DNA from: Methanotrichaceae archaeon
GTDB taxonomy: Archaea; Halobacteriota; Methanosarcinia; Methanotrichales; Methanotrichaceae
DNA length: 64,000 nucleotides
Assembly: GCA_963748825.1 (NCBI GenBank)
Contig: CAVVKN010000004.1
Span: 83,739 to 147,738 of the forward strand
Direction: 5' to 3'
Both the position numbers and the translations under genes were made by a program. The notes under the pieces are model-generated. The model saw only the letters and a program-made list of their open reading frames with translations. It searched no databases and was not told the origin of the DNA. Positions 1 to 64,000 of this stretch are shown piece by piece; the first letter of the stretch is position 1, and every line of letters begins with the position of its first letter.

Positions 1-111
1 GAAGAGCAGCATTTTGAATTGATCGCCGATCTTCATCATCTCCTCTGATGGAATGTCAAAGAAGCCGCGAACTATCTCCAGGACCAGGGATTCCTCGTTT
101 GGTTCGAACAT
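1..111 (-). CDS. 5' end of a gene running off the window (MFEPNEESLVLEIVRGFFDIPSEEMMKIGDQFKMLLF...), product unknown
   Basis: Manual translation of the minus strand from ATG at 111, open to the window edge; co-oriented just downstream of the phosphoesterase. Confidence 0.55.
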   Translation of the reverse strand, partial: MFEPNEESLVLEIVRGFFDIPSEEMMKIGDQFKMLLF

Positions 112-151
112 GTTTTGACCTAGAGGATACATGATGAAATAGGTTTGGCAT

Positions 152-1093
152 CTAGAGAAGCTCGCACAAAAAGAGAGGCCTTTTCCGGCCCAACTGCCTT
201 ATGGCCAGTCCTCCCTCATCCAGAAGCATATAGGTATCGGGTGTCTCAAGGCAGGTGCGATTTTTCTGCTCGCGCGTAAAGCTGCCCGCGTTCACGGCCA
301 GAGGGCCACCCTTTCTCTGAAATATGCCAGGACGGTGCGTATCCCCATAAATGAAGCAGTCTATTTTGCCGAGGCTCCTCTCGCGAATGAACTTCAATAT
401 GGCCTCATATTGCCCCTCTACAGAAGCCTGGCGCTGGTTGGGAAAAACACCAGCGTTAAACCTCAGCAGAAGACTGGAGGCCTTCCAGATAGAGTTCTCG
501 AAAGAGACCATCTCTCCGATGCAGGCAGAACGGTAGATGCTCTCGTAGGCGTAAGTCATCATCATCTCCAGGTCTGCAGGAAGAAACTCCTCCCCAGAGA
601 GTCTGCGCAGCTTCTCCACCAACTGCAAAGTGAAAGTTTGGATGCCGTCCAGATGATGACCATGCGTGAAGAGGAAGGTCCTATGACAGCATCGGGCCCG
701 GTAAGTAGGATAGAGCATATCGATATCAACGCCGCAAAAAGTCCGGCGCCAGCGAATTGTTGGAATATAAATGGGATATAGATCGCCGCGACTTGCCCTC
801 TCCATGAACTCGGCCTCCTGCTTTTGTACCACCAGGTGATGATCGTGATTTCCTACAACGTAGCGAATCTTCAGATTCTCCTGAGAGAGCCGTTTTAAGA
901 AAGGAATTGAGCCCTTCACAGCATTCTCTGGGCGTACCCTCCAAAAATCGAAGATATCTCCCAAAAGCACAACCTCATCGAAGCCGCCCTCAAATTCCGA
1001 TATCTCTTGCATCAACTGGTCTACCTTTACCGGATTACTGAGAGTCGATGAATCCAGGCCGAAATGCGTATCAGAGATTATCAGAGATGCCAT
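152..1093 (-). CDS. Calcineurin-like metallophosphoesterase (LpxH-like family)
   Basis: Motifs ISDTH, LLGDIFD, VGNHD, THGH, GDTH; ATG at 1093 chosen (ORF track starts at 1114). Confidence 0.85.
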   Translation of the reverse strand: MASLIISDTHFGLDSSTLSNPVKVDQLMQEISEFEGGFDEVVLLGDIFDFWRVRPENAVKGSIPFLKRLSQENLKIRYVVGNHDHHLVVQKQEAEFMERASRGDLYPIYIPTIRWRRTFCGVDIDMLYPTYRARCCHRTFLFTHGHHLDGIQTFTLQLVEKLRRLSGEEFLPADLEMMMTYAYESIYRSACIGEMVSFENSIWKASSLLLRFNAGVFPNQRQASVEGQYEAILKFIRERSLGKIDCFIYGDTHRPGIFQRKGGPLAVNAGSFTREQKNRTCLETPDTYMLLDEGGLAIRQLGRKRPLFLCELL

Positions 1094-1255
1094 GCTTACC
1101 TTCCCCCTTCCCACAACTGTTTATTACTGTTGTTATTTATAAATATTGTGAGTCATGAACACCTGGAAAACGGCAAGTGAAACATAGTTCCTAGACAGAT
1201 TCACCCCCCTCGAGCAAAAGACAAAAATATGTTCTAAAAAAAGCAAAACATCAGA

Positions 1256-2128
1256 ATGATCGACATCGCCATTCCCAAGGGCAGCCTGCAAAATCAGACA
1301 CTGCAGCTCTTCGAGCAAGCCGGGCTGGAGGTTAAGAGAACCGAGCGGGAGTACAATGCCCGCATACAAGATCCTCGCATCGGCAAGGTGAAGATCCTCC
1401 GTCCCCAGGAGATACCAGGATATGTAGCCAAAGGCTATTTCGACCTGGGCATCTCCGGAACGGACTGGATAATGGAGTCCGGTTCCGTCGTGGCCCATGT
1501 GGCTGAGCTCAACTACGGCAAACTGGGACCGGGCATTGTAAAGCTGGTGGTTGCCGTGCCCGAGAGCCTGGATATTCACTCCGCCCGTGAGATAAAACCG
1601 GGCAGCCGCGTATCCACGGAATATCCGAGCCTCACCCAGGCCTTCTTCTTGAGCCTGGGAATACCGGTGGACATCCAGTTCTCTTTTGGAGCGACCGAAG
1701 CCAAGGTTCCGGAGCTGACCGATGTGGTCGTCGATCTCACCGAGACCGGTTCCACCCTGAAGAAGAACGGCCTGAAGATCATTGATGTCATGCTCAAGTC
1801 CACCTCGGAGCTGATTGCCAACAAAAAGAGCTGGGCTGACCCGGAGAAGCGCGAGGAGATCATCGCCGTGGAGACGCTTCTATCCGCAGTCATAAAGGCG
1901 AGAGGAAAGGTCCTGCTCAAGATGAATGTGCCCGAAGATGCCATTAAGGATGTCATCTCCATGCTGCCCAGCATGAAGAATCCCACCATCTCCAAGCTCT
2001 ACAACTCCGGCTACTACGCCGTGGAGACTGTGGTGGACAAATCCACCGTCAACCTGCTCATTCCCCAGTTGAAAAAGTCGGGAGCAGAGGATATCCTGGA
2101 GCTGGCCATCTCCAAGATCGTACCCTAA
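1256..2128 (+). CDS. hisG: ATP phosphoribosyltransferase (long form)
   Basis: IAIPKGSL, RPQEIP, DLGISGTDW, TEYP, GATE, VDLTETGSTLKKNGL and C-terminal ACT-like domain. Confidence 0.97.
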   Translation: MIDIAIPKGSLQNQTLQLFEQAGLEVKRTEREYNARIQDPRIGKVKILRPQEIPGYVAKGYFDLGISGTDWIMESGSVVAHVAELNYGKLGPGIVKLVVAVPESLDIHSAREIKPGSRVSTEYPSLTQAFFLSLGIPVDIQFSFGATEAKVPELTDVVVDLTETGSTLKKNGLKIIDVMLKSTSELIANKKSWADPEKREEIIAVETLLSAVIKARGKVLLKMNVPEDAIKDVISMLPSMKNPTISKLYNSGYYAVETVVDKSTVNLLIPQLKKSGAEDILELAISKIVP

Positions 2129-2197
2129 ATCTATAATTCATCCTTTTTCCAAAGCAAGTAGCAGCAAAACAATAATATGTTTTTTAAAAAAAGCAAG

Positions 2198-2272
2198 CGG
2201 GCGCGGGGGGATTCGAACCCCCGATCTACAGCTTAGGAGGCTGCCGCCTTATCCGGACTAGGCCACGCGCCC
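2198..2272 (-). tRNA. tRNA-Arg(CCT)
   Basis: Reverse complement folds as a cloverleaf: GGGCGCG acceptor, anticodon arm GCAGC-CT-CCT-AA-GCTGT, T-arm GGGGGTTCGAATCCCCC; CCA not encoded. Confidence 0.96.
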
Positions 2273-2462
2273 TTTTCAGGCTTTTCCGTATAACCAACAC
2301 GTATATCAACCTTTCCGGATTGGCACGCTCCTTTATTCCGATTGGCGATATTCTTTGCATCGCAAAATCCATCCGGAGAGTGAGATCGTTCCAACCGCGA
2401 TATCTCGCTCTTAGCGAGGTCTCTCCTTTCAGCGATGTCTCTTCTTTGGCGCTATCGCTCCT

Positions 2463-3986
2463 TCATCGAATGAGCACTGCGCTCAGAACAACCACGAAGA
2501 GGCCCAGGAAGAACCAGCCCAATATCCCTTCTGCCATGGCCAGATGCCTGTAAACGCCTACAGGATAGGTATTGACTGGCGCCTGGGAGGTAGTGAACAT
2601 GGCAATGCTGAAATAGAGGGCATCGGTGAAAGATACGCGCTTGCTGGGCTTTAGCCTGGGATCTCCAGGAAGCTCCACGCCCTCGATCTCGAACTTGTCC
2701 ATGCCCTTTCCTGCCCAAAATATAACTCCAAAGATGAGAATGGTAAAGAGACACCAGAAGGCAGTGTAGCTTACCCGAACACCATAGCCGCAGGAGAGCC
2801 AGGAGATGATGTCCGAGATTTTGCCCCAGCCCCAGGGCGCCTGGTCCTGACCGATTCTGCGGTATTGATAGTAACATTCATCGGCCTCATCAAACCACTC
2901 CAGGCTCTTGTAGTTCTTCACCAGTGCCAGGTAGGCGGCCCCATTGTACACCATGCGGTCCCGTATGGTGCTCCAGTGGACCACGAACTTGGAAAAGTCC
3001 GTGCTGTTAAGGTTAATTTTAGAGTTCTCACTGAATGTGACATTATCCAATTGCATGCTGTATAGCCTGGCCCCCTCCAAGATCAAATCCTCACCAAACC
3101 TGGAATTGACGAAATAGGCCAGGTCTGCCAACTTCACTCCCCCAAAGAAGGCCGTCTTTTTGAAGTCAACATTGCCAAAGTCCGCGAGACCACCAAAACT
3201 AGACAGGCCAAAAGTGCTGCCTCTCCAGAAGCGGGCATCACGAAAGACCACATCGCTCTCGAAACGAGTGGCGGCAAAAGTTGCATTGCCTCGAAACTGG
3301 GCAGATCGAAATGTGACCTGTCCGGCAAACTGAGTCTCAAAGAAGCTTACATCTTCGAAGTTAGCATTCCAGAAAGATCCGGAACGTAGGAACTTGGCAT
3401 AATTAAAGTCGACATCACTGGCGAAACCGGAATCAAGGAAGACGGCATCACCATCGAACTGAACGTTGCCAAAGCTGCTATCGCTCTGAAAAAGCGCGCT
3501 GATGAAGGAGGCTAGCGTACCAAAATAGGTGTCGGCAAAATCGGCCTGCTTTTGGAATCTTGCACCGGAAAACTTGGCGTCTCCCAGAAACCTGGACTTG
3601 ACAAAGCTGACATTCTCTTGAAAGATGCATCCCCGCAAATCCAGGACCTCAGCGAAAATCACTGCCTCTATTCTTACAGTTCCCAGGAAGCGGGAGTTGG
3701 TAATTCTTATCGATTGCTTGACAGGTCCATCCAAAAGCCCCAGATCCAGTTGACCGGCGATGGTTACATTGTTATAGTTCAGCGGCTCGCCCGATCTTAT
3801 TTGGTCCAGGATATCCTGGGCGGCTATGGTAGGAGGAGCCAAACCCTGCGGCAAAGAGGCATTAAGCCCAGGCTCTTCTGCCAAGGCATCGCTAAGCAGG
3901 AGGAACAGTAATAATGCCAAGAGCAGCATGTGCCATCTGGGAACTCGAATCACTGAGCAATTTGAAGATGGCCCAGGATTTATCAC
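2463..3986 (-). CDS. Pentapeptide-repeat protein with N-terminal signal-like segment and C-terminal 2-TM ion-channel-like domain
   Basis: A.F..A.F repeats; WLSCGYGVR; TM-pore helix (DALYFS)-TM (EGILGWFFLGLFVVVL). Confidence 0.8.
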   Translation of the reverse strand: MINPGPSSNCSVIRVPRWHMLLLALLLFLLLSDALAEEPGLNASLPQGLAPPTIAAQDILDQIRSGEPLNYNNVTIAGQLDLGLLDGPVKQSIRITNSRFLGTVRIEAVIFAEVLDLRGCIFQENVSFVKSRFLGDAKFSGARFQKQADFADTYFGTLASFISALFQSDSSFGNVQFDGDAVFLDSGFASDVDFNYAKFLRSGSFWNANFEDVSFFETQFAGQVTFRSAQFRGNATFAATRFESDVVFRDARFWRGSTFGLSSFGGLADFGNVDFKKTAFFGGVKLADLAYFVNSRFGEDLILEGARLYSMQLDNVTFSENSKINLNSTDFSKFVVHWSTIRDRMVYNGAAYLALVKNYKSLEWFDEADECYYQYRRIGQDQAPWGWGKISDIISWLSCGYGVRVSYTAFWCLFTILIFGVIFWAGKGMDKFEIEGVELPGDPRLKPSKRVSFTDALYFSIAMFTTSQAPVNTYPVGVYRHLAMAEGILGWFFLGLFVVVLSAVLIR

Positions 3987-3999
3987 TTTTGTATTTACA

Positions 4000-5538
4000 T
4001 TACCGGATCATAACCCGGCCCAAGGTCACCAGGAAGAGTGCCAGCAGCAGCCAGCCTAAAATTCCTTCCAGGATGACATAATATCTGTTTTTGCCTACCG
4101 GCAGAAATTCATTGGGCCCCCGGGAGATGAAGATCATGGTGCTGAAAAAGAGGGCGTTACGTAAGGTAACGTGTCCGGGCACGGCATACTTTTCCGCCGG
4201 CTCATGCAGGGGCTTGGCTGACTTTCGAATGCCGTCCCCACTCCAGAAAACCAGGGCGAAGATGAAGATTGTCAGAAGCGACCATATCCCTGCATAGCCG
4301 GGACGCACGCCATAGCCGCAAGAGAGCCAGGCCAAAATATCGATGACCTTAGACCAGCCCCATCCCTTATGATCTTGATCAATCTTTCGATATTGATAGT
4401 AGCAGTCATCCTGATCACCAGACCAGCCCAGGCGGCGGTAGTTTTCCACCAGCGCAAGATAAGCTCCCGGCTCCCAGACCACATGCCCAGCGATCTCATT
4501 CCAATGAGCCTTGAAGCGGGCAAAATCGGTGTCGTTCAGGATAATTCGAGAATTCTTGCCGAATTTTGCCTTATCCAAAAGGATGGTGGAGATCGATCCG
4601 CCCTTGAAGTTGAGATCACCATCGAACAGGGCGCTCTGGAAGCTGGCGATGTCCTGGAACTTGGTCAGGCCAAAGAAGGCATCCTTCTGAAACTTTGCTC
4701 CCGAGAAGTAGGCGGCATCAGAAAAGCGAGCCAGGCTGAAGACCGCCTCCCCGGAAAAGAGCGCGCCGCCAAAGGAAGAGAGGCCGGAGAAGCTGGCCAG
4801 GCCGAACTGGGTGGGGCCGGAAAAGACGGCATCGCTGAAGAGGGGACTGTTAAAACGAGACTGGAAGAAGTTGGCTTTACCGGAAAAGGAAGCGGCGGAA
4901 AAGTCTGGCGCCCCCAAGAAATCGACATCCGAAAAGAGGGCGTCTCCTAGGAACTGCGCGGACGCGAAGTAGGAATATGAGTCGAAATTGGAGTAATTGA
5001 AGTAAGCATTGGCCATGAACCGGGCCTCATTGAAAAAGGCATCCATGCCAAACGTGGCATCCTCGAAGCTCACGTTATCGCGAAAGAGGGCGCCATCGAA
5101 GACTGCTGGCTGGGAGAAGGAGGCGGCGGAAAAGCTCGCGTTGCCAAAGGCGGTGTTGGCGAAATCGGCCTGGCCCCGAAAGCTGGCCCGCTCAAAGCTG
5201 GCATTGCCAAAGGTGGTGCCCCAGAAGACGGCGTCCTTCGCGAAGGTGACGCCGGAGAAAGAAGCGTTGGCAATGGAGGAGTTGGTAAGCGCGAAAGTGG
5301 CGGAATCCTGGGCCTCTGGAAGGGAGCTGAGATCCAGGTCGCCAGAGATGCGGACACCATCGTAGTAAACGGGCTCGTTCTCTGCGATTTTGGCCAATAT
5401 CTCCTGGGCGGGGACGACCTGTTGTGCACCGGAAGTGACGACTAACGCCAACGCCAAGACGGTTATCAGTGCAAGAGATCGCCTGAGCATCCAGAAGCAC
5501 TTTGGGATTTCCGGGTCATATTCTTTGCGTACTGGCAT
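4000..5538 (-). CDS. Pentapeptide-repeat protein with C-terminal ion-channel-like domain (paralogue of 2463..3986)
   Basis: Same architecture; shared GAYLALV.NY..L.W....D.CYYQYR, WLSCGYGVR, EGILGW; start uncertain. Confidence 0.8.
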   Translation of the reverse strand: MPVRKEYDPEIPKCFWMLRRSLALITVLALALVVTSGAQQVVPAQEILAKIAENEPVYYDGVRISGDLDLSSLPEAQDSATFALTNSSIANASFSGVTFAKDAVFWGTTFGNASFERASFRGQADFANTAFGNASFSAASFSQPAVFDGALFRDNVSFEDATFGMDAFFNEARFMANAYFNYSNFDSYSYFASAQFLGDALFSDVDFLGAPDFSAASFSGKANFFQSRFNSPLFSDAVFSGPTQFGLASFSGLSSFGGALFSGEAVFSLARFSDAAYFSGAKFQKDAFFGLTKFQDIASFQSALFDGDLNFKGGSISTILLDKAKFGKNSRIILNDTDFARFKAHWNEIAGHVVWEPGAYLALVENYRRLGWSGDQDDCYYQYRKIDQDHKGWGWSKVIDILAWLSCGYGVRPGYAGIWSLLTIFIFALVFWSGDGIRKSAKPLHEPAEKYAVPGHVTLRNALFFSTMIFISRGPNEFLPVGKNRYYVILEGILGWLLLALFLVTLGRVMIR

Positions 5539-6243
5539 TTTCGCTGCGACGTCCCGAAACCTTTGACTTTTATATACCCATCAATGGGGCATGGGAAAGA
5601 ATCCATTCTTGCTGGTGGCCGGAGATTGCAGAGGATGATACGGAATGGCTGTATGGAATAAAGTCATTCAAAAGCTACAAAATGCGGCATTGGCGTCTAG
5701 AAGAACGGAAATTTATCAGAATTTTGTACTTTAGTCGCTATCCCTCCGCAAGCTTTTTCGTGTGCGCGAGGGATTGAGCACCAGAGAGATGAGATTTGGC
5801 GGCATCTAACGAGATCGCTGATCTAGGTGAGAAGTATTGGCATGATGGTAGACTCGCACAACGCATTTCACACGTCCGAAGAGGTCCTTCTCCATGCCTG
5901 AGCCTGGTCGCAGTGTCCCATCAACCTCATCCGAACTCGCAAATGGCGCTTCAGATACCACTACTGCAAAAATCAAACCTAACGTTATCGCCCATGACCT
6001 GGTCTTCCCCGAGCCAGTGCAAGTCGCAGGTCACCTACGATTATGTCCCCTTGAGGGCGGGTCCGCGTGTTTCTGCCTAGGTATCCTAAAGAGGAACGCC
6101 CGAGAGATATCCATAAATGCCAAAGCCCTGCAAAGGGCCAGTAAGATGAAAGACAAAGCAATTCATGTCTATGGATGCGCGCGTCTTGAGGTTAATACTT
6201 ACTAATACTCTGATTAAGTAATTATAGCGAGAGGAAGTGGAAA

Positions 6244-6909
6244 ATGTTTGTTTCGATAATAATACCGATAAAAGATGAGCCTGCCATTCAAGAGCTTATT
6301 GAGGATCTAAATAAGGCAATAAAACAAAATCATGAAATAATTATTGTTGATAAAAGCAAGGTTACGCCTAATATTCAGGATGCAAGAATCATATCTCAGA
6401 GATCTGATGGCCTTGGCAATGCCTTCGTTGAAGGTTTGAGCAAAGCAAATGGCGATGTAATAGCACTAATGGATGGCGACGGTTCACACAGACCGGAAGA
6501 TTTGAATAATTTGTTAAGCAAAATTGGAGAATATGATATAGCACTTGGCTCCAAGCTTATAGAAGGTGGGCAAAGTCATGATTCAATAGGTAGAAAGACT
6601 GTCACACTTGTTTTTTCTCTGTTAACCCGATTGATTTTATGGGTAGACATAAAAGATCCGATGACTGGGTTTATGGCTGCAAAAAGGAGCGTGTTTAGGG
6701 ATCTAACGCTCAAACCCAGGGGTTTCAAAATAGTAATTGAAATTGTATATAAATCTCAGGCAAATACTACAGAAGTTCCTATCCTATTCCGAGAGAGACA
6801 AGGTGGGGCTTCAAAAGCAGGCTTCAATGCAAATGGTCTTAAAGAGGTTTTCTTGATAATTAAGACCCTATTCGGGCTAAGAATGGGGCGATTGAGGGGA
6901 TACTGGTAA
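6244..6909 (+). CDS. GT2 polyprenol/dolichol-phosphate hexosyltransferase (DPM1/GtrB-like)
   Basis: VSIIIP, IIIVD, GLG.A...G, MDGDGSH.PE, DPMTGF, EVPI.F.ER..G.SK. Confidence 0.9.
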   Translation: MFVSIIIPIKDEPAIQELIEDLNKAIKQNHEIIIVDKSKVTPNIQDARIISQRSDGLGNAFVEGLSKANGDVIALMDGDGSHRPEDLNNLLSKIGEYDIALGSKLIEGGQSHDSIGRKTVTLVFSLLTRLILWVDIKDPMTGFMAAKRSVFRDLTLKPRGFKIVIEIVYKSQANTTEVPILFRERQGGASKAGFNANGLKEVFLIIKTLFGLRMGRLRGYW

Positions 6910-7003
6910 ATCGTTGATTAGAGGACACTCATAACTTTAGTTGTTTATCACTCCAGTATTTTCTTAGCGAGGGGTTATATAGCGATGTTTGAGAAGAGGA
7001 TCA

Positions 7004-7441
7004 ATGGACTTGAGGGGGGATCAATTAATTGGTGCTAAGATTAGTGGTCACCGGAAAACCATATCCAAATTTGCCTTTGTTGGGGCAATTGGGGCTATTA
7101 TTAATCTGTCTTTGTTGTGGTTTTTAACAAGTGTTGGCTTATTATACTACATTTTTTCGGCAATTATCGCGATTGAGGTGAGCATATTTTGTAATTTTTA
7201 TTTAAATTCTAAGATAACATTTGATTATCAGTTCTTGAATAGATCGGACATTGTTTCGGCAATTTTTAGATATCATTTAGCATCCTTGCTTGGGATATTA
7301 GTTAATATTTTAACGCTGATTATCTTAACTGAATATTTTAAAATATTTTATTTGGTTTCAGAGATTATAGCAATTTTCTCAGCCTTTGGATTAAATTATT
7401 TTATTAGTATAAATTGGGTATGGAACAAACCGGGCGGATGA
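7004..7441 (+). CDS. GtrA-family flippase-like membrane protein
   Basis: KFAFVGAIGAIIN, four TM segments, NF.LN...TF and NY.....WVW motifs. Confidence 0.88.
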   Translation: MDLRGDQLIGAKISGHRKTISKFAFVGAIGAIINLSLLWFLTSVGLLYYIFSAIIAIEVSIFCNFYLNSKITFDYQFLNRSDIVSAIFRYHLASLLGILVNILTLIILTEYFKIFYLVSEIIAIFSAFGLNYFISINWVWNKPGG

Positions 7442-7643
7442 AAACGTCATTCACTAGTCAAATTGCGGCGGCACGCCACTGTCAAGTACTTTCCTCTAAT
7501 TTTTATGTACTAGATAAAAAAAGGAAAGCGTATTTACATCTTTTGTTAAAGTTAGAGTACTGAGGGTAACTTTTATAACTGAACGAAGAGTCGAACCACT
7601 GAAGTGCTGACGCACTTGAGGTAAGAAGGAGGGAGGTAGAAGG

Positions 7644-9464
7644 ATGGAGCAATCATCGCAGAAAGCTCGTATCAAAGTCATCAGCGAGCATATCACTAAT
7701 ATTTTCTCAAATGAGAAAAATGTTCTGATTGCATTGATGCTCTTTGGCCTACTCTGTCGCCTTTTCAACCTGGCCACTCCTCTTCTGGATTATCATAGTT
7801 GGCGGCAAACTGACACAGCAGCCATAGCCAGAAATTTTTATTACAATGGATTTAATATTTTTTATCCGCAAATAGACTGGGGAGGGGCCGGCCCGGGATA
7901 TGTTGAAGCAGAATTTCAATTAGTTCCATTTATAATTGCTATATTTTATAAAATATTTGGAGTTCATGAATATGTAGCCCGGCTTGTAATCATAGCTTTT
8001 TCAGTAGGTTCTATTTATCTTCTTTATAAAATGGTGCGCATTTACTACAGCAGAAGGGTAGCTATCTTCAGCGCAATTTTCTTTATTATATCTCCTATGG
8101 AGCTATATTTTGGCAGGACCGTTATGCCAGATTCAGCCATGATTTTCTTTTCGATTGGTTCACTATATTTTTTTAATAAATGGACCAATGACGAAAAAAA
8201 TGGCTCATTGATTTTGGCGATAATCTGCACAACCCTTGCCTTCCTTGTAAAGATATCCACGCTATATTTGGGATTGCCTTTGCTCTGGTTGGCATACACT
8301 AAGTACGGAAAGAGGTTTTTATTCGAACCAAAGCTCTACATCTTCACTATACTTATATTAATTCCCCCAGTTATGTGGTATTATTTTGCCCATTCAGTTC
8401 TTGCCCAGTACAATACATTTGATTTTTGGAACCTTGGCAGCGGGAGCAAATTTGCCAGCCTCGAAACGCTTACTGATCCGTGGATTTACACAACTCTCGC
8501 CACAAGGTTGGTAATCTACATATTCACGCCAGTCGGGTTGCTGCTATTTATCTACGCACTATCTTTGAAGACGAAGCTCAAGGATTACGTATTTCATTTC
8601 TGGGTCCTAGCCGTAATCATCTTTTTTTTGCTGGTTCCTCTTGGCAACATTGGCAATGACTACTACCAACGAGCATTGATTCCTGCCGTAGCAGTCTTTG
8701 TGGGAAGAGCTCTCTCTGAGGTGTATGAAAAAAAGAAGATATTACCATTCATTCTTGTTGCTTTCATATCGATATCATCCGTTTACTATATGGCCCCCGC
8801 ATATGATCAAGGTTATGTAATCCTTGATGCAGGGACTATGGTAGATAAGGTAACCAGCCAGAATGACCTAATAATAACAACCTCATGGATAGGCTCGAGT
8901 CCAAATATATTATATTATTCAAATAGAAAAGGCTGGGTAGTTCCAGCGGAAAGATGGTCAGAGGAGACCATTGAGCAGATGAAAGTACAGGGTGCAAAAT
9001 TCTTGGTGATTGCTCCACAGTCATTGCTTTCAGATAATCCCCAATTTGCCAATCAAATCTTCAGTAATTATAGGTCGCTCATTGGTAGTAATTTCGTGAT
9101 ATTTGATTTGTCTCTGCCAAGCGATATAAACCGCTCACCAAATCAGACTGATATAGCCTTCAAAGGCAGTGGTGCACTCGTCGGTGGAAATATGGAAGAA
9201 AGCACCTCAGGTCTCCTGAATATAACCTGTTATTATAATAGATCTGATGTAAATATTAATACAAATAGAATAAATGGAAAATATTACGTTCTTGGGGTTG
9301 ATTTTATGGATAAAGACGGTCAAATAGTACGTGAGAATCGATTCTTCACCAGCGAACTATCCCCCAGTGGCATCACAAAGAATAACTATGTGACTTCATT
9401 GTCTTCAGATGAGAAAGCGAAGATATATGATGCTCAAGTAAAACTTGGCGAAATAGAATTCTAA
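7644..9464 (+). CDS. GT-C fold lipid-sugar-dependent glycosyltransferase (ArnT/PMT_2 family) with soluble C-terminal extension
   Basis: WRQTDTAAIARNF, E.EFQ, ARL, 11-13 hydrophobic segments, YYSNRKGW. Confidence 0.85.
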   Translation: MEQSSQKARIKVISEHITNIFSNEKNVLIALMLFGLLCRLFNLATPLLDYHSWRQTDTAAIARNFYYNGFNIFYPQIDWGGAGPGYVEAEFQLVPFIIAIFYKIFGVHEYVARLVIIAFSVGSIYLLYKMVRIYYSRRVAIFSAIFFIISPMELYFGRTVMPDSAMIFFSIGSLYFFNKWTNDEKNGSLILAIICTTLAFLVKISTLYLGLPLLWLAYTKYGKRFLFEPKLYIFTILILIPPVMWYYFAHSVLAQYNTFDFWNLGSGSKFASLETLTDPWIYTTLATRLVIYIFTPVGLLLFIYALSLKTKLKDYVFHFWVLAVIIFFLLVPLGNIGNDYYQRALIPAVAVFVGRALSEVYEKKKILPFILVAFISISSVYYMAPAYDQGYVILDAGTMVDKVTSQNDLIITTSWIGSSPNILYYSNRKGWVVPAERWSEETIEQMKVQGAKFLVIAPQSLLSDNPQFANQIFSNYRSLIGSNFVIFDLSLPSDINRSPNQTDIAFKGSGALVGGNMEESTSGLLNITCYYNRSDVNINTNRINGKYYVLGVDFMDKDGQIVRENRFFTSELSPSGITKNNYVTSLSSDEKAKIYDAQVKLGEIEF

Positions 9465-9623
9465 TTCATACATGTAATTTGAGCCATTAACTATTTTTGG
9501 TCGCCTGCGTGAGCTATTAAAAAGCGCTAATTATAATTCTACATCCAGCAAGGGTCCAATCTACCCAAATTGGAAAACATCAAGCGTAGCTATATATGCC
9601 GATCTATTCTTTCACCTCATGCC

Positions 9624-10547
9624 ATGCCACCACAAAATCAAGCTACACAGACCCTCACCAAGCAGGGCTACCACCTGGTGGGCTCGGGCGCAGTCAAGCC
9701 CTGCCTGTGGCTCAACCGCTCCCTGCGAGGCGGGGACCAGTGCTACAAGCATCACTTCTACGGCATCTCCAGCCACCGCTGCGTGCAGATGACGCCCACC
9801 TTGGAGTGCAACCACCACTGCCTGCACTGCTGGAGGCCGATAGACGATCCTGTGCCGGGAATTGCCCCTCAGGAGCCTGCGGAGCTATTGGACGGCATCC
9901 TGCGCGGCCAGCAGAAGTTTATTTCCGGCTATGGCGGAGCCAAGACCACGGATCTGGAGAGGTTGGCCGAGGCGCGCGAGCCAAAGCATGTGGCTCTCTC
10001 CCTCATGGGCGAGCCCACACTCTATCCATATCTAAAGGAGCTTATCGATCTGATACGTAAAAGAGGCATGACCTCTTTTGTGGTGAGCAACGCCACAAAT
10101 CCCGATGTCCTGGCCGAGCTGCAGCCGACGCAGCTCTACCTCAGCCTCAATGCTCCCGACGAGGAGTTGTACCGGCGCGTCTGCCGTCCCACCGGAGAAC
10201 TCTGGCAAAGGATCCTGGAGAGCCTGGAGATCATCAAGCAGCACCGCTGCCGAAGCGTGATCCGCCTGACTCTGGTCCGCGGCCTGAACATGGAAAGGCC
10301 GGAGGACTACGCCCGCCTCATCGCGAAGGCCGAGCCGGACTTTGTGGAGGTCAAGGCATACATGCACCTGGGCCGCTCCCGAGACCGTCTGACCCGCGAG
10401 GCCATGCCGCAGCACTCCGAGATCATGGAATTCACTCGCACCTTAGGCAGGGCCCTGGGCTACGAGCTGGAGGCAGACGTGCCCCTGAGCCGGGTTGCCC
10501 TTCTCTCCAGCCGGCGTGTGGAGAGAAGCCTGGTGGATAAGAATTAA
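9624..10547 (+). CDS. taw1: 4-demethylwyosine synthase (radical SAM)
   Basis: VKPCLW, CYK..FYGI.SHRCVQMTP, CNHHCLHCWR, SLMGEPTLYP, EVKAYMHLG.SR. Confidence 0.95.
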   Translation: MPPQNQATQTLTKQGYHLVGSGAVKPCLWLNRSLRGGDQCYKHHFYGISSHRCVQMTPTLECNHHCLHCWRPIDDPVPGIAPQEPAELLDGILRGQQKFISGYGGAKTTDLERLAEAREPKHVALSLMGEPTLYPYLKELIDLIRKRGMTSFVVSNATNPDVLAELQPTQLYLSLNAPDEELYRRVCRPTGELWQRILESLEIIKQHRCRSVIRLTLVRGLNMERPEDYARLIAKAEPDFVEVKAYMHLGRSRDRLTREAMPQHSEIMEFTRTLGRALGYELEADVPLSRVALLSSRRVERSLVDKN

Positions 10548-10671
10548 AAAGGCAAAATTGGAGAGAAGCGGAGAACGATTCGTCTCACTCAAGGTGAAAC
10601 GACGGCGGCGCACCCGCGCGGCAAGCTGCGGGGCATTACGTTTAAAAAAAAGGATAAATATGCACGATGAT

Positions 10672-10790
10672 CACACCGGATTAAAGACACACTCCGGATT
10701 AAAAATCAGTACTTACTCAGACATTTTATAGTTATGAACTCATGAAATGGAAAATTTAGGTGCAAAGATGGTTACGCACCCAGGATTAAG
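10672..10790. repeat. Three imperfect 14-bp direct repeats CAC(A/T/C)C(C/A)GGATTAA
   Basis: cacaccggattaaa 10672-10685, cactccggattaaa 10690-10703, cacccaggattaag 10777-10790. Confidence 0.6.
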
Positions 10791-10932
10791 ATACAAGGTT
10801 AATCTAAGAGAGAGCATTTAAGAGAAGATATGTTCCGCTCAGTGGGAAAACTATTTTTGTGGGTAGTTGCAACAACTCCTTTGGCCTTAATGATTTAAGG
10901 AGAAGAGTGGGCGTAAAGCTTCAGGTGAATCT

Positions 10933-11331
10933 ATGGACTTAGAAATAAAGATCCTGCTGGTGGAGGACAATTTAGAGGACGCAGCCGTAACAAAGCGCGT
11001 GTTAAAGCATAATAAGCTGAATAATGGTCTGGTTATTGCCACCAGCGGCAAAGAGGCCCTGGCAGCGCTGCAAAATAAGACTAAGGCAGATCTGCCCCAG
11101 CTAATCTTGCTGGATATCAACCTGCCCGATATCAGCGGCATAGATCTTCTCACCTGCATAAAAAAAGATGAAAATCTTCGCAACATACCCGTGGTCATTC
11201 TTACCGGATCCAATGTGGATCAAGATATTCAGAAGAGCTACGATCTGGGAGCGGGCAGCTACCTGGTCAAGCCCATCTCCAATGATGCCTTGATGCTGGT
11301 CATCGAGAAGCTATTTTATCCCAGAGGCTAG
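10933..11331 (+). CDS. Single-domain response regulator receiver (CheY/Rcp1-like)
   Basis: ILLVEDN, LILLDINLP, VVILTGS, YLVKP. Confidence 0.93.
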   Translation: MDLEIKILLVEDNLEDAAVTKRVLKHNKLNNGLVIATSGKEALAALQNKTKADLPQLILLDINLPDISGIDLLTCIKKDENLRNIPVVILTGSNVDQDIQKSYDLGAGSYLVKPISNDALMLVIEKLFYPRG

Positions 11332-12165
11332 ACGCCTCGCTACATCAAGATTCCCTCTATCATCCCGGCGAGCATCCACCGGCGTCTCCAGGATCATAGC
11401 CAGGTCGGCAAGAGCGGGATGAACAAGAATTGCGCGAAAGCCCTCCTCGCCTATCTGCCCCAGGCCAATATGCTCATGCCGGTCCAGATGCGACCCGATG
11501 GCTCCCTTGCAATCGTTGAGATGGATGAGCATAAGCAACTCTAGTCCGATGCGATCCTGAAACTGATCCAGCGTCGTCTGCAATGCACGAGAGGATCGCA
11601 GGTCGTATCCTGCGGCATGAAGATGACATGTATCCAGGCAAACGCCCAACCGCTCGCGTTCGGCTGGCAGGGATTGCAGGATGGCAGCTATATCGGAAAA
11701 CGTGCTACCCATGCTGTTCTTTGTGCCGGCGCTGTTCTCCAGAAGCAAGACGGTATCGCTATCGCACTCAGAAAAGACAGTCTGCAAAGCAGCTACAATC
11801 CTCGCGAGCCCACTCTCCCGGCCCCCGCCCAGGTGACTTCCCAGATGAGTTACAAGATAAGGTATGCCTAAAGCCTGGCAGCGCTCCAGCTCCCTCGCGA
11901 GAGCCTCTACCGATTTGGCATAAACCTCTTCCTTTGACGAGGCAAGGTTGGGCAAGTAAGGCATATGGTCAACGACAGGAGAGAGGCCGGACTGCCTTTG
12001 CAGAGCGAGAAAGCGCTCCACAGATTCATCTGGGATGGGATTTGAGCTCCATTTGCGAGGATTGGAAGAGAAGATCTGAAAGGCATCACAACCTTTTTCG
12101 CGAGCACGAGAAACGGCCCTGTCCACGCCACCAGCAACTGAAACGTGCACGCCTAATCGCACCAT
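11311..12165 (-). CDS. nfo: Endonuclease IV
   Basis: GVHVS, QIF..NP, H.PY..NL, H.GSH, LEN.AG, CLDTCH, HLND, DRHEHIG.G, ILETP. Confidence 0.95.
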   Translation of the reverse strand: MVRLGVHVSVAGGVDRAVSRAREKGCDAFQIFSSNPRKWSSNPIPDESVERFLALQRQSGLSPVVDHMPYLPNLASSKEEVYAKSVEALARELERCQALGIPYLVTHLGSHLGGGRESGLARIVAALQTVFSECDSDTVLLLENSAGTKNSMGSTFSDIAAILQSLPAERERLGVCLDTCHLHAAGYDLRSSRALQTTLDQFQDRIGLELLMLIHLNDCKGAIGSHLDRHEHIGLGQIGEEGFRAILVHPALADLAMILETPVDARRDDRGNLDVARRLASGIK

Positions 12166-12269
12166 GTTCCAGGTCTCAAGAGTGCTTCTCAGATCAAACT
12201 TGCCCTGAGACCAGGCCCATGGATAAATTGATTATGGCATATATCGTTGTTAGGGCACAGGGCCCCGAG

Positions 12270-12338
12270 TTGCGACGCCGATGATGATACAGCATGCTCT
12301 GATGCCATGATGAGCCCTATGAGTTCTGAGGCGCGCAA
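12270..12338 (+). ncRNA. Box C/D guide sRNA, predicted guide for Cm34 of intron-containing pre-tRNA-Met(CAU) (sR-tMet-like)
   Basis: C ATGATGA 12281-87, D' CTGA 12299-302, C' ATGATGA 12307-13, D CTGA 12326-29; terminal stem TTGCG(A)CGCC/GGCGCGCAA; D guide GCCCTATGAGTT. Confidence 0.88.
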
Positions 12339-12413
12339 AAATATACGCAAATAAGAAAAGTCAAAAGAAGAAAGGAAAGAAAGCTCGTTGGTTTTGCCGT
12401 TCTTTCTGAGCCC

Positions 12414-12722
12414 TCAGGTGTTCATGCGAGCTTTTGCCCATAAGCTAATATTGTCGATCAGATTCAGTTCTACGATCTTTCGAGTATCGTAAAGCATCTC
12501 TTCCACCTCATGCATTGTGAAGCTCTTCTTCCCACCCTTCTTATCGACAACCTCGAGGACCGCGTTGGGCGTGGATTTGCTTATCTCCCGCATCTGCCCT
12601 GCCAGAACTGAGCAGGCATTTTTTAGATATTTTATGGAGTAGTCTGATGTAGACTTCCTATCGGTGAGGTTCTTATTAACCTCCTTGATGGACCAGCATA
12701 TGGTGAGGATATCTCTATACAT
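12414..12722 (-). CDS. Hypothetical protein (102 aa)
   Basis: Clean ORF with GGGTG upstream; no recognised motif. Confidence 0.7.
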   Translation of the reverse strand: MYRDILTICWSIKEVNKNLTDRKSTSDYSIKYLKNACSVLAGQMREISKSTPNAVLEVVDKKGGKKSFTMHEVEEMLYDTRKIVELNLIDNISLWAKARMNT

Positions 12723-12825
12723 CTCGGCACCCTGCAGGAGAAAGGGCCAGAGGATATTTAAACGCTGTGGAGAGCCAAGCGCTAAATGAGGGAAATGAAA
12801 TAAAATAAAATATAGAATAAAAAGG

Positions 12826-13033
12826 TGGGGCTGGTGAGATTCGAACTCACGATCGACGGGTATCTCCGATACTGAAGTGCATACAGCCGGAAATCGGTGG
12901 CTGATAACAGCTCATTTCAGTGCTCCAACGGATCATCAACGATCTCCCCGTCGAGAGATCTCAGTAGACCCGTTGCTCATCATTAAATTATACCGCTGGA
13001 GCCCATCGCCCTACCTGGCTAGGCCACAGCCCC
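12826..13033 (-). tRNA. tRNA-Trp(CCA) with 134-nt intron at 37/38 (intron 12862..12995)
   Basis: GGGGCTG acceptor; ATGGG-CT-CCA-G|intron|A-CCCGT; BHB motif (CTCC/GGAG helix, AGC and ATA bulges); GTGAGTTCGAATCTCAC T-arm. Confidence 0.96.
12917..12983 (-). ncRNA. Box C/D guide RNA encoded in the tRNA-Trp intron (predicted Cm34 and Cm39)
   Basis: C ATGATGA 12983-77, D' CTGA 12964-61, C' TTGATGA 12939-33, D CTGA 12920-17; guides complementary to the Trp anticodon arm. Confidence 0.92.
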
Positions 13034-13046
13034 GGTCGTTTTAAAG

Positions 13047-13120
13047 CGGGCCGAGAGGGATTTGAACCCCCGACCTAAAGGTTAAGAGCCTTTCGCTCTG
13101 CCTGACTAAGCTACCGGCCC
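13047..13120 (-). tRNA. tRNA-Lys(CTT), probably co-transcribed with tRNA-Trp (13-nt spacer)
   Basis: GGGCCGG acceptor; AAAGG-CT-CTT-AA-CCTTT anticodon arm; GGGGGTTCAAATCCCTC T-arm; TATATATA about 25 nt upstream. Confidence 0.96.
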
Positions 13121-13289
13121 GGACTCATCCAAGGTTGATGCCATATATATACGTTTCGGGTAACGGTTTGCCTGAGAGGCCCGGCGCATTCATTTAATAA
13201 TAAACGCAAAGGAAGAGATAAGCAAACCTCCACAGAAGTAAATTCAAAGAGTCCAGGAAAAAAGAGATAATAGGAGCAGCAAACGCTCC

Positions 13290-14615
13290 CTAAAAAGTAT
13301 TGATATACCTTTCAACCTCCCAGGGATGGACGTAGGTATTGTAAGCCTCCCACTCCAAAAGACCCAGGCGCATGATATTCTCAAAAACATGCTCGCCCAA
13401 AGCCCCGCGTACGACACTATCCGCTTCCAGATAGTCCAGGGCCTCCTTAAGATTGGCTGGCAGGGTCTTGATGCCCATGGCTTTTCGCTCGGCGGGGCTG
13501 AGATGATAGACATTCAGATCAACCGGCTCTCCCGGATCGATGCCCCTCTTGATTCCGTCCATGCCTGCCGCCAGGATTACGGCAAAGGTCAGGTAGGGAT
13601 TACAGGTGGGATCTGGTGAGCGGAACTCTATGCGTGTGGATAAACCCCGGCCGGCTGGAATGCGAATTAGGGAGGAGCGGTTCGGCCCGGACCAGGTGAT
13701 GTAGACGGGTGCCTCAAAGCCTGAGACCAGCCGCTTATAAGAGTTGATAAGGGGATTAGCAATAGCCGTTATAGCACAGGCGTGCTCGATCAAGCCCCCT
13801 ATAAAGAACCTGGCCAGATCGCTAATGCCTGTTTTCGCCTCGGAATCGAAGAAAGCATTCTCCTCTCCTCTAAATAACGAGATATTGGCATGCATTCCCG
13901 TGCCGGCTGCACCGTAAATGGGCTTGGGCATGAAAGTGGCGCGCAGGCCCTCTCTCATGGCAATTGTCTTGGTGACAAACTTGAAGGTCACTACTTTGTC
14001 GGCGTTCTTCAGAGCATCGTCATAAACAAAGTCGATCTCGTGCTGACCCTTGGCAACCTCGTGATGAGAGGCCTCGATGGTAAAGCCCATCTGCGTCAGC
14101 GCCCGAACGATCTCGCGGCGCACATCCTCGGCCAGGTCTACGGGACCGAGGTCAAAGTAGCCGCCAAAGTCGTGCGGAATGGTAGCTGAGCCGCCATTCT
14201 GCTTTTCGAAGAGGAAGAACTCCAGCTCCGGGCCGACATTCATACTAAAGCCCATCTCCTGGGCTTTTTTGAGCTGCTGGCGCAAGACATGACGAGGATC
14301 GCCCTCGAAGGGCTTTCCGTTGGGCAGATGCACATCGCAGATCAGCCGGGCCTCGTTAGAGCCGTCCTTAGAGCGCCAGGGCAGGAGGCTGAAGGTGGAC
14401 AGGTCTGGTTGCAGGACCATATCAGACTCCTGGATTCTGGCAAATCCCTCAATGGAAGAGCCGTCAAAAGATATGCCGCTCTTCAAGGCTTTTCCTATCT
14501 GGGTGACGGGAATGGCCACGTTCTTAACAATTCCCGATATATCCGTGAACTGTAGCCGGAGGAACTCTACGTTCTTCTCCTGGACGATTTTAAGGACCTG
14601 CTCCTGAGAGTACAT
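13290..14615 (-). CDS. glnA: Glutamine synthetase type I
   Basis: FDGSSIEGF, GPELEFFLF, HHEVA.GQHEI, TFMPKP, NSYKRLV.GFEAP, NRS.LIRIP, EFRSPDP. Confidence 0.98.
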   Translation of the reverse strand: MYSQEQVLKIVQEKNVEFLRLQFTDISGIVKNVAIPVTQIGKALKSGISFDGSSIEGFARIQESDMVLQPDLSTFSLLPWRSKDGSNEARLICDVHLPNGKPFEGDPRHVLRQQLKKAQEMGFSMNVGPELEFFLFEKQNGGSATIPHDFGGYFDLGPVDLAEDVRREIVRALTQMGFTIEASHHEVAKGQHEIDFVYDDALKNADKVVTFKFVTKTIAMREGLRATFMPKPIYGAAGTGMHANISLFRGEENAFFDSEAKTGISDLARFFIGGLIEHACAITAIANPLINSYKRLVSGFEAPVYITWSGPNRSSLIRIPAGRGLSTRIEFRSPDPTCNPYLTFAVILAAGMDGIKRGIDPGEPVDLNVYHLSPAERKAMGIKTLPANLKEALDYLEADSVVRGALGEHVFENIMRLGLLEWEAYNTYVHPWEVERYINTF

Positions 14616-14753
14616 TTATTATCATCTCCTGCGTGACCCGCGGAGTCATTTATAAACAGGAATCCGCGAGAGTGAAATATAAAGCCCATATGCTAGGGCG
14701 TGATTACATTTGCGAATCTGGCTCAATCTGGTGTTTTAAATAACTATCCGATG

Positions 14754-14767
14754 GGAAAGGCTATTCC
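14754..14767. promoter_or_regulatory. Putative NrpR nitrogen operator GGAA-N6-TTCC
   Basis: GGAA-AGGCTA-TTCC in the divergent glnA/purD intergenic region, about 140 bp upstream of glnA. Confidence 0.6.
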
Positions 14768-14847
14768 GGCTGCATTAACTTCTGGTGCCGCAATTCTTGC
14801 GGCAGCAATTACGCTTATCTAGGGTTATACTATTCATAAGGGATTTG

Positions 14848-16269
14848 ATGTCCGGCAAAAGAGTTTTCGTGGTGGACGCGGGAGGCAGAGGAAATGCCAT
14901 AGCCCATGCCTTTGCCCGGAGCGGCAGCGTGGAGACGGTATTTGTGGCTCCCGGCAACGCAGGCAGCGAGATGATAGAGAAGTGCCGCCTGGCAACAGTG
15001 CAAGGCAAGCCTCCCAAGACCATCTCGGAAATGCTCGCTTTTGCAAAACAGGAAAATATAGACATGACCTTTGTCGGGCCGGAGGGCTACCTGTCCGATG
15101 GGATTGTCAATGTCTTCCAGGAGGAAGGCCAAAGAATCCTGGGCCCCAAGAAAGAGGCAGCCATCCTGGAGAACAGCAAGTGCACGACCAAAGATCTTCT
15201 CAAGAGCCTGAATGTTCCCGTGCCGCGCTGCGAGAACTTCGATGACCCGGCAGCTGCCAGGGAGTACGCCCATCAGTTCTGCTCGGAAAATTCCGGTCAG
15301 GGCCTGGTGATCAAGGCGGACGGTCTGGCGGCTGGAAAGGGCTCCGTGGTTTGCTCCACTGAAGAGGAGGCCCTGTCTACCATCGAGCGCATCATGGTCA
15401 GCCCCAAGCTCTTTGGCAAGGCAGGAGAGAGAATCGAGATTGAAAAGCGGCTGGAAGGGCGCGAGCTGATGTTCTTTGCCCTTAGCGACGGCAGGACGGC
15501 TTTGCCGCTGGAGTCGGCTCTTGACTACAAGCAGGCTTTTTCCGCAGACGAGGCAGTGGCCGTTCGGCTCTTCAATAAGCTCTCCAATAACCCCAATTTT
15601 GAGAACAATCCCAATACGGGCGGTATGGGTGGCTTCTCGCCTCACCCCTGGCTGGATGAGGAGCTGACGGAGAGAATAATGAATAAAATTGTCATGCCTA
15701 CTGTGCACGGCTTTCGGGAAGCCACAGGGCACGAATACGTGGGCGTGATCTACTTCGGGCTCATGATCTCGGAAGAAAGGGATCCGTCCGTGCTGGAGAT
15801 CAATGTGCGCCTGGGTGATCCCGAGACGCAGGTCATTCTGCCTCGCCTGGAGACGGACTTCTTCCAGCTATCTGAGGCCGTGCTGGACAGAAAGCTCGGA
15901 ACGGTGCCGCTGCAGTGGTCGCGTGACTTCTGCTTGGGGATTTGCGCCACATCTGGCCGGGCCATCAAGCCCCACTCCTCCGGAGGAGGCGGAGAGCGGC
16001 CCGGCTATCCGGGAGAGCACTACACCAATATGCCCATCTCCGGATTGGAGAAGGTGGACCCGGAGGTTCTGGTCTACCACAACGGCACGGCCTTTGGCCA
16101 GGATGCCACGGGCAAGAGAAGGCTGTTTACCACGGGCGGGCGGGTGCTGACCCTAGTCGCACGCGGCCGCAGCCTGGGCGAGGCCAGGATCAAGGCCTAC
16201 GACAACATCAAGCGGATCCGTTTCAATGGAATGCGCTACAGAAAGGACATAGGCCAGGGCTATCTATGA
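14848..16269 (+). CDS. purD: Phosphoribosylamine-glycine ligase (divergent, with insertions)
   Basis: APGNAG, VGPE, VIKADGLAAGKG, PNTGGMG, LEINVRLGDPETQ, GYPG, GGRVL, YRKDIG. Confidence 0.92.
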   Translation: MSGKRVFVVDAGGRGNAIAHAFARSGSVETVFVAPGNAGSEMIEKCRLATVQGKPPKTISEMLAFAKQENIDMTFVGPEGYLSDGIVNVFQEEGQRILGPKKEAAILENSKCTTKDLLKSLNVPVPRCENFDDPAAAREYAHQFCSENSGQGLVIKADGLAAGKGSVVCSTEEEALSTIERIMVSPKLFGKAGERIEIEKRLEGRELMFFALSDGRTALPLESALDYKQAFSADEAVAVRLFNKLSNNPNFENNPNTGGMGGFSPHPWLDEELTERIMNKIVMPTVHGFREATGHEYVGVIYFGLMISEERDPSVLEINVRLGDPETQVILPRLETDFFQLSEAVLDRKLGTVPLQWSRDFCLGICATSGRAIKPHSSGGGGERPGYPGEHYTNMPISGLEKVDPEVLVYHNGTAFGQDATGKRRLFTTGGRVLTLVARGRSLGEARIKAYDNIKRIRFNGMRYRKDIGQGYL

Positions 16270-17240
16270 TAATATTCGGTCTGGAAGGGACGGCCTGGAA
16301 CCTTAGCGCCGCCCTGGTGGACGAGCAGGGTGTGATCTATGAGAAGAGCGCCACCTACACCCCGGCCAAAGGCGGCATCCACCCTCGCGAGGCGGCGCAG
16401 CATCATGCAGAGTACATGGCCAAGGTAGTGGGAGAGGTGCTGGCTCACTCTCGCGAGCAGGGCTTGAAGATCGATGCCATCGCCTTCTCCCAGGGTCCGG
16501 GACTGGGGCCGTGCCTGCGCACCGTGGCTACCGCGGCGCGCACCCTCTCTCTGCGCTTTGCCGTACCCCTGGTGGGAGTCAATCACTGCGTGGCGCACAT
16601 TGAAGTAGGCAAATGGCAATCAGGGGCGCGTGACCCTGCGGTCATTTACGTGAGCGGGGCCAACTCGCAGGTGCTGGCACTGCGCCAGGGCCACTATAGA
16701 ATTTTTGGCGAGACCCTGGACATCAGCGTGGGAAATGCCATAGACAAGTTCGCCCGCTCCGTGGGCCTCGCCCACCCCGGCGGGCCCAAGGTGGAGGAGC
16801 TGGCCCGCGAAGCGAAGCAGTACATCCCCCTGCCCTACACCGTGAAGGGCATGGACCTCTCCTTCTCCGGCCTGTCCACAGCGGCCACTGAGGCAGCCAA
16901 GAAGCATGATCTGGCCGATGTCTGCTACAGCCTGCAGGAGACTGCCTTTGCCATGCTGGTGGAGGTCACAGAGCGGGCCATGGCCCATGCCGAGAAGAAG
17001 GAGGCCATGCTGGTAGGAGGCGTGGGCGCGAACAAGCGCCTTGGCGAGATGCTCAATATCATGTGCGAGGAGAGAGGTGCCAGGTTCTTTTTGCCGCCGC
17101 GAAAATTCATGGGCGACAACGGCAGCATGATCGCCTACACTGGCCTGATCATGCTAAAAAGCGGGGCGACAACGCCGATCGCGGAGTCGAAGGTGCGACC
17201 GGGGTACAGGACGGACGATGTGGCGGTGACGTGGGCGTGA
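16266..17240 (+). CDS. kae1: t6A tRNA threonylcarbamoyltransferase Kae1 (stand-alone, not fused to Bud32)
   Basis: True start ATG 16266 overlaps purD stop; GLEGTAW, GGIHPREAAQHH, SQGPGLGPCL, VNHCVAHIE, GETLDI, GDNGSMIA. Confidence 0.95.
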   Translation: MIIFGLEGTAWNLSAALVDEQGVIYEKSATYTPAKGGIHPREAAQHHAEYMAKVVGEVLAHSREQGLKIDAIAFSQGPGLGPCLRTVATAARTLSLRFAVPLVGVNHCVAHIEVGKWQSGARDPAVIYVSGANSQVLALRQGHYRIFGETLDISVGNAIDKFARSVGLAHPGGPKVEELAREAKQYIPLPYTVKGMDLSFSGLSTAATEAAKKHDLADVCYSLQETAFAMLVEVTERAMAHAEKKEAMLVGGVGANKRLGEMLNIMCEERGARFFLPPRKFMGDNGSMIAYTGLIMLKSGATTPIAESKVRPGYRTDDVAVTWA

Positions 17241-17407
17241 ATGCGGCGCGCCCAAGGCCAAAAAAATCCTGTTTCTTCACCCCACCTATAATCAGCCATG
17301 ACCGATGTCAACGGTCCATAGAATTCGGTTTCTGCAAACGATCGCCCTTCCGAGCACGTTATATTTATCAGCAGTATTGATTATAGATTCGTTTGTCTGT
17401 AATTGTA

Positions 17408-17577
17408 TGATGCAGAAAAACGGAGGGGGTCATATATCCTCGCGAAAAGTTCGTGCCATTCTCGACCTTGTGAGAATAGATCTCGTATTCGGCGCAGGGA
17501 TATTTGTCGTAGCCGGCGAGATTTTTGGGCTTGGTGAATTACCTCCATTCAACCAGGCGCCTCCAGGCTTATTCTGA
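17408..17577 (+). pseudogene. Possible N-terminal fragment of a UbiA-family prenyltransferase
   Basis: KVRAILDLVRIDLVFGAGIFVVAGEIFGLG resembles the first TM of archaeal UbiA/DGGGP-synthase-like proteins; ends after about 55 codons. Confidence 0.35.
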
Positions 17578-17718
17578 GCAATACGATAGAAGAAGGGCGG
17601 GTTCAGATTCGCCGACTGTACCTGACCTGGGGCATGTTTGTTGTCATATTCATATTTGCCAACCTCATTTGACTGCAAACCGGATCAGTCTCGTCCATTT
17701 GCTCTGGTGCCCTGAGAT

Positions 17719-18171
17719 TCACATAGCCGCGTAGCTGAAATTGACCGCGGGATCGATCAGCCCAAATCCCTGCACATCCAGCACAATTGAGCCGTTGTAA
17801 GCGGTGGAGAGAAGCTCCAGTCCCTCTGTGCAGTTGATCTCCTGGAAGGCAAAGCCTCCCGAGACAAAGAATACGGCATGATACTCGTCAAAGTCGCCAC
17901 TGGCGGGAAACGACAGCCTCCAGCCAGCGCCGTCTTTCTCGACCAGAGAATCACAAACCGCGTAAAGCTGGCCGTTATCCTCGTAGATTTTATCCGAGGT
18001 GTTCAGGAAGGCAAGACCAGAGATGTCGTCCACATTGCCCACGACCAATGCTTTCCCAGGAGTGCCATCCACATAGATATTTAAAAAGAGCTGCCCGCTA
18101 TCGCCCAGGGCAGTCGACGAAAAGAGGATAAGCAATGCCATAGCCACCCTAGCCGTCTTTTGGGATGCCAT
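17719..18171 (-). CDS. Secreted protein, stand-alone paralogue of the ectodomain of the HTH regulator at 20007..21236
   Basis: Signal peptide; QLFLNIYVD..GKALV.G..DDISGLAFL aligns with QSLILNVYLD..GKALVTG..EDVSGLAFL. Confidence 0.75.
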   Translation of the reverse strand: MASQKTARVAMALLILFSSTALGDSGQLFLNIYVDGTPGKALVVGNVDDISGLAFLNTSDKIYEDNGQLYAVCDSLVEKDGAGWRLSFPASGDFDEYHAVFFVSGGFAFQEINCTEGLELLSTAYNGSIVLDVQGFGLIDPAVNFSYAAM

Positions 18172-18213
18172 CAAAGCACCTCTAAAAGAGCGAGATGATA
18201 GGAAGCTATCTAC

Positions 18214-18870
18214 TCATCTCCTCATCATCATTTTATTTTCGCCATGCCGGGGTGGCTCCATGTCAAGCAGCAGAGAGTACATGGCCGCAAGCGGTCCCTG
18301 CTCGATACGAAGCTCGCCCTTTCCGATCATGCCCCCGTCTGAGGGAGAAATGATCATAGAGATGCTGCCCAAGATAGATGTATCATTGGCGGTAGATAGC
18401 GGCCCCAAATCGGCCAGATCGGCCTTCAAGGCGGTCGAATTATTGCCGGAAGCAGATATGGCTATGTTGATGAGAGGATAGATGCTGCGATCCAGAATCA
18501 TGCTGCCACGATTAGTCTTCTCACCCTCTTTTGCCCGGATGTCATTCCTGATCTCCTCCAGACTCTTGTTGGAGGCCAGAAGACCTCGGATCTGGTCGGG
18601 CTCCAACGGCATGATGGTCTCAACCTTCAGCCGGATGATATGAGACTCATTGCCTAATATTGCAAAACCATGACCACTAAACAGGACCGCCACGGGAACG
18701 CCCATGGGAAAGCCCGCATTTTGGAGGGGAATCATCTCCCCGTTCCGCAGACACATCCCCTCACAGGGCTCATCTATCTTCTGGTCGTCATTGGGCTCGG
18801 CTAGAGACATGCCGGACAGACCGATAAAGAGCAAACTCGCCAGCCCCATACATAAAATTCTTTTCATCAT
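18214..18870 (-). CDS. Secreted hypothetical protein (beta-rich; C-terminal HGENKMMMRR)
   Basis: Signal peptide MKRILCMGLASLLFIGLSGMSLA; co-oriented in cluster. Confidence 0.7.
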   Translation of the reverse strand: MMKRILCMGLASLLFIGLSGMSLAEPNDDQKIDEPCEGMCLRNGEMIPLQNAGFPMGVPVAVLFSGHGFAILGNESHIIRLKVETIMPLEPDQIRGLLASNKSLEEIRNDIRAKEGEKTNRGSMILDRSIYPLINIAISASGNNSTALKADLADLGPLSTANDTSILGSISMIISPSDGGMIGKGELRIEQGPLAAMYSLLLDMEPPRHGENKMMMRR

Positions 18871-19110
18871 CAAAATTCGCCTGCCCAAACGGCCCAACAG
18901 CTTTCCCCGAATTCACAATTCATTAGTTATAAGATTATTTCCAGGGCAAATCTTCGCGGCCCCAATACAGTAGCACTAATATAGAGAAGACGAGCCGGCA
19001 TATCTAGGCCGGCCGCCTTTTTTTCCTTTGGCTGGGAGGGGACGCACCATCATCAATTTCGCAAATGGAGAAGGGCAAAAAAGCCCGGCAGCCACCAACG
19101 CTTGATTAAA

Positions 19111-19818
19111 TTAAGCCTTGCTATGGCGTCCGAAGCCTGCTACTCCTAAAATCTGGGCCATTTCCCGCATATTCTTATTCTCTTCCTTCAGTTGGTTCAG
19201 GGTCATGTTGTCTCTCTCCTGCACCTTCTTCTCCTGAAGCAGCTTGACTTCGGCAAGGGTCATATTGTCCAGCTCCTGCATCTTCTTCTCGGAGAGATCT
19301 TTGATCTGATTGACAGTCATATTGCCCAAATCCTCTACAGTCAGATCATCTATAAGCAGCATAATTGGAGAGGCTCTTGCCATGCCCTGAGGAGCTTTAT
19401 CCCACCGACCGCTCTTTTCATCGTGGCCGTACATTGCGCCGCCCATGCGCCCGGACATACCACCCTTTGAGCCGTCTCTCATATGATTGTCACCCATGCC
19501 CATTTCCCCCATGAACTTTCCTTTCATGCCGAGGGATTCATTGGCATTCCTTCCCCACAGACTGCAGTTTTGTCCTGCCTCTTTAGCAGAGCAAGCGGTC
19601 GTATTATTCCAGGCCTGCTGCCGCATCTCCTTCAGCTCACCTAGAGTCATATTGCCCATCTCTTCAGCAGTCAGGTTATTCATCGGGGCAAACATTCCCC
19701 CATGTCCCAACCGGCCAGAGCCGTTATCCATTGGCATTGACAGGGCCGGTGCTGCAAAAAGGCAGACTGCAGCCAGAGCGATCAAAGCGATCTTTCCCGA
19801 TATTTCCGCAAATTTCAT
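19111..19818 (-). CDS. Secreted Met/Gly-rich protein with four NMT(L/V).(E/Q)(L/I/V)K helical repeats
   Basis: Signal peptide; repeats GNMTLGELKE, GNMTVNQIKD, DNMTLAEVKL, DNMTLNQLKE; GAGGT upstream. Confidence 0.75.
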   Translation of the reverse strand: MKFAEISGKIALIALAAVCLFAAPALSMPMDNGSGRLGHGGMFAPMNNLTAEEMGNMTLGELKEMRQQAWNNTTACSAKEAGQNCSLWGRNANESLGMKGKFMGEMGMGDNHMRDGSKGGMSGRMGGAMYGHDEKSGRWDKAPQGMARASPIMLLIDDLTVEDLGNMTVNQIKDLSEKKMQELDNMTLAEVKLLQEKKVQERDNMTLNQLKEENKNMREMAQILGVAGFGRHSKA

Positions 19819-20006
19819 CTGTAATCAAACCTCTAATTCGTTATAATCCACAATCATTCCCACTCATCATACCCGTTCATCAAACCGAGCAGCCATAAGC
19901 TTCAGCCGTCCGGCAAAATAACATACTCCTGAACGATACAAAAAGGAAGGGCCGAACGAACGATTTAAAATTAGGATAGTCCGTCTGCAGGCCGGATAAA
20001 AAAGGT

Positions 20007-21236
20007 TCACAAACGTTCCTTTTTAGATAAAAACCAATCAGAAAGTTCGATTATATTGGTTCTGCCCCATTCCTTCTTGCTTACTAGTTTCCTGCGCTCC
20101 AGAGATATCAAAATTCCGGTTAAGGACGATTTAGGCGTTCCTGTCTCATACCGGATATCCGCCTGGGTCATTCTGCCACCATGGTCGATTAATGTGCTTA
20201 TTACGGCTCGCTCTCGGGCAGTAAGGGTCTGCATGACCGCTTCCATCTCGGAGCTGACCACGATGCCGTTTTTCATGGACGGCTCTTCAGGCAGTTTGCT
20301 CGCAGCCGGAATCTCCTGGTCTTTTGCAGATTCAGCTGAAAGTGGGCCCTGTGCCAGAATATCGGCCGGATCGGCGGCCGGAGAAGACGAGGGCTCTATG
20401 CGGCCTGGCCCATTCACTGGGGGTGTTTGTGGTGCCCCGGAAAGAAATACACCATCATCGGCGGACGGCAAATCTAGCTGCCCCACCATATCAGTCTCCT
20501 CGGGCAGGGGAGCTGTCGCGATCTCTCTTGCCGCCTCATCCGCAATTGCTCCCACCACCGTATTCTCAATTGAGCTTGCGGTTGGACTCGCCATTGAGCT
20601 GCGCTTCTTTCTCTGCAAGAAGACGGCAAAGCCAAAGCCTGCCACCAGGAGAGCGGCGGCAATGAGAAGCATGATCAGAGCCGCACCCTCGCCCGGATAG
20701 CCCGGGGAAAGGGACGGTAGGCTGCTGCCGTTGGCCGCCAGGAGCTGCCGATACTGGATGGAGATACGGGGGTCAGAAACCTCATATCCTTGCACATCCG
20801 CCACCAGGGACTCATTGGACGCAGAGAGCAGATATCCCAGACCCTGCGAGGCGTTGATCTCCCCCAGGCTGGTCTCGCTAGGCAGGTAGAATGTGACGCG
20901 ATAATCATCAAAGCTTCCTATGGCATCAAAGCTCAAAGTCCAGAGATCGCCCACCTTTGCCGTCAGCCCGTTAGTGAGGGCATAGAGCTGATGAGAATCG
21001 TTCTCGAACCGGAACTGTGAGTCTGCGAGGAAAGCTAGACCACTAACATCCTCGGCATAGCCAGTGACCAGAGCTTTGCCGGCGTTATCCAGGTAGACAT
21101 TGAGAATCAGACTCTGCCCAAAGGTGGAATCGGATTCCTGGGCATGAGCCGACATAGCTAGAAGAACGGCTACAAAAAACAATGAAACTGCCATTTTCCT
21201 GTGCGCCATCCCGCCCCACTTGCCGCCGCCCTTCAT
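20007..21236 (-). CDS. Membrane-anchored winged-HTH transcriptional regulator (signal peptide, ectodomain, one TM, acidic linker, HTH; COG2512-like)
   Basis: TM ALIMLLIAAALLVAGFGFAVFL followed by RKKR; C-terminal LT.RE..V...L...GG..TQADI...TG.PKSSLT.IL..LERR.LV...GRTN.I.L. Confidence 0.82.
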   Translation of the reverse strand: MKGGGKWGGMAHRKMAVSLFFVAVLLAMSAHAQESDSTFGQSLILNVYLDNAGKALVTGYAEDVSGLAFLADSQFRFENDSHQLYALTNGLTAKVGDLWTLSFDAIGSFDDYRVTFYLPSETSLGEINASQGLGYLLSASNESLVADVQGYEVSDPRISIQYRQLLAANGSSLPSLSPGYPGEGAALIMLLIAAALLVAGFGFAVFLQRKKRSSMASPTASSIENTVVGAIADEAAREIATAPLPEETDMVGQLDLPSADDGVFLSGAPQTPPVNGPGRIEPSSSPAADPADILAQGPLSAESAKDQEIPAASKLPEEPSMKNGIVVSSEMEAVMQTLTARERAVISTLIDHGGRMTQADIRYETGTPKSSLTGILISLERRKLVSKKEWGRTNIIELSDWFLSKKERL

Positions 21237-21306
21237 AACAAGATCGCCTTTGGCCTGAATCTATTTAAATAACACTCAAAATTATCCGCCACGACGCCAT
21301 TCCCTT

Positions 21307-22941
21307 TTACCAGGCCAGACTGGCCACCGGCATCCTCCAGCCGCTGCCAAAGGCCCGATCCGTCACCTTCAGTCCCGGCGCTGCCTGCCGCCTCTTGAAT
21401 TCGGCACCCTTCACCAGACAGAGCACCCTTTCCACCATTGCTTTTTCAAACCCTTCGGCGAGCAGCTCCTCTTTTGACTGATGCCTCTCGATATATCTCT
21501 CCAGAATATCATCCAGCACCTCATAGGGAGGCAGGCTGTCCTGGTCGGTCTGGCCGAAACGAAGCTCAGCGGTGGGCGCTTTATGCAGGACCGCCGTTGG
21601 GATAATCTCTCTTCCCCGGGCGTTCAACCACTTAGCTATGCGATATACGGCAGTTTTAGGAACATCGGAGATGACGGCCAGGCCCCCGGACATGTCTCCG
21701 TAAATGGTGCAGTAGCCCACGGCCAGCTCCGACTTGTTTCCCGTGGTGAGAAGCACCAGGCGAAACTTGTTGGAGAGAGCCATGAGAAGGTTTCCCCGGA
21801 TGCGGGCCTGGATGTTCTCCTCCGTCACGTCCTTTGGCTGACCCTGGAAGGGCTTGGCCAGCCCCCGGTCAAAGGACTTCATGATATCGGAGATGTTCAT
21901 AGCGATCGTCTTAATTCCCAGGTTTTGCGCCAGAGCGCATGCATCCACAATGCTGGTCATTCTGGTGTAAGGAGAAGACATGAGCACGCCCAGGACGTTC
22001 TCCGGGCCGAGAGCATAAGCGGCTATGGCCGCCACAAGGCTTGAGTCTATGCCACCGGAAAGGCCCAGCAAAACCCCGGAAAAGCCGCACTTGTGCACGT
22101 AGTCGCGCGTGCCCAAAACAAGAGCCCGCCAGATCTCAGACTCGGGAGTGAAATCGTCCTCTGCGATCGCCGCTTCCCCGCAGGCTGGGTCCGCAATTAT
22201 CAGATCCGGCTCAAAGCCCTGAGCGCGGGCCACAAGCCGGCCCTCTTTGTCGAAGACACAGCTTCGGCCATCGAAGACCAGATCGTCGTTGCCGCCTACC
22301 TGATTGATGTAGAAAAAGGGAACACGGTACTTTTTAGCCAGGCCGGAAAGCATGGCCTCGCGGTGTTTTTGCTTGCCGGCTGTGAAGGGCGAGGCGGAGA
22401 GGTTGATAATAGCATTCGCTCCCGCTGCCACCAGCTCCTGCACGGGATCTGTGTGGTAGCGACGGCGCTTCCAAAAGTCGCGATCGTTCCAGATATCCTC
22501 GCAGATGGAAATACCCAGGACCTCCTTCCCCAACTCCAGGATCTGTGGCTCTGCTGCTGGCTCGAAGTAACGGTCCTCGTCAAATACATCGTAAGTGGGG
22601 AGCAGCGTTTTTTTAAAGGTCCTCTCCACCCGGCCACTACGAAGAAGGGCGGCAGAGTTGAAGAGAGGGCGGCCCACCTCACCCGGGTTTGGCTCGGCCA
22701 GGCCCACCAGAAGAGGCGAGAGATCAGCAAGCTCTTCGGCCAGGTGGCGCAGGACGGCCCAACTGCGCTCTACAAAATCGGCATTGAGGAGCAGGTCGCG
22801 GGGCGGGTAGCCTAGCAGAGCCAGCTCGGAGGTGACGGCTAAGTCGGCACCTTTCGCGCGGCGGGCTGCGCTGGCGATGAGCGCGGCGTTGCCCTGGAGA
22901 TCTCCGACGATAGGATTGAGCTGCAAGAGGGCTATTTTCAT
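21307..22941 (-). CDS. nadE: Glutamine-dependent NAD+ synthetase
   Basis: Nitrilase domain (E, K, ICEDIW) plus LGLSGGIDS, ENIQARIRG, TGNKSE, PTAEL..GQTD. Confidence 0.97.
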   Translation of the reverse strand: MKIALLQLNPIVGDLQGNAALIASAARRAKGADLAVTSELALLGYPPRDLLLNADFVERSWAVLRHLAEELADLSPLLVGLAEPNPGEVGRPLFNSAALLRSGRVERTFKKTLLPTYDVFDEDRYFEPAAEPQILELGKEVLGISICEDIWNDRDFWKRRRYHTDPVQELVAAGANAIINLSASPFTAGKQKHREAMLSGLAKKYRVPFFYINQVGGNDDLVFDGRSCVFDKEGRLVARAQGFEPDLIIADPACGEAAIAEDDFTPESEIWRALVLGTRDYVHKCGFSGVLLGLSGGIDSSLVAAIAAYALGPENVLGVLMSSPYTRMTSIVDACALAQNLGIKTIAMNISDIMKSFDRGLAKPFQGQPKDVTEENIQARIRGNLLMALSNKFRLVLLTTGNKSELAVGYCTIYGDMSGGLAVISDVPKTAVYRIAKWLNARGREIIPTAVLHKAPTAELRFGQTDQDSLPPYEVLDDILERYIERHQSKEELLAEGFEKAMVERVLCLVKGAEFKRRQAAPGLKVTDRAFGSGWRMPVASLAW

Positions 22942-23240
22942 AGAAGTGCTGGGATGGATGTCTGGACGGCATTAATCTCTTTCGTTTCCTTTTGCAGGCG
23001 AGAAAAATATGCGCATAATTCAGGGCAATAGAATACCAACCTAAAAACCATTAAATGATCAATTGTCGAATATGGAACGCTTAAAACCAGATTTGATCGA
23101 ATCGGAACCATTTATGAACTTCGACATTTACCGTAAGAATTAAATATCGTTCAGGCAGGGTGGTCTTCGTGAGAGCGGCTCAACTGGGCCGATCTCGATG
23201 ATGATCTAATTGGACTTGAAGCCAAGTGGAGGTTAGTAAA

Positions 23241-23555
23241 ATGAGATACATGAAATTGTTCGCTTCATTGGCAGTATTATGCCTTCTAGCAGGTCTTGCC
23301 CTGGCAGCACAAAATGGAAATGGTCCAACTGCCTGCACAGGAGCCTGCAATGGGAACAGCATCAAGAACTGCGAGAATCAGGGTGCCTGCAATCAGCAAA
23401 ATTGCCAGGTAGGAGAGCCCTGCCAGGGCCAGAATTGTAATAAGGCTGGACCTCAGGATGGAACCGGCAGCCAGAACGGAAACAGTCAGAATGGTAACGC
23501 TCAGGGACCCCAGGATGGAACCGGACCTCTGAGAGACGGCAGCTGCCGGAAGTAA
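23241..23555 (+). CDS. Small secreted Cys/Gln/Asn/Gly-rich protein with GPQDGTG repeats
   Basis: GGAGGT RBS, signal peptide, eight Cys in mature part, GPQDGTG x2, GPLRDGSC. Confidence 0.75.
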   Translation: MRYMKLFASLAVLCLLAGLALAAQNGNGPTACTGACNGNSIKNCENQGACNQQNCQVGEPCQGQNCNKAGPQDGTGSQNGNSQNGNAQGPQDGTGPLRDGSCRK

Positions 23556-23749
23556 ACCGACTATAGAGCATCCATCAGGGATTCGTTTCCCTGTTTCCCT
23601 GATACTTTTTATCTTTATATTTTACATATTAATATTGAAAATTAACCACACCTTAGTCAACAATTATCTTGCTTTCCCACGTCACCCCAAAGCGAGGTTG
23701 GAAAGACATAATCAGCTACCTTTTTACCTCTGCGCGCCCCCATAGTCTC

Positions 23750-23810
23750 TGGCGCAATGATGATCTGGCCTGTCTGATTTCATGATGAGGATATTGAGTT
23801 CTGAGCGCCA
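23750..23810 (+). ncRNA. Box C/D guide sRNA, predicted guide for Cm34 of tRNA-Leu(CAA)
   Basis: Terminal stem TGGCGC/GCGCCA; C ATGATGA 23757-63, D' CTGA 23774-77, C' ATGATGA 23782-88, D CTGA 23801-04; D guide GGATATTGAGTT. Confidence 0.87.
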
Positions 23811-23815
23811 TAAAC

Positions 23816-24787
23816 CTAAAGATCCCGGCCCGGTATAAGATCGCAGCCCGTGCAGCGATAGCAGCCCGTCAGGGCAGCGCCCCCGTCCAGACCATTCTTC
23901 TCCAGCGCCCCCTTCAGGTAGCGCGCCAGATCCAGCAGCCGCTTTGCCGAAGGCCGCTGCATCTGCACCTCGCCGACTCGCCGCGGATGAGGAAAGACGG
24001 CCCGCAAGACCGGGATGATGCCCCTCTCCGTCAGCTCATCGATGCTCTTGCGCAGGGTCTCATCGGACTCGCCCAGGCCCACGATGATATTAGTAAAGAC
24101 CCGGTTCTTGCCGAAGAAGCCCACCGCATCCAGCAGGGCATCCATGATCTCCTGATAGGATATGCCCGGGCAGACCTTCGAGAAGAGCTCAGGGTCCACG
24201 CACTCCAGGTTGTATTTGACCTCATCCGCCCCGGCATCTTTGAGAATTTGATTCACGCCAGGAAAAGGGCTGATGGAAACGCCCACAGGGACACGAAAAC
24301 GCTTTAGATCCCTGACAATCCCGGCCACTCGCTCGGCTTCCGCCTGAGGCGAGACCTCCACCCCGCTGGTCAGGGAGATGGCGCGCAGGCTGCCCTTCCG
24401 GGCGGCCTCCTCTACCATCTGCAAGACCATCTGCCCGGTTTTTATGCCCCCTTGCAGTTTGGGCACGGCGCAGAATTTGCAGTCGTAGATGCAGCGCTCC
24501 GAGACCGTGATGTAGGCCTGCTCCGGGCAGTGCAAGAGCTGCTCTACCAGCCGACCGCGGGCGATCTCCCGACCGTCCTTTAAAATGGCCACGCCCTCTG
24601 CACGGCTCTCCAGGCATAGGGGCGAGCTTTCTGCCACAGAGAGTCGGGCTATGTGCGGCCCGGACTGGAAAAAAACGGACTGTCCGCCCGCACCCGGACC
24701 CGCCGTAGAGGCCCGCCCGCCCGCGCGTGGCTCCGCCACCTGCACTGTTCCCACGGAAAGGAGAAGCGCCTTGGTCTCAAGATCCAT
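23816..24787 (-). CDS. Radical SAM protein (biotin-synthase-related, archaeal uncharacterised family)
   Basis: CIYDCKFC; TAGPGAG N-terminal motif; C-terminal GCYRCTGC. Confidence 0.85.
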   Translation of the reverse strand: MDLETKALLLSVGTVQVAEPRAGGRASTAGPGAGGQSVFFQSGPHIARLSVAESSPLCLESRAEGVAILKDGREIARGRLVEQLLHCPEQAYITVSERCIYDCKFCAVPKLQGGIKTGQMVLQMVEEAARKGSLRAISLTSGVEVSPQAEAERVAGIVRDLKRFRVPVGVSISPFPGVNQILKDAGADEVKYNLECVDPELFSKVCPGISYQEIMDALLDAVGFFGKNRVFTNIIVGLGESDETLRKSIDELTERGIIPVLRAVFPHPRRVGEVQMQRPSAKRLLDLARYLKGALEKNGLDGGAALTGCYRCTGCDLIPGRDL

Positions 24788-24789
24788 GG

Positions 24790-26679
24790 TTAAGACACCG
24801 TCACCACATTGCTCTGGGCCAGGAGCGGACGGTTGATGTCATCCTGGAACAAGCGGAAGTCGTACTGGCCGGCCGCTCCGGGAAGCTGCCAGACCATGCT
24901 GCCACAGCTTCGCCCTCCTGTAGATCTCTTTCCCGAGTCGAACTTGTCAGGCCGGGTCATGCCATACATACCGACCACACTGGCCGGGGCCGCGCCCCAG
25001 AAGGTGACAGTAACCGTTCCGCCTGGAGCTACATGCGAGGGCTCTGCTACAACCTTGTGACCGGCATTCTCCTTCACCACTACGGCATTGCTCGTGACCA
25101 GAGGGAGAGCGGCCCCGCTTGCAAACATCTTGAATACGTAGCTGCCCGCATCAGGAGCGGAGAAGATAGCATCTCCGCTCACCCGGCTACCCAGCACTTG
25201 GCTTGCGACGGCATCCGAGGAGCCTTCCCGGTACATGCCGATCCAGTCATCCTTCTGGCCGAAAGCCCCCCGGAAGGCGACGATGATCTTCTCGCAGGTG
25301 TAAACCGTCGTGGGGCTCGCGGAAATGGCGGGCATCGTCACATCGAAAGGCAGGGAGAGAACCTTTGTGCCATTCTTATCGTGCATGAGCAGCTGATAGG
25401 AGCCCTCCTTTTGCGGGGCGGTGAGCCAGGCATCCCCCGAGATATTCTGCCCTAAATAGAGATCTTCCTGCTGATCCTCCTGGCCCGAGGCCTCGGCCTG
25501 CCCCACCCAGACCTCCTGGCCAGTCGGTGCTGTGAAGTTCAGATCCATCCTGCTGCCGGGCAGATAGCTCTTGCCGGAAAGCTGCAAAGCCGCCCCTCCC
25601 GGGCCCGTGGATCGACCGGGGATGCGGACCGGAGAGGCCTGTGGGTAGCGGTCCACGCTGGGGCCCCCGGTGATGGACTTTTCCGCGTCGCAGATCTTGC
25701 GGCCCTTGCAGCCTTCAGCGGGGTCATTGAAATCGCTGTAATTGTTGCCCACTTTGCCGTTATCCCAGTTGTCGAGGCTGTCGTCGCGGGCATTCTTCTT
25801 GTTGGAGAGATTGTTCAGATAAATGGTATTATTGGTAGAGTCGGTCTCCGAAGAGGGCATGCTGTTATAGGATATGACCACGCCCTTTCCCTTGGACTGC
25901 ACATCTTTGCCCGCGCCAAGGTATGAAAGATAGATGCCTTTTTCGTTTCCTACAAAATCGTTCTTGCGCACGATGTTGTCGCGGCTGCTATCCAGGACCA
26001 GTGCGCCGTCGCTTCCTGTTGCAAAATTTCCTTCTATGAGATTGGCGTGGCTTTCCTGCAAATTGATGGCATCAAACCTGTTTTGTGAGAAAGTATTTGC
26101 CAGGACCATGTTTTCCCGGCTGCCTACCAGCTTGCAGCCGTAGCGATTATCGCTTACCTCATTTTTTTCCAGCTGATTTCGACTGCTGTTCTTCAGCAAA
26201 ATCCCAGCGTTGCCATTTCCCTGGACAACATTGCCGAAGACTGTGTTGTTGCTGCACTTCTGAAGGAATATCCCGGCATTGCCGCTGCCACTGGCCATAT
26301 TGTTTCTGATGATATTGTCATTGGAGAGCACCAATATGCCGGAATCTCCCGTCCAGCCGCTTGCGCTCTTAGCCCAAAAGCCATCCAAAATAACACCGTT
26401 TGCCTTGATGGTTATGGCCGGGCCGTTTTCCGATTCCACACGAGGCAGGTTCCCACCGGAGCTTATGCCTTTGAGGATAAGCGATCTGTCGATGACCAGA
26501 CTCTCCAGGTAGGTGCCGCTGGAAACCTCAATAGTCTCTCCCGGATGGGCGGCATCTATGGCCGCCTGGATTTGCTCACCCGGCTTGACAACTACGGTTG
26601 CATTCGCGCAATTGGCCAACAGGATGAACGCAAACATTATGGCTAGGAGCCTTAGCGGCTTTTCTGGCATACACTTCAT
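24790..26679 (-). CDS. Secreted NosD/CASH parallel beta-helix protein with C-terminal Ig-like domains
   Basis: IQAAID..G.TI.V..G.Y.E, NN.I..N repeats, GNNYSD, DWIGMY; start chosen at MKCMPEK. Confidence 0.8.
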   Translation of the reverse strand: MKCMPEKPLRLLAIMFAFILLANCANATVVVKPGEQIQAAIDAAHPGETIEVSSGTYLESLVIDRSLILKGISSGGNLPRVESENGPAITIKANGVILDGFWAKSASGWTGDSGILVLSNDNIIRNNMASGSGNAGIFLQKCSNNTVFGNVVQGNGNAGILLKNSSRNQLEKNEVSDNRYGCKLVGSRENMVLANTFSQNRFDAINLQESHANLIEGNFATGSDGALVLDSSRDNIVRKNDFVGNEKGIYLSYLGAGKDVQSKGKGVVISYNSMPSSETDSTNNTIYLNNLSNKKNARDDSLDNWDNGKVGNNYSDFNDPAEGCKGRKICDAEKSITGGPSVDRYPQASPVRIPGRSTGPGGAALQLSGKSYLPGSRMDLNFTAPTGQEVWVGQAEASGQEDQQEDLYLGQNISGDAWLTAPQKEGSYQLLMHDKNGTKVLSLPFDVTMPAISASPTTVYTCEKIIVAFRGAFGQKDDWIGMYREGSSDAVASQVLGSRVSGDAIFSAPDAGSYVFKMFASGAALPLVTSNAVVVKENAGHKVVAEPSHVAPGGTVTVTFWGAAPASVVGMYGMTRPDKFDSGKRSTGGRSCGSMVWQLPGAAGQYDFRLFQDDINRPLLAQSNVVTVS

Positions 26680-26807
26680 ACAAACCTTATGACTTACTCG
26701 GCGGTATAAAATGCCATTCCTTCTTTCAGAGAGTCTTTTAAAGTGGAATGATATCACCCAGATAAGCAATGGTCATCAATGGAATGCTCAGCTAAAAAGG
26801 AAATGAA

Positions 26808-27452
26808 ATGGAAATAAGCGAATTGCTGCTCTACTTTGTATATGCTTTCACCACGATATTCGTCATAGTCAATCCCATCGAGGCCACACTGGTCTTCGTC
26901 ACCCTCACTACCACCCTGAACTCGAAAGAGAGGAGCCACATCTACAGGCGCGCAACTCTGGTTGCCTTCGCCCTTGCCATTCTCTTCTCTCTGGCGGGAG
27001 ATGCTGTTTTGCGCATCTTCGGCATCACCGTGGACAGCTTGCGCGTGGCCGGAGGAATACTGCTCTTCCTGGTGGCCATAGACATGCTGCGGGGGCGCCA
27101 GCAGAAGAAGGTAACCGAGGCGGAGCTTCAGGATGCGAATTCGCGGGAGGACGTCTCCATATTTCCCCTGGCCATACCGCTGCTCACAGGTCCCGGAGCC
27201 ATAACCACGGTGGTGGTTTTGATGGGCGAGGCAGACAACTTCACGGAAAAGAGCCTATTGCTGCTGGCCATCTGTCTGACATTCCTGGCCACATTCTTCA
27301 TCCTTAAATTCTCGCAGTACATTGATCGGGCCCTGGGAATTACAGGGATTATGGTCATGACCAGGATCATGGGGCTGATTTTAGGGGCAGTGGCTGTGAG
27401 CTTTGTGGCTACAGGGGTCTGGAACTTATACCGGGCGATGGCAGGAGCTTGA
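26808..27452 (+). CDS. MarC-family membrane protein
   Basis: IVNP, FGIT..SLRVAGGILLF, FPLAIPLLTGPGAIT, RIMGLIL. Confidence 0.93.
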   Translation: MEISELLLYFVYAFTTIFVIVNPIEATLVFVTLTTTLNSKERSHIYRRATLVAFALAILFSLAGDAVLRIFGITVDSLRVAGGILLFLVAIDMLRGRQQKKVTEAELQDANSREDVSIFPLAIPLLTGPGAITTVVVLMGEADNFTEKSLLLLAICLTFLATFFILKFSQYIDRALGITGIMVMTRIMGLILGAVAVSFVATGVWNLYRAMAGA

Positions 27453-27456
27453 TTGA

Positions 27457-28146
27457 ATGGAGAAAGAATCATTCATGCAGTGGTTTTCCAGCGAAATTCC
27501 TGAAACCCTCTTCCCCCAGATTGCCGCCCAGGTCCTTTTCCAGTGCGAGAATTGCGGGGAATGCTGCCGAGGAGAAGGCTACGCACTGGTTGATGAAGCA
27601 GATCTGCAAGAGATTGCCAGAACGCTTGGCATTAGCCCATCCGAGGCAAGGGCCAGGTTTACAGATCCTGACCCGGAAAAAAATCCTGGATGCAGGATCC
27701 TAAAGAGCATCGGGCCAGATAGAAGCTGCTGCCTTCTTGATGTAAAGGCAAAACGGTGCATGATATACAGCCATAGGCCCCGCATATGCCGGACATTTCC
27801 CATGCTCAATGCAGATGCGGAGTGTGATGAAATAATATGCTTCTACTCTGACTGCCTGGGGACTGCAAAATTCGTGAAAATGCTGCAGGAAAAGAGATGC
27901 GATCCGCGGGTTCTAAAGGACATCGATAGCCTCACGAGGAATGCGGAAAGGATTGAAGCCCTGCAAATATTGCTCTTTGTGTGGCTGCGCCGGATGATGG
28001 GAAAAAAAGAGGAAGCAGAGCAGATCTGTCGCATCACGGGGATCTGGCCCCCCCAAGAGGAGAGCACCTTCAAGAGAGAATGCCTGGCCTACTTCCTGAT
28101 GACCATTACAACGGACGGACTGGTGGAGTATCAGTACGAAGGCTAA
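27457..28146 (+). CDS. YkgJ-family (CxxCxxCC) Fe-S/Zn cluster protein
   Basis: FQCENCGECCR, C..L....C.IY..RP.ICRTFP. Confidence 0.85.
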   Translation: MEKESFMQWFSSEIPETLFPQIAAQVLFQCENCGECCRGEGYALVDEADLQEIARTLGISPSEARARFTDPDPEKNPGCRILKSIGPDRSCCLLDVKAKRCMIYSHRPRICRTFPMLNADAECDEIICFYSDCLGTAKFVKMLQEKRCDPRVLKDIDSLTRNAERIEALQILLFVWLRRMMGKKEEAEQICRITGIWPPQEESTFKRECLAYFLMTITTDGLVEYQYEG

Positions 28147-28967
28147 AGTGGTACGAACCCGTACTCCTCTGCAACCTTCTGACCCGCGGCCCCCATCATG
28201 AAATCTATAAAGGCCTGGGCACCAGGCTTGGCGTCGCCAAAGGTGTAGAAGTACAACTTGCGAGCAAGCTCGTAGCTTCCGTTCTTAATGGTCTCAGCCG
28301 TTGGCTTGACGCCATCCAGGGTGATGGCACCGACTGCTTCATCCTCGGCATAGCTGAATCCCAGATATCCTATAGCCTTATCACTGCCGGTTAATGCCGT
28401 CCTGATCTCAGCATTGCTGCCAGCGACGGTGTTCACTCCGGGAGTCTCAGCCTTCTTATCATCCATGATATCTTCATTGAAGGTGTCCCTGGTGCCGGAA
28501 CCCTGCTCCCTGGCAACGGCCAATATTTCTGAATCTGGGCCACCCACATCTTTCCAGTTGATGGTCTCTCCTGAGTAGATCTTCTTGACCTGATCCTTGC
28601 TGAGGGCAGTCACGCCGGCATCAAAGATCTTCTTGCTGACACCAATGACTATGCCGTCGTAGCCCACCAGATTCTCCTGGAACTTGTCGCCGAAATTGCT
28701 CTTCTCTTCGGCAGTAACCTCGCGGGAGGCCATCGCTATATCGGAGTTGCCCTCGGCAATATTCTTCATGCCCACCCCGGTGCCGCCCCCGGTTACAAGC
28801 ACCTGATAATCGGACTGCTCGCCATTGAAGGCCTCCGCCCCGCCTTCTGCCAGAGGCAAGACCGTCGTCGATCCAGAGACACGAACCGTCTCCTTTGCCA
28901 TGACCATAGAGGTGCCGATTGCACCTACGATCAAGGCGATTATTAGAGCACTAAATAGCGTTTTCAA
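28143..28967 (-). CDS. pstS: Phosphate ABC transporter substrate-binding protein
   Basis: VSGSTTVLP, GGGTGVG, DIAMASR, REQGSGTRDTF, Y.L.R.LY. Confidence 0.93.
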   Translation of the reverse strand: MKTLFSALIIALIVGAIGTSMVMAKETVRVSGSTTVLPLAEGGAEAFNGEQSDYQVLVTGGGTGVGMKNIAEGNSDIAMASREVTAEEKSNFGDKFQENLVGYDGIVIGVSKKIFDAGVTALSKDQVKKIYSGETINWKDVGGPDSEILAVAREQGSGTRDTFNEDIMDDKKAETPGVNTVAGSNAEIRTALTGSDKAIGYLGFSYAEDEAVGAITLDGVKPTAETIKNGSYELARKLYFYTFGDAKPGAQAFIDFMMGAAGQKVAEEYGFVPL

Positions 28968-29265
28968 TTGGAATTCACCAGCGATAGGAAGCCTGTAATG
29001 GTATGTAAAGTTAACCTAAATAAAATATAGTTTTGCTTACATGTATATTACAAGGTCATTAAATATATAGTCTATATTCATCAATTTATTTGTACCGATT
29101 TCCGCACAGTTCTGCAGAACCAAACGACTATTATCAATCTAACTTATTTTTATTCTATTGTTATTTTTTATTTAAGACAAAATAGTATATAGAATATGGT
29201 CACAAAATAGAGATATATGTTTTAATGAGAGAAGAAATATATTGGACGGATTCAAATGAGAAGAA

Positions 29266-29760
29266 ATGATGTTTGAAGCGATCGGATGTGAGGATTCTCG
29301 AAAAAGCGAGAACCTGCTTGGCCTTCTGGGATACTACGAGGCTATTTTAGAGAGAAAAGGACTGATGGCCAGGATAGGAGAAATTAGATCCCTCAAACTG
29401 GGCTTGATCTTGGACCTATTGAAGATGGTAAATATCGCTGAGGACTTAAAGGGCAATTTGATCACATCAGTGGTGAGCGCCTGGGAGATGAACGGCGATG
29501 ATAAGAAGTTGGTGCAGGGCGAGGAAGAAATAAAGACAATGCGTAGCAGCATCGCCGCCGTTCGGGAAAATGCCCAGATGGTACTGCATAATTGCAATCC
29601 AATTAACTTGATGCAACTGGACGTCACTGTGATGTTTGCCTTGCCGCTAATGCCTCACGACCTCAAAAAAGATGATGTGCCAAAAATCCGCGATCTACTC
29701 AACCAGGTAATGGAGAACTTTGCCATGAGAAAAGAACAGGGATTTGCACCAGGCCTATGA
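29266..29760 (+). CDS. Hypothetical helical protein divergent from pstS
   Basis: Clean 164-aa ORF; no recognised motif. Confidence 0.65.
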   Translation: MMFEAIGCEDSRKSENLLGLLGYYEAILERKGLMARIGEIRSLKLGLILDLLKMVNIAEDLKGNLITSVVSAWEMNGDDKKLVQGEEEIKTMRSSIAAVRENAQMVLHNCNPINLMQLDVTVMFALPLMPHDLKKDDVPKIRDLLNQVMENFAMRKEQGFAPGL

Positions 29761-29997
29761 CCTTGGATATTCCTCTCTTGCCCATGGCCATGCAATGAGC
29801 CAGACGACCTTGAATCTTCTGCCCCGATTAGCCATATAGTATAACCTAGCAATGATTTTTTTGCAAGAGACAAAGCGACAAAGGAGATTGATGACTAAGA
29901 GGCATCAGATTTTGCTCCCGCCTCATTGATATTATAGGAATCTCTTGCCACCATATAGATACAAAATTTCCTGTACGATCCAAATTTTCTGGCCGGC

Positions 29998-31245
29998 CTA
30001 CCAGGATATCTTCTTTCGATAGTGATTTCTTACTACTATGGCCAGCATATTGGTGCCCAGCACTAAGGCAATGAGCACCAGAGCCGTGCCCCAGGCCCTG
30101 GCCTCCACATCCCATGCCCCCAGGAAGTAGATCAGATTCAAGAGATGGTAATCCAGGTTATTGACCGGCTGAAATACATTGGGGATAACGCCGTAAATCA
30201 TCTGCACGGGCGTGGCAGTAAATGTCACTGCCGTCCACATGATGGGCGCAGTCTCTCCCGAAGCCTTGGCCACCCCAATGATCACGCCCGTGAGTATGCC
30301 GGGCATGGCCGAAGGCAAGACCACCTTTCTTATCGTCTGCCACTTGGTAGCCCCCAAAGCCATGCTTCCCTCCCGCAGGGAGTTGGGAACGCTCTTTATG
30401 GCCTCCTGGCAGGTCAATATTATGGTAGGGATATTTATGAGCCCCAGGATTATGGAGCCGGATAAGAGAGACACCCCGAAGTATGTCACCAGAAAGGCCA
30501 AACCGAATAGACCGAAGACCACAGAAGGAACGCCGTTTAAGCAGCTTACCGCAATGGTGATGATACGGTTAAGCCTCTGGCTCTTGGAGTATTCATGAAG
30601 ATAGATGGCCGCACCGATGCCCAGGGGTGAAGATATGACCATAGCACCTAAAACCATCCATAAAGAGCCCAATATGGCTGTGCTGATCCCGCCAGCCTGG
30701 CCCAGGCGCCTGTGGGGTGTGGTCAAAAAATCCCAGCTGATGACCCCAATTCCTTTGTAGATTATTATGAAGAGTATTCCGCCCAGTAAGAGGAGCGATA
30801 GTACCGCGGAGAGCTTGACTGCCAGAAATACCAGGACCTCCCGACCCCGAGCGCTGTATTCGTAGATGATATTAAGAGCATCCTTTATGCACAGCAAGCT
30901 GGCAAAAAAGATCAGAAGAGGAAGAATAAAAGCATAATCGAAGGAGGCGCCCACCCCAAGAGGCCGGCGAATGACAAATCCAGCATGAAGGGTCCCGGAA
31001 TACACCAGAAAGAGGATGGCTGAACAGATAAGAATGTCTAGGGCCAGGAAAGGAGCTGTCTTCAGATAAACAGCTTTGGAGACAGAATACGATAGGAGAA
31101 TCAGAAGCAGGCTCGCGAAAAGGCTGGCCTGCCATATAGGCGTCAGCTTTTCCAGGTTGGGTTGAAGAATGAGGCATGCTAGCGAGGAGACGAACAAAAA
31201 CACCGATATGGCAAGAGATGCCCCCAGAACAGGCCTGGTATTCAT
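29998..31245 (-). CDS. pstA: Phosphate ABC transporter permease PstA with extra N-terminal TM extension
   Basis: GGI..AILGS, AIYL.EY, GVPS.V.GLFG, EA...VP..LREGS.ALGATKWQT, GETAP. Confidence 0.92.
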   Translation of the reverse strand: MNTRPVLGASLAISVFLFVSSLACLILQPNLEKLTPIWQASLFASLLLILLSYSVSKAVYLKTAPFLALDILICSAILFLVYSGTLHAGFVIRRPLGVGASFDYAFILPLLIFFASLLCIKDALNIIYEYSARGREVLVFLAVKLSAVLSLLLLGGILFIIIYKGIGVISWDFLTTPHRRLGQAGGISTAILGSLWMVLGAMVISSPLGIGAAIYLHEYSKSQRLNRIITIAVSCLNGVPSVVFGLFGLAFLVTYFGVSLLSGSIILGLINIPTIILTCQEAIKSVPNSLREGSMALGATKWQTIRKVVLPSAMPGILTGVIIGVAKASGETAPIMWTAVTFTATPVQMIYGVIPNVFQPVNNLDYHLLNLIYFLGAWDVEARAWGTALVLIALVLGTNMLAIVVRNHYRKKISW

Positions 31246-32166
31246 TTAGTATCCCCCGAATTTTCGTCTGATACGAACCCGAGCATAATCAGCAACTAGA
31301 CTGAATATGGTAACTACTATGAGAAGAACGAATCCGACTGCAAAAAGGACATGGTAATGCATTGAACCTCTGGCCACCTCGCCCATCTCACCAGCGATGA
31401 TCGAGGTGAAGGATGCGCCCTGATCAAAGATATCGTAAGGAGGAGAGGCCAGTCTGGCTACGTTGCCCACTACCAGCAGCACGGCCATGGTCTCTCCGAT
31501 TATGCTTCCAATGTTGAGGAGAATGGCCGCGGTAATTCCTGATGATGCCGCAGGTATGGTTACATTTCTCAGGGTCTGCCAGCGATTGGCACCCAATGCC
31601 AGGGAGCCCTCCTTGAATTCGCTGGGCACAGCCCGCAGAGCATCCTCGCAGATGGTGGTAAGGCGGGGAATGAACATTACGCCAAGAAGGATCGATCCGG
31701 CCAGGATCGACCTGCCGGTGAGCATATCAAAGCTGTCCTGCAAGTAGGATACGAGAATTATCACCCCTAAAAAACCATAGACAATGGAAGGGACGCCGGC
31801 CAAGAGCTCAATGGACGGTTTCAATAAGGCCTTACTCTTAGGCCCGGCCAGCTCCGCCAGGTAAATGGCCAGAGGAAAACCGATCATGATATTTATAAAG
31901 AGAGCCAGAAGAGTGATAACCAGTGAGGTAGTGATAATGGGCAGTAATCCATAAATATCGCCTGAAGGATGCCATTTCGAGCCAGATAACAGGGAGAATA
32001 TGCCAAGTTGCGAAAAAGCAGGGAGGCTTTCATGAATGAGGAAGTAGAAGATGAGAAGCATGATGAGGATGGAGGCGATGGCAGACATGAAAAGCAGAGC
32101 CTCCACAAACAACTCCCCATATTTGCGAGGCATCTTTATTCTCGGCAGATCCATACGCCTTGTCAA
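31246..32166 (-). CDS. pstC: Phosphate ABC transporter permease PstC
   Basis: W.P....YG.LP, ELLAG.PSIVYG, AVP....EG.LALGA.RWQT, GETMAV. Confidence 0.93.
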   Translation of the reverse strand: MTRRMDLPRIKMPRKYGELFVEALLFMSAIASILIMLLIFYFLIHESLPAFSQLGIFSLLSGSKWHPSGDIYGLLPIITTSLVITLLALFINIMIGFPLAIYLAELAGPKSKALLKPSIELLAGVPSIVYGFLGVIILVSYLQDSFDMLTGRSILAGSILLGVMFIPRLTTICEDALRAVPSEFKEGSLALGANRWQTLRNVTIPAASSGITAAILLNIGSIIGETMAVLLVVGNVARLASPPYDIFDQGASFTSIIAGEMGEVARGSMHYHVLFAVGFVLLIVVTIFSLVADYARVRIRRKFGGY

Positions 32167-32271
32167 AACACATTAACGGGTTAAAGCCCTTACGTATGGA
32201 ATCTATATAGAGAATAGGCTCGGCCTAAATCACTATATAGGCAGCTTTTACAATTATGATGATAGGAGACA

Positions 32272-33405
32272 TCACAAGCTCAGCCTGCTTAAAATCTCCT
32301 CAGGCTCATAGCGCACGCTGATGACGCGGCTTCGGCCCCGCTCCCCCGCCCCGGTAAAATCGGCATTTATCAGCCGGATAGAATCGAGCTTATTGAGAAT
32401 CTCATGAAAACGAGTGTATCCCGCACCCGACTGCTCATGAAAGCGAGCAAATAGCTCGCCTGCGCGCCAGCTTTTTTGCTCCGCGGCCAGTCGCAGCACA
32501 ACCAGTTCATCGTCTTTCAGGGATTTCAAGGCATAGGTGAGGTGAACCAGGCGGGAGCGATCGCAGGAGCTGGCCACATCAACAAGCGAGACACTCTTAG
32601 AGGCACGCTTTTCCGCAGATAGGCCAGACCTCTTGAGAAGGTCAATTCCCACCCGCAGGTCCCCGGACCTCTCTGTGCAGTCCACAACCGCCTCCAGGAC
32701 ATCATCGGCCATCACGCTGGGATAAAAGCCCATCTGCACCCTGCGGCTCAGGATGTCGCGTATCTCTGATCGGGCGTAGAGAGGAAAGATGATTTCTTCC
32801 GGCTGGAAGACAGAGACCACGCGTGGGTCGAGAACATAGTTCAAGGCAAGCTCGCTCATAACTCCGATCACACCCATCCTGGCACCGGGACAGGTCTCAT
32901 GGGCCCGCAAGAGGGAGTACAAGACGTGATCCACCTCCTTTTCGTGGAAGAGATAATTTATATCGTCTAAAGCCACCATCAGCACCTTATCCTGATCTGA
33001 GCAGGCCTGGGCCACCTTTTCGAAGATGCGTTTGAAGGATATGCCGCTGGAGGGAGGGGCATGATCGAAGACCTTTTTGTAGATCTGATAAAACACAGAA
33101 TATCTGGTCGAGTCCATCTGGCAGTTGACATGCACAGGAATGACATTTGTAGAATGGGCCTCTATTTCCTCGAAGAGCTTGAAAAGAGCTGTGGTCTTGC
33201 CCGTACCGGGTGGCCCCAGACAGAGGGCATTGACGGGACGGGCGCCCTGCAAAGCCGGACGGATGCAGAATTTCAGACTGTTCATCTGATCTTCCCGGTG
33301 CAAGAAGTGCTCCGGCAGATGATCTAACTCAAACAGATCCCTGTCCTTGAAGAGCGTCTCCTCCCAGAGGAGCATATCCGGCTTTTTAGATTTTTCGGGG
33401 CTCAC
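32272..33405 (-). CDS. cdc6: Orc1/Cdc6 replication initiator
   Basis: HRE.Q, GPPGTGKT, VNC, LDD, F..Y...EI..IL..R, GDLR.GIDLL, RGRSR. Confidence 0.95.
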   Translation of the reverse strand: MSPEKSKKPDMLLWEETLFKDRDLFELDHLPEHFLHREDQMNSLKFCIRPALQGARPVNALCLGPPGTGKTTALFKLFEEIEAHSTNVIPVHVNCQMDSTRYSVFYQIYKKVFDHAPPSSGISFKRIFEKVAQACSDQDKVLMVALDDINYLFHEKEVDHVLYSLLRAHETCPGARMGVIGVMSELALNYVLDPRVVSVFQPEEIIFPLYARSEIRDILSRRVQMGFYPSVMADDVLEAVVDCTERSGDLRVGIDLLKRSGLSAEKRASKSVSLVDVASSCDRSRLVHLTYALKSLKDDELVVLRLAAEQKSWRAGELFARFHEQSGAGYTRFHEILNKLDSIRLINADFTGAGERGRSRVISVRYEPEEILSRLSL

Positions 33406-35306
33406 TGGTTGAGTATATTTTGTATTTCCTTCTTCAATATGGCGCTCACCGTGCCGCCATCGGCTTTGCCCCTCAATTCCTTCATCACCAGGCCCATCAG
33501 TGGTGCTGCGGCCCTCTCTCCCTTGGAGCGCACCAGATCGGCCTTGCTCGCCACGATTGCCTGAACGGCCTTCTCCACATCTGCTTCATCCACGCCCGTC
33601 AGGCCCGCCGCTGCAGCCGCCTCATCTGCGGTCATTTCCGGATGCTCGGCCAGGGTGCGCAGCAGATCCGTTAGCCCCTCTTTGGCCACGCGACCCTGAG
33701 CCATGAGGGCAAAGCTCTCCACATAATGCCGATCGATCAGGTTGGAGACGGCTACTCCCTCACGGGCCAGCTCGATGGGGATGGTCCCCAGAGCCCGGAC
33801 CACAATGGAGGAGGAAACCGGATAATTTTGCACAATCTCCTCAAAGAGAGGATAGCTGGGAGAGGCTGCCATAACCCGGGCCTGTTCGGCATTCAAGCCA
33901 TATTCGCGCTCGAAACGCTTAGATCGCTCTGCAAAGAGCTCAGGCAGCTTCAGCTGGCTGAGCATCTCCTCGGTGATCGCAACCGATGGCACATCCGTCT
34001 CCGGATACATGCGAGCGGAGCCAGGCAGGGGCCGCATGTACTCCGAGCAGCCGTTGGGCAGAGCCCGGCGCGTCTCCTCAGGCACGAAGGCCAGCGCCTC
34101 GCGGGCTCGAACCAGCACGGCTTGTAGCGCCTTTTCCGCCCTTTCCCGCGGCCCAGTGACCATGATCACGGCGTCGCCCTCGCCTGCCGCGAGCAGGCCG
34201 CGCACGGCTTCGACCTCCTCGGAGGTTACGCCGTAAGCGGGAAGCTCATCGGTATGAAATATGCCGCCCACACCTGCTCTTTTGGCTCGGTCCGACATCT
34301 CGGAGCCCAGTCGGCGATCGGGCTGAATCTCCCGGCCCACCAGTCCGGCAAAACCTGTCAGCCGACAGGCTAAGACCACGCCGCCACTTTTAAGGGAGCG
34401 GGCCAGCACCTTGGAGCCGGTAGCCGCGAAAATATTTGATACATCCCAAACAACAGCATCAACCGATGCCCCGCGACGGACCAGCTCATCTCTTATTTCC
34501 AGCAGCCGCACCTGGCGCAGTGCCTCAAACTCCACCACCTTGTCGACCAGATTCAGGGCCTGAACACCCTTAACCTCTACGCGCGCTCCGCCCTTGATGG
34601 AGACATTTACATCCTGGCGGATGGTGCCAAGGCCTCGCTTAACGCGACCAGTAGAGCGCAGGATCATTCCCAGGTAGGATGCAACCTCACGGGCGTGCGC
34701 CGGAGAGACGATATCCGGAGCCGTGCCTATCTCCACCAACGGTATTCCCAGCCGGTCTAAAGAGTAGACCATGCTGTCCCCTCGATCCTCGATGATGCGC
34801 GCCGCCTCCTCCTCCAGGCTGAGGATGCCTATGCCCACAGCGCCCTCTGTAGTCTCGATACTGCCGTCCGATCCGACGTAGCCGGTGCGCTGGAAGCCGG
34901 AGGTGTTGGAGCCGTCTATCACCATCTTACGCATGGTCTGCAGCTCATCCACGATTTTCATGTTGAGCAGCCGGGCAATGACCAGGGAGATCTCGAGGGC
35001 CTCGGCATTTATCTCCCGGGGCGGTTCCTCATCCGCCTCTACCAGACAGGTGCTGTCATAGGACTTATAATGGAACTTGCGCGATACCAACACCTCTTCT
35101 AGAGCGGCGCGATCGATCTCGCCAAGTTCGCTTCGCGAGGGTCGAAGATACCGGAAGAACTCGAAATTGGACTCCTCCACCTCCCGGTGTTTGGTGGGGC
35201 AGCCGCAGAAGAGCTTGCAGGCTGTGTCAAGCTGCTGGTGAATCTCAATGCCGCATATCAGGCCTAAAGCACGGTAATCTAACCTGGGAGAGTCTTCTTT
35301 TGCCAT
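33402..35306 (-). CDS. gatE: Glu-tRNA(Gln) amidotransferase subunit E
   Basis: DY..LGL.CGIEIHQQL, MRK.VIDGSNTSGFQRT, GLGTIRQDVN, RPLPG.ARMYPETD; start at MAKED. Confidence 0.96.
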   Translation of the reverse strand: MAKEDSPRLDYRALGLICGIEIHQQLDTACKLFCGCPTKHREVEESNFEFFRYLRPSRSELGEIDRAALEEVLVSRKFHYKSYDSTCLVEADEEPPREINAEALEISLVIARLLNMKIVDELQTMRKMVIDGSNTSGFQRTGYVGSDGSIETTEGAVGIGILSLEEEAARIIEDRGDSMVYSLDRLGIPLVEIGTAPDIVSPAHAREVASYLGMILRSTGRVKRGLGTIRQDVNVSIKGGARVEVKGVQALNLVDKVVEFEALRQVRLLEIRDELVRRGASVDAVVWDVSNIFAATGSKVLARSLKSGGVVLACRLTGFAGLVGREIQPDRRLGSEMSDRAKRAGVGGIFHTDELPAYGVTSEEVEAVRGLLAAGEGDAVIMVTGPRERAEKALQAVLVRAREALAFVPEETRRALPNGCSEYMRPLPGSARMYPETDVPSVAITEEMLSQLKLPELFAERSKRFEREYGLNAEQARVMAASPSYPLFEEIVQNYPVSSSIVVRALGTIPIELAREGVAVSNLIDRHYVESFALMAQGRVAKEGLTDLLRTLAEHPEMTADEAAAAAGLTGVDEADVEKAVQAIVASKADLVRSKGERAAAPLMGLVMKELRGKADGGTVSAILKKEIQNILNQ

Positions 35307-35310
35307 TGAT

Positions 35311-35541
35311 CTACCTTTCAGAGACCAGGGGAGGTTTAACTCTTTTGACTGCCTCTCTGATATCCTCGGACTTGACCGTCTTTCTCTTGGCATGATGAGC
35401 CCAGCCGACCGCCTCACGGGCCACCTCTAAGCCATAGCTTTCTAAAACCTCTGCCAGCGCATCCCTCGCGCCTTCGCTCACTCTCTTAGCCCCCGCCTCG
35501 CGAATGAGTCTGCTCACCGGGGCAACAGGAAGTATCGGCAT
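35311..35541 (-). CDS. Archaeal histone (HMf family) with short C-terminal tail
   Basis: LP.AP..RLIR.AGA.RVS..A...L.E, A.HAKRKTVK.EDI; GAGGTG RBS. Confidence 0.95.
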   Translation of the reverse strand: MPILPVAPVSRLIREAGAKRVSEGARDALAEVLESYGLEVAREAVGWAHHAKRKTVKSEDIREAVKRVKPPLVSER

Positions 35542-35875
35542 TTGTCATACACCTCATAAATCCGGATTTTGCAGCCAGAAGAGACAAAATTTGAACCTTC
35601 TAGAGCTACAAGCCAGAATAAGCAGTCTGTTCACCTGCAATTCCATATATAATTTTTGTTGGGCAAAAGTTTTCATTATTGGAGGGAGATCTCTCAATCG
35701 GCTCGATTCAAGATTTATAATCTGTAAATAATCCGATATTTCACATCAATTAAAAAATCGAATGAACATTATAGCTTTATTCAAAATATAAAGCTCGAAG
35801 AGGAGAAAAATCCAGAAAAGTGGATGGGAAATGTTATTTAGGGTGCCACTAATGCGATTAGCAAGAGAGGAGCGG

Positions 35876-36214
35876 ATGATGAGCGAGCAGGTATGTAAGG
35901 CAATTATATACAAAGATTTAGAAGATGTTTATGGTCCCTGTGGATGCGGTATGAATCTGGCCACTCTGCCCGTACTTCTTCCCCGAGACTGGGTAATAGT
36001 GGAGCGCCCCGCCCAGGCGGAGTATGACGAATTCGGCAAGGGCTTTGATTTCAGGCGAACCTCGGGATTTACCTGCAACCAGGTCTTTGAGCATGAGATG
36101 GATGGCATAGAGTACATGGCCAATTTCTCCTGCTGCTCAGAGTGTGCTGAGAAGGCAGTAGAGAACGGGTATGCGACCTTCGCCACGAAATCCTATCCGA
36201 GAGCACTGCGCTAG
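35876..36214 (+). CDS. Small Cys-containing hypothetical protein
   Basis: GAGGAG RBS; PCGCG and CCSEC motifs. Confidence 0.65.
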   Translation: MMSEQVCKAIIYKDLEDVYGPCGCGMNLATLPVLLPRDWVIVERPAQAEYDEFGKGFDFRRTSGFTCNQVFEHEMDGIEYMANFSCCSECAEKAVENGYATFATKSYPRALR

Positions 36215-36245
36215 AAACAAAGAGCGTCCGGCAAGAGGTATCCCT

Positions 36246-36494
36246 TTGAAATACAGAGTATATTCAACGCCTTCCTGCCCCAAATGCGAACAACTCAAAG
36301 CGGCACTGGGAAAGGCAGGCATCTCTTTTGAGAATCAGGATATGAGCACCCCCAAAGCCCTCACGGAGCTACGCATTAACGGGGTATTTACCCTTTCTGC
36401 GCCCGTGCTCCAGGCGGACGATAAGTTCTACACAGTAGAGGAGCTTTTCTCCGGTGAGAAGCTTGTGAATCTGGCCGAGATCCTCAAGAGCTAA
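36246..36494 (+). CDS. Glutaredoxin/NrdH-like redox protein
   Basis: TTG start after GAGGT; VYSTPSCPKC, SAPVL. Confidence 0.85.
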   Translation: MKYRVYSTPSCPKCEQLKAALGKAGISFENQDMSTPKALTELRINGVFTLSAPVLQADDKFYTVEELFSGEKLVNLAEILKS

Positions 36495-37168
36495 AACTCC
36501 CGGCCCCGCACGCGACCTATATCGAAGACAGCGGTGCTGGCTACATGCATGACCGCGAAGGTGCCAGCTTGAATGGGATCAGTTACTACCAGATCCGCCT
36601 GCTCGGGAACCGAGCCGGCCATCTTCAGAGCGATAACCGGTATCCCTTCTTCCTGTAGCCTTTTCACCTCTTTCGTGATGCGTCCGCCCATGAGGGCTCC
36701 GGCCAATACCAGGATAGAGGCACGCGGCAGCCGGCGCACAGCGCTCACGGCATCGGCAATAGCATCTTCTCCCACCAGTGGAATGGTATCCACGCTGATG
36801 CGTTCTCCTCGCAGATTATGCCGATCGGCCTCGCTCACAGCTCCCACAGCGACCTGAGCCACCTGGGCGCCGCCGCCTATGATGATCACCCGGGAGCCGT
36901 AGATCTTCTCGAAAGGCTCGTGGATGGAAACCTCGAAGACGGAATCAAAAGAGGCCAGCTCTTCCACCACCACCAAAACATCCTCGGCAGGACAGTCTAT
37001 CTCCATATAAACCGAGGCTTTGCCCCGGTTCATGCCTCTTTCCACTACAAACTGTTGAGTGTAAACAATGTTGCCGCCCCTTTTGGCCACCGCGCCGGCG
37101 ATGTCGCGCAGCATTCCCGGGCGATCCAGACATATCACATTAATCGCGGTACTCATATCGTGCCTCAT
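36491..37168 (-). CDS. ACT-domain protein (archaeal DUF5612/COG2150 type)
   Basis: N-terminal ACT (DRPGML); IYG.RVIIIGGGAQVAQVA.GA.SEADRHN.RGERISVDT. Confidence 0.88.
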   Translation of the reverse strand: MRHDMSTAINVICLDRPGMLRDIAGAVAKRGGNIVYTQQFVVERGMNRGKASVYMEIDCPAEDVLVVVEELASFDSVFEVSIHEPFEKIYGSRVIIIGGGAQVAQVAVGAVSEADRHNLRGERISVDTIPLVGEDAIADAVSAVRRLPRASILVLAGALMGGRITKEVKRLQEEGIPVIALKMAGSVPEQADLVVTDPIQAGTFAVMHVASTAVFDIGRVRGREF

Positions 37169-37223
37169 TCATCACCAAGGATACTGGGAAACTTTAATAT
37201 GACGAGTGGTTTACTTTATATCG

Positions 37224-37532
37224 ATGGATTTTTGTCCCCAATGTAAGAGCATGATGATGCCCAAGGACGGCATGATGGTCTGCAGAAAGTGCGGCCACAA
37301 GATAGCGAGAACTGTAGGCGAATCCATGGTCAGCAAGACCAAGCAGCTGGATCGCGTAGTGCCGGTCTTAGAGCAGGAGTCATCGGGCCTGCCTACTACC
37401 AATTCCAGGTGTCCGGAGTGCGGCAATAATATCGCATACTGGTGGCTTCGCCAGCTTCGTTCTGCTGATGAGAGCGAGGTTCGCTTCTTCCGCTGCACCA
37501 AATGCAGCAGAACCTGGCGAGAGTATGACTAA
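37224..37532 (+). CDS. tfs: Transcription factor S
   Basis: MDFCPQC..C..CG; CPECGN..AYWW..Q.RSADE...FFRC.KC...WREY. Confidence 0.95.
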   Translation: MDFCPQCKSMMMPKDGMMVCRKCGHKIARTVGESMVSKTKQLDRVVPVLEQESSGLPTTNSRCPECGNNIAYWWLRQLRSADESEVRFFRCTKCSRTWREYD

Positions 37533-37564
37533 GCATCAACTATATTAAATATTAAACGGTTCTG

Positions 37565-38317
37565 ATGGAGGAGGCTCAAGGAATGTTCAAGGCAGTAATC
37601 AACGCAGAAACTCTGCGCGATGCAATCGATTCAGTCTCTTCTCTGGTGGATGAGGTCAAGTTCTCCATATCGGAAAATGGCCTGGAACTTAAGGCGGTAG
37701 ACCCTGCGAACGTGGCTATGGTTTCGCTTAAGATTGGCAATGAGGCCTTCGAATACTTCAAAGCCGATACTTGTGAAATCGGCATAGACTTGGTTCGGCT
37801 CAGTGATGTTCTGAGCATGGCCGATAAGGGCGAAAATGTGCAACTGGAGCTAGAAGAAGAGAGCCACAAGCTGAAGATTGGAGTGGGGTCCCTCTCCTAC
37901 ACCTTAAGCCTGATCGATCCCACAGCCATCCGCAAAGAGCCGCGCATACCAGAACTGGATCTGCCGGCCCACGTGACACTCCCTGGAGTGGAGCTACGCC
38001 GGGCGGTAAAAGCCGCAGAAAAGGTCAGCGATCATGTAATACTGGGCGTCTCAGATGAGGGCTTTTACATGGAAGCCAAAGGAGACATCGATTCGCTCAA
38101 GCTAAAGATTCCCAGCACCGAGCTTTTGGGCATGAAGCCCGGCGAGGCCAGGAGCCTCTTCTCCCTGGACTATCTGGAAGACATGTCCAAATCCATCAGC
38201 AAGGCAGGCGAGGTCACACTAGAGATGGGTATAGACTACCCGCTGCGCATTCACCTCAAGCTCGGCCAACATGTGGAGATCAATTACCTCCTAGCTCCTA
38301 GAATTGAACAGGAATGA
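37565..38317 (+). CDS. pcn: DNA sliding clamp PCNA
   Basis: MFKA.I, AVDPANVAMV, SLFSLDYL, DYP, LLAPRIE. Confidence 0.97.
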   Translation: MEEAQGMFKAVINAETLRDAIDSVSSLVDEVKFSISENGLELKAVDPANVAMVSLKIGNEAFEYFKADTCEIGIDLVRLSDVLSMADKGENVQLELEEESHKLKIGVGSLSYTLSLIDPTAIRKEPRIPELDLPAHVTLPGVELRRAVKAAEKVSDHVILGVSDEGFYMEAKGDIDSLKLKIPSTELLGMKPGEARSLFSLDYLEDMSKSISKAGEVTLEMGIDYPLRIHLKLGQHVEINYLLAPRIEQE

Positions 38318-39336
38318 GGATCTCCGATTACCCTTTTACTGAAATTGCTGCTGCCCTGGTGCGGTCAGCCGGCTATTCTTTAGAAAGCCTTCTTGGCAAA
38401 ACCTCTTTTAAGACGGTACGGGGCCGGGCCGCAGAAAGGGTGGCGGGAGCCATGAGTGGCACTATTTCGGAAAGCTCGGCCAATACGGATGCTGAGCTTT
38501 TGGCTGAGCTTCTCTCTTATCCTCTGGCCAGAGTCATGGTCTCGTGTCTAGGCGATTCCATTTTGCTGCGCCGCTATGCTCTGGCCGAGGCAAAGCTGGC
38601 CTATCGAAGGATGCAAAATGAGAAGGAAGGGCTGGCGACCATCGCAGACGACCTGGGGCTTCACCCCCAGGGACCGGGGCCCTACAAGATTCATTTTTCC
38701 GAGTATATTCGGGCGGCGCACAGCATGCACAGCCCTAAATGGAAGCTGACGAACAGGGATCTCTCAGAGGGCTACCTCACCATTACAGAAGAGGAGCTGA
38801 AACGAATCATGGAAGAAGCTGCCCGGGAGAAGATCTTAAAAGGGCTGCCTCTGCCCGTAGACGAGAAGATTTGCGCCACTCTCCAGGAATACCTGGGGCC
38901 GCTCAAAGAACAGCTAGATATTATAAGAGCCCGCGACAAGGTGGACCTCGGCAAGGTTGAGGAAGGGGCCTTTCCGCCCTGCATCAAGAAGATGCTCTCC
39001 GAGGTTGCCAAAGGCACCAACCTGGCCCACAGTGCGCGCTTTGCTCTGGTCAGTTTTCTTTTGCAGATCAATATGACCGCCGTTGAGATCGTATCACTCT
39101 TCAACACCAGCCCGGACTTTGATGAGGAGAGGACAAGATACCAGGTGGAGCACATCGCCGGGGCCTCCGGCACTCACTACAAGCCACCGGCCTGTGCCAC
39201 CATGGCCACCTACGGCAACTGTCCCGGCGAGGACGAGCTCTGCCGCAGGATAAGGCATCCCCTCAGCTACTATGAGCGACGGATGAGGACTTTCAAGCCC
39301 CTTCCGCCTGAGAAAGAGCAGAAACAAGGGACCTAA
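38314..39336 (+). CDS. priL: DNA primase large subunit
   Basis: YPF, FPPCI, H.ARF.L, PDFDEE.T.YQVEHI, Y.PP.C.TM...GNC....C..I.HPL.YY. Confidence 0.95.
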   Translation: MRISDYPFTEIAAALVRSAGYSLESLLGKTSFKTVRGRAAERVAGAMSGTISESSANTDAELLAELLSYPLARVMVSCLGDSILLRRYALAEAKLAYRRMQNEKEGLATIADDLGLHPQGPGPYKIHFSEYIRAAHSMHSPKWKLTNRDLSEGYLTITEEELKRIMEEAAREKILKGLPLPVDEKICATLQEYLGPLKEQLDIIRARDKVDLGKVEEGAFPPCIKKMLSEVAKGTNLAHSARFALVSFLLQINMTAVEIVSLFNTSPDFDEERTRYQVEHIAGASGTHYKPPACATMATYGNCPGEDELCRRIRHPLSYYERRMRTFKPLPPEKEQKQGT

Positions 39337-41060
39337 GCCGGGCATTCTCCAACATTCGTTGGCCTGGCCAGCAGTTTTATCTCATCATGCCCCAGGGGCT
39401 GAAAGCCCAGGCCCGCATCAATCGCAGCCTGCTTTTCTGCAAAGCCCACGTCCGCCCGTCCGGAGGCGACGGCGGCAGCCACAGCCGAATGCGTCCTGGC
39501 CGCCCGCACATACTTTGGATGAGAGAGGCCCAGGGCCAGAAGGTGTCGCTCAAATGCGGCATGCATGGCAGAGTCGCGCTGCCAGCCCACAATGCGCAGG
39601 CCGGCAAGGTCCGACAATGCACCAGCATCCCGGAAGACCAGGCCCAGCTCTCTTTTGAAGCTCCAGATCAGCTCCATTCCTTCCGCTGCCGCCTTCGGCC
39701 CGGAAACACAGGCCAGGTCAGCCACGCCGTCCTCCAGGTAGAGCCTGGCTCGCACCGAACCGGTGTTCAGAAGTCTGAGATTCCAGGGCAGGCTCTCGGC
39801 CAGATTTTCCAGCAGAATGCAGTTTTCGCCCGCCACCACCAGATCAGAAGGTTCCACCTCACGAAAGAGTTCCACCCCTACCTTCTCGCCCTTCTCCAGA
39901 AACTCCACGCCTGCCGGGATGTCTATAACCCCATCCGCCCCGGCCAGGGTGGTGATAGAGCCGCTGCCCTTGTCCACTGGATAGACCAGATCACCGGATA
40001 GGCCCACGGCCAGCATCTGGCGGCGGCCCTCCAAGCGCAGCGGCCCGGCCAGCCGTCCTGCCGCCCTTTTCCCCGTATGCTTTTGGCCTAAAGCGGCGCG
40101 AATGGCGGGAGCTGCCAGGCAGGAGAAGACGGTAAGCGCACTGGTAGGGTAGCCGGGCAGGCCCAGGCAGGGCTTGTCATCGATCTGGCCGAAGATGGTG
40201 GGCTTGCCGGGCTTGAGGTTCACGCCGTGAAATATCAGCTCGCCGATCTCGTCTATTACCTGAAATATCATGTCGCCCGCACCAGCGGAGGTGCTGCCGC
40301 TCACCAGGATCATGTCGCACTCTGTGGCCATCTTCTGCAACGCCTTGGCCATTGATCCCTTTTCATCGGGAAGGATGCCGTAGGGAACGGCACGAGCGCC
40401 GCAGTCGGCAACAGCCGCAGCAATGGTATAGGTGTTGATGTCGTAGATTTGGCCAGCAGCCAGAGGCTGGCCGGGAGGCACCAGCTCATTGCCGGTAGAG
40501 GCCACGCCCACCAACAGGCTGCGCACAGCCACATCCGTGCGACCCAAAGCTGCCAGAACCCCGATCTCGCGCGCGGCGAGCTTTGTGCCAGGAAAGAGCA
40601 AGGCTTCGCCAAAAGAGATGTCGCTTCCCGCCGCCTGCACGTTCTCGCTGCTGAAAACGGGCCTTCTGATCAGGACCCGATCTCCTTGGGCCTGACTGTA
40701 TTCAATCATGACAACCGCGTCTGAACCTGTCGGCATCATGGAGCCGGTGGACACCTCCGCAGCCTCACCCTGCGCTACGCGCAGAGAGGGGAGAACGCCC
40801 ATGGGCACGGTGCCTGCCAGCCGCAGGCAGACGGGCCGGTCCTCTCTGGCGGCCAAAGTGTCTTCGGCCAGCACAGCAAAACCGTCCATGGAGGCGCGAG
40901 AGAAGCCCGGCACGTCCAGAGAGGAGACGACCTTCTCGGCCAGGATGCGGCCCCTGACCTCGGACAGCGGCACAGCCTCCGTTGCCGTGCGGGGAAGGTG
41001 GCTCTGGACTATCGATTGGGCTTCCTCCAGGGAGATGAGGCTACGAAACTCCTTACGCAT
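39333..41060 (-). CDS. moeA: Molybdopterin molybdenumtransferase fused to a PBP-like domain
   Basis: Start at MRKEFR; SMDGFAV, TGS.MP.G.DAVVM.E, STGNEL, SGSTSAG, KPGKP, GLPGYP. Confidence 0.92.
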   Translation of the reverse strand: MRKEFRSLISLEEAQSIVQSHLPRTATEAVPLSEVRGRILAEKVVSSLDVPGFSRASMDGFAVLAEDTLAAREDRPVCLRLAGTVPMGVLPSLRVAQGEAAEVSTGSMMPTGSDAVVMIEYSQAQGDRVLIRRPVFSSENVQAAGSDISFGEALLFPGTKLAAREIGVLAALGRTDVAVRSLLVGVASTGNELVPPGQPLAAGQIYDINTYTIAAAVADCGARAVPYGILPDEKGSMAKALQKMATECDMILVSGSTSAGAGDMIFQVIDEIGELIFHGVNLKPGKPTIFGQIDDKPCLGLPGYPTSALTVFSCLAAPAIRAALGQKHTGKRAAGRLAGPLRLEGRRQMLAVGLSGDLVYPVDKGSGSITTLAGADGVIDIPAGVEFLEKGEKVGVELFREVEPSDLVVAGENCILLENLAESLPWNLRLLNTGSVRARLYLEDGVADLACVSGPKAAAEGMELIWSFKRELGLVFRDAGALSDLAGLRIVGWQRDSAMHAAFERHLLALGLSHPKYVRAARTHSAVAAAVASGRADVGFAEKQAAIDAGLGFQPLGHDEIKLLARPTNVGECPA

Positions 41061-41094
41061 GAGGCTCTTTTTTAGGTCCGAGAAGATATAAAAT

Positions 41095-42186
41095 CTACAG
41101 CCTCGCCGCCCTCTGCCGGAGAAGGTGATCGGCCAGCACCAGGGCCACCATGGCCTCGGCCACGGGCACAATTCTGGGAGGGATGGCCGGGTCGTGCCTG
41201 CCTTTAATCTCGATTTCTGTCGCCTCGCCTCGAGCAAGATCGACCGTATTCTGCCGCTTTGCAATGGAAGGCGTCGGCTTCACGGAAATGGTGCAGACGA
41301 TGGGCGCGCCCGTGGAGATGCCGCCCAAAATGCCTCCGGCATGGTTGCTCTCGAAATCAACCTTGCCCTCCTGCAAGAACCAGGGGATCGTTCATTTCGC
41401 TGCCCCGCATGCCGGCGCACTCGCAGCCCGCGCCTATCTCCACCGCCTTCACGGCGCCGATGCTCATGAGCGCCTTGGCCAGGTCGCCGTCCAGCTTGTC
41501 GAAGACCGGCTCGCCAAGACCGGCAGGCACGCCCGTCTGCGGTTATTACTACTACGCCGCCCAGGCTGTCGCCCTCCGCGCGCACGCTGTCCAGTCGCTC
41601 CAGCATCCTTTCCGCCGTAGCGGGATCAGGGCAGCGAACGGCATTGGACTCAGCCTGTGCCTTAAGCTGCATCAGATCTGAAGAAGCAATTTCTGCCTTT
41701 ATTCCGCCCAGCTCCGTAACATAAGCCACTATCACAATTCCCGCCTCGTGCCAGCAGCTTCTTGGCGACGGCTCCCGCGGCAACGCGGCCCACCGTCTCG
41801 CGCGCCGAGGCCCGCCCCCCTCCCCGATGGTCACGCAGGCCGTATTTCATCTGATAGGCATAATCAGCGTGCCCCGGCCTGGGTTTGTCGCGCAGGAGAT
41901 CGTAGGCCGAAGAGTCAGCATCCTTGTTCCAGACGAGCAGGGAGATGGGCGTGCCCGTGGTCTGCCCCTCGAAGATGCCGGATAAAATCTCCACGCGATC
42001 CTCTTCCTGCCGGGCTGTGGAGGCGCGGCTCTGGCCGGGACGCCTGCGGTCCAGCTCCTTCTGAATATCCTCCGCGGCCAGGGCCAGGCCGGCCGGACAG
42101 CCGTCCACGACCACGCCCACGGCTCGGCCGTGCGACTCGCCCCAGGTGGTGATGCGAAATATGGTGCCAAAGGTATTGCCGGACAT
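41095..42186 (-). pseudogene. aroC: Chorismate synthase interrupted by three +1 frameshifts (about 41748, 41533, 41383)
   Basis: [30 protein letters not shown]; DSLGG; [21 protein letters not shown]; [23 protein letters not shown] each in successive frames. Confidence 0.9.
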
Positions 42187-42217
42187 TATAGGAGGCCTCG
42201 CTTAAATTATGATACTA

Positions 42218-42571
42218 TTAGATCGCGATCATTTTTTCTGCGGAGTTATATTCTCGGTCCCATCTTTCCAAAAGTTCTACCGTGCAAAACGCCAAGAAGG
42301 TTTCGATTGTAGGCACGTGACCCGCGTATTCTTCGAAGGTTATGTCAGATATTTGCACACCTTCTGGGTCTTGATCATCAATAAAATCCTTAAAATCAGA
42401 AACAGGATCGTCATTGCCTTCGATCCTTACTATGAGATATCGCAAACCTTCAGAATATCGGATGCAAGAGAAGAACCTCTCGCAGCCTAATTCCATTGCT
42501 TTATAAAAAAGGAAGAATCTGTAATCCATCTCATCTACTTTGTCGCCGCCGATAACGGCTTGAAGCTTCAT
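42218..42571 (-). CDS. Acylphosphatase-like protein with degenerate catalytic loop
   Basis: MKLQAVIGGDKVDEMDYRFFL..A.ELG, V.IEG, F...I....P....V.I..I..E.Y.G pattern. Confidence 0.5.
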   Translation of the reverse strand: MKLQAVIGGDKVDEMDYRFFLFYKAMELGCERFFSCIRYSEGLRYLIVRIEGNDDPVSDFKDFIDDQDPEGVQISDITFEEYAGHVPTIETFLAFCTVELLERWDREYNSAEKMIAI

Positions 42572-42612
42572 ATTGGGATTATACGCGAACCTCATTAATA
42601 ACTTCTGTGATC

Positions 42613-43467
42613 TTATTGTCTCAGCGCCTTCGCAATCAGCGGTGCCACCGAGACCGTGCTCACGCCCTTGTCCAGTGTGTCCGTGGCCAGCACCGCCTCC
42701 ACTCCGGAGCGATAGAGCTTGAGGATAGCCGACCCGGTCAAGACGGGATGCACTGCCGCCAGATAGACACGACTTGCGCCCTGCTCGCGCAGAAGCGCTA
42801 TGGCTGTGGCCATGGTTCCGCCTGTAGCGATCATGTCATCGAAGATGACCACGTCCCTGCCCTTAACGGCCACCTCTTTAGGAGCCATGGAGACCTCGGT
42901 TCCGGAGAGGCGGGTCTTTTGCAGGTAATCGCAGTCGCAGCCAAGGCAGGCGGCTGCCGTCTTCGCCATGGCCACCGCCCCTTTGTCGGGAGAGATGACC
43001 ACGGTATCCTTCAGTCCCATGCTGCCGATCCTCTCGGCCAGCAGCACAGTCGCATCCAGATTCTCGATGGGGCACTGGAAATGGGCCATAATGGACGGAG
43101 CATGAATGTTGACCAGATGGACACTGCCGTTCTTTAAAAACGGATTCAAGGCCGTGGCCACCGCCCGGGCGGTCATGGGCTCTCCCGGTTTGAAGATCTT
43201 GTCCTGACGGGCGTAGCCGAAATAGGGTATTACCAATGATACATGGCGGCCCTGACAGACGTCCAGGAGCTGCAAGAGATAGACCAGATCTTGATCGGTG
43301 GGTGTAGACTGGATTATTACTATCTCATCATCTAGCTGGGTCACAATCTGAGAGTATGACTCACCATCGGGAAATGTCTTGTAATCGCAAAGTGCAAGAG
43401 TTTCATTTAAAGTTGTAGCCACCCGGCCAGCGAGAAGCTGGGAGGCAGGCCCTCCAATAATCATCAA
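42613..43467 (-). CDS. prs: Ribose-phosphate pyrophosphokinase
   Basis: FPDGE, PYFGYARQD, SPDKGA, DDMIATGGT. Confidence 0.96.
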   Translation of the reverse strand: MMIIGGPASQLLAGRVATTLNETLALCDYKTFPDGESYSQIVTQLDDEIVIIQSTPTDQDLVYLLQLLDVCQGRHVSLVIPYFGYARQDKIFKPGEPMTARAVATALNPFLKNGSVHLVNIHAPSIMAHFQCPIENLDATVLLAERIGSMGLKDTVVISPDKGAVAMAKTAAACLGCDCDYLQKTRLSGTEVSMAPKEVAVKGRDVVIFDDMIATGGTMATAIALLREQGASRVYLAAVHPVLTGSAILKLYRSGVEAVLATDTLDKGVSTVSVAPLIAKALRQ

Positions 43468-43476
43468 AAATCACCT

Positions 43477-44820
43477 TTAGCTTCCAACTACCTTCATTCT
43501 GAATTTGACGGTGGGCGTAACAATGGCACCAATGGCCCGCACGTCTCTGCCAATCTCGATATCCTTTAAGAGCTCGAAGAAATTTCCGGCCAGCATCAAA
43601 GAGCGGATGGGCTTCGCCTCTTCTCCCGGCGCGATAAAGAAGGCATTTTTTGCCTCCACAGAGAAGTCGCCGGAGATGGGATTGGCGGTATGAGCACCAA
43701 TGAGACCGTTTACCAGATAGCCTTTTGTCTCCGCCAGAAGATCCCGGGCATCAGGGGAGCTGACAATGATATTTCGATTTCCCACTCGGGGAACATCGGA
43801 GTATCCGGAGCGCACAGCATTACCCGTGGACGGTACGCCCTCCTTTCCGGCCGTGTAGCTGTCGTAGATATAGCCCTTTAAAATGCCCCCATCAATCAGG
43901 ACCGTCCTTTGGGAAGGCACACCCTCGCCATCAAAGGCCGAGGAGTCCATGCCGCCGGGAACAAGCCCATCATCCGCTATAACGAGGCTCTCGGATGAGA
44001 TCTTCTCGCCCACCCGTCCTCGAAGAGAGGAGCGACCCTTTTGCACATCGTCTGCAGCAAGAGCGGGAAGCAGGGTGTACTCGAGCAGCTCCGCCATCGC
44101 CAGGGGCCTCAAGAGCACATCAAAGGTTCCGCTCTCGGCCTTGACCCCACCCAAAGAGGAGCGGGCCATCTCCGCCGCGGCGCGGCCGACCTCCTCCAGC
44201 GAGGGCTGATAGCCTCGGGAGATGAAAAACTCGCTTCCTGTCGCCACATCCGCCGCCCTGGCAATGGTATCCATTGAGGCATGCATGAGAGTGGAGGTCT
44301 CCTGCAGCTCTATTCCCAGTGAGTTTATCACAAAACCGCTGCCGCAATTGCAGGCCACGCCGCCGGATACAGGCTCCGCTTCCTTTACAGTCCTGCAGCC
44401 GGAAAGCATGCTTTCTGCGATATCAAGGCACTCTTCAGGACCGATTCGCTCCAGTCGCGGATCGAAGATACCCTCCGGGCGCACCACCTTTTCAGGCAGG
44501 GGAAGAGAGCGCCAGGATTCATCCACGCCTCTGGCCCGAGCAGAGAGAACGGCGCTCTTGGCCACGAACTGCAGGAGCGACATGTCGCTTGTACTGGAAA
44601 AACCCACGCCGCCCGCTACCACAGCCCGAAGTCCCAGGCCGCGATGAAAGCTCTCGCTGGCCAGCTCTACTACATCCCTGCGTAGATCAATGTCTACAGA
44701 GCGGCCGATCATGCCATAGACCTCGGCCTGCTCTGCGCCCCCTTGCAGAGCTAAGGAGAGAAGCTTATGTCCTGCATCCAGGAGAGCGTCGATACTATCC
44801 GATGTATCTGAGATCTTCAT
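43477..44820 (-). CDS. TldD/PmbA-family protein
   Basis: GLGLR, GFSST, FDGEG.P, G.L..Y.YD.YTA, STGNA.R, SGDFS. Confidence 0.9.
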   Translation of the reverse strand: MKISDTSDSIDALLDAGHKLLSLALQGGAEQAEVYGMIGRSVDIDLRRDVVELASESFHRGLGLRAVVAGGVGFSSTSDMSLLQFVAKSAVLSARARGVDESWRSLPLPEKVVRPEGIFDPRLERIGPEECLDIAESMLSGCRTVKEAEPVSGGVACNCGSGFVINSLGIELQETSTLMHASMDTIARAADVATGSEFFISRGYQPSLEEVGRAAAEMARSSLGGVKAESGTFDVLLRPLAMAELLEYTLLPALAADDVQKGRSSLRGRVGEKISSESLVIADDGLVPGGMDSSAFDGEGVPSQRTVLIDGGILKGYIYDSYTAGKEGVPSTGNAVRSGYSDVPRVGNRNIIVSSPDARDLLAETKGYLVNGLIGAHTANPISGDFSVEAKNAFFIAPGEEAKPIRSLMLAGNFFELLKDIEIGRDVRAIGAIVTPTVKFRMKVVGS

Positions 44821-45568
44821 CCCCGCCGCCCGCCTCATAAGGAGCCTGGGCCCTCTCCATCTCCTGCAGCTTGCCGATGATCTTCTCCATCTCCTTGGCC
44901 CTCTCCTCCAAAGCCTGCATGCCCACTTCGATGCCCAGAATGGCAGAGAGAATGCGCAGAACCTCGGAAGCGGCTTTGGGATCGACCAGATAGCCGGAGG
45001 TCACCCCCATGAGACAGACGGCATCGATACCCCGCAGGGCTCCCATGCCTAACAGCAGTCCCGAGACGCCGATTATACCCCCGCCCGGCTCATTCTCTTG
45101 AAAGACGACCTCCTTTTGTTTCATCTCCTCCACAAGCTCGATACTCGTGGCCGCCCCCATGACCGTGGGCTTGTCCACGAACTGGCCTGTGCCGTAACCT
45201 CCCAGAGCATAGATCCTCTTTACATGGAAGCTCTGGGCGATGTCCAGGAAGATATCGCAAAGCTCGTAGTGGCCTTCGTTGGTGGCACTCTGATAGTCGC
45301 CTATGATGATAAGCAGATCCGGCTCATCGTTCTTGCCATGATAAGCATAGATCTCATTTCGGACCTGTTTGATGGTGCCGTCCTCTTTTACCATCACCTG
45401 GGGCGGAAAATGTGGCGAGTAGATCTCTATGATTTTCTCAGCCTTGAGCTCTTCCACCATGTGATCGGCTACTAGCTTTCCCACGTGGCCCACGCCCGGC
45501 AGCCCCTCAACTAAAATAGGGTCCTTAAGGGTTACTTCTTTGATACGGGAAACCAGGGTATCCTTCAT
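44795..45568 (-). CDS. PAC2-family proteasome assembly chaperone
   Basis: EGLPGVGHVGKL, FPPQV, GDYQ, LGGY, G.I.G.SGLL, CLMG.TSGY.VDP, DLRYIG C-terminus. Confidence 0.92.
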   Translation of the reverse strand: MKDTLVSRIKEVTLKDPILVEGLPGVGHVGKLVADHMVEELKAEKIIEIYSPHFPPQVMVKEDGTIKQVRNEIYAYHGKNDEPDLLIIIGDYQSATNEGHYELCDIFLDIAQSFHVKRIYALGGYGTGQFVDKPTVMGAATSIELVEEMKQKEVVFQENEPGGGIIGVSGLLLGMGALRGIDAVCLMGVTSGYLVDPKAASEVLRILSAILGIEVGMQALEERAKEMEKIIGKLQEMERAQAPYEAGGGDEDLRYIG

Positions 45569-45726
45569 TTTGCCTCCTGGCCGAGAGCTCTCCTGTACTT
45601 GCCATAAGGGTCGTCGGGAGAGAATCTGGCGGGCTTAGTAATAGCAGTATGGCCCCCACAGGCGGGGCAGATATCCGTCAGGGTGTAGCGGCCGCAGGCC
45701 GTACACCTCAGGATTTTGGATCTCAT
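45565..45726 (-). CDS. nop10: H/ACA RNP protein Nop10 (not in ORF track)
   Basis: Manual translation MRSKILRCTACGRYTLTDICPACGGHTAITKPARFSPDDPYGKYRRALGQEAK. Confidence 0.95.
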   Translation of the reverse strand: MRSKILRCTACGRYTLTDICPACGGHTAITKPARFSPDDPYGKYRRALGQEAK

Positions 45727-46496
45727 GCCTCTCTAAGGAAAGTGCCTTCCCCGCCGTGCTGTTCGATGTACTTCACGACAGCCTGAGCAGACTTCTTGAG
45801 AACAGACTCTGCATGCTTGTAGTCTGGCGCAGTTACATGAATACGATAGCGAGGCGCTCCGACATAAGTTATGGAGAGCGTAATATCTTTGTCTTTGCTG
45901 CGCTTGGCCTGTTTGAGGGCTTTGCGGATGACATCCACGCCGTCAGGAGCGGGAGAGGTGATGTCCACATAGCCGCTGATGTCGACGGACGGTATCTTGA
46001 CATTATCCTTGGAGAGGCTCTCCAGCATCTTCAGGTCTTCTTCCGTTAGGTCGACATCCTTCAGGGCATCGACTCCGCTGATCGCCGCCTCCTCCATGGC
46101 CAGATAGAGGCTGTCATAAGCTGCCACCAGAACATCAGCGACGCGCTTGACATCCTCGGGCCGATCCTTGTAAGCCATCTCCAGCCATTTCCAGGCTTTC
46201 TGGTCCGCCTTCCACTCCTGAATCTTCTCCCGGCGCTGATGCTCATTCACATCTTTAAGGGAGAGATCAATGTGGTGCCTGGACGTGTCTACATTCAATA
46301 CCTTGCAGACGATCTTCTGCCCCTCTCGCACGTGGTCGCGAATGTACTTGATCCATCCGCTGGCCACCTCCGAGATGTGAATCAGGCCCTGCTTACCGGA
46401 ATACTCGTCCATGGAGACGAAGGCTCCGAAGTCCACTACCTGAGTCACGGTGCAGACGACTAGAGATCCGAGCTCTGGCCAGCCCTCACGTTGCAT
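45723..46496 (-). CDS. eif2a: Translation initiation factor 2 alpha subunit
   Basis: WPE.G.LV, GAFV..DEY..G.IHISEV..GW, IDLSLK.V, YVGAPRY. Confidence 0.96.
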   Translation of the reverse strand: MQREGWPELGSLVVCTVTQVVDFGAFVSMDEYSGKQGLIHISEVASGWIKYIRDHVREGQKIVCKVLNVDTSRHHIDLSLKDVNEHQRREKIQEWKADQKAWKWLEMAYKDRPEDVKRVADVLVAAYDSLYLAMEEAAISGVDALKDVDLTEEDLKMLESLSKDNVKIPSVDISGYVDITSPAPDGVDVIRKALKQAKRSKDKDITLSITYVGAPRYRIHVTAPDYKHAESVLKKSAQAVVKYIEQHGGEGTFLREA

Positions 46497-46502
46497 TATA
46501 GA

Positions 46503-46670
46503 TCACTCTAAGACTTCTACTACGGTAGTCTTAATCTCAGCCTTGCCGCCCGTGGGCTCTGCAAGCGTGCGCCCGCAGACCAGGCATTTGACAACCGTAG
46601 AGGCATGAGCGAATATGACCTGCTCGTTCTCGCAGTCGTTGCACTTTACCTTGACGAACTTGGATGGCAA
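46503..46670 (-). CDS. rps27e: 30S ribosomal protein S27e (not in ORF track)
   Basis: TTG start; [36 protein letters not shown]. Confidence 0.95.
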
Positions 46671-46672
46671 AT

Positions 46673-46954
46673 TTATCCCTCCACCAGATCGAACTTGCCG
46701 GCCCTAAAGCCTGCTCGGTTGTGAGCCTTCTTGCAAGTGTTGCAGCGGTAACGCAGGTTCAGCCTCTTGACGGGCTTGTCGCCGCCCGGCACTTTAGAGA
46801 ACTTGCCCTGATTTCCTATTCCATTGGCCCGCGCCTTCTGCCTCACGATATGAGTCATAGAGGAAGCACGGCCTTTTCTCACCCTCTCCACCGTCTGGGG
46901 GGTATGCTTTTTACAGAACGGACAGTAAGCGTTAAGCTTTTTTGGCATCTTCAC
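46673..46954 (-). CDS. rpl44e: 50S ribosomal protein L44e
   Basis: [30 protein letters not shown]. Confidence 0.96.
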
Positions 46955-46960
46955 AACGCA

Positions 46961-47542
46961 TCATCTCTCAATCTTCACTTCAGAAGCTAATTTTTTGTTG
47001 CGCAGATTTCTGGCGTGAACGGCCGGGAGCACAGCCACATCATCCTTCCCGAGAAGGTAATTTCTCCCGTCAACTCCCACGAACAGAGGAACACTATCCA
47101 GCAACCGCACAATTTCGTATTCCCGAGCTATATCTTTCTTGCCCGTTAAAGGCCTTTCGGTGTGAGCCACATGGGCCAAGATGGCTTCGCGACCGGAGGC
47201 TATGGCAGAGAGCATCTGCCGGTAGATCTCCTCCTCCTCCCCGGTCATGCCCGGAAGGGCCTCTTCCCGAGAAGCGGAGCGGGCACTGCGTAGCGCCCGG
47301 CGGACGATCTTTTTCACCCTCTGGTCGATAAGCTTATTGACGCTGTTCTTCTCGCTCTTGAGGGTGTCTTGCAGAATCTGAGCCTCTACGCTGAAGGGGT
47401 CCCCTACCTGTGAGAGCTCCTGCCCCAGGCCGACAAGATAGACGCCTACCTGCTGGTAAAAGTCCTTATCCAGATGCTGAAGCTCTGCGGATTTGCGCTC
47501 CTCTCTAAGCGCATTGGCCAGATCCAATTCTTCCACCTTCAT
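46961..47542 (-). CDS. GINS subunit (Gins51/Gins15-type)
   Basis: ER....LQ.L..DFY, R..KI, T.EE..Y, F.GVDG..Y.L..DV..LP...A..L; position between priS and rpl44e. Confidence 0.85.
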   Translation of the reverse strand: MKVEELDLANALREERKSAELQHLDKDFYQQVGVYLVGLGQELSQVGDPFSVEAQILQDTLKSEKNSVNKLIDQRVKKIVRRALRSARSASREEALPGMTGEEEEIYRQMLSAIASGREAILAHVAHTERPLTGKKDIAREYEIVRLLDSVPLFVGVDGRNYLLGKDDVAVLPAVHARNLRNKKLASEVKIER

Positions 47543-47585
47543 GCCCCTGCGCGGGCCTGTTATCTTAGATCAAATAATATATAGA

Positions 47586-48791
47586 TTAATGCTTTGTGCG
47601 CGCCTCTGCGGCGCCCCGCGCCATGAGAAAGACTGCAACGCAGGCGGGAAGCTCCGTAGGACCCTCAACTAGATTGTAGCTATCTCCTCTCATCTGAGTT
47701 TTAAAGGGCTTTAAGATCTGCAACGGCACAGCCTCCTCTCCGAAGACCACGGCATCCTGCAGTGGATCGAAGTCCTCCAGGTCGCGCAGCGTAAGGGGCG
47801 TCACGCGCAGCCCCGAGCCGCCGTGCAGGCTGCCTGGACAGCGAATCAGCCGGCGCACGTCGGCTGTCACCGGCTCGTCGGTCTCGCCGCGCTCCTCATC
47901 TAAATTGAAGCCCACCTTCACGCCCTCACTGTCCAAGAACTCCACGAGAAGAAGCTTCCAGATAGCGGCACTGCCCCGAAAGAGATCCAGATTTCCCCGG
48001 CCGATCTCATCCAAAACATTTGCGTCCTGCAGGCTTTTGTAAAAGCTGGCGGCTTTTTTGGGCCCAATGCCTTTTCGTTTCGATAGAACCGCGATTGCCT
48101 CCGCCTCGCTCATGTGGCGCAGATCTTCGACAAAAGAGATGATGGATCGGTTGATCCTGCCTCCCCAGCCCGGCGCACCTGCAGGGGGCGCACGCAGCCG
48201 AAAAGCCCGATCTTTCCCCCAGTCGCCTTCCATGGGGGCCATGTGGATGAACAGATCCATGGTCAATCCCCGGCCTGCCAGATAGTCCACGATCTCCCGG
48301 CGCTCATCGCTGCCGAAACTAAAGACGCGCGGGTCTCGAACGTGGATGTGATAGCCCCGGCCCCCGGAAAAGACCACGCTCATTTTGCTCTCGCTGAAGC
48401 CGAAGTCGGATAGAAGAAAAGTCAGAAGCTTTTGCGTCTCCTTCTTTACCAACGCCAGCATCTCGCTGTAGCTCTTGGGCGCATTTCTCAGGTGATCGGC
48501 GTCCAGGTCGAAGATGAGGTCTGAGCCCTGCCAGAGCTTCTCTTTCATTGTGGGCGCGCCGGGGCGCTGATAGTAGGCAGCTGAATGATAGACGTGGCGC
48601 GGCACCATTGCCCGCACATAATCGACAAGCTCGCCACGCGAGAAGAAGGACTTATGCCGGCGCATGCCTGAATCGTCGAAAAAAAGAAAGCCCCACTCTC
48701 GGGAGGCAATGCTGGGAGGGGCATCCAGGGAGGATTCAATGTAATAGCCCCGGAACTTGGAGACCAGGAAATTATAGGTTAGGGCGTTCAT
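47586..48791 (-). CDS. priS: DNA primase small subunit
   Basis: REWGF, P.H.Y.S.AYY, DLIFDLDADH, FSGGRGYH.H, D..VT.D..RLIR.P.SLHG. Confidence 0.96.
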   Translation of the reverse strand: MNALTYNFLVSKFRGYYIESSLDAPPSIASREWGFLFFDDSGMRRHKSFFSRGELVDYVRAMVPRHVYHSAAYYQRPGAPTMKEKLWQGSDLIFDLDADHLRNAPKSYSEMLALVKKETQKLLTFLLSDFGFSESKMSVVFSGGRGYHIHVRDPRVFSFGSDERREIVDYLAGRGLTMDLFIHMAPMEGDWGKDRAFRLRAPPAGAPGWGGRINRSIISFVEDLRHMSEAEAIAVLSKRKGIGPKKAASFYKSLQDANVLDEIGRGNLDLFRGSAAIWKLLLVEFLDSEGVKVGFNLDEERGETDEPVTADVRRLIRCPGSLHGGSGLRVTPLTLRDLEDFDPLQDAVVFGEEAVPLQILKPFKTQMRGDSYNLVEGPTELPACVAVFLMARGAAEARTKH

Positions 48792-49542
48792 CCTCCCACC
48801 TTCCATAGATCTCCGGCCGGCGATCGGCAAAACAGGAAACCTCGCAGCGAAAAACATCCCGATCGACCAGGTCGATATCGGCCAGTATCAGCGTCTCCTC
48901 AGTCCCGGCCTCGGCCAACACCCGGCCACGAGCATCGATGATTAAAGAGCCTCCGCCGCGAGCCCAGTTGCAGGCCAGATGAGGCATCTGGTTTTCGATA
49001 GCCCGAGCCAGGCAGAGCGTGCGCCACTGCTCACGCCGCAGCCCGGGAAACTGGGCCACTGTAACCAGAAAATCTGCGCCCTGCAGGGCAAGGGAGCGGG
49101 CCACCTCAGGAAAGCGCAGGTCATAGCAGATCTGCAGGCCCGCCTGGCCCCACTTCGTGGCCACAGGCGAGATGTAGTCTCCGCCGTCGAAGTGCTCCTT
49201 CTCCTCACCAAAGGGGTGGATCTTGGGGCGAAGCTGCAGGCCGCCCGAGTCGAGGCAAAAGCCCAGATTCTGGCGGCCGCATCTCAGCGAGCCGACAAAT
49301 AGGCAATTGTGCTCCTCTGCCAGGGCCCGGAAAGGATCAAGCGATGGATAGGGCGAATGATCCTGGGCAGAAGAGGAGGACTGCAAAGAGAGCTCGTAGC
49401 AAAAGCCGGTCAGGAATAGTTCAGGAAGGACCAGGATCTGTGCTCCTTTGGCCAGTGCCGCGCCGGCCATCTGCAATGCTCGGGAGAGGTTCTCTTCGGT
49501 TTTACAGGGCTCAACCTGTTGCTGGAGGCAGGCGGCACGCAT
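48772..49542 (-). CDS. Carbon-nitrogen hydrolase (nitrilase family)
   Basis: LPELFLTGF, KIH.F, ICYDLRFPE, ARAIENQ. Confidence 0.9.
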   Translation of the reverse strand: MRAACLQQQVEPCKTEENLSRALQMAGAALAKGAQILVLPELFLTGFCYELSLQSSSSAQDHSPYPSLDPFRALAEEHNCLFVGSLRCGRQNLGFCLDSGGLQLRPKIHPFGEEKEHFDGGDYISPVATKWGQAGLQICYDLRFPEVARSLALQGADFLVTVAQFPGLRREQWRTLCLARAIENQMPHLACNWARGGGSLIIDARGRVLAEAGTEETLILADIDLVDRDVFRCEVSCFADRRPEIYGRWEDERPNL

Positions 49543-49643
49543 ACTAAAAAAATAGCAGGTTCGGATATATTAAGATGCACATAAGTCAACCTATTGGAAA
49601 AGAATAATGCTTTATATTCCGGAAAGACCCATGCCCCTTTGCA

Positions 49644-50477
49644 ATGTATCATAGACTGAAAAGTCGCATCTTTGGCGTCATGGAGCCTGGTGATCGGAAC
49701 AGCAAATTCTTTGACCCATTTATAATGGTACTGATATTATTAAATGTAGCCGTCGTGGTCCTGGAGACGGTAGACTGGCTTAATGCCAGTTATGCACAGC
49801 TCTTTCGCGTCTTCGATCTCTTTTCCGTCGCAGTCTTCACAGTTGAATATATCTTGCGCGCCTGGATCTGCACCGAAAATCCCAAGTTTAAAACTCCCAT
49901 CTCAGGAAGGCTGCATTATCTCATTACGCCCATGGCAATTGTTGATCTGATGGCTATACTGCCCTTCTATCTGCCATTCATCTTTCCAGAATTGCGGTTC
50001 ATTCGAGCCATACGCCTCTTCCGTTTGTTCCGGATTTTAAAACTGGCCAGATATTCTGATGCCCTCAAGACTTTTGCAGATGTCCTCAACTTGAAGAAGG
50101 AAGAACTCGGTGTGACATTCTTTGCCACTTTGATTTTGCTGGTTATATCATCCAGCATGGTCTACGAAGCAGAGAACGAGGTTCAACCAGAGGCTTTTGC
50201 CAATATTCCCGATGCCATGTGGTGGGGCGTAGTCACCTTGACCACCGTGGGCTACGGAGATATCTATCCTGTGACACCCATTGGAAAAATCATCGGCTCT
50301 TTTGTGGTAATATCTGGAATTGGCCTGTTTGCTCTTCCGGCGGGCATTCTGGCCTCGGGCTTCAACGAGGTGTTGCAGAGAAGAAGAGAGAAGAAAAGGA
50401 AGAAAATGATCTGTCCGCACTGCCACAGATACATCGGGGATTATGTAATGATGAAAGACGAGGAAGACGATGCCTGA
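49644..50477 (+). CDS. 6-TM voltage-gated-type potassium channel
   Basis: S4 R..R..R..R..K, WW.VVTLTTVGYGD filter, C-terminal CPHC. Confidence 0.93.
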   Translation: MYHRLKSRIFGVMEPGDRNSKFFDPFIMVLILLNVAVVVLETVDWLNASYAQLFRVFDLFSVAVFTVEYILRAWICTENPKFKTPISGRLHYLITPMAIVDLMAILPFYLPFIFPELRFIRAIRLFRLFRILKLARYSDALKTFADVLNLKKEELGVTFFATLILLVISSSMVYEAENEVQPEAFANIPDAMWWGVVTLTTVGYGDIYPVTPIGKIIGSFVVISGIGLFALPAGILASGFNEVLQRRREKKRKKMICPHCHRYIGDYVMMKDEEDDA

Positions 50478-50506
50478 TTTTGATCAATTCAGCCTGAGGA
50501 GAGAGC

Positions 50507-50683
50507 ATGAAAGCTTCTGAAGAAATTGTGAAGATCGAACTGGGGGAAGAGTTTCGGATCTGCCCCCAGTGCGGCTATGAGCTGGGCTTTCACAGCTCTT
50601 TTATGCGGACGGTGGAGGGCTACCGAATCATCCTCATCTGCCCGGAGTGCGGGGCACGGTACGACGTGGGATGGAGGATGTGA
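50507..50683 (+). CDS. Small zinc-ribbon protein (58 aa, not in ORF track)
   Basis: GAGGAG RBS; MKASEEIVKIELGEEFRICPQCGYELGFHSSF...ILICPECGARYDVGWRM; two CPxCG motifs. Confidence 0.8.
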   Translation: MKASEEIVKIELGEEFRICPQCGYELGFHSSFMRTVEGYRIILICPECGARYDVGWRM

Positions 50684-50762
50684 TGGCAATCAAACCATCA
50701 TTATCTATGGTAAGATGTATCTGACAAAGGATGCTAATATCTTTTGAGGATGAGCCAGATAG

Positions 50763-52760
50763 ATGACAGAAATTTCGGGCAAAAGTCCTGAACTTGAACC
50801 CTTTGCAGATGAGTATTCATCAATTCCAGATCGTTTCAATGATCTTTTCTCAAGACTCGGCTGGATCTACTATAAATCGTTTGATTCTAATATCGCCTTA
50901 AACGCTATCAACAGAGCAGAGTCTAATGACATTAACGGCGCGGAAGTAGATCTTATCGAGTATTATAATAATATTATAATAATAGATAACTTGCGGAAAT
51001 TAGGCGAATTAAAGGCATTTCGCTCCAGATGGCCTCTTGCACAAAAAGCGCTAATTGACTATGACGAAGAACGTTATCACTCAAGCATTCCTGTTGTTCT
51101 TGCTCTTCTTGACGGAATGGTTACGGAGACCTATTTGAATGCAGGAGGAGAGAAATTAAATGTATCTGCAGAAGATATAAATTTTAATGCATGGAATTCA
51201 ATCGCCAATCATAGCAAAGCGTTGAACGCCCTCGTTGGCATACTTAAAAAAGGACGATATAAAACTGTTACCGAGCAGATCGATAAACCATATCGCCACG
51301 GAATCCTGCACGGAATGGATCTCGGCTATGATAATAAGGCAGTCGCAGCCAAAGCTTGGGCAGCATTATTTGCTATTCGCGATTGGGCTGAAAAAGCTGA
51401 AACGGGGTTGTTGGATCTTCAATTTGATGGGAATACAAATAATAAAACCATCGAAATTAAAAGGACGAAAGGTCCGTTAATCCAAGACGTACCATCCATA
51501 AAAAATTTTCACGAAACCATCAAGAGCCTCAAGACTATAAAGGGCGCTATGCAAATTTTGCTTCCATTTTTAAGTCGGCTAAGAGTTGATACAAATCAAA
51601 TTAAAGAGGCCCTCCCAAAAATAGAATTACTTGAAGCAAGTGAAGTGATGCGATTCATCCCAGATCGTTTCAATGATCTATTCGCGGAGCGAGGCTGGAT
51701 CATCTATGAACTCATGAATCTTGAAGTTGTCAAGGCTGCGATCAAGAAAGCAGAGTCCGGAGATATTGATGGTGCTGAAACTGACCTAGTCAATTACTAT
51801 GATGAAAAAAATATCAGATTTAAAATCAATAGAATGAAAGATGTAAAGGCGTTCCGACCAAGGTGGCATCTTGCACAAAAGGCGCTAAATGATTATGTCG
51901 AGGGTCGCTATCATGCTTGCGTACCTGTTGTCCTTGCTCTGCTCGAGGGAATCGTCAATGAAGCGCATGAAAAAGGACGAGGCTCAAAACTCGGCTTTTC
52001 CGCCAAAGATGTCAATTTGGAAGCCTGGGATTCCATCTCTGGCCATGCCAAAGGGTTGAAGGTAATAGCCAGTGTATTCAATGAGGATCGTGGCAAAACA
52101 AATGTGGATCAGATAGCTATACCCTATCGAAACGGCATACTGCACGGAATGGATCTTGGCTACGACAATAAAATGGTCGCAGCTAAAACTTGGGCGGCGC
52201 TGTTTTCTATACGCGATTGGGCTATGAAGGCAGAACAGAGATTACTGGATCCACAACCTCCGGAAAATCCAATATCGTGGAGGCAAGTGATCAAACAGAT
52301 CAACGAAAACAAAGTTGATAAGCTAAAGCTGCAGAAATGGAAACCAAGAGTCATCAAGATCGGCCAGGATATTCCTGCAATCGGTGGTCCTAACGATTAT
52401 GAGGATTTTACGCCTGAAAAGACGCTTGCATTGTTCCTTTCAAAATGGAAGGATGCAAAGCCAAATTACGGTACCATGGCTGATTGCATCTTATTGAATT
52501 CTCGCGACAATAAAAATGCAATGCCTGCGCGCATAAGAAAAATATATAATTCGAAGCACTTGCGGTCATTCGAGTTCACCGGGATTCGAGACACAGCTGC
52601 AGCAAGAACGGTGATACAAGCGAATCTTGTCTATGAAGAATTTGGTAATCAAGTAGAAAAAACAGTCGAATTTATCATGATAAATAATGGCACAGATGAA
52701 CAACCTGCTGTTCGCGGACCAGGAAGCTGTTGGTTTATCCTATTTTGGGATATAGTATGA
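50763..52760 (+). CDS. Protein with two tandem HEPN-like domains (RHGILH, RNGILH) and a C-terminal alpha/beta domain
   Basis: Internal duplication with 834-bp offset; both copies retain RxxxxH; AT-richer than flanks. Confidence 0.7.
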   Translation: MTEISGKSPELEPFADEYSSIPDRFNDLFSRLGWIYYKSFDSNIALNAINRAESNDINGAEVDLIEYYNNIIIIDNLRKLGELKAFRSRWPLAQKALIDYDEERYHSSIPVVLALLDGMVTETYLNAGGEKLNVSAEDINFNAWNSIANHSKALNALVGILKKGRYKTVTEQIDKPYRHGILHGMDLGYDNKAVAAKAWAALFAIRDWAEKAETGLLDLQFDGNTNNKTIEIKRTKGPLIQDVPSIKNFHETIKSLKTIKGAMQILLPFLSRLRVDTNQIKEALPKIELLEASEVMRFIPDRFNDLFAERGWIIYELMNLEVVKAAIKKAESGDIDGAETDLVNYYDEKNIRFKINRMKDVKAFRPRWHLAQKALNDYVEGRYHACVPVVLALLEGIVNEAHEKGRGSKLGFSAKDVNLEAWDSISGHAKGLKVIASVFNEDRGKTNVDQIAIPYRNGILHGMDLGYDNKMVAAKTWAALFSIRDWAMKAEQRLLDPQPPENPISWRQVIKQINENKVDKLKLQKWKPRVIKIGQDIPAIGGPNDYEDFTPEKTLALFLSKWKDAKPNYGTMADCILLNSRDNKNAMPARIRKIYNSKHLRSFEFTGIRDTAAARTVIQANLVYEEFGNQVEKTVEFIMINNGTDEQPAVRGPGSCWFILFWDIV

Positions 52761-52773
52761 TCATAGTATGATC
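52752..52773. repeat. Perfect 11-bp tandem duplication ATAGTATGATC spanning the stop codon of the HEPN-like gene
   Basis: atagtatgatc 52752-62 and 52763-73. Confidence 0.85.
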
Positions 52774-52869
52774 TTGATAAACTAACTTCATATCCGGTCC
52801 AATGCTGGCAAAAGCCACATCATCAAGGCCCTTGTGGGCTTATGCCAGAACGTGAAGACATTGATATAC

Positions 52870-52890
52870 TTGCAATTCATTGTAATACAA
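52870..52890. promoter_or_regulatory. Putative RHH antitoxin operator (TTGTA-A-TACAA palindrome with degenerate upstream copy TTGCAATTCAT)
   Basis: Directly between a TTGATATA TATA-like box and the antitoxin start. Confidence 0.6.
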
Positions 52891-52891
52891 G

Positions 52892-53125
52892 GTGATTGAG
52901 ATTTCCACTTCTGTATCGATTCGGCTTCCTGATGACATGGCAGACAGCCTGAAGAGCCTCTCTGAAGCTATAGACCGCTCCAAGGCGTATATCATTAAGA
53001 AAGCATTGCAGGCATATCTTGAGGATTATTCAGATTACCTGATTGCCCAGGAACGTTTGAACGACAAAAACGATAAAGTAGTATCCTGCGACGAGATGAG
53101 GGAACTAATTGGCCTGCAGAATTGA
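52892..53125 (+). CDS. Ribbon-helix-helix antitoxin (CopG/RelB-like)
   Basis: SVSIRLP....L..L....RSK.YII..AL..YLED; overlaps toxin. Confidence 0.88.
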   Translation: MIEISTSVSIRLPDDMADSLKSLSEAIDRSKAYIIKKALQAYLEDYSDYLIAQERLNDKNDKVVSCDEMRELIGLQN

Positions 53126-53360
53126 GTACAAATCATCTGTGGCCCATGACCTGAAGAATCTAGACAAGGCTGTTGCCAAGAGAGTAATCAAAGAGATGGA
53201 AGAGGCGTTATCCTGCGATCCGGACTGCGGAGAGGCGCTCACAGGGCAATTCAAAGGACTGTTCAAACTGCGCATAGGAGAATACCGGGTCGTTTATTCC
53301 AAGAAACAGGGCGGTGTATTAGTATTGCGAATCAGAAATCGCAGCAAGGTATATAGATAA
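53109..53360 (+). CDS. RelE/ParE-family toxin
   Basis: L.G...GL.KLRIG.YRVVY, V..I..R..VY. Confidence 0.9.
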   Translation: MACRIEYKSSVAHDLKNLDKAVAKRVIKEMEEALSCDPDCGEALTGQFKGLFKLRIGEYRVVYSKKQGGVLVLRIRNRSKVYR

Positions 53361-53436
53361 AATGGTTTGATCCCAGATGTTTGCAGAGAATATTATCAGC
53401 AAGAAATAAATATAATGAGGGAGAAAAGATCCTGCG

Positions 53437-54510
53437 ATGAAAAAGAGAGCAAGAACTTCGCGAGAGCTTCCCACGGTTGATGACATTCTCCTGAGGTTTG
53501 AGCAGGAGCTCGCAGACCCTGATAATATCGAAACCATTTCGGTTCTGGGAACAACGCTTGGTAGATGTGGCCGTTTGGATGAAGCAATACAGCAATTCGA
53601 CCGTGCCATTGAAATCGATCCTAATTTCTGGGACGCATGGTTCAACAAAGGAATCGCTCTAATCAACAAAAAAGAAGATGCGAGAGCCCTGGAATGCTTC
53701 CAGATGGCAGCTTCCATAGATCCAAATACATCTACCCCATGGCTCAAAATGGGCGAAATCCATAAGCGAATGCACAATTTTGATAAAGCCCTTGAATGCC
53801 TGAATAAGTGCTGGGCCATTGACCCGGAAAATACCTATGCACTTGGGGTGAAACTGGAGATCTTCCTCGAAAAAGGAGAACCGGAAAAGGCTCTGCAAGT
53901 TATAGATAAAGCTCTGGAGATCGGCCAGGAGGATAGCAGCTTCATGGTGCGCAAGGGAGAGATCCTGTCATCCCTGGGCCGTCATGATCAAGCGCTTCCC
54001 TGTTTTGATGAAGCTCTGAAAATTAGCCCTGAGGTTACTATAGCCTTGTACGGCAAAGGATCGATAAATTTCCAGAAGGGCCTTTATGAAGAAGCTCTGC
54101 AATGCTTTGAAACGGCCATAAAAATTGATGGCGAATACTATGACGCATCAAGGGGGAAAGCCTTTGCTTTACTCGCCCTGGAGAGATACCACCCAGCCTT
54201 GAAGGAATTCCAGATTCTGACAAAGAGGTACTCGGAATCTTTCGAATTCAGCATGGGCAAGGGCCTGGCCCAGATGGGCTTGCGAAGACACCCTGAGGCG
54301 CTCAAATTCCTGGACAGAGCCATACGCCTGTGTCCAGACAATGCCGACGCCTGGCAAGAAAAAGGAAAGCTGCTCCAGAAAATGGGCAGAGAGGAGGAGG
54401 CTAAATCCGCATTTTCCGAGGCTCAAAGGCAGAAAGAGGTCGGTAAGAGAAGTTGCCCATATTGGCCTAATGATTTTGCTCAAATTCAGCACGTGGACTT
54501 CATAAATTGA
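53437..54510 (+). CDS. Tetratricopeptide-repeat protein (about 9 TPRs)
   Basis: Repeated W..KG..L......A...F..A....P. Confidence 0.9.
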   Translation: MKKRARTSRELPTVDDILLRFEQELADPDNIETISVLGTTLGRCGRLDEAIQQFDRAIEIDPNFWDAWFNKGIALINKKEDARALECFQMAASIDPNTSTPWLKMGEIHKRMHNFDKALECLNKCWAIDPENTYALGVKLEIFLEKGEPEKALQVIDKALEIGQEDSSFMVRKGEILSSLGRHDQALPCFDEALKISPEVTIALYGKGSINFQKGLYEEALQCFETAIKIDGEYYDASRGKAFALLALERYHPALKEFQILTKRYSESFEFSMGKGLAQMGLRRHPEALKFLDRAIRLCPDNADAWQEKGKLLQKMGREEEAKSAFSEAQRQKEVGKRSCPYWPNDFAQIQHVDFIN

Positions 54511-54587
54511 ATATCTTGGGCAAAAAGGACCTGGAAGAAGAGCAAGTATCGAATCGATTGGTACCGTTATCCCTTGCCAGATCCTTT

Positions 54588-55298
54588 CTATCTCGCCATC
54601 GCCTTTTTTCTCATCTCCACCGGCATCTTCTCGATGGCATAGCGCAGCGCCGTCCTCGGCATCTTTTCCTTCCACCTCATCACGTAGTCGAAGACCTCCG
54701 CCTGGTGTTTTTTGCTCGCCTCCTTGAGCATCCAGCCGTAGCCCTTCTGCACCATGTCGTCTTTGTCCATGAGGAGAATGTCCGAGATCTCAAAAACCTC
54801 CTTCAAAAATGCCCCCTTCCGGGCGGGAAGGATGAGCGTCACGGCCGAGGCGCGCCGCAGCCACCTGTTCTCCGATCGGGCCCAGACCGCCAGGCTTTCG
54901 ATAAACTGCGGATACATCTCCACGAAAGTGCCCAGGGTGTGGTTGCAGAGAGTGTCGCACTTGGCCCAGTTGTCCACATAGAGATCCACCCATCTCTCGA
55001 ATACAAAAAAGTCCTCAGGCACGAACTGGCGCCGCAGAGAGTAGGACCATTCGAAGGCAATGAAGGCCTCTTCCCCGTAGTTTGTTTGCAGTAGATTTTC
55101 ACATAGAGAGAAGATCTCTTTTTTGTCTCGACCTTTTATCTCCCGGAAGTGTTTGGCAGCGATTTTTTTGACTAGGGCACCCTTTACGCCATGGACCTTA
55201 ACCATCTCCTTGAAGAAGCGTTGAGCGCTCTCCCGAGCCTTCTCGTCAATACTCTGCAGCAGCTCCTGCCGCACGGCCGCAAGGACATCCCTTTCCAT
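54588..55298 (-). CDS. DNA alkylation repair protein (AlkD-like)
   Basis: [40 protein letters not shown]. Confidence 0.9.
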
Positions 55299-55345
55299 AT
55301 TTTCACCATTGGGTTTATCTTTATCAAAAAATCTTCGCTAATGAC

Positions 55346-56110
55346 ATGCTGCAATTCGTCCTCACAGTCGCCGCGGCAAAGCGCCTGATAGGCAAAGCCC
55401 TGGCGGCCCATCCGGCCGTTAAGGCTGCGTCGCGGACCGCCACCCTGGTCATCATCGCCGGAACCACCAACAGCTACGTGGCTGAGGAGATATTGAGAAA
55501 ACTGGGCCAGGCGGAGAGCTTCTCCAAAAAACGATTCTTTCGCGGCATCGTCCTGCCGCCGGGAAGGACCACGGAGACCGGAAGGCTGCCGGAGGAGAGC
55601 GGTTTTCCCGGCGATGTAGTGATAGTAAACGGCATCTGGCAGAAAGGCAAGACTATTTTCGACGTTGGGGACGGCCTGAGAGAGGGAGACATCATCCTGA
55701 AGGGGGCGAATGCCCTCGACCTGACCAGAAAGCAGGCGGCAGTTCTCATCGGCCATCCACAGGGAGGAACGACTATCACGACCCTGCAGGCGGCTGTGGG
55801 CCGCAGGGTGCGGCTCATCCTGCCTGTGGGCCTGGAAAAGCGCGTGCCAGGCGATCTGATGGAGCTGGCCGCCCGGATGAATGCGCCAGGGAGCAGCGGC
55901 TTTCGGCTGCTGCCGGTACCGGGAGAGGTCTTCACCGAGATCGATGCCATACGGCTTCTTTGCGGAGCAGAGGCAGAGATGGTGGCTGCGGGCGGGGTAG
56001 GAGGCGCGGAGGGTGCGGTCTGGCTGGCCTTGAGCGGAAGCGAGGAGCAGATGGCAAGGGCAGAAGCGCTGATGAGGGAGGTTTCATGTGAGAAGGGATT
56101 TGAGATGTGA
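55346..56110 (+). CDS. Conserved hypothetical protein (CoA-transferase/NagB-like fold suspected)
   Basis: GTTN.YV.EE, D...KGANA, GGT, PVGLEK, AGG..GAEG. Confidence 0.75.
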
Positions 56111-56129
56111 GCAGCTAAGGTGAAATAAT

Positions 56130-56777
56130 TTAGCTAGATAACCCAATTCTCACCTGCATCCACAAGACCTCCTCTTCGCCTTCCATCCCCCGCCAGTACA
56201 TGGAGAGCTCCCTGCCCGGCCCCAGTTCCTGCCTCTTTTTCACTATTCCGCCCCATTCCTCGTAGTGCCTCTGTGTATCCTCCAGGATGCCCTCAAAGCT
56301 CATCCCCTGCAGAGCATCGCCCATGAGCAGCCGCTCCTCTGTATCCCCCTTCAGGAAGACGCACTCCACCTCGGGCGCCCCGAGAAATCGCCGGATCTCC
56401 CGGGCCAGCTCGTATCCCTGCAAGGAGGGAACTACCAGATAGCAGTCTGGAAAATGGCGCTGCAGTATCTCCAAGAGCTCAGTGAAGAGATGAAAATGCA
56501 TCTCACAGTACTTGAAGAGCTTATCCAGCACTATTTCCTTCTTTTTCAGATCAACCTGCAAAAAGACCTCCGCCGCTACCCCACCCAGGCCGCATCTCGC
56601 TTTCTCCGCCACATCCAGGCGATCGAAGCCTTCCTGAAGCCGGTCGAAGAGGCGGCGCAGCTCCCGGCAGAAACGGCCTTTTCTTGCCGAGTCCTCGGGA
56701 GTCGTCACACCGGAAAACTCGAAGGAAGCGTGGACGGACGGCCACTTGCCTGCGCTGCAATCAGTCAAATCGAGCAT
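56130..56777 (-). CDS. Hypothetical protein
   Basis: 215-aa ORF with typical codon usage; no recognised motif. Confidence 0.6.
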   Translation of the reverse strand: MLDLTDCSAGKWPSVHASFEFSGVTTPEDSARKGRFCRELRRLFDRLQEGFDRLDVAEKARCGLGGVAAEVFLQVDLKKKEIVLDKLFKYCEMHFHLFTELLEILQRHFPDCYLVVPSLQGYELAREIRRFLGAPEVECVFLKGDTEERLLMGDALQGMSFEGILEDTQRHYEEWGGIVKKRQELGPGRELSMYWRGMEGEEEVLWMQVRIGLSS

Positions 56778-56842
56778 TTCTTTGATAAGAGCATCAATAG
56801 AATATGAAAACGACGCCAGAATGATTCGTTATTATCCAAGTT

Positions 56843-57334
56843 TCAGATCATTTTCTGCATCCAGACCACATCGAAGTCCTGGCCCCATTTTCGGCCGATC
56901 TTCTGGAAGCGTCCGCACTCCTGAAAGCTTCGCTTTTTGTGAAAGGCCAGGCTTGCCGAGTTGAGGGAGGAGATGCCGGCCAGGATGGAAGAGATGCCCT
57001 TCTCTTTAGCCTCATGCAGGAGGCTTTCATGCATTGCCTTTCCCATTCCCTTTCCCGTTTGCTCCGGGGCGATGAAACAGGTTATCTCTGCCGTCCGGGA
57101 GAAGGCGGGCATGGGACTGTGCGGGCGGAGCAATGCAAAGCCCAGCACATTTCCCCCGTCGTCCCTGGCCACCAGGAAAGGATAGCCTTCGGACATGTTC
57201 ACGAAGAAATCAAAAAACTCGTAAGGCACCGGATCTTCCGGATAGGCGGCGAAGCTGTTCTCCACGTAGTGGTTGAAGATATCGATTATCGCGTTTCCAT
57301 CCTCTTTCCTGACCGGCTCAATAGTGAACTGCAT
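56843..57334 (-). CDS. GNAT acetyltransferase (phosphinothricin-acetyltransferase-like)
   Basis: IFNHYV, YPFLV, GKGMG, N.AS..FH.K..F...G......K.G..FDV..MQ. Confidence 0.9.
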   Translation of the reverse strand: MQFTIEPVRKEDGNAIIDIFNHYVENSFAAYPEDPVPYEFFDFFVNMSEGYPFLVARDDGGNVLGFALLRPHSPMPAFSRTAEITCFIAPEQTGKGMGKAMHESLLHEAKEKGISSILAGISSLNSASLAFHKKRSFQECGRFQKIGRKWGQDFDVVWMQKMI

Positions 57335-57473
57335 CTCTATCCATCCTGCTACATCTAAACGCTAAATGATCAATTCCTTATTCAGACGGGCATGAAGGCC
57401 AAGCTCTTTATCCTGCACCAATTGATTTAAGCCTATCCCGCCCGCAAACGTCTTGTGACCGGCCCAATTAGCA

Positions 57474-58181
57474 TCAATTCATTGAGGTAGCGGAAGGATA
57501 ATTATCCTTGCCGGGACCGCTTCCAATCTCCTTGGGCTTGTCGCAGATTTTATCCTGGTTGGCATCATAACAGCCCTCCTTCTCCTCATCGTAATCGCTG
57601 TAATGGTTTCCTAAAACCCGCGGGCCGCTTATCAACTCCATGAGGCCCTTCAATCCTCCTGCCGGCACGCTCCCATTCCATCGATTATTGATGCCACTGT
57701 CGCTTACAGTTATTTCATTATCCAACAGGTCGTTGGACAGAAAAGTGTTATTTTCATTTCCGGGCGGGATATAAATTCCATACTTATTCTTATAAATTAT
57801 ATTGCTTTGCACAATATTATTGCTGGAATCAACTTTTATCCCGGCATTGCCGCACCCACAACCACCAGAACCCGTTATGTTAAAGCCCTCAACAATAGTG
57901 CCATTGGACGTTATGCTGATGACGCTTCCCGATCCGCCGGCATCCACAACAGGAAGCCCTTTGCCGCTATCAATGCCCTGCAAGGTAAGAGTCTTATAGA
58001 CATGAACGTTCTCGCGATAGACACCACTTTGCACCTCAATGATATCCCCCTGGCTGGAATTGTCTATTGCCTGCTGTATTTGCGAATAATCCGCATTCTG
58101 CGGCCCCACGGTTATCTTTGAGGCATTTGCATATCCCAGGACCAGAATTGGGATTAGTATTAATATTAAACATGCCCTCAT
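57474..58181 (-). CDS. Secreted NosD/CASH beta-helix protein (short paralogue of 24790..26679)
   Basis: Signal peptide; IQQAID, G.Y.EN, GLP.VD, GNHYSD...GC....D.ICD. Confidence 0.82.
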   Translation of the reverse strand: MRACLILILIPILVLGYANASKITVGPQNADYSQIQQAIDNSSQGDIIEVQSGVYRENVHVYKTLTLQGIDSGKGLPVVDAGGSGSVISITSNGTIVEGFNITGSGGCGCGNAGIKVDSSNNIVQSNIIYKNKYGIYIPPGNENNTFLSNDLLDNEITVSDSGINNRWNGSVPAGGLKGLMELISGPRVLGNHYSDYDEEKEGCYDANQDKICDKPKEIGSGPGKDNYPSATSMN

Positions 58182-58648
58182 AATTTTCCCGTAATTGCTT
58201 CTTTCTATTAGAACTTTTTCATTAATATTCTTAAGACAGTGCATTTTGTGATAGATAATATTGTATTTATATTTAATAGTTTTATGAGCCTATGCAATAA
58301 AAAGATCTTCAGATCCAATGCGTTGCCCGGCAGGCCGCAGTGAAGAGGATCGTGCGACTAAAGCTGCCCATCGGCCTGTAGAAGCGCGTGACCGGGATAA
58401 ATTCTATCCCTACGGTCCCTATGATCAGCCAGGCTGCAACAGGGTGTTCTGCCTCATTTTGCTCGCTGCCCATATGTACTATGTTCTACTATAATATGCT
58501 TATAATGCTGCTAAGCTGCAAATGCGGCCAGGTCTTGAGAGAGGCCCAAGAGAGACCAATGGGCTAGGCTCGAGCAGATGGCCGGCGAGACCATACGCTC
58601 GAATGGCAGAGCTTGGGTTATTCATCTTGGGATATTTGAAGATTCGAG

Positions 58649-58963
58649 GTGAATGAAATGGAAGGACAAAAATCAAAGACAGATGAGTTTGCACAAGCCC
58701 TCGGCGAAGAAATGGACTCTGCCTTCAAGAGGCTGGTCTTTTTGACACTAAAAGAGGGCGCGCTATCGGCAAAAGACAAGGCCCTAATCGCCCTGGCCTG
58801 CTCTGTAGCAGTCAGATGTGAGCGCTGCGTAGAGAGGCATAAGGAGGCGGCCAGCAAAGCCGGAGCCAGCCGGGAAGAGATGCTGGAGGCGGCGGCGGTT
58901 GCAGGACTTGTGCGCATGGGCTCGGGGTTCAACGTGGCTGCAGCCCTGCTGGATGAGGATTAA
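58649..58963 (+). CDS. Carboxymuconolactone decarboxylase/AhpD-family protein
   Basis: GAL..K.K.LIALA......CERC...H...A...GAS.EE..EA. Confidence 0.9.
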
Positions 58964-58999
58964 GAAAAGCAATTTTCGGATGATAAGAGGTAGATAGAG

Positions 59000-59377
59000 A
59001 TGATAGAGGGCATTAAGTGTCAGAACTGCAGCAAAGAGATCGCTGAGGAAGAGGTCTTCATCACAGATGGCAAGACACTCTGCGAAGACTGCTACATCGA
59101 TGTCGGCCACCGAATTAGGGTCTGTGATCCCTGGGGAGAGAGGTCAAAGAAGATATTCCGAACGAGCCACGGCCTGGAAGGAACCGATGGCCTCACGGAT
59201 CTGCAAAAGGAGATCTACGAGTACATTCTGCAGAAGGGCAAGGCCACCAAGGCGGAGCTGATAGAGAACTTCAAGCTGCCGGCGCCGGAGCTGGAGAACC
59301 AGTTTGCCATACTACGCCACTGCCAGCTCTTGAAAGGCAAGAAGGAAGGAGATATGGTGTATATTGTGCTCTGGTGA
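59000..59377 (+). CDS. Zinc-finger plus winged-helix protein
   Basis: CQNC...LCEDCY...CDPW; LT.LQ..IY..I...G, FA.LRHC.L.KG. Confidence 0.75.
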   Translation: MIEGIKCQNCSKEIAEEEVFITDGKTLCEDCYIDVGHRIRVCDPWGERSKKIFRTSHGLEGTDGLTDLQKEIYEYILQKGKATKAELIENFKLPAPELENQFAILRHCQLLKGKKEGDMVYIVLW

Positions 59378-59381
59378 AGAT

Positions 59382-59909
59382 ATGATCGTAATTCGTGAGG
59401 AGAGACGAGAGGATAAGCAAGCGCAAGTGATCCGAGCGGTGAACGAAAAGGCTTTCGGCCAGCCAGATGAAGCCAATATAGTCGACAGTCTGCAAAAAAG
59501 CTGTCCCGGCCTGCTCTCCTTAGTCGCCCTTGATGGCGACGAGGTCGTGGGACACATCCTCTTCTCTCCAGCCAAAATCGAAGGCGATGCGAAGACAATA
59601 GAGGGCATGGGCCTGGCGCCCATGGCCGTCCTTCCAGAGCGGCAGCGCCTGGGTGTTGGCACACAACTCGTCAAACGAGGCATCGAGATGCTGAGGAGCC
59701 GGGATTGTCCCTTTATCATCGTACTGGGGCATCCTGAATACTATCCCCGCTTCGGCTTTGTGCGTGCCTCTTTGCACGGCATTCGCAGCCAGTGGGATGG
59801 AGTTCCAAACGAGGCCTTTATGATCCTGATTTTGGACCAGTCGGCGATGAAAGGTGTCTCGAGAGTGGCCAGGTACCGGGATGAGTTTGACGAGGCCATG
59901 CAGGAATAA
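59382..59909 (+). CDS. GNAT acetyltransferase (YhbS-like)
   Basis: AF....EA..V..L, VGHILFS, LAP.AV.P..Q..G.G..L, VLGHP.YY.RFGF. Confidence 0.92.
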   Translation: MIVIREERREDKQAQVIRAVNEKAFGQPDEANIVDSLQKSCPGLLSLVALDGDEVVGHILFSPAKIEGDAKTIEGMGLAPMAVLPERQRLGVGTQLVKRGIEMLRSRDCPFIIVLGHPEYYPRFGFVRASLHGIRSQWDGVPNEAFMILILDQSAMKGVSRVARYRDEFDEAMQE

Positions 59910-59995
59910 CCATAGTGAATTGGAATTGCATAAACCTTCCCCCGCAGGAGACTGCATGCCCTTACAAATAAGCAAAAGCTTCCTGGATATGAGCC

Positions 59996-60829
59996 ATGAC
60001 CGTCGATCAGATTCCCATCACCAGGTTCTCGATTATTACGAGGATTACCCCCAAGGCCCTGCGCTACTATGATCAGGTGGGGCTGCTGGTACCGGCAGCT
60101 AGAGACACATTAACCGGCTATCGCTACTACACGGCAGACCAACTTGAGAGGGGCGTGAGAGTAAAGACATTGTGCTCTTTGGGCATATCCCTGGAAGAGG
60201 TGGCTTGCTACCTCGATGCCGAAGTGAAAGGTGATAGGGACGTCGTGCAGGCCCTGAGAGAGAAGCATCTCCGCCGGACAAGAGGTGAGATCGCCAGGCT
60301 GCTAAGGATCGAGGCCTTGCTCAAACAAAGCGATAAGGAGCTGATAAAGATGGCATTAAGCGAGCCGGTTATCAAAGATGTGCCCGCTCTACGGGTGGTA
60401 AGCAAGAGAGACAGAGGAAGCTATGGTGAGACCATCGGTCACCTGATCGGAGAGCTCTGCGAAACGCTTTTCCGGCCAGATAACCAAAAAAATCTCGTGA
60501 AGATGAGCGGACCCTGCATGGCAATTTACCATGACCAGGAATATAAAGAAAAGGATGCCGATATAGAGGTGGCCATACCCATAACCGGAAGGATCGAAGT
60601 GGATGAGGATATGGAAGTCAAGAACCTTCCTCCGGCTCGAGTCCTGGCTGTTGTGCACAAAGGAAGCTACGATACGCTCCACCTGATCTACAAGGATCTC
60701 TACGAGTATATGATGAAAAATGGGATGGAGTTTGCCGGACCGGGAAGAGAGCTTTATCTGAGCGACCCCTGCAAGACGATCCCCGAAGAGCTATTGACGG
60801 AGATACAGTTGCCGATCAAAGAGGCATAG
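59996..60829 (+). CDS. MerR-family regulator with GyrI-like effector domain (BmrR/BltR type)
   Basis: ALRYYD..GLL.PA..D..TGYRYY; H.G.YD, RE.YL..P, TEIQ.PI. Confidence 0.92.
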   Translation: MTVDQIPITRFSIITRITPKALRYYDQVGLLVPAARDTLTGYRYYTADQLERGVRVKTLCSLGISLEEVACYLDAEVKGDRDVVQALREKHLRRTRGEIARLLRIEALLKQSDKELIKMALSEPVIKDVPALRVVSKRDRGSYGETIGHLIGELCETLFRPDNQKNLVKMSGPCMAIYHDQEYKEKDADIEVAIPITGRIEVDEDMEVKNLPPARVLAVVHKGSYDTLHLIYKDLYEYMMKNGMEFAGPGRELYLSDPCKTIPEELLTEIQLPIKEA

Positions 60830-60868
60830 GAAAAACATAAAAAGAAATTGTGATAGTATAGAGATACA

Positions 60869-61423
60869 ATGTACATCCCCATAATCCTCGGAACAGCCAG
60901 ACAGGGCCGCCAGTCCGAAAAAGCGGCCCAATTCATGCTGCAAAAAGCCCGGGAGGCAGGTCTCGAGAGCGAGATCATCGATGTGCGAGACTATCGCCTG
61001 GAAGCCACGGACAACACGGAAATAAGCCAGCCGGCCCAAAAGCTCGCGGAGAAAGCTAGGCGCGCCGACGGCTTCATCATCGTCTCTCCTGAGTACAACC
61101 ACGGCTATCCAGGCGAGCTGAAGATGCTTCTGGATATGCTCTTTTCTCAATATGCGCACAAGCCCGTGGGCATCTGTGGCGTCTCCTCCGGAGCCTGGGG
61201 CGGGACTCGCATGGTTGAGCAGCTGCGCCTGGTCTGCCTCGCCTTTCATATGGTCCCCACCGGCCAAGCTGTGCACTTTCCCAAGGTACAGGAGCTATTT
61301 GATGAGGCTGGCCTTCTAAAAGGAAGGTCGCAGCACGGCCAGGCAAAGAGGCTCTTGGAGGAACTGATCTGGTATGCCCGTGCTCTGAAGACGGCAAGGG
61401 AAAATCCTGGAGAGAGTTCTTGA
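60869..61423 (+). CDS. NADPH-dependent FMN reductase
   Basis: LGTAR.GR.S, ADG..VSPEYNHGYPG.LK..D, KP, S.G..GG.R. Confidence 0.92.
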   Translation: MYIPIILGTARQGRQSEKAAQFMLQKAREAGLESEIIDVRDYRLEATDNTEISQPAQKLAEKARRADGFIIVSPEYNHGYPGELKMLLDMLFSQYAHKPVGICGVSSGAWGGTRMVEQLRLVCLAFHMVPTGQAVHFPKVQELFDEAGLLKGRSQHGQAKRLLEELIWYARALKTARENPGESS

Positions 61424-61622
61424 GATTGCCCAGAAGAATGGTGAGATTGATTTCTCTATTGACTTTCAATATCAAATAATCAAATCATCAAAGATAATAA
61501 TAAATTCCGATCATTATTGGATATTCGCAGTCATAATTATCGCTGCAAGCCTATTCGCAAGAAGAGCTAAATAGAATGCATTAGATAGCTTCTCTTCGGT
61601 TTTTAACCAAAGGTGAGAAAGT

Positions 61623-62237
61623 ATGTCTGATAAGAAATTATATTCCCTGCCGGAGCTGCCCTATGCCTACAATGCCCTTGAACCATTTATCTCCGAGACT
61701 CAGCTCCGTCTGCATCACGACAAGCACCACGCCGCCTACGTGAACGGAGCCAACGCCATCCTGGAGAGACTGGATAAGGCCCGCCAGGCGGGGACCGATG
61801 TGGACATGAAAGCCACCTTAAAGGAGCTATCCTTCCAGGCAGGAGGCCATGTTCTGCATGGCCTCTTCTGGCGAAATTTGGCCCCCGCCGCCAAGGCCGT
61901 CAAGGAGCCCGGCGGTGCTCTGGCGGACGCCCTGAAGAAGGAGTTCGGATCCTTCGAGCGCTTCAAGAAGGAGTTTTCTGCGGCAGCAGCCAGCACAGAG
62001 GGCTCGGGCTGGGCGGCCCTTGCCTGGTGTGGCATGACCGGAAGGCTGCTGATCATGCAGATCGAGAAGCATAATGTGAATGTTTACCCCATGTTTCGCA
62101 TCCTCATGGTCCTGGATGTCTGGGAGCATGCTTACTATCTGGACTACAAGAATGAGAGGCCGAAGTTCGTGGAGGCCTTCTGGAACATAGTGGACTGGGA
62201 TGAGGTGAACAAGCGACTGGAGGCGATAATCAAATAG
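61623..62237 (+). CDS. sod: Fe/Mn superoxide dismutase
   Basis: [38 protein letters not shown]. Confidence 0.97.
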
Positions 62238-62359
62238 GACCTCGACATCCAGAAGATCCAGATTTTTCTTTTAATTTTCACGAGCAGATTGAGAATGGTT
62301 GTGGCTTTGCATCTGCATTTCTAATCCGGGCTTTAAAAACTAAAAAAGAAGATATTGGC

Positions 62360-63001
62360 TCACAGGAACTTGAAGGAATTGATTATCTCCTTGGCATCGT
62401 TTTCATATTGCACATAGCTATCAGCCAGGGCATAATAAGTTGCGACGTAAGCTCTTTTGTCCTTTATGGTGTAAGCCAAGAGTATCTGATAAGGCATCTG
62501 GTCTATAGTGGCGGAATATGCTAGGACATGGGCAGGCTGATTGGAAAGAAGCATATCACCCTCTGCCAATGATTGAAAGTCAGAGTAAGAGCCTTTAAGG
62601 TTTTTGAGCACAAAATTTGTGTATTGCTCCAGAGTAATATCTTGGTTTGCAGGCAGGTTCTCAATTTGCAGCGTTACATAATTTTGAGCATTGTCGATGT
62701 CCTCGCCGGGTGCTAAGAATCCAACCACTATGCCCAATTCATTGGGGTCGGGCTCCTTCGCGATCCAACCCGATGGATAGGAGAAGGCGAAACCATTTTC
62801 TGCATTCTCATAAAGCTGCATCTGCTTCAAATCAGATAGGCTAAGTGCGCTGGAGGTATTCAAGAATTGATTTTGAGAACCATTGGCGTTAGCCAAGCTC
62901 TTTTCAGACACTGGTGCAGGACAGGACTGAGCATAGCATCCTGATAAAGAGATGACAACGGCCAGAAGGGCCAGCAGCCCTAATAGGAGATTTCGTTTCA
63001 T
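62360..63001 (-). CDS. Secreted PsbP/DcrB-like protein
   Basis: Signal peptide MKRNLLLGLL...LSGC; Y.N...GF.F.YP.GW; C-terminal II.SF.F. Confidence 0.75.
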   Translation of the reverse strand: MKRNLLLGLLALLAVVISLSGCYAQSCPAPVSEKSLANANGSQNQFLNTSSALSLSDLKQMQLYENAENGFAFSYPSGWIAKEPDPNELGIVVGFLAPGEDIDNAQNYVTLQIENLPANQDITLEQYTNFVLKNLKGSYSDFQSLAEGDMLLSNQPAHVLAYSATIDQMPYQILLAYTIKDKRAYVATYYALADSYVQYENDAKEIINSFKFL

Positions 63002-63460
63002 TATTTTTTCACCCCGAACAAGAATATGGGCGGCATGATTTTTTAATGACAAATAGTTTTCGAATTCCAAGACAGCGCCAAAAATACGGCAGTTCATAAA
63101 TCGTATAGCCGGTACTTCGCGTAGGACCTGAGAGCGGCCTGGAAAAATAAAGGGCATTGTTTCCGTCTTATATCGTTTCTGCCCAATTTAAATAAGCGAT
63201 CCAAGATAATCACAAGTTGATATCAAGAGAAGCCTTTGGCTTCGGCAAAATATATCGATTACTTTCGCCCCGCGTTCGATGGGTTTAATAATTTCCGCGC
63301 CGATGTTGTCCGATCAATTTATTACCCAGAGAAGAGATACCTGTAGAAAAATTTTGAGTGTGTTTGAGCGCAAAGCCAATAAACTCAGGATGAAATATTG
63401 GGATATAAGTTGATTGCTGAGATGATTAGTCATGTTGCTTTATGGTAGAGGGGATGGGCG

Positions 63461-64000
63461 TTGAGCAGCAGAATTGTGCAGCAGACCCTGGAAGGTCTGG
63501 CCGTTTCTGCCATGCCCAGGGTTAGGACCACAGACGGCCATCTGCTGGACTGGGATAGAGAGGCCATAGCCAAGCAACTCCTCAAGGAGACAAAGCTATC
63601 TGAACAATTTTACAAAGAACCGGGAATCACCGAGGAAGAGGCCCAGGACATCGCCAAAGAGGTGGAGCGCCGTGTGCGATGGATGAACGTCCAGTACCTG
63701 AGCGGCCCCCTGGTGCGAGAGATCATGAATGTAATCCTCTTAGAGAGGCACCACACAGAGTGGCGCAACATCTGCACCCGCGTGGGAACTCCGGTCTATG
63801 ATGCCCACCTCATCGACATCGGTACGGGTTTTGAGTCCAAGGAGAATGCTAACCTCCAGGAAAATGCCGAGACCAGCCACAAGAAGAAAGCTGACAAGAT
63901 CAGCAAGGAGCAGTACCTGCTGCTGCTGCCGCCCCATCTCGCCGACCGCCACCTGGCTGGAGACCTGCACATCCACGACCTGGAGTATTTCGGGACAAGG
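63461..64000 (+). CDS. nrdD: Anaerobic (class III) ribonucleoside-triphosphate reductase, 5' part (not in ORF track)
   Basis: Manual translation: ATP-cone-like MPRVRTTDG...WDRE.I...L, LSGPLVRE, ENAN, H..GDLHIHDLEYF; open to window end. Confidence 0.92.
   Translation, partial: MSSRIVQQTLEGLAVSAMPRVRTTDGHLLDWDREAIAKQLLKETKLSEQFYKEPGITEEEAQDIAKEVERRVRWMNVQYLSGPLVREIMNVILLERHHTEWRNICTRVGTPVYDAHLIDIGTGFESKENANLQENAETSHKKKADKISKEQYLLLLPPHLADRHLAGDLHIHDLEYFGTR

Follow-up and report, generated by a model that had tools for sequence, protein, structure and literature searches.

Ribonucleases of the HEPN type need two motifs for each active site. Nearly all of them homodimerise, and Cas13 is the well-known exception. 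HEPN domains are described as carrying an Rx4-6H motif with a polar N, D or H directly after the arginine, together with a second acidic residue in helix 2, typically as Ex3[KR] (PMC3710099). According to the same source, HEPN domains with catalytic activity are recognised by an invariant R, the polar N/H that follows it and an invariant H, and in the form described there the motif occupies a short helix, from which a loop leads to the last helix. It also counts DUF4209 among the HEPN families and places it in R-M-related operons. In Cas13 the HEPN domains pair intramolecularly, and a fusion of two related HEPN genes has been proposed as the origin of this arrangement (PMC12165695).

The gene considered here lies in a stretch of 64,000 nucleotides from a Methanotrichaceae archaeon, which is called the window below. 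The longest ORF at the site (50763..52760, + strand) starts with ATG and encodes 665 aa plus a stop; it is a two-unit member of an unnamed HEPN-like/NTF2-like family. The original prediction, made from the DNA alone, had described two tandem units of about 190 aa. The two units are present, but their measured length is 200 aa: residues 21-220 and 299-498 are identical at 112 of 200 positions (56%) with 0 gaps (E 7e-78, BLASTP of aa 1-278 against aa 279-665). Two pairs of direct DNA repeats, both with a spacing of 834, are present, one at 50823-50876/51657-51710 (54 nt, 78%) and one at 51273-51422/52107-52256 (150 nt, 75%). The predicted 834-bp offset and the RxxxxH motif in each copy (R178-H183 and R456-H461) were found as claimed, and the 20-mer quoted as an exact DNA match falls within the first repeat pair.

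The ORF opens with a short leader (aa 1-20, 50763..50822, +) that, compared by eye with the consensus, is similar to no more than the final ~17 residues of the N-terminal extension seen in the family; a full hairpin of its own is accordingly missing from unit 1. The core of unit 1 (aa 21-220, 50823..51422, +) consists of pre-HEPN helices at about 21-80 and a HEPN-like bundle at about 81-220, and it contains the first motif, RHGILH at residues 178-183 (51294..51311, +). A linker (aa 221-298, 51423..51656, +) separates the units. From about aa 238 it is the counterpart of the N-terminal helical-hairpin extension of single-unit relatives, with an I-x-D-I/V-P-S motif at 240-245, and single-unit orthologues align to the query starting at residue 233-239. 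The core of unit 2 (aa 299-498, 51657..52256, +) has its HEPN-like bundle at about 359-492 and carries the second motif, RNGILH at residues 456-461 (52128..52145, +); this unit is 81% identical to the single-unit protein P0011. The remainder is a C-terminal domain with an NTF2-like fold (aa 499-665, 52257..52757, +), which measures 167 aa where 150 aa had been predicted. A scan for sigma-70 promoters was set aside, as sigma-70 is not applicable to an archaeon.

The protein is no orphan. It is a doubled member of a large family in which nearly all other proteins have a single unit. Homologue searches returned 956 matches, mostly of 420-440 aa and spanning 64-65% of the query, and the family comprises 1457 representatives (50%-identity clusters) at E<=1e-3, 579 of them at E<=1e-30. 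The usual member has ~430 aa, with an N-terminal helical hairpin, one core and a C-terminal NTF2-like domain. Longer or fused architectures (801-2285 aa) were not found, which is weak evidence. The family spans bacteria and archaea with a patchy distribution; it is carried by only 7 of 72,556 plasmids, and a search of 50,697 phage records gave no match. There is no Pfam, NCBIfam or PADLOC model for this large family. The query itself had no meaningful match in Pfam, NCBIfam, PADLOC or PHROGs (0 families at E<=10 in PADLOC-DB 2.0.0), a profile search of PDB sequences gave a chance match only (E 1.5), and in the ESM Atlas only 'hypothetical protein' clusters were matched. A weak Pfam match to DUF6483 was seen in 11 of 110 members (best E 0.0039). 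Such a gene may already have been described in RNA-repair operons by Burroughs and Aravind (2016, NAR 44:8525).

Conservation across the family centres on the motif. R456 and H461 were invariant in 111/111 sequences, and the residue after the arginine was either N (75) or H (36). In a wider set of 149 aligned sequences, reaching down to 31% identity, R367, R456, G458, H461, G462 and K475 were invariant, and the R and H of R[NH]GI[LM]HG were accordingly kept in all 149. The expectation that RxxxxH would be conserved in homologues is borne out, and in the published HEPN form. All six invariant residues are present in both units of the query, and both units keep the motif in all 9 two-unit proteins.

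Structure models were compared with solved structures to assess the fold of the core. The single-unit model is of high confidence (pLDDT 97.2, pTM 0.92). In a comparison with 48,161 chains that did not depend on Foldseek, six of the best 50 rows covered the core, and all six were HEPN proteins: Roquin 4txa (Z 7.3, 133 residues aligned), Roquin 4qik (Z 7.0), AF_0298 2hsb (Z 6.3, 115/126), the sacsin HEPN domain 3o10 (Z 6.3, 117/139), RnlA 6y2r (Z 6.1) and ST0689 1wol (Z 5.9). These matches aligned 109-133 residues, nearly the whole target domain. The HEPN domain of Csm6 scored Z 5.0, which brings the solved HEPN structures to seven with Z 5.0-7.3; Z 5-7, below 8, is a range in which generic helical bundles can also score. 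Among viral models (BFVD) the best match of the unit model was a DUF4209 protein, over the full length (E 1e-4, TM 0.5). Foldseek searches of the PDB returned nothing with the unit model (best E 3) and only the NTF2-like tail with the full-length model. In the latter, domain packing is uncertain (pTM 0.50), and pLDDT falls below 50-65 at both motif loops.

The placement of the motif in the predicted model agrees with the described HEPN form. By DSSP, a short helix at 219-223 of the unit model bears R219..H224 and is followed by a loop (225-232) and helices at 233-245 and 247-254. Predicted helix 2 holds acidic residues at position 395 of the query, P0001 (D in 99% of relatives), and at E400 (at least 90%), and the basic residue at +4 is not conserved. 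At the profile level no link was found. No Pfam HEPN model matched the query at E<=10, no HEPN family was among the 25 most frequent of 106 families in a weak-match scan of 110 members, and PF13910 was matched neither by the query nor, among those 25 families, by the 110 members. With hhalign, the family profile reached a probability of 1.1% against 12 PF05168 HEPN proteins from relatives and 0.5% against 19 DUF4209 proteins. The prediction that the repeats are HEPN folds is supported on structural grounds, with a unit model that matches HEPN proteins over the core. The repeat units model as HEPN-like folds, and the core is a probable RNA-cutting domain.

Set beside the HEPN RNases (the RnlA/LsoA toxins, Csm6/Csx1, HepT and PrrC/RloC; PMC3710099), the helical core superposes. 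The two also have in common an invariant Rx4H with N/H after the R, and in both this motif sits in a short helix that precedes the loop leading to the last helix. Helices 2 and 3 are separated by an insert, predicted helix 2 may hold the corresponding conserved acidic residue, and the genes lie next to R-M and other defence genes. The query family differs in having no profile similarity to a named HEPN family and in its extra N-terminal helices and hairpin. The partner domain also differs: HEPN RNases are combined with MNT, CARF, ABC-ATPase or kinase domains, whereas the query family has an NTF2-like domain and no conserved antitoxin or partner gene. In HEPN-MNT systems (HepT/MntA) the adjacent antitoxin is a minimal nucleotidyltransferase, which is absent here as a conserved neighbour. 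For DUF4209 / C6orf70 (PF13910), the best match among viral structures extends over the whole unit at a TM of about 0.5, and archaeal DUF4209 proteins have a motif of similar flavour, R-[NH]-x-[IV]-x-H. The DUF4209 proteins examined are 520-620 aa long and have their motif close to the C-terminus; an NTF2-like tail was not noticed in any of them.

The C-terminal 140 residues superpose on NTF2-like structures over 100-110 residues at Z 9-11.4. The tail matched YchJ (9vxg_A) with Z 11.4 and 110/131 residues aligned, the N-domain of PBP5 with Z 11.3 and the ketosteroid-isomerase-like protein 3d9r with Z 9.9, and 135 chains reached Z>=8. In Pfam, 9 of the 110 members weakly matched MecA_N, at a best E of 1.3e-4. 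The fold is common to the YchJ/SEC-C-associated, PBP2a/PBP5 MecA_N and ketosteroid-isomerase-like domains, but the catalytic signature of the enzymes among NTF2-like proteins is absent from the query tail. Mean pairwise identity was 26% for the tail as compared to 48% for the HEPN core, and of all modules only the N-terminal hairpin varies more than the tail. The query tail is 74-80% identical to those of P0011-P0016 and 55-58% identical to those of other two-unit proteins, and the tail has been exchanged between alleles by recombination. Its proposal as a possible sensor held up to the extent that the domain, hypervariable and swapped, behaves like a variable sensor or specificity module. The literature searched showed no NTF2-like domain fused to a HEPN-like nuclease core.

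Phylogenies were inferred with FastTree on 88 rows and with IQ-TREE on 35 rows. Relatives in the Methanotrichaceae carry a single-unit gene at the same chromosomal locus. For the query, the AU test rejected an exclusive clade of unit 1 and unit 2 (p 0.014). This speaks for a fusion with a P0018-like paralogue, or else for a very asymmetric divergence. The partial duplication of the original prediction is retained as a doubling but not as a simple tandem event, since the second core is set ahead of a complete protein. In one Methanotrichaceae lineage, as judged from the sequences, a second core was fused in place before a complete single-unit protein. The two units of P0123, in contrast, group together with 100/100 support at a large distance from the query clade, and the doubling arose independently in that distant lineage.

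The gene lies in an AT-rich accessory island (49500..54500, GC 41-49%) together with an ion channel, a Zn-ribbon ORF, an RHH/ParE pair and a TPR protein. It is AT-richer than its flanks, as predicted (GC 41-44% as compared to 55-62% in the aIF2alpha/GINS/primase flank), but this is not specific to the gene and extends over the whole island of about 49.5-54.5 kb. No repeat array was found in 40000-64000, and no Rfam match at E<=1 in 48000-56000. None of 21 RNA runs was listed with the gene, and one RNA run compared with it gave 0 contigs, which says nothing on its expression. In the taxonomic family, 14 of 105 genomes had a match, and 4 of those 14 had broken copies. The gene is kept at one syntenic locus across Methanotrichaceae, unlike a freshly mobile defence island.

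Across the surveyed loci there is no conserved partner gene (the best non-self cluster occurs in 7 of 80 loci) and no antitoxin-like conserved neighbour, and the only NTase among 148 immediate neighbours is an RlaP at locus L072. The gene context is partly defence-like. Specific PADLOC models match 15 of the 148 immediate neighbours, at 14 of 77 loci, a rate without a matched baseline; they include PifA, type I R-M, Old/AriA-like, DUF4238-Pers, Hhe/PDC-S37, SoFic, DitA, TIR and others. The copy on an Acidovorax plasmid is flanked by a PIN protein on one side and a type I R-M system on the other. An RNA-repair gene (RtcB, Ro60 or RlaP, the last named for its association with RNA ligases according to preprint 10.64898/2025.12.29.696909) adjoins the family gene in 5 of 77 loci. 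At L072 the family gene ends a tight same-strand cluster of an AAA_33 kinase, a Thg1-like gene, an ORF with no Pfam match, a 2OG-Fe(II) oxygenase, RlaP and an RlaP-like gene. Ro60 is immediately upstream at L031 and L045, the latter with RtcB nearby, and RtcB adjoins the family gene at L014 and L036.

We give about an even chance to the reading of the gene product as a two-domain HEPN-like ribonuclease, of predicted activity, that stands alone, forms a single chain and has a C-terminal NTF2-like sensor or specificity domain. Single-unit members would be homodimers in which, as for other HEPN RNases, two Rx4H motifs together make up each composite active site. The doubled form would achieve the same pairing of cores inside a single chain, as Cas13 does. 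RNA would be cut without metal, with tRNA or rRNA as the likeliest targets, and 2',3'-cyclic phosphate ends would be left. The adjacency of RtcB, Ro60 and RlaP/Thg1 fits RNA ends that could later be repaired by the cell. Recognition of a ligand or an invader protein by the NTF2-like domain would release the enzyme from an inactive state, and it would therefore act as a stress- or infection-triggered growth-arrest effector. Restraint of such a putative toxic RNase would have to be achieved without a conserved antitoxin-like neighbour.

The lack of a profile link between the core and any HEPN family would also suit a protein that merely resembles HEPN. It could be a non-nucleolytic binding or regulatory protein, as are the HEPN domains of sacsin and Roquin, or it could use the invariant R, H and K for other chemistry, with a nucleotide-derived signal held in the NTF2-like domain as one conceivable substrate. 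The Z-scores are only 5.0-7.3, the top two PDB matches (Roquin) are RNA-binding and non-catalytic, and NTF2-like domains often bind small molecules, the matches of the tail including ketosteroid-isomerase-like and dehydratase folds. We nevertheless consider this unlikely: the strict invariance of R, polar N/H and H in 149 sequences is the described mark of an active HEPN domain (PMC3710099), and every core-covering fold match is a HEPN protein, true RNases such as RnlA and Csm6 included. An accessory enzyme of RNA repair or processing, as opposed to a toxin or defence effector, appears improbable as well. In that case RtcB, RlaP or Thg1-type enzymes would be served by a core that trims or recognises the ends of damaged RNA, and the NTF2-like domain would bind RNA or a partner. 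The cluster at L072, the Ro60 and RtcB neighbours at the other four loci and the retention of the gene at one locus across Methanotrichaceae agree with such a role. However, three of the only five loci with repair genes (L031, L036 and L045) are from Acidobacteriota, defence genes adjoin more loci (14 of 77), no repair gene lies near the query in the window, and toxin RNases too adjoin repair genes. The patchy occurrence, the decayed copies and the swapped hypervariable tail are typical of conflict genes and not of housekeeping genes.

It is hardly credible that the doubling is an artefact of assembly, or that the gene is a decaying pseudogene with a non-functional unit 1. The public contigs of X1 and X2 are 174-602 nt long and match at 100% but leave 51498-51807 uncovered, so that the junction between the units is not bridged, and unit 1 evolves faster than unit 2, with longer branches in the tree and a dN/dS against L001 of 0.38 as compared to 0.14. 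Both values are well below 1, however, and unit 1 keeps 35 of the 37 family-conserved residues, including the six invariant ones; both cores look to be under purifying selection. Nine two-unit proteins from separate sources, at 55-80% identity, have the same architecture and intact frames, and a second genome (L001, G089) has the two-unit form at the same locus. With no more than 56% identity between the units, an assembler cannot collapse or expand them. An assembly artefact, named at the outset as a possible refutation, does not account for these observations.

With a single-chain HEPN-like ribonuclease as the preferred reading, a further known system for comparison is Cas13, which likewise has two HEPN-type domains per polypeptide. 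The two-unit form is joined from closely related cores, comparable to the proposed fusion origin of Cas13, and single and double forms are both extant in one family. Homology of the query to Cas13 or to AbiD/F was not detected. Cas13 is much larger, whereas the query has 665 aa, no REC-like lobe, units that are contiguous colinear copies, and no CRISPR array, cas genes or Rfam RNA nearby. A more far-reaching proposal, which we hold only tentatively and at less than even confidence, is that this is an undescribed HEPN family that has turned a homodimeric RNase into a single-chain pseudo-dimer at least twice independently, with alleles that coexist at one locus and swap NTF2-like domains, and that it constitutes a new stand-alone immune or stress RNase coupled to RtcB/Ro60/RlaP repair.

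A two-copy protein within a nearly all-single-copy family illustrates a possible route to double nucleases in one chain, of which Cas13 is an example. The fusion origin of Cas13 is a hypothesis from distant comparisons, whereas here both states coexist in one gene family and at one locus, and fusion has happened more than once. The consequences of fusion, such as asymmetric divergence of the sites, changed regulation and the loss of a need to dimerise, would be open to direct measurement for this reason. The family can reasonably be put forward as a candidate new nuclease of single-gene defence or stress response, and as a candidate compact scaffold for RNA tools with a swappable NTF2-like module. 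If the proposal is true, the gene-fusion step from which Cas13 is proposed to have originated would have a living model in this family, which would also add a new immune or stress RNase that stands alone and inflicts damage coupled to RNA repair by RtcB/Ro60/RlaP.

The ORF at 50763-52760 (+) encodes a 665-aa protein whose halves, split at residue 278, align over residues 21-220 and 299-498 with 112 of 200 positions identical (56%), 0 gaps and E 7e-78. Two families of direct DNA repeats with a spacing of 834 (54 nt at 78% and 150 nt at 75%) accompany this alignment, and together they bear out the duplicated unit at an 834-bp offset described in the original prediction. The RxxxxH motif said to be kept in both copies was likewise found, as RHGILH at residues 178-183 and RNGILH at residues 456-461. 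Two copies of the 11-bp sequence ATAGTATGATC at 52752-52773 form a perfect tandem direct repeat that overlaps the gene's stop codon.

Searches of Pfam, PADLOC, NCBIfam and PHROGs with the query protein returned no matches. On sequence comparison, the protein is nevertheless no orphan: it belongs, in doubled form, to a large family without a name. A homologue search gave 956 matches, and among those listed nine proteins (P0001, the query itself, to P0008, and P0010; 628-666 aa) have the two-unit form, the eight relatives being 55-80% identical to the query. Nearly all other listed homologues are 420-440 aa long and cover 64-65% of the query (residues ~238-665). When 1.84 billion representatives were searched exhaustively, 1457 clusters passed E<=1e-3 and 579 of these passed E<=1e-30; among the 150 matches listed, P0010 and one further protein, P0123, are the only two-unit ones. 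Because most homologues are 420-440 aa and two-unit proteins are few, the ancestral form is taken to be the single-unit layout: an N-terminal helical hairpin (~60 aa), one core (~200 aa) and a C-terminal domain (~165 aa). The query layout is a 20-aa leader and an extra core followed by a complete single-unit protein. Of 400 candidate stretches in reference genomes, 334 proved to be family copies, in archaea (Methanotrichaceae, haloarchaea) and in bacteria (Acidobacteriota, cyanobacteria, Chloroflexota, Paenibacillus, Planctomycetota, Bacteroidota and Proteobacteria), and all named copies are annotated as 'hypothetical protein'. Weak matches to the Pfam family DUF6483 were seen in 11 of the 110 members of the family alignment (best E 0.0039).

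The motif is strictly conserved. R456 and H461 are present in all 111 sequences compared (110 single-unit relatives and query unit 2), and the motif R is followed by N in 75 of them and by H in 36; PMC3710099 gives N, D or H as typical of this position in HEPN proteins. Among 149 more diverse sequences, which reach down to 31% identity and come mostly from a word-index-free search, only R367, R456, G458, H461, G462 and K475 are invariant. Unit 1 keeps all six of these and 35 of 37 invariant or near-invariant positions, and both motifs are intact in nine of nine two-unit proteins. The query protein is real, intact and probably functional, with two HEPN-like domains.

The full-length model was of moderate quality (pLDDT 79, pTM 0.50), with both motif loops poorly modelled, and in Foldseek the tail alone matched. 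When residues 238-500 were refolded by themselves using the 149-sequence alignment, pLDDT was 97.2 and pTM 0.92. Foldseek of this unit model against the PDB found no match (best E 3). A separate structure search covered 48,161 chains; in 44 of its best 50 rows the N-terminal hairpin alone matched (residues 1-75 or so), and the six rows covering the core were all HEPN proteins. The unit model matched Roquin (4txa, Z 7.3, rmsd 4.4, 133 aligned; 4qik, Z 7.0), AF_0298 (2hsb, Z 6.3, 115/126 aligned), the sacsin HEPN domain (3o10, Z 6.3, 117/139), RnlA (6y2r, Z 6.1, 116 aligned), ST0689 (1wol, Z 5.9, 109/122) and, from Foldseek's own list, the Csm6 HEPN domain (6tug, Z 5.0, 113 aligned); Z values of 5.0-7.3 may be generic for helical bundles, and each match alone is weak. 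The weight of the modelled fold lies in the listed matches including no fold class other than HEPN over the core. Among viral models, the top match, a phage DUF4209 protein (E 1e-4, probability 1.00, TM ~0.5), extended over the whole unit. PMC3710099 places DUF4209 (C6orf70) among the HEPN families and describes it as conserving an Rx4-6H motif and as found in R-M-related operons.

In unit numbering, two helices of the model (128-142 and 146-169) are followed by a long insert (170-218) in which W, S and H residues are conserved. A short helix (219-223) with R219..H224 comes next, then a loop (225-232) and helices 233-245 and 247-254. The second helix carries an acidic residue at query position 395, which is D in 99% of relatives, and E400, conserved in at least 90%. 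PMC3710099 lists frequent inserts between helices 2 and 3, an often kinked helix 4 and, in many families, conservation of an acidic residue in helix 2. No HEPN Pfam model matched the query even at E<=10, and none was among the 25 most frequent of 106 Pfam families matched by the 110 members. By hhalign, the family profile scored a probability of 1.1% against 12 PF05168 proteins from related genomes and 0.5% against 19 DUF4209 proteins, although the motifs of archaeal DUF4209 proteins (RHRVAH, RNKIAHG) and of the query family (RNGILHG) are alike. The proposal that the repeats are HEPN-like thus holds for predicted fold and Rx4H motif but not for profiles, and on the former the family is HEPN-like, outside any named family tested. 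The novelty is at the level of the family, within the known HEPN superfamily.

Residues ~527-665 of the tail are NTF2-like, with 135 chains at Z>=8. The best match was YchJ (9vxg, Z 11.4, 110/131 aligned), followed by the PBP5 N-domain (Z 11.3) and ketosteroid-isomerase-like and SEC-C-associated proteins (Z 9.9); MecA_N gave weak matches in 9 of 110 members. Mean pairwise identity across the family is 26% for the tail versus 48% for the core. Synonymous divergence from L001, the closest orthologue (80% overall identity), amounts to 1.40 in the tail versus 0.17-0.22 in the two cores; in the same comparison, unit 1 has a dN/dS of 0.38 and unit 2 one of 0.14. The query tail is 74-80% identical to those of single-unit P0011-P0016 and 55-58% to those of other two-unit proteins; the closest relative of unit 1 is P0003 (92%) and of unit 2 P0002 (93%). 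Since the tail is divergent and the nearest relatives differ by module, the gene is a recombinational mosaic. By sequence, at least two tail types are common to single- and two-unit alleles.

The gene was originally described as AT-richer than its flanks, which is true of its GC content (41-44% vs 55-62% in the aIF2alpha/GINS/primase/nitrilase flank), but the low-GC stretch spans ~49.5 to 54.5 kb and includes other genes: an ion channel, a 58-aa zinc-ribbon-like ORF with two CxxC pairs (50507-50683, +) between the channel and the HEPN-like gene, and directly downstream an RHH (CopG/ParD-like) antitoxin (52892-53125, +) with its paired ParE toxin (53109-53360, +), then a TPR gene (53437-54510). 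The zinc-ribbon ORF, too short for the 60-aa cut-off of the ORF listing, is found in the same place after the channel gene, at 82-88% aa identity, in the syntenic loci L001, L002 and L003. The RHH/ParE pair and TPR gene are absent or otherwise arranged there, so accessory genes accumulate at this spot. One 97-nt contig from a public sequencing run, from a relative 90-95% alike, joins 50674 to 52847 and skips 2172 bases, exactly the query gene, while other contigs of that run cover the gene; with 36 nt on its shorter side, this single contig is a weak hint that there may be an empty-site allele, a presence/absence polymorphism.

Within the taxonomic family, matches occur in 14 of 105 genomes (12 of 64 high-quality genomes), and the two-unit form in the query genome, G000, and that of L001, G089, only. 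Fragmented, shortened or stop-containing copies in four Methanotrichaceae genomes (G086:C1:1550657-1552608; G100:C41:295-1316; G092:C1:498677-498904; G070:C219:22-1035) suggest that the gene decays often in this group. The order channel, zinc-ribbon ORF, family gene, with a DNA-alkylation-repair gene further on, is common to the window, two-unit L001 and single-unit L002 and L003. Doubling therefore happened in place.

The original prediction had the two units arise by partial duplication. Trees were built with FastTree and with IQ-TREE. The former took 88 core sequences, made up of all 20 cores from two-unit proteins, 21 from close single-unit proteins and each fifth sequence of the remaining 234; the latter took 35 chosen rows. 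Query-clade unit 1 sequences cluster with P0018, a single-unit protein (99/94). A separate clade (99/100) consists of the five close unit 2 sequences; it lies in a 17-row clade (90/87) with P0010 unit 2, paired with P0157, and single-unit P0011, P0014 and P0017. An exclusive clade of both units was rejected by the AU test (delta lnL 41.6, p 0.014), subject to two caveats: the unit 1 branches are long, and the group was defined after the first tree, though it had been hypothesized beforehand. The nominally favoured route is that two paralogous cores, closely related to each other, were fused; a duplication after which the copies diverged very unequally is a possible alternative. The units of P0123 are sisters (100/100) far from the query clade, and that protein was therefore doubled independently. 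Its layout (core, ~75 aa with an I-x-D-I-P N-terminal motif, core, tail) is the same as that of the query, so the architecture is convergent.

Gene context was analyzed by all-against-all clustering of 866 ORFs from 80 loci. The gene stands alone: no conserved partner was found among the 80 loci, the best non-self cluster, which includes a type I methylase, reaching 7. The immediate neighbours in 77 loci numbered 148, and 58 of these had a Pfam match at 1e-5 and 19 a PADLOC match at 1e-10. With four generic PADLOC matches set aside (TPR twice, ClpB-like, IstB), 15 proteins in 14 of 77 loci remained as a raw count: PifA, PDC-S16, TIR, type I MTase and REase, two DUF4238-Pers, Hhe/PDC-S37, two Old/AriA-like, PDC-M23A, PDC-S14, DitA, PLD nuclease and SoFic. 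Pfam neighbours also included ParE, PIN, HEPN_AbiU2, Uma2, transposases and an integrase, and on an Acidovorax plasmid the family copy has a PIN protein on one side and a type I R-M system on the other. At L033:7347-8822, an FtsZ/tubulin GTPase adjoining the family gene carries a C-terminal TIR that matches PADLOC Aga_TIR models. In two Desulfuromonadaceae (L048:3943-8105 and L058:3872-8223) the family gene directly follows an Old/AriA/GajA-like ATPase, which may be a multi-gene arrangement, and in L048 it directly precedes a PDC-M23A candidate defence protein. No CRISPR-like array or Rfam family was found near the query gene.

RNA-repair genes adjoin the family gene in 5 of 77 loci. In a Bacteroidota genome (L072:1764-7154), a tightly packed, one-strand cluster that looks like an RNA damage/repair operon comprises an AAA_33 kinase, a Thg1-like 3'-5' polymerase, an ORF without Pfam match, a 2OG-Fe(II) oxygenase, RlaP, an RlaP-like gene and, last, the family gene. 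Ro60 lies immediately upstream in L031 and L045, with RtcB 3.7 kb downstream in L045, and RtcB adjoins the family gene in L014 and L036.

By analogy with HEPN proteins, as described in PMC3710099 and PMC12165695, single-unit members would dimerise to form a composite RNase site, and in the doubled protein the two units would pair within one chain. Cleavage would be metal-independent and leave cyclic-phosphate ends, resealable by RtcB-type ligases, and the variable NTF2-like tail might gate activity by sensing a ligand or foreign protein. A putative RNase function of the query protein and a role in defence or stress are plausible. The change from one unit to two, which has occurred repeatedly in this family, resembles the route proposed for the origin of Cas13.
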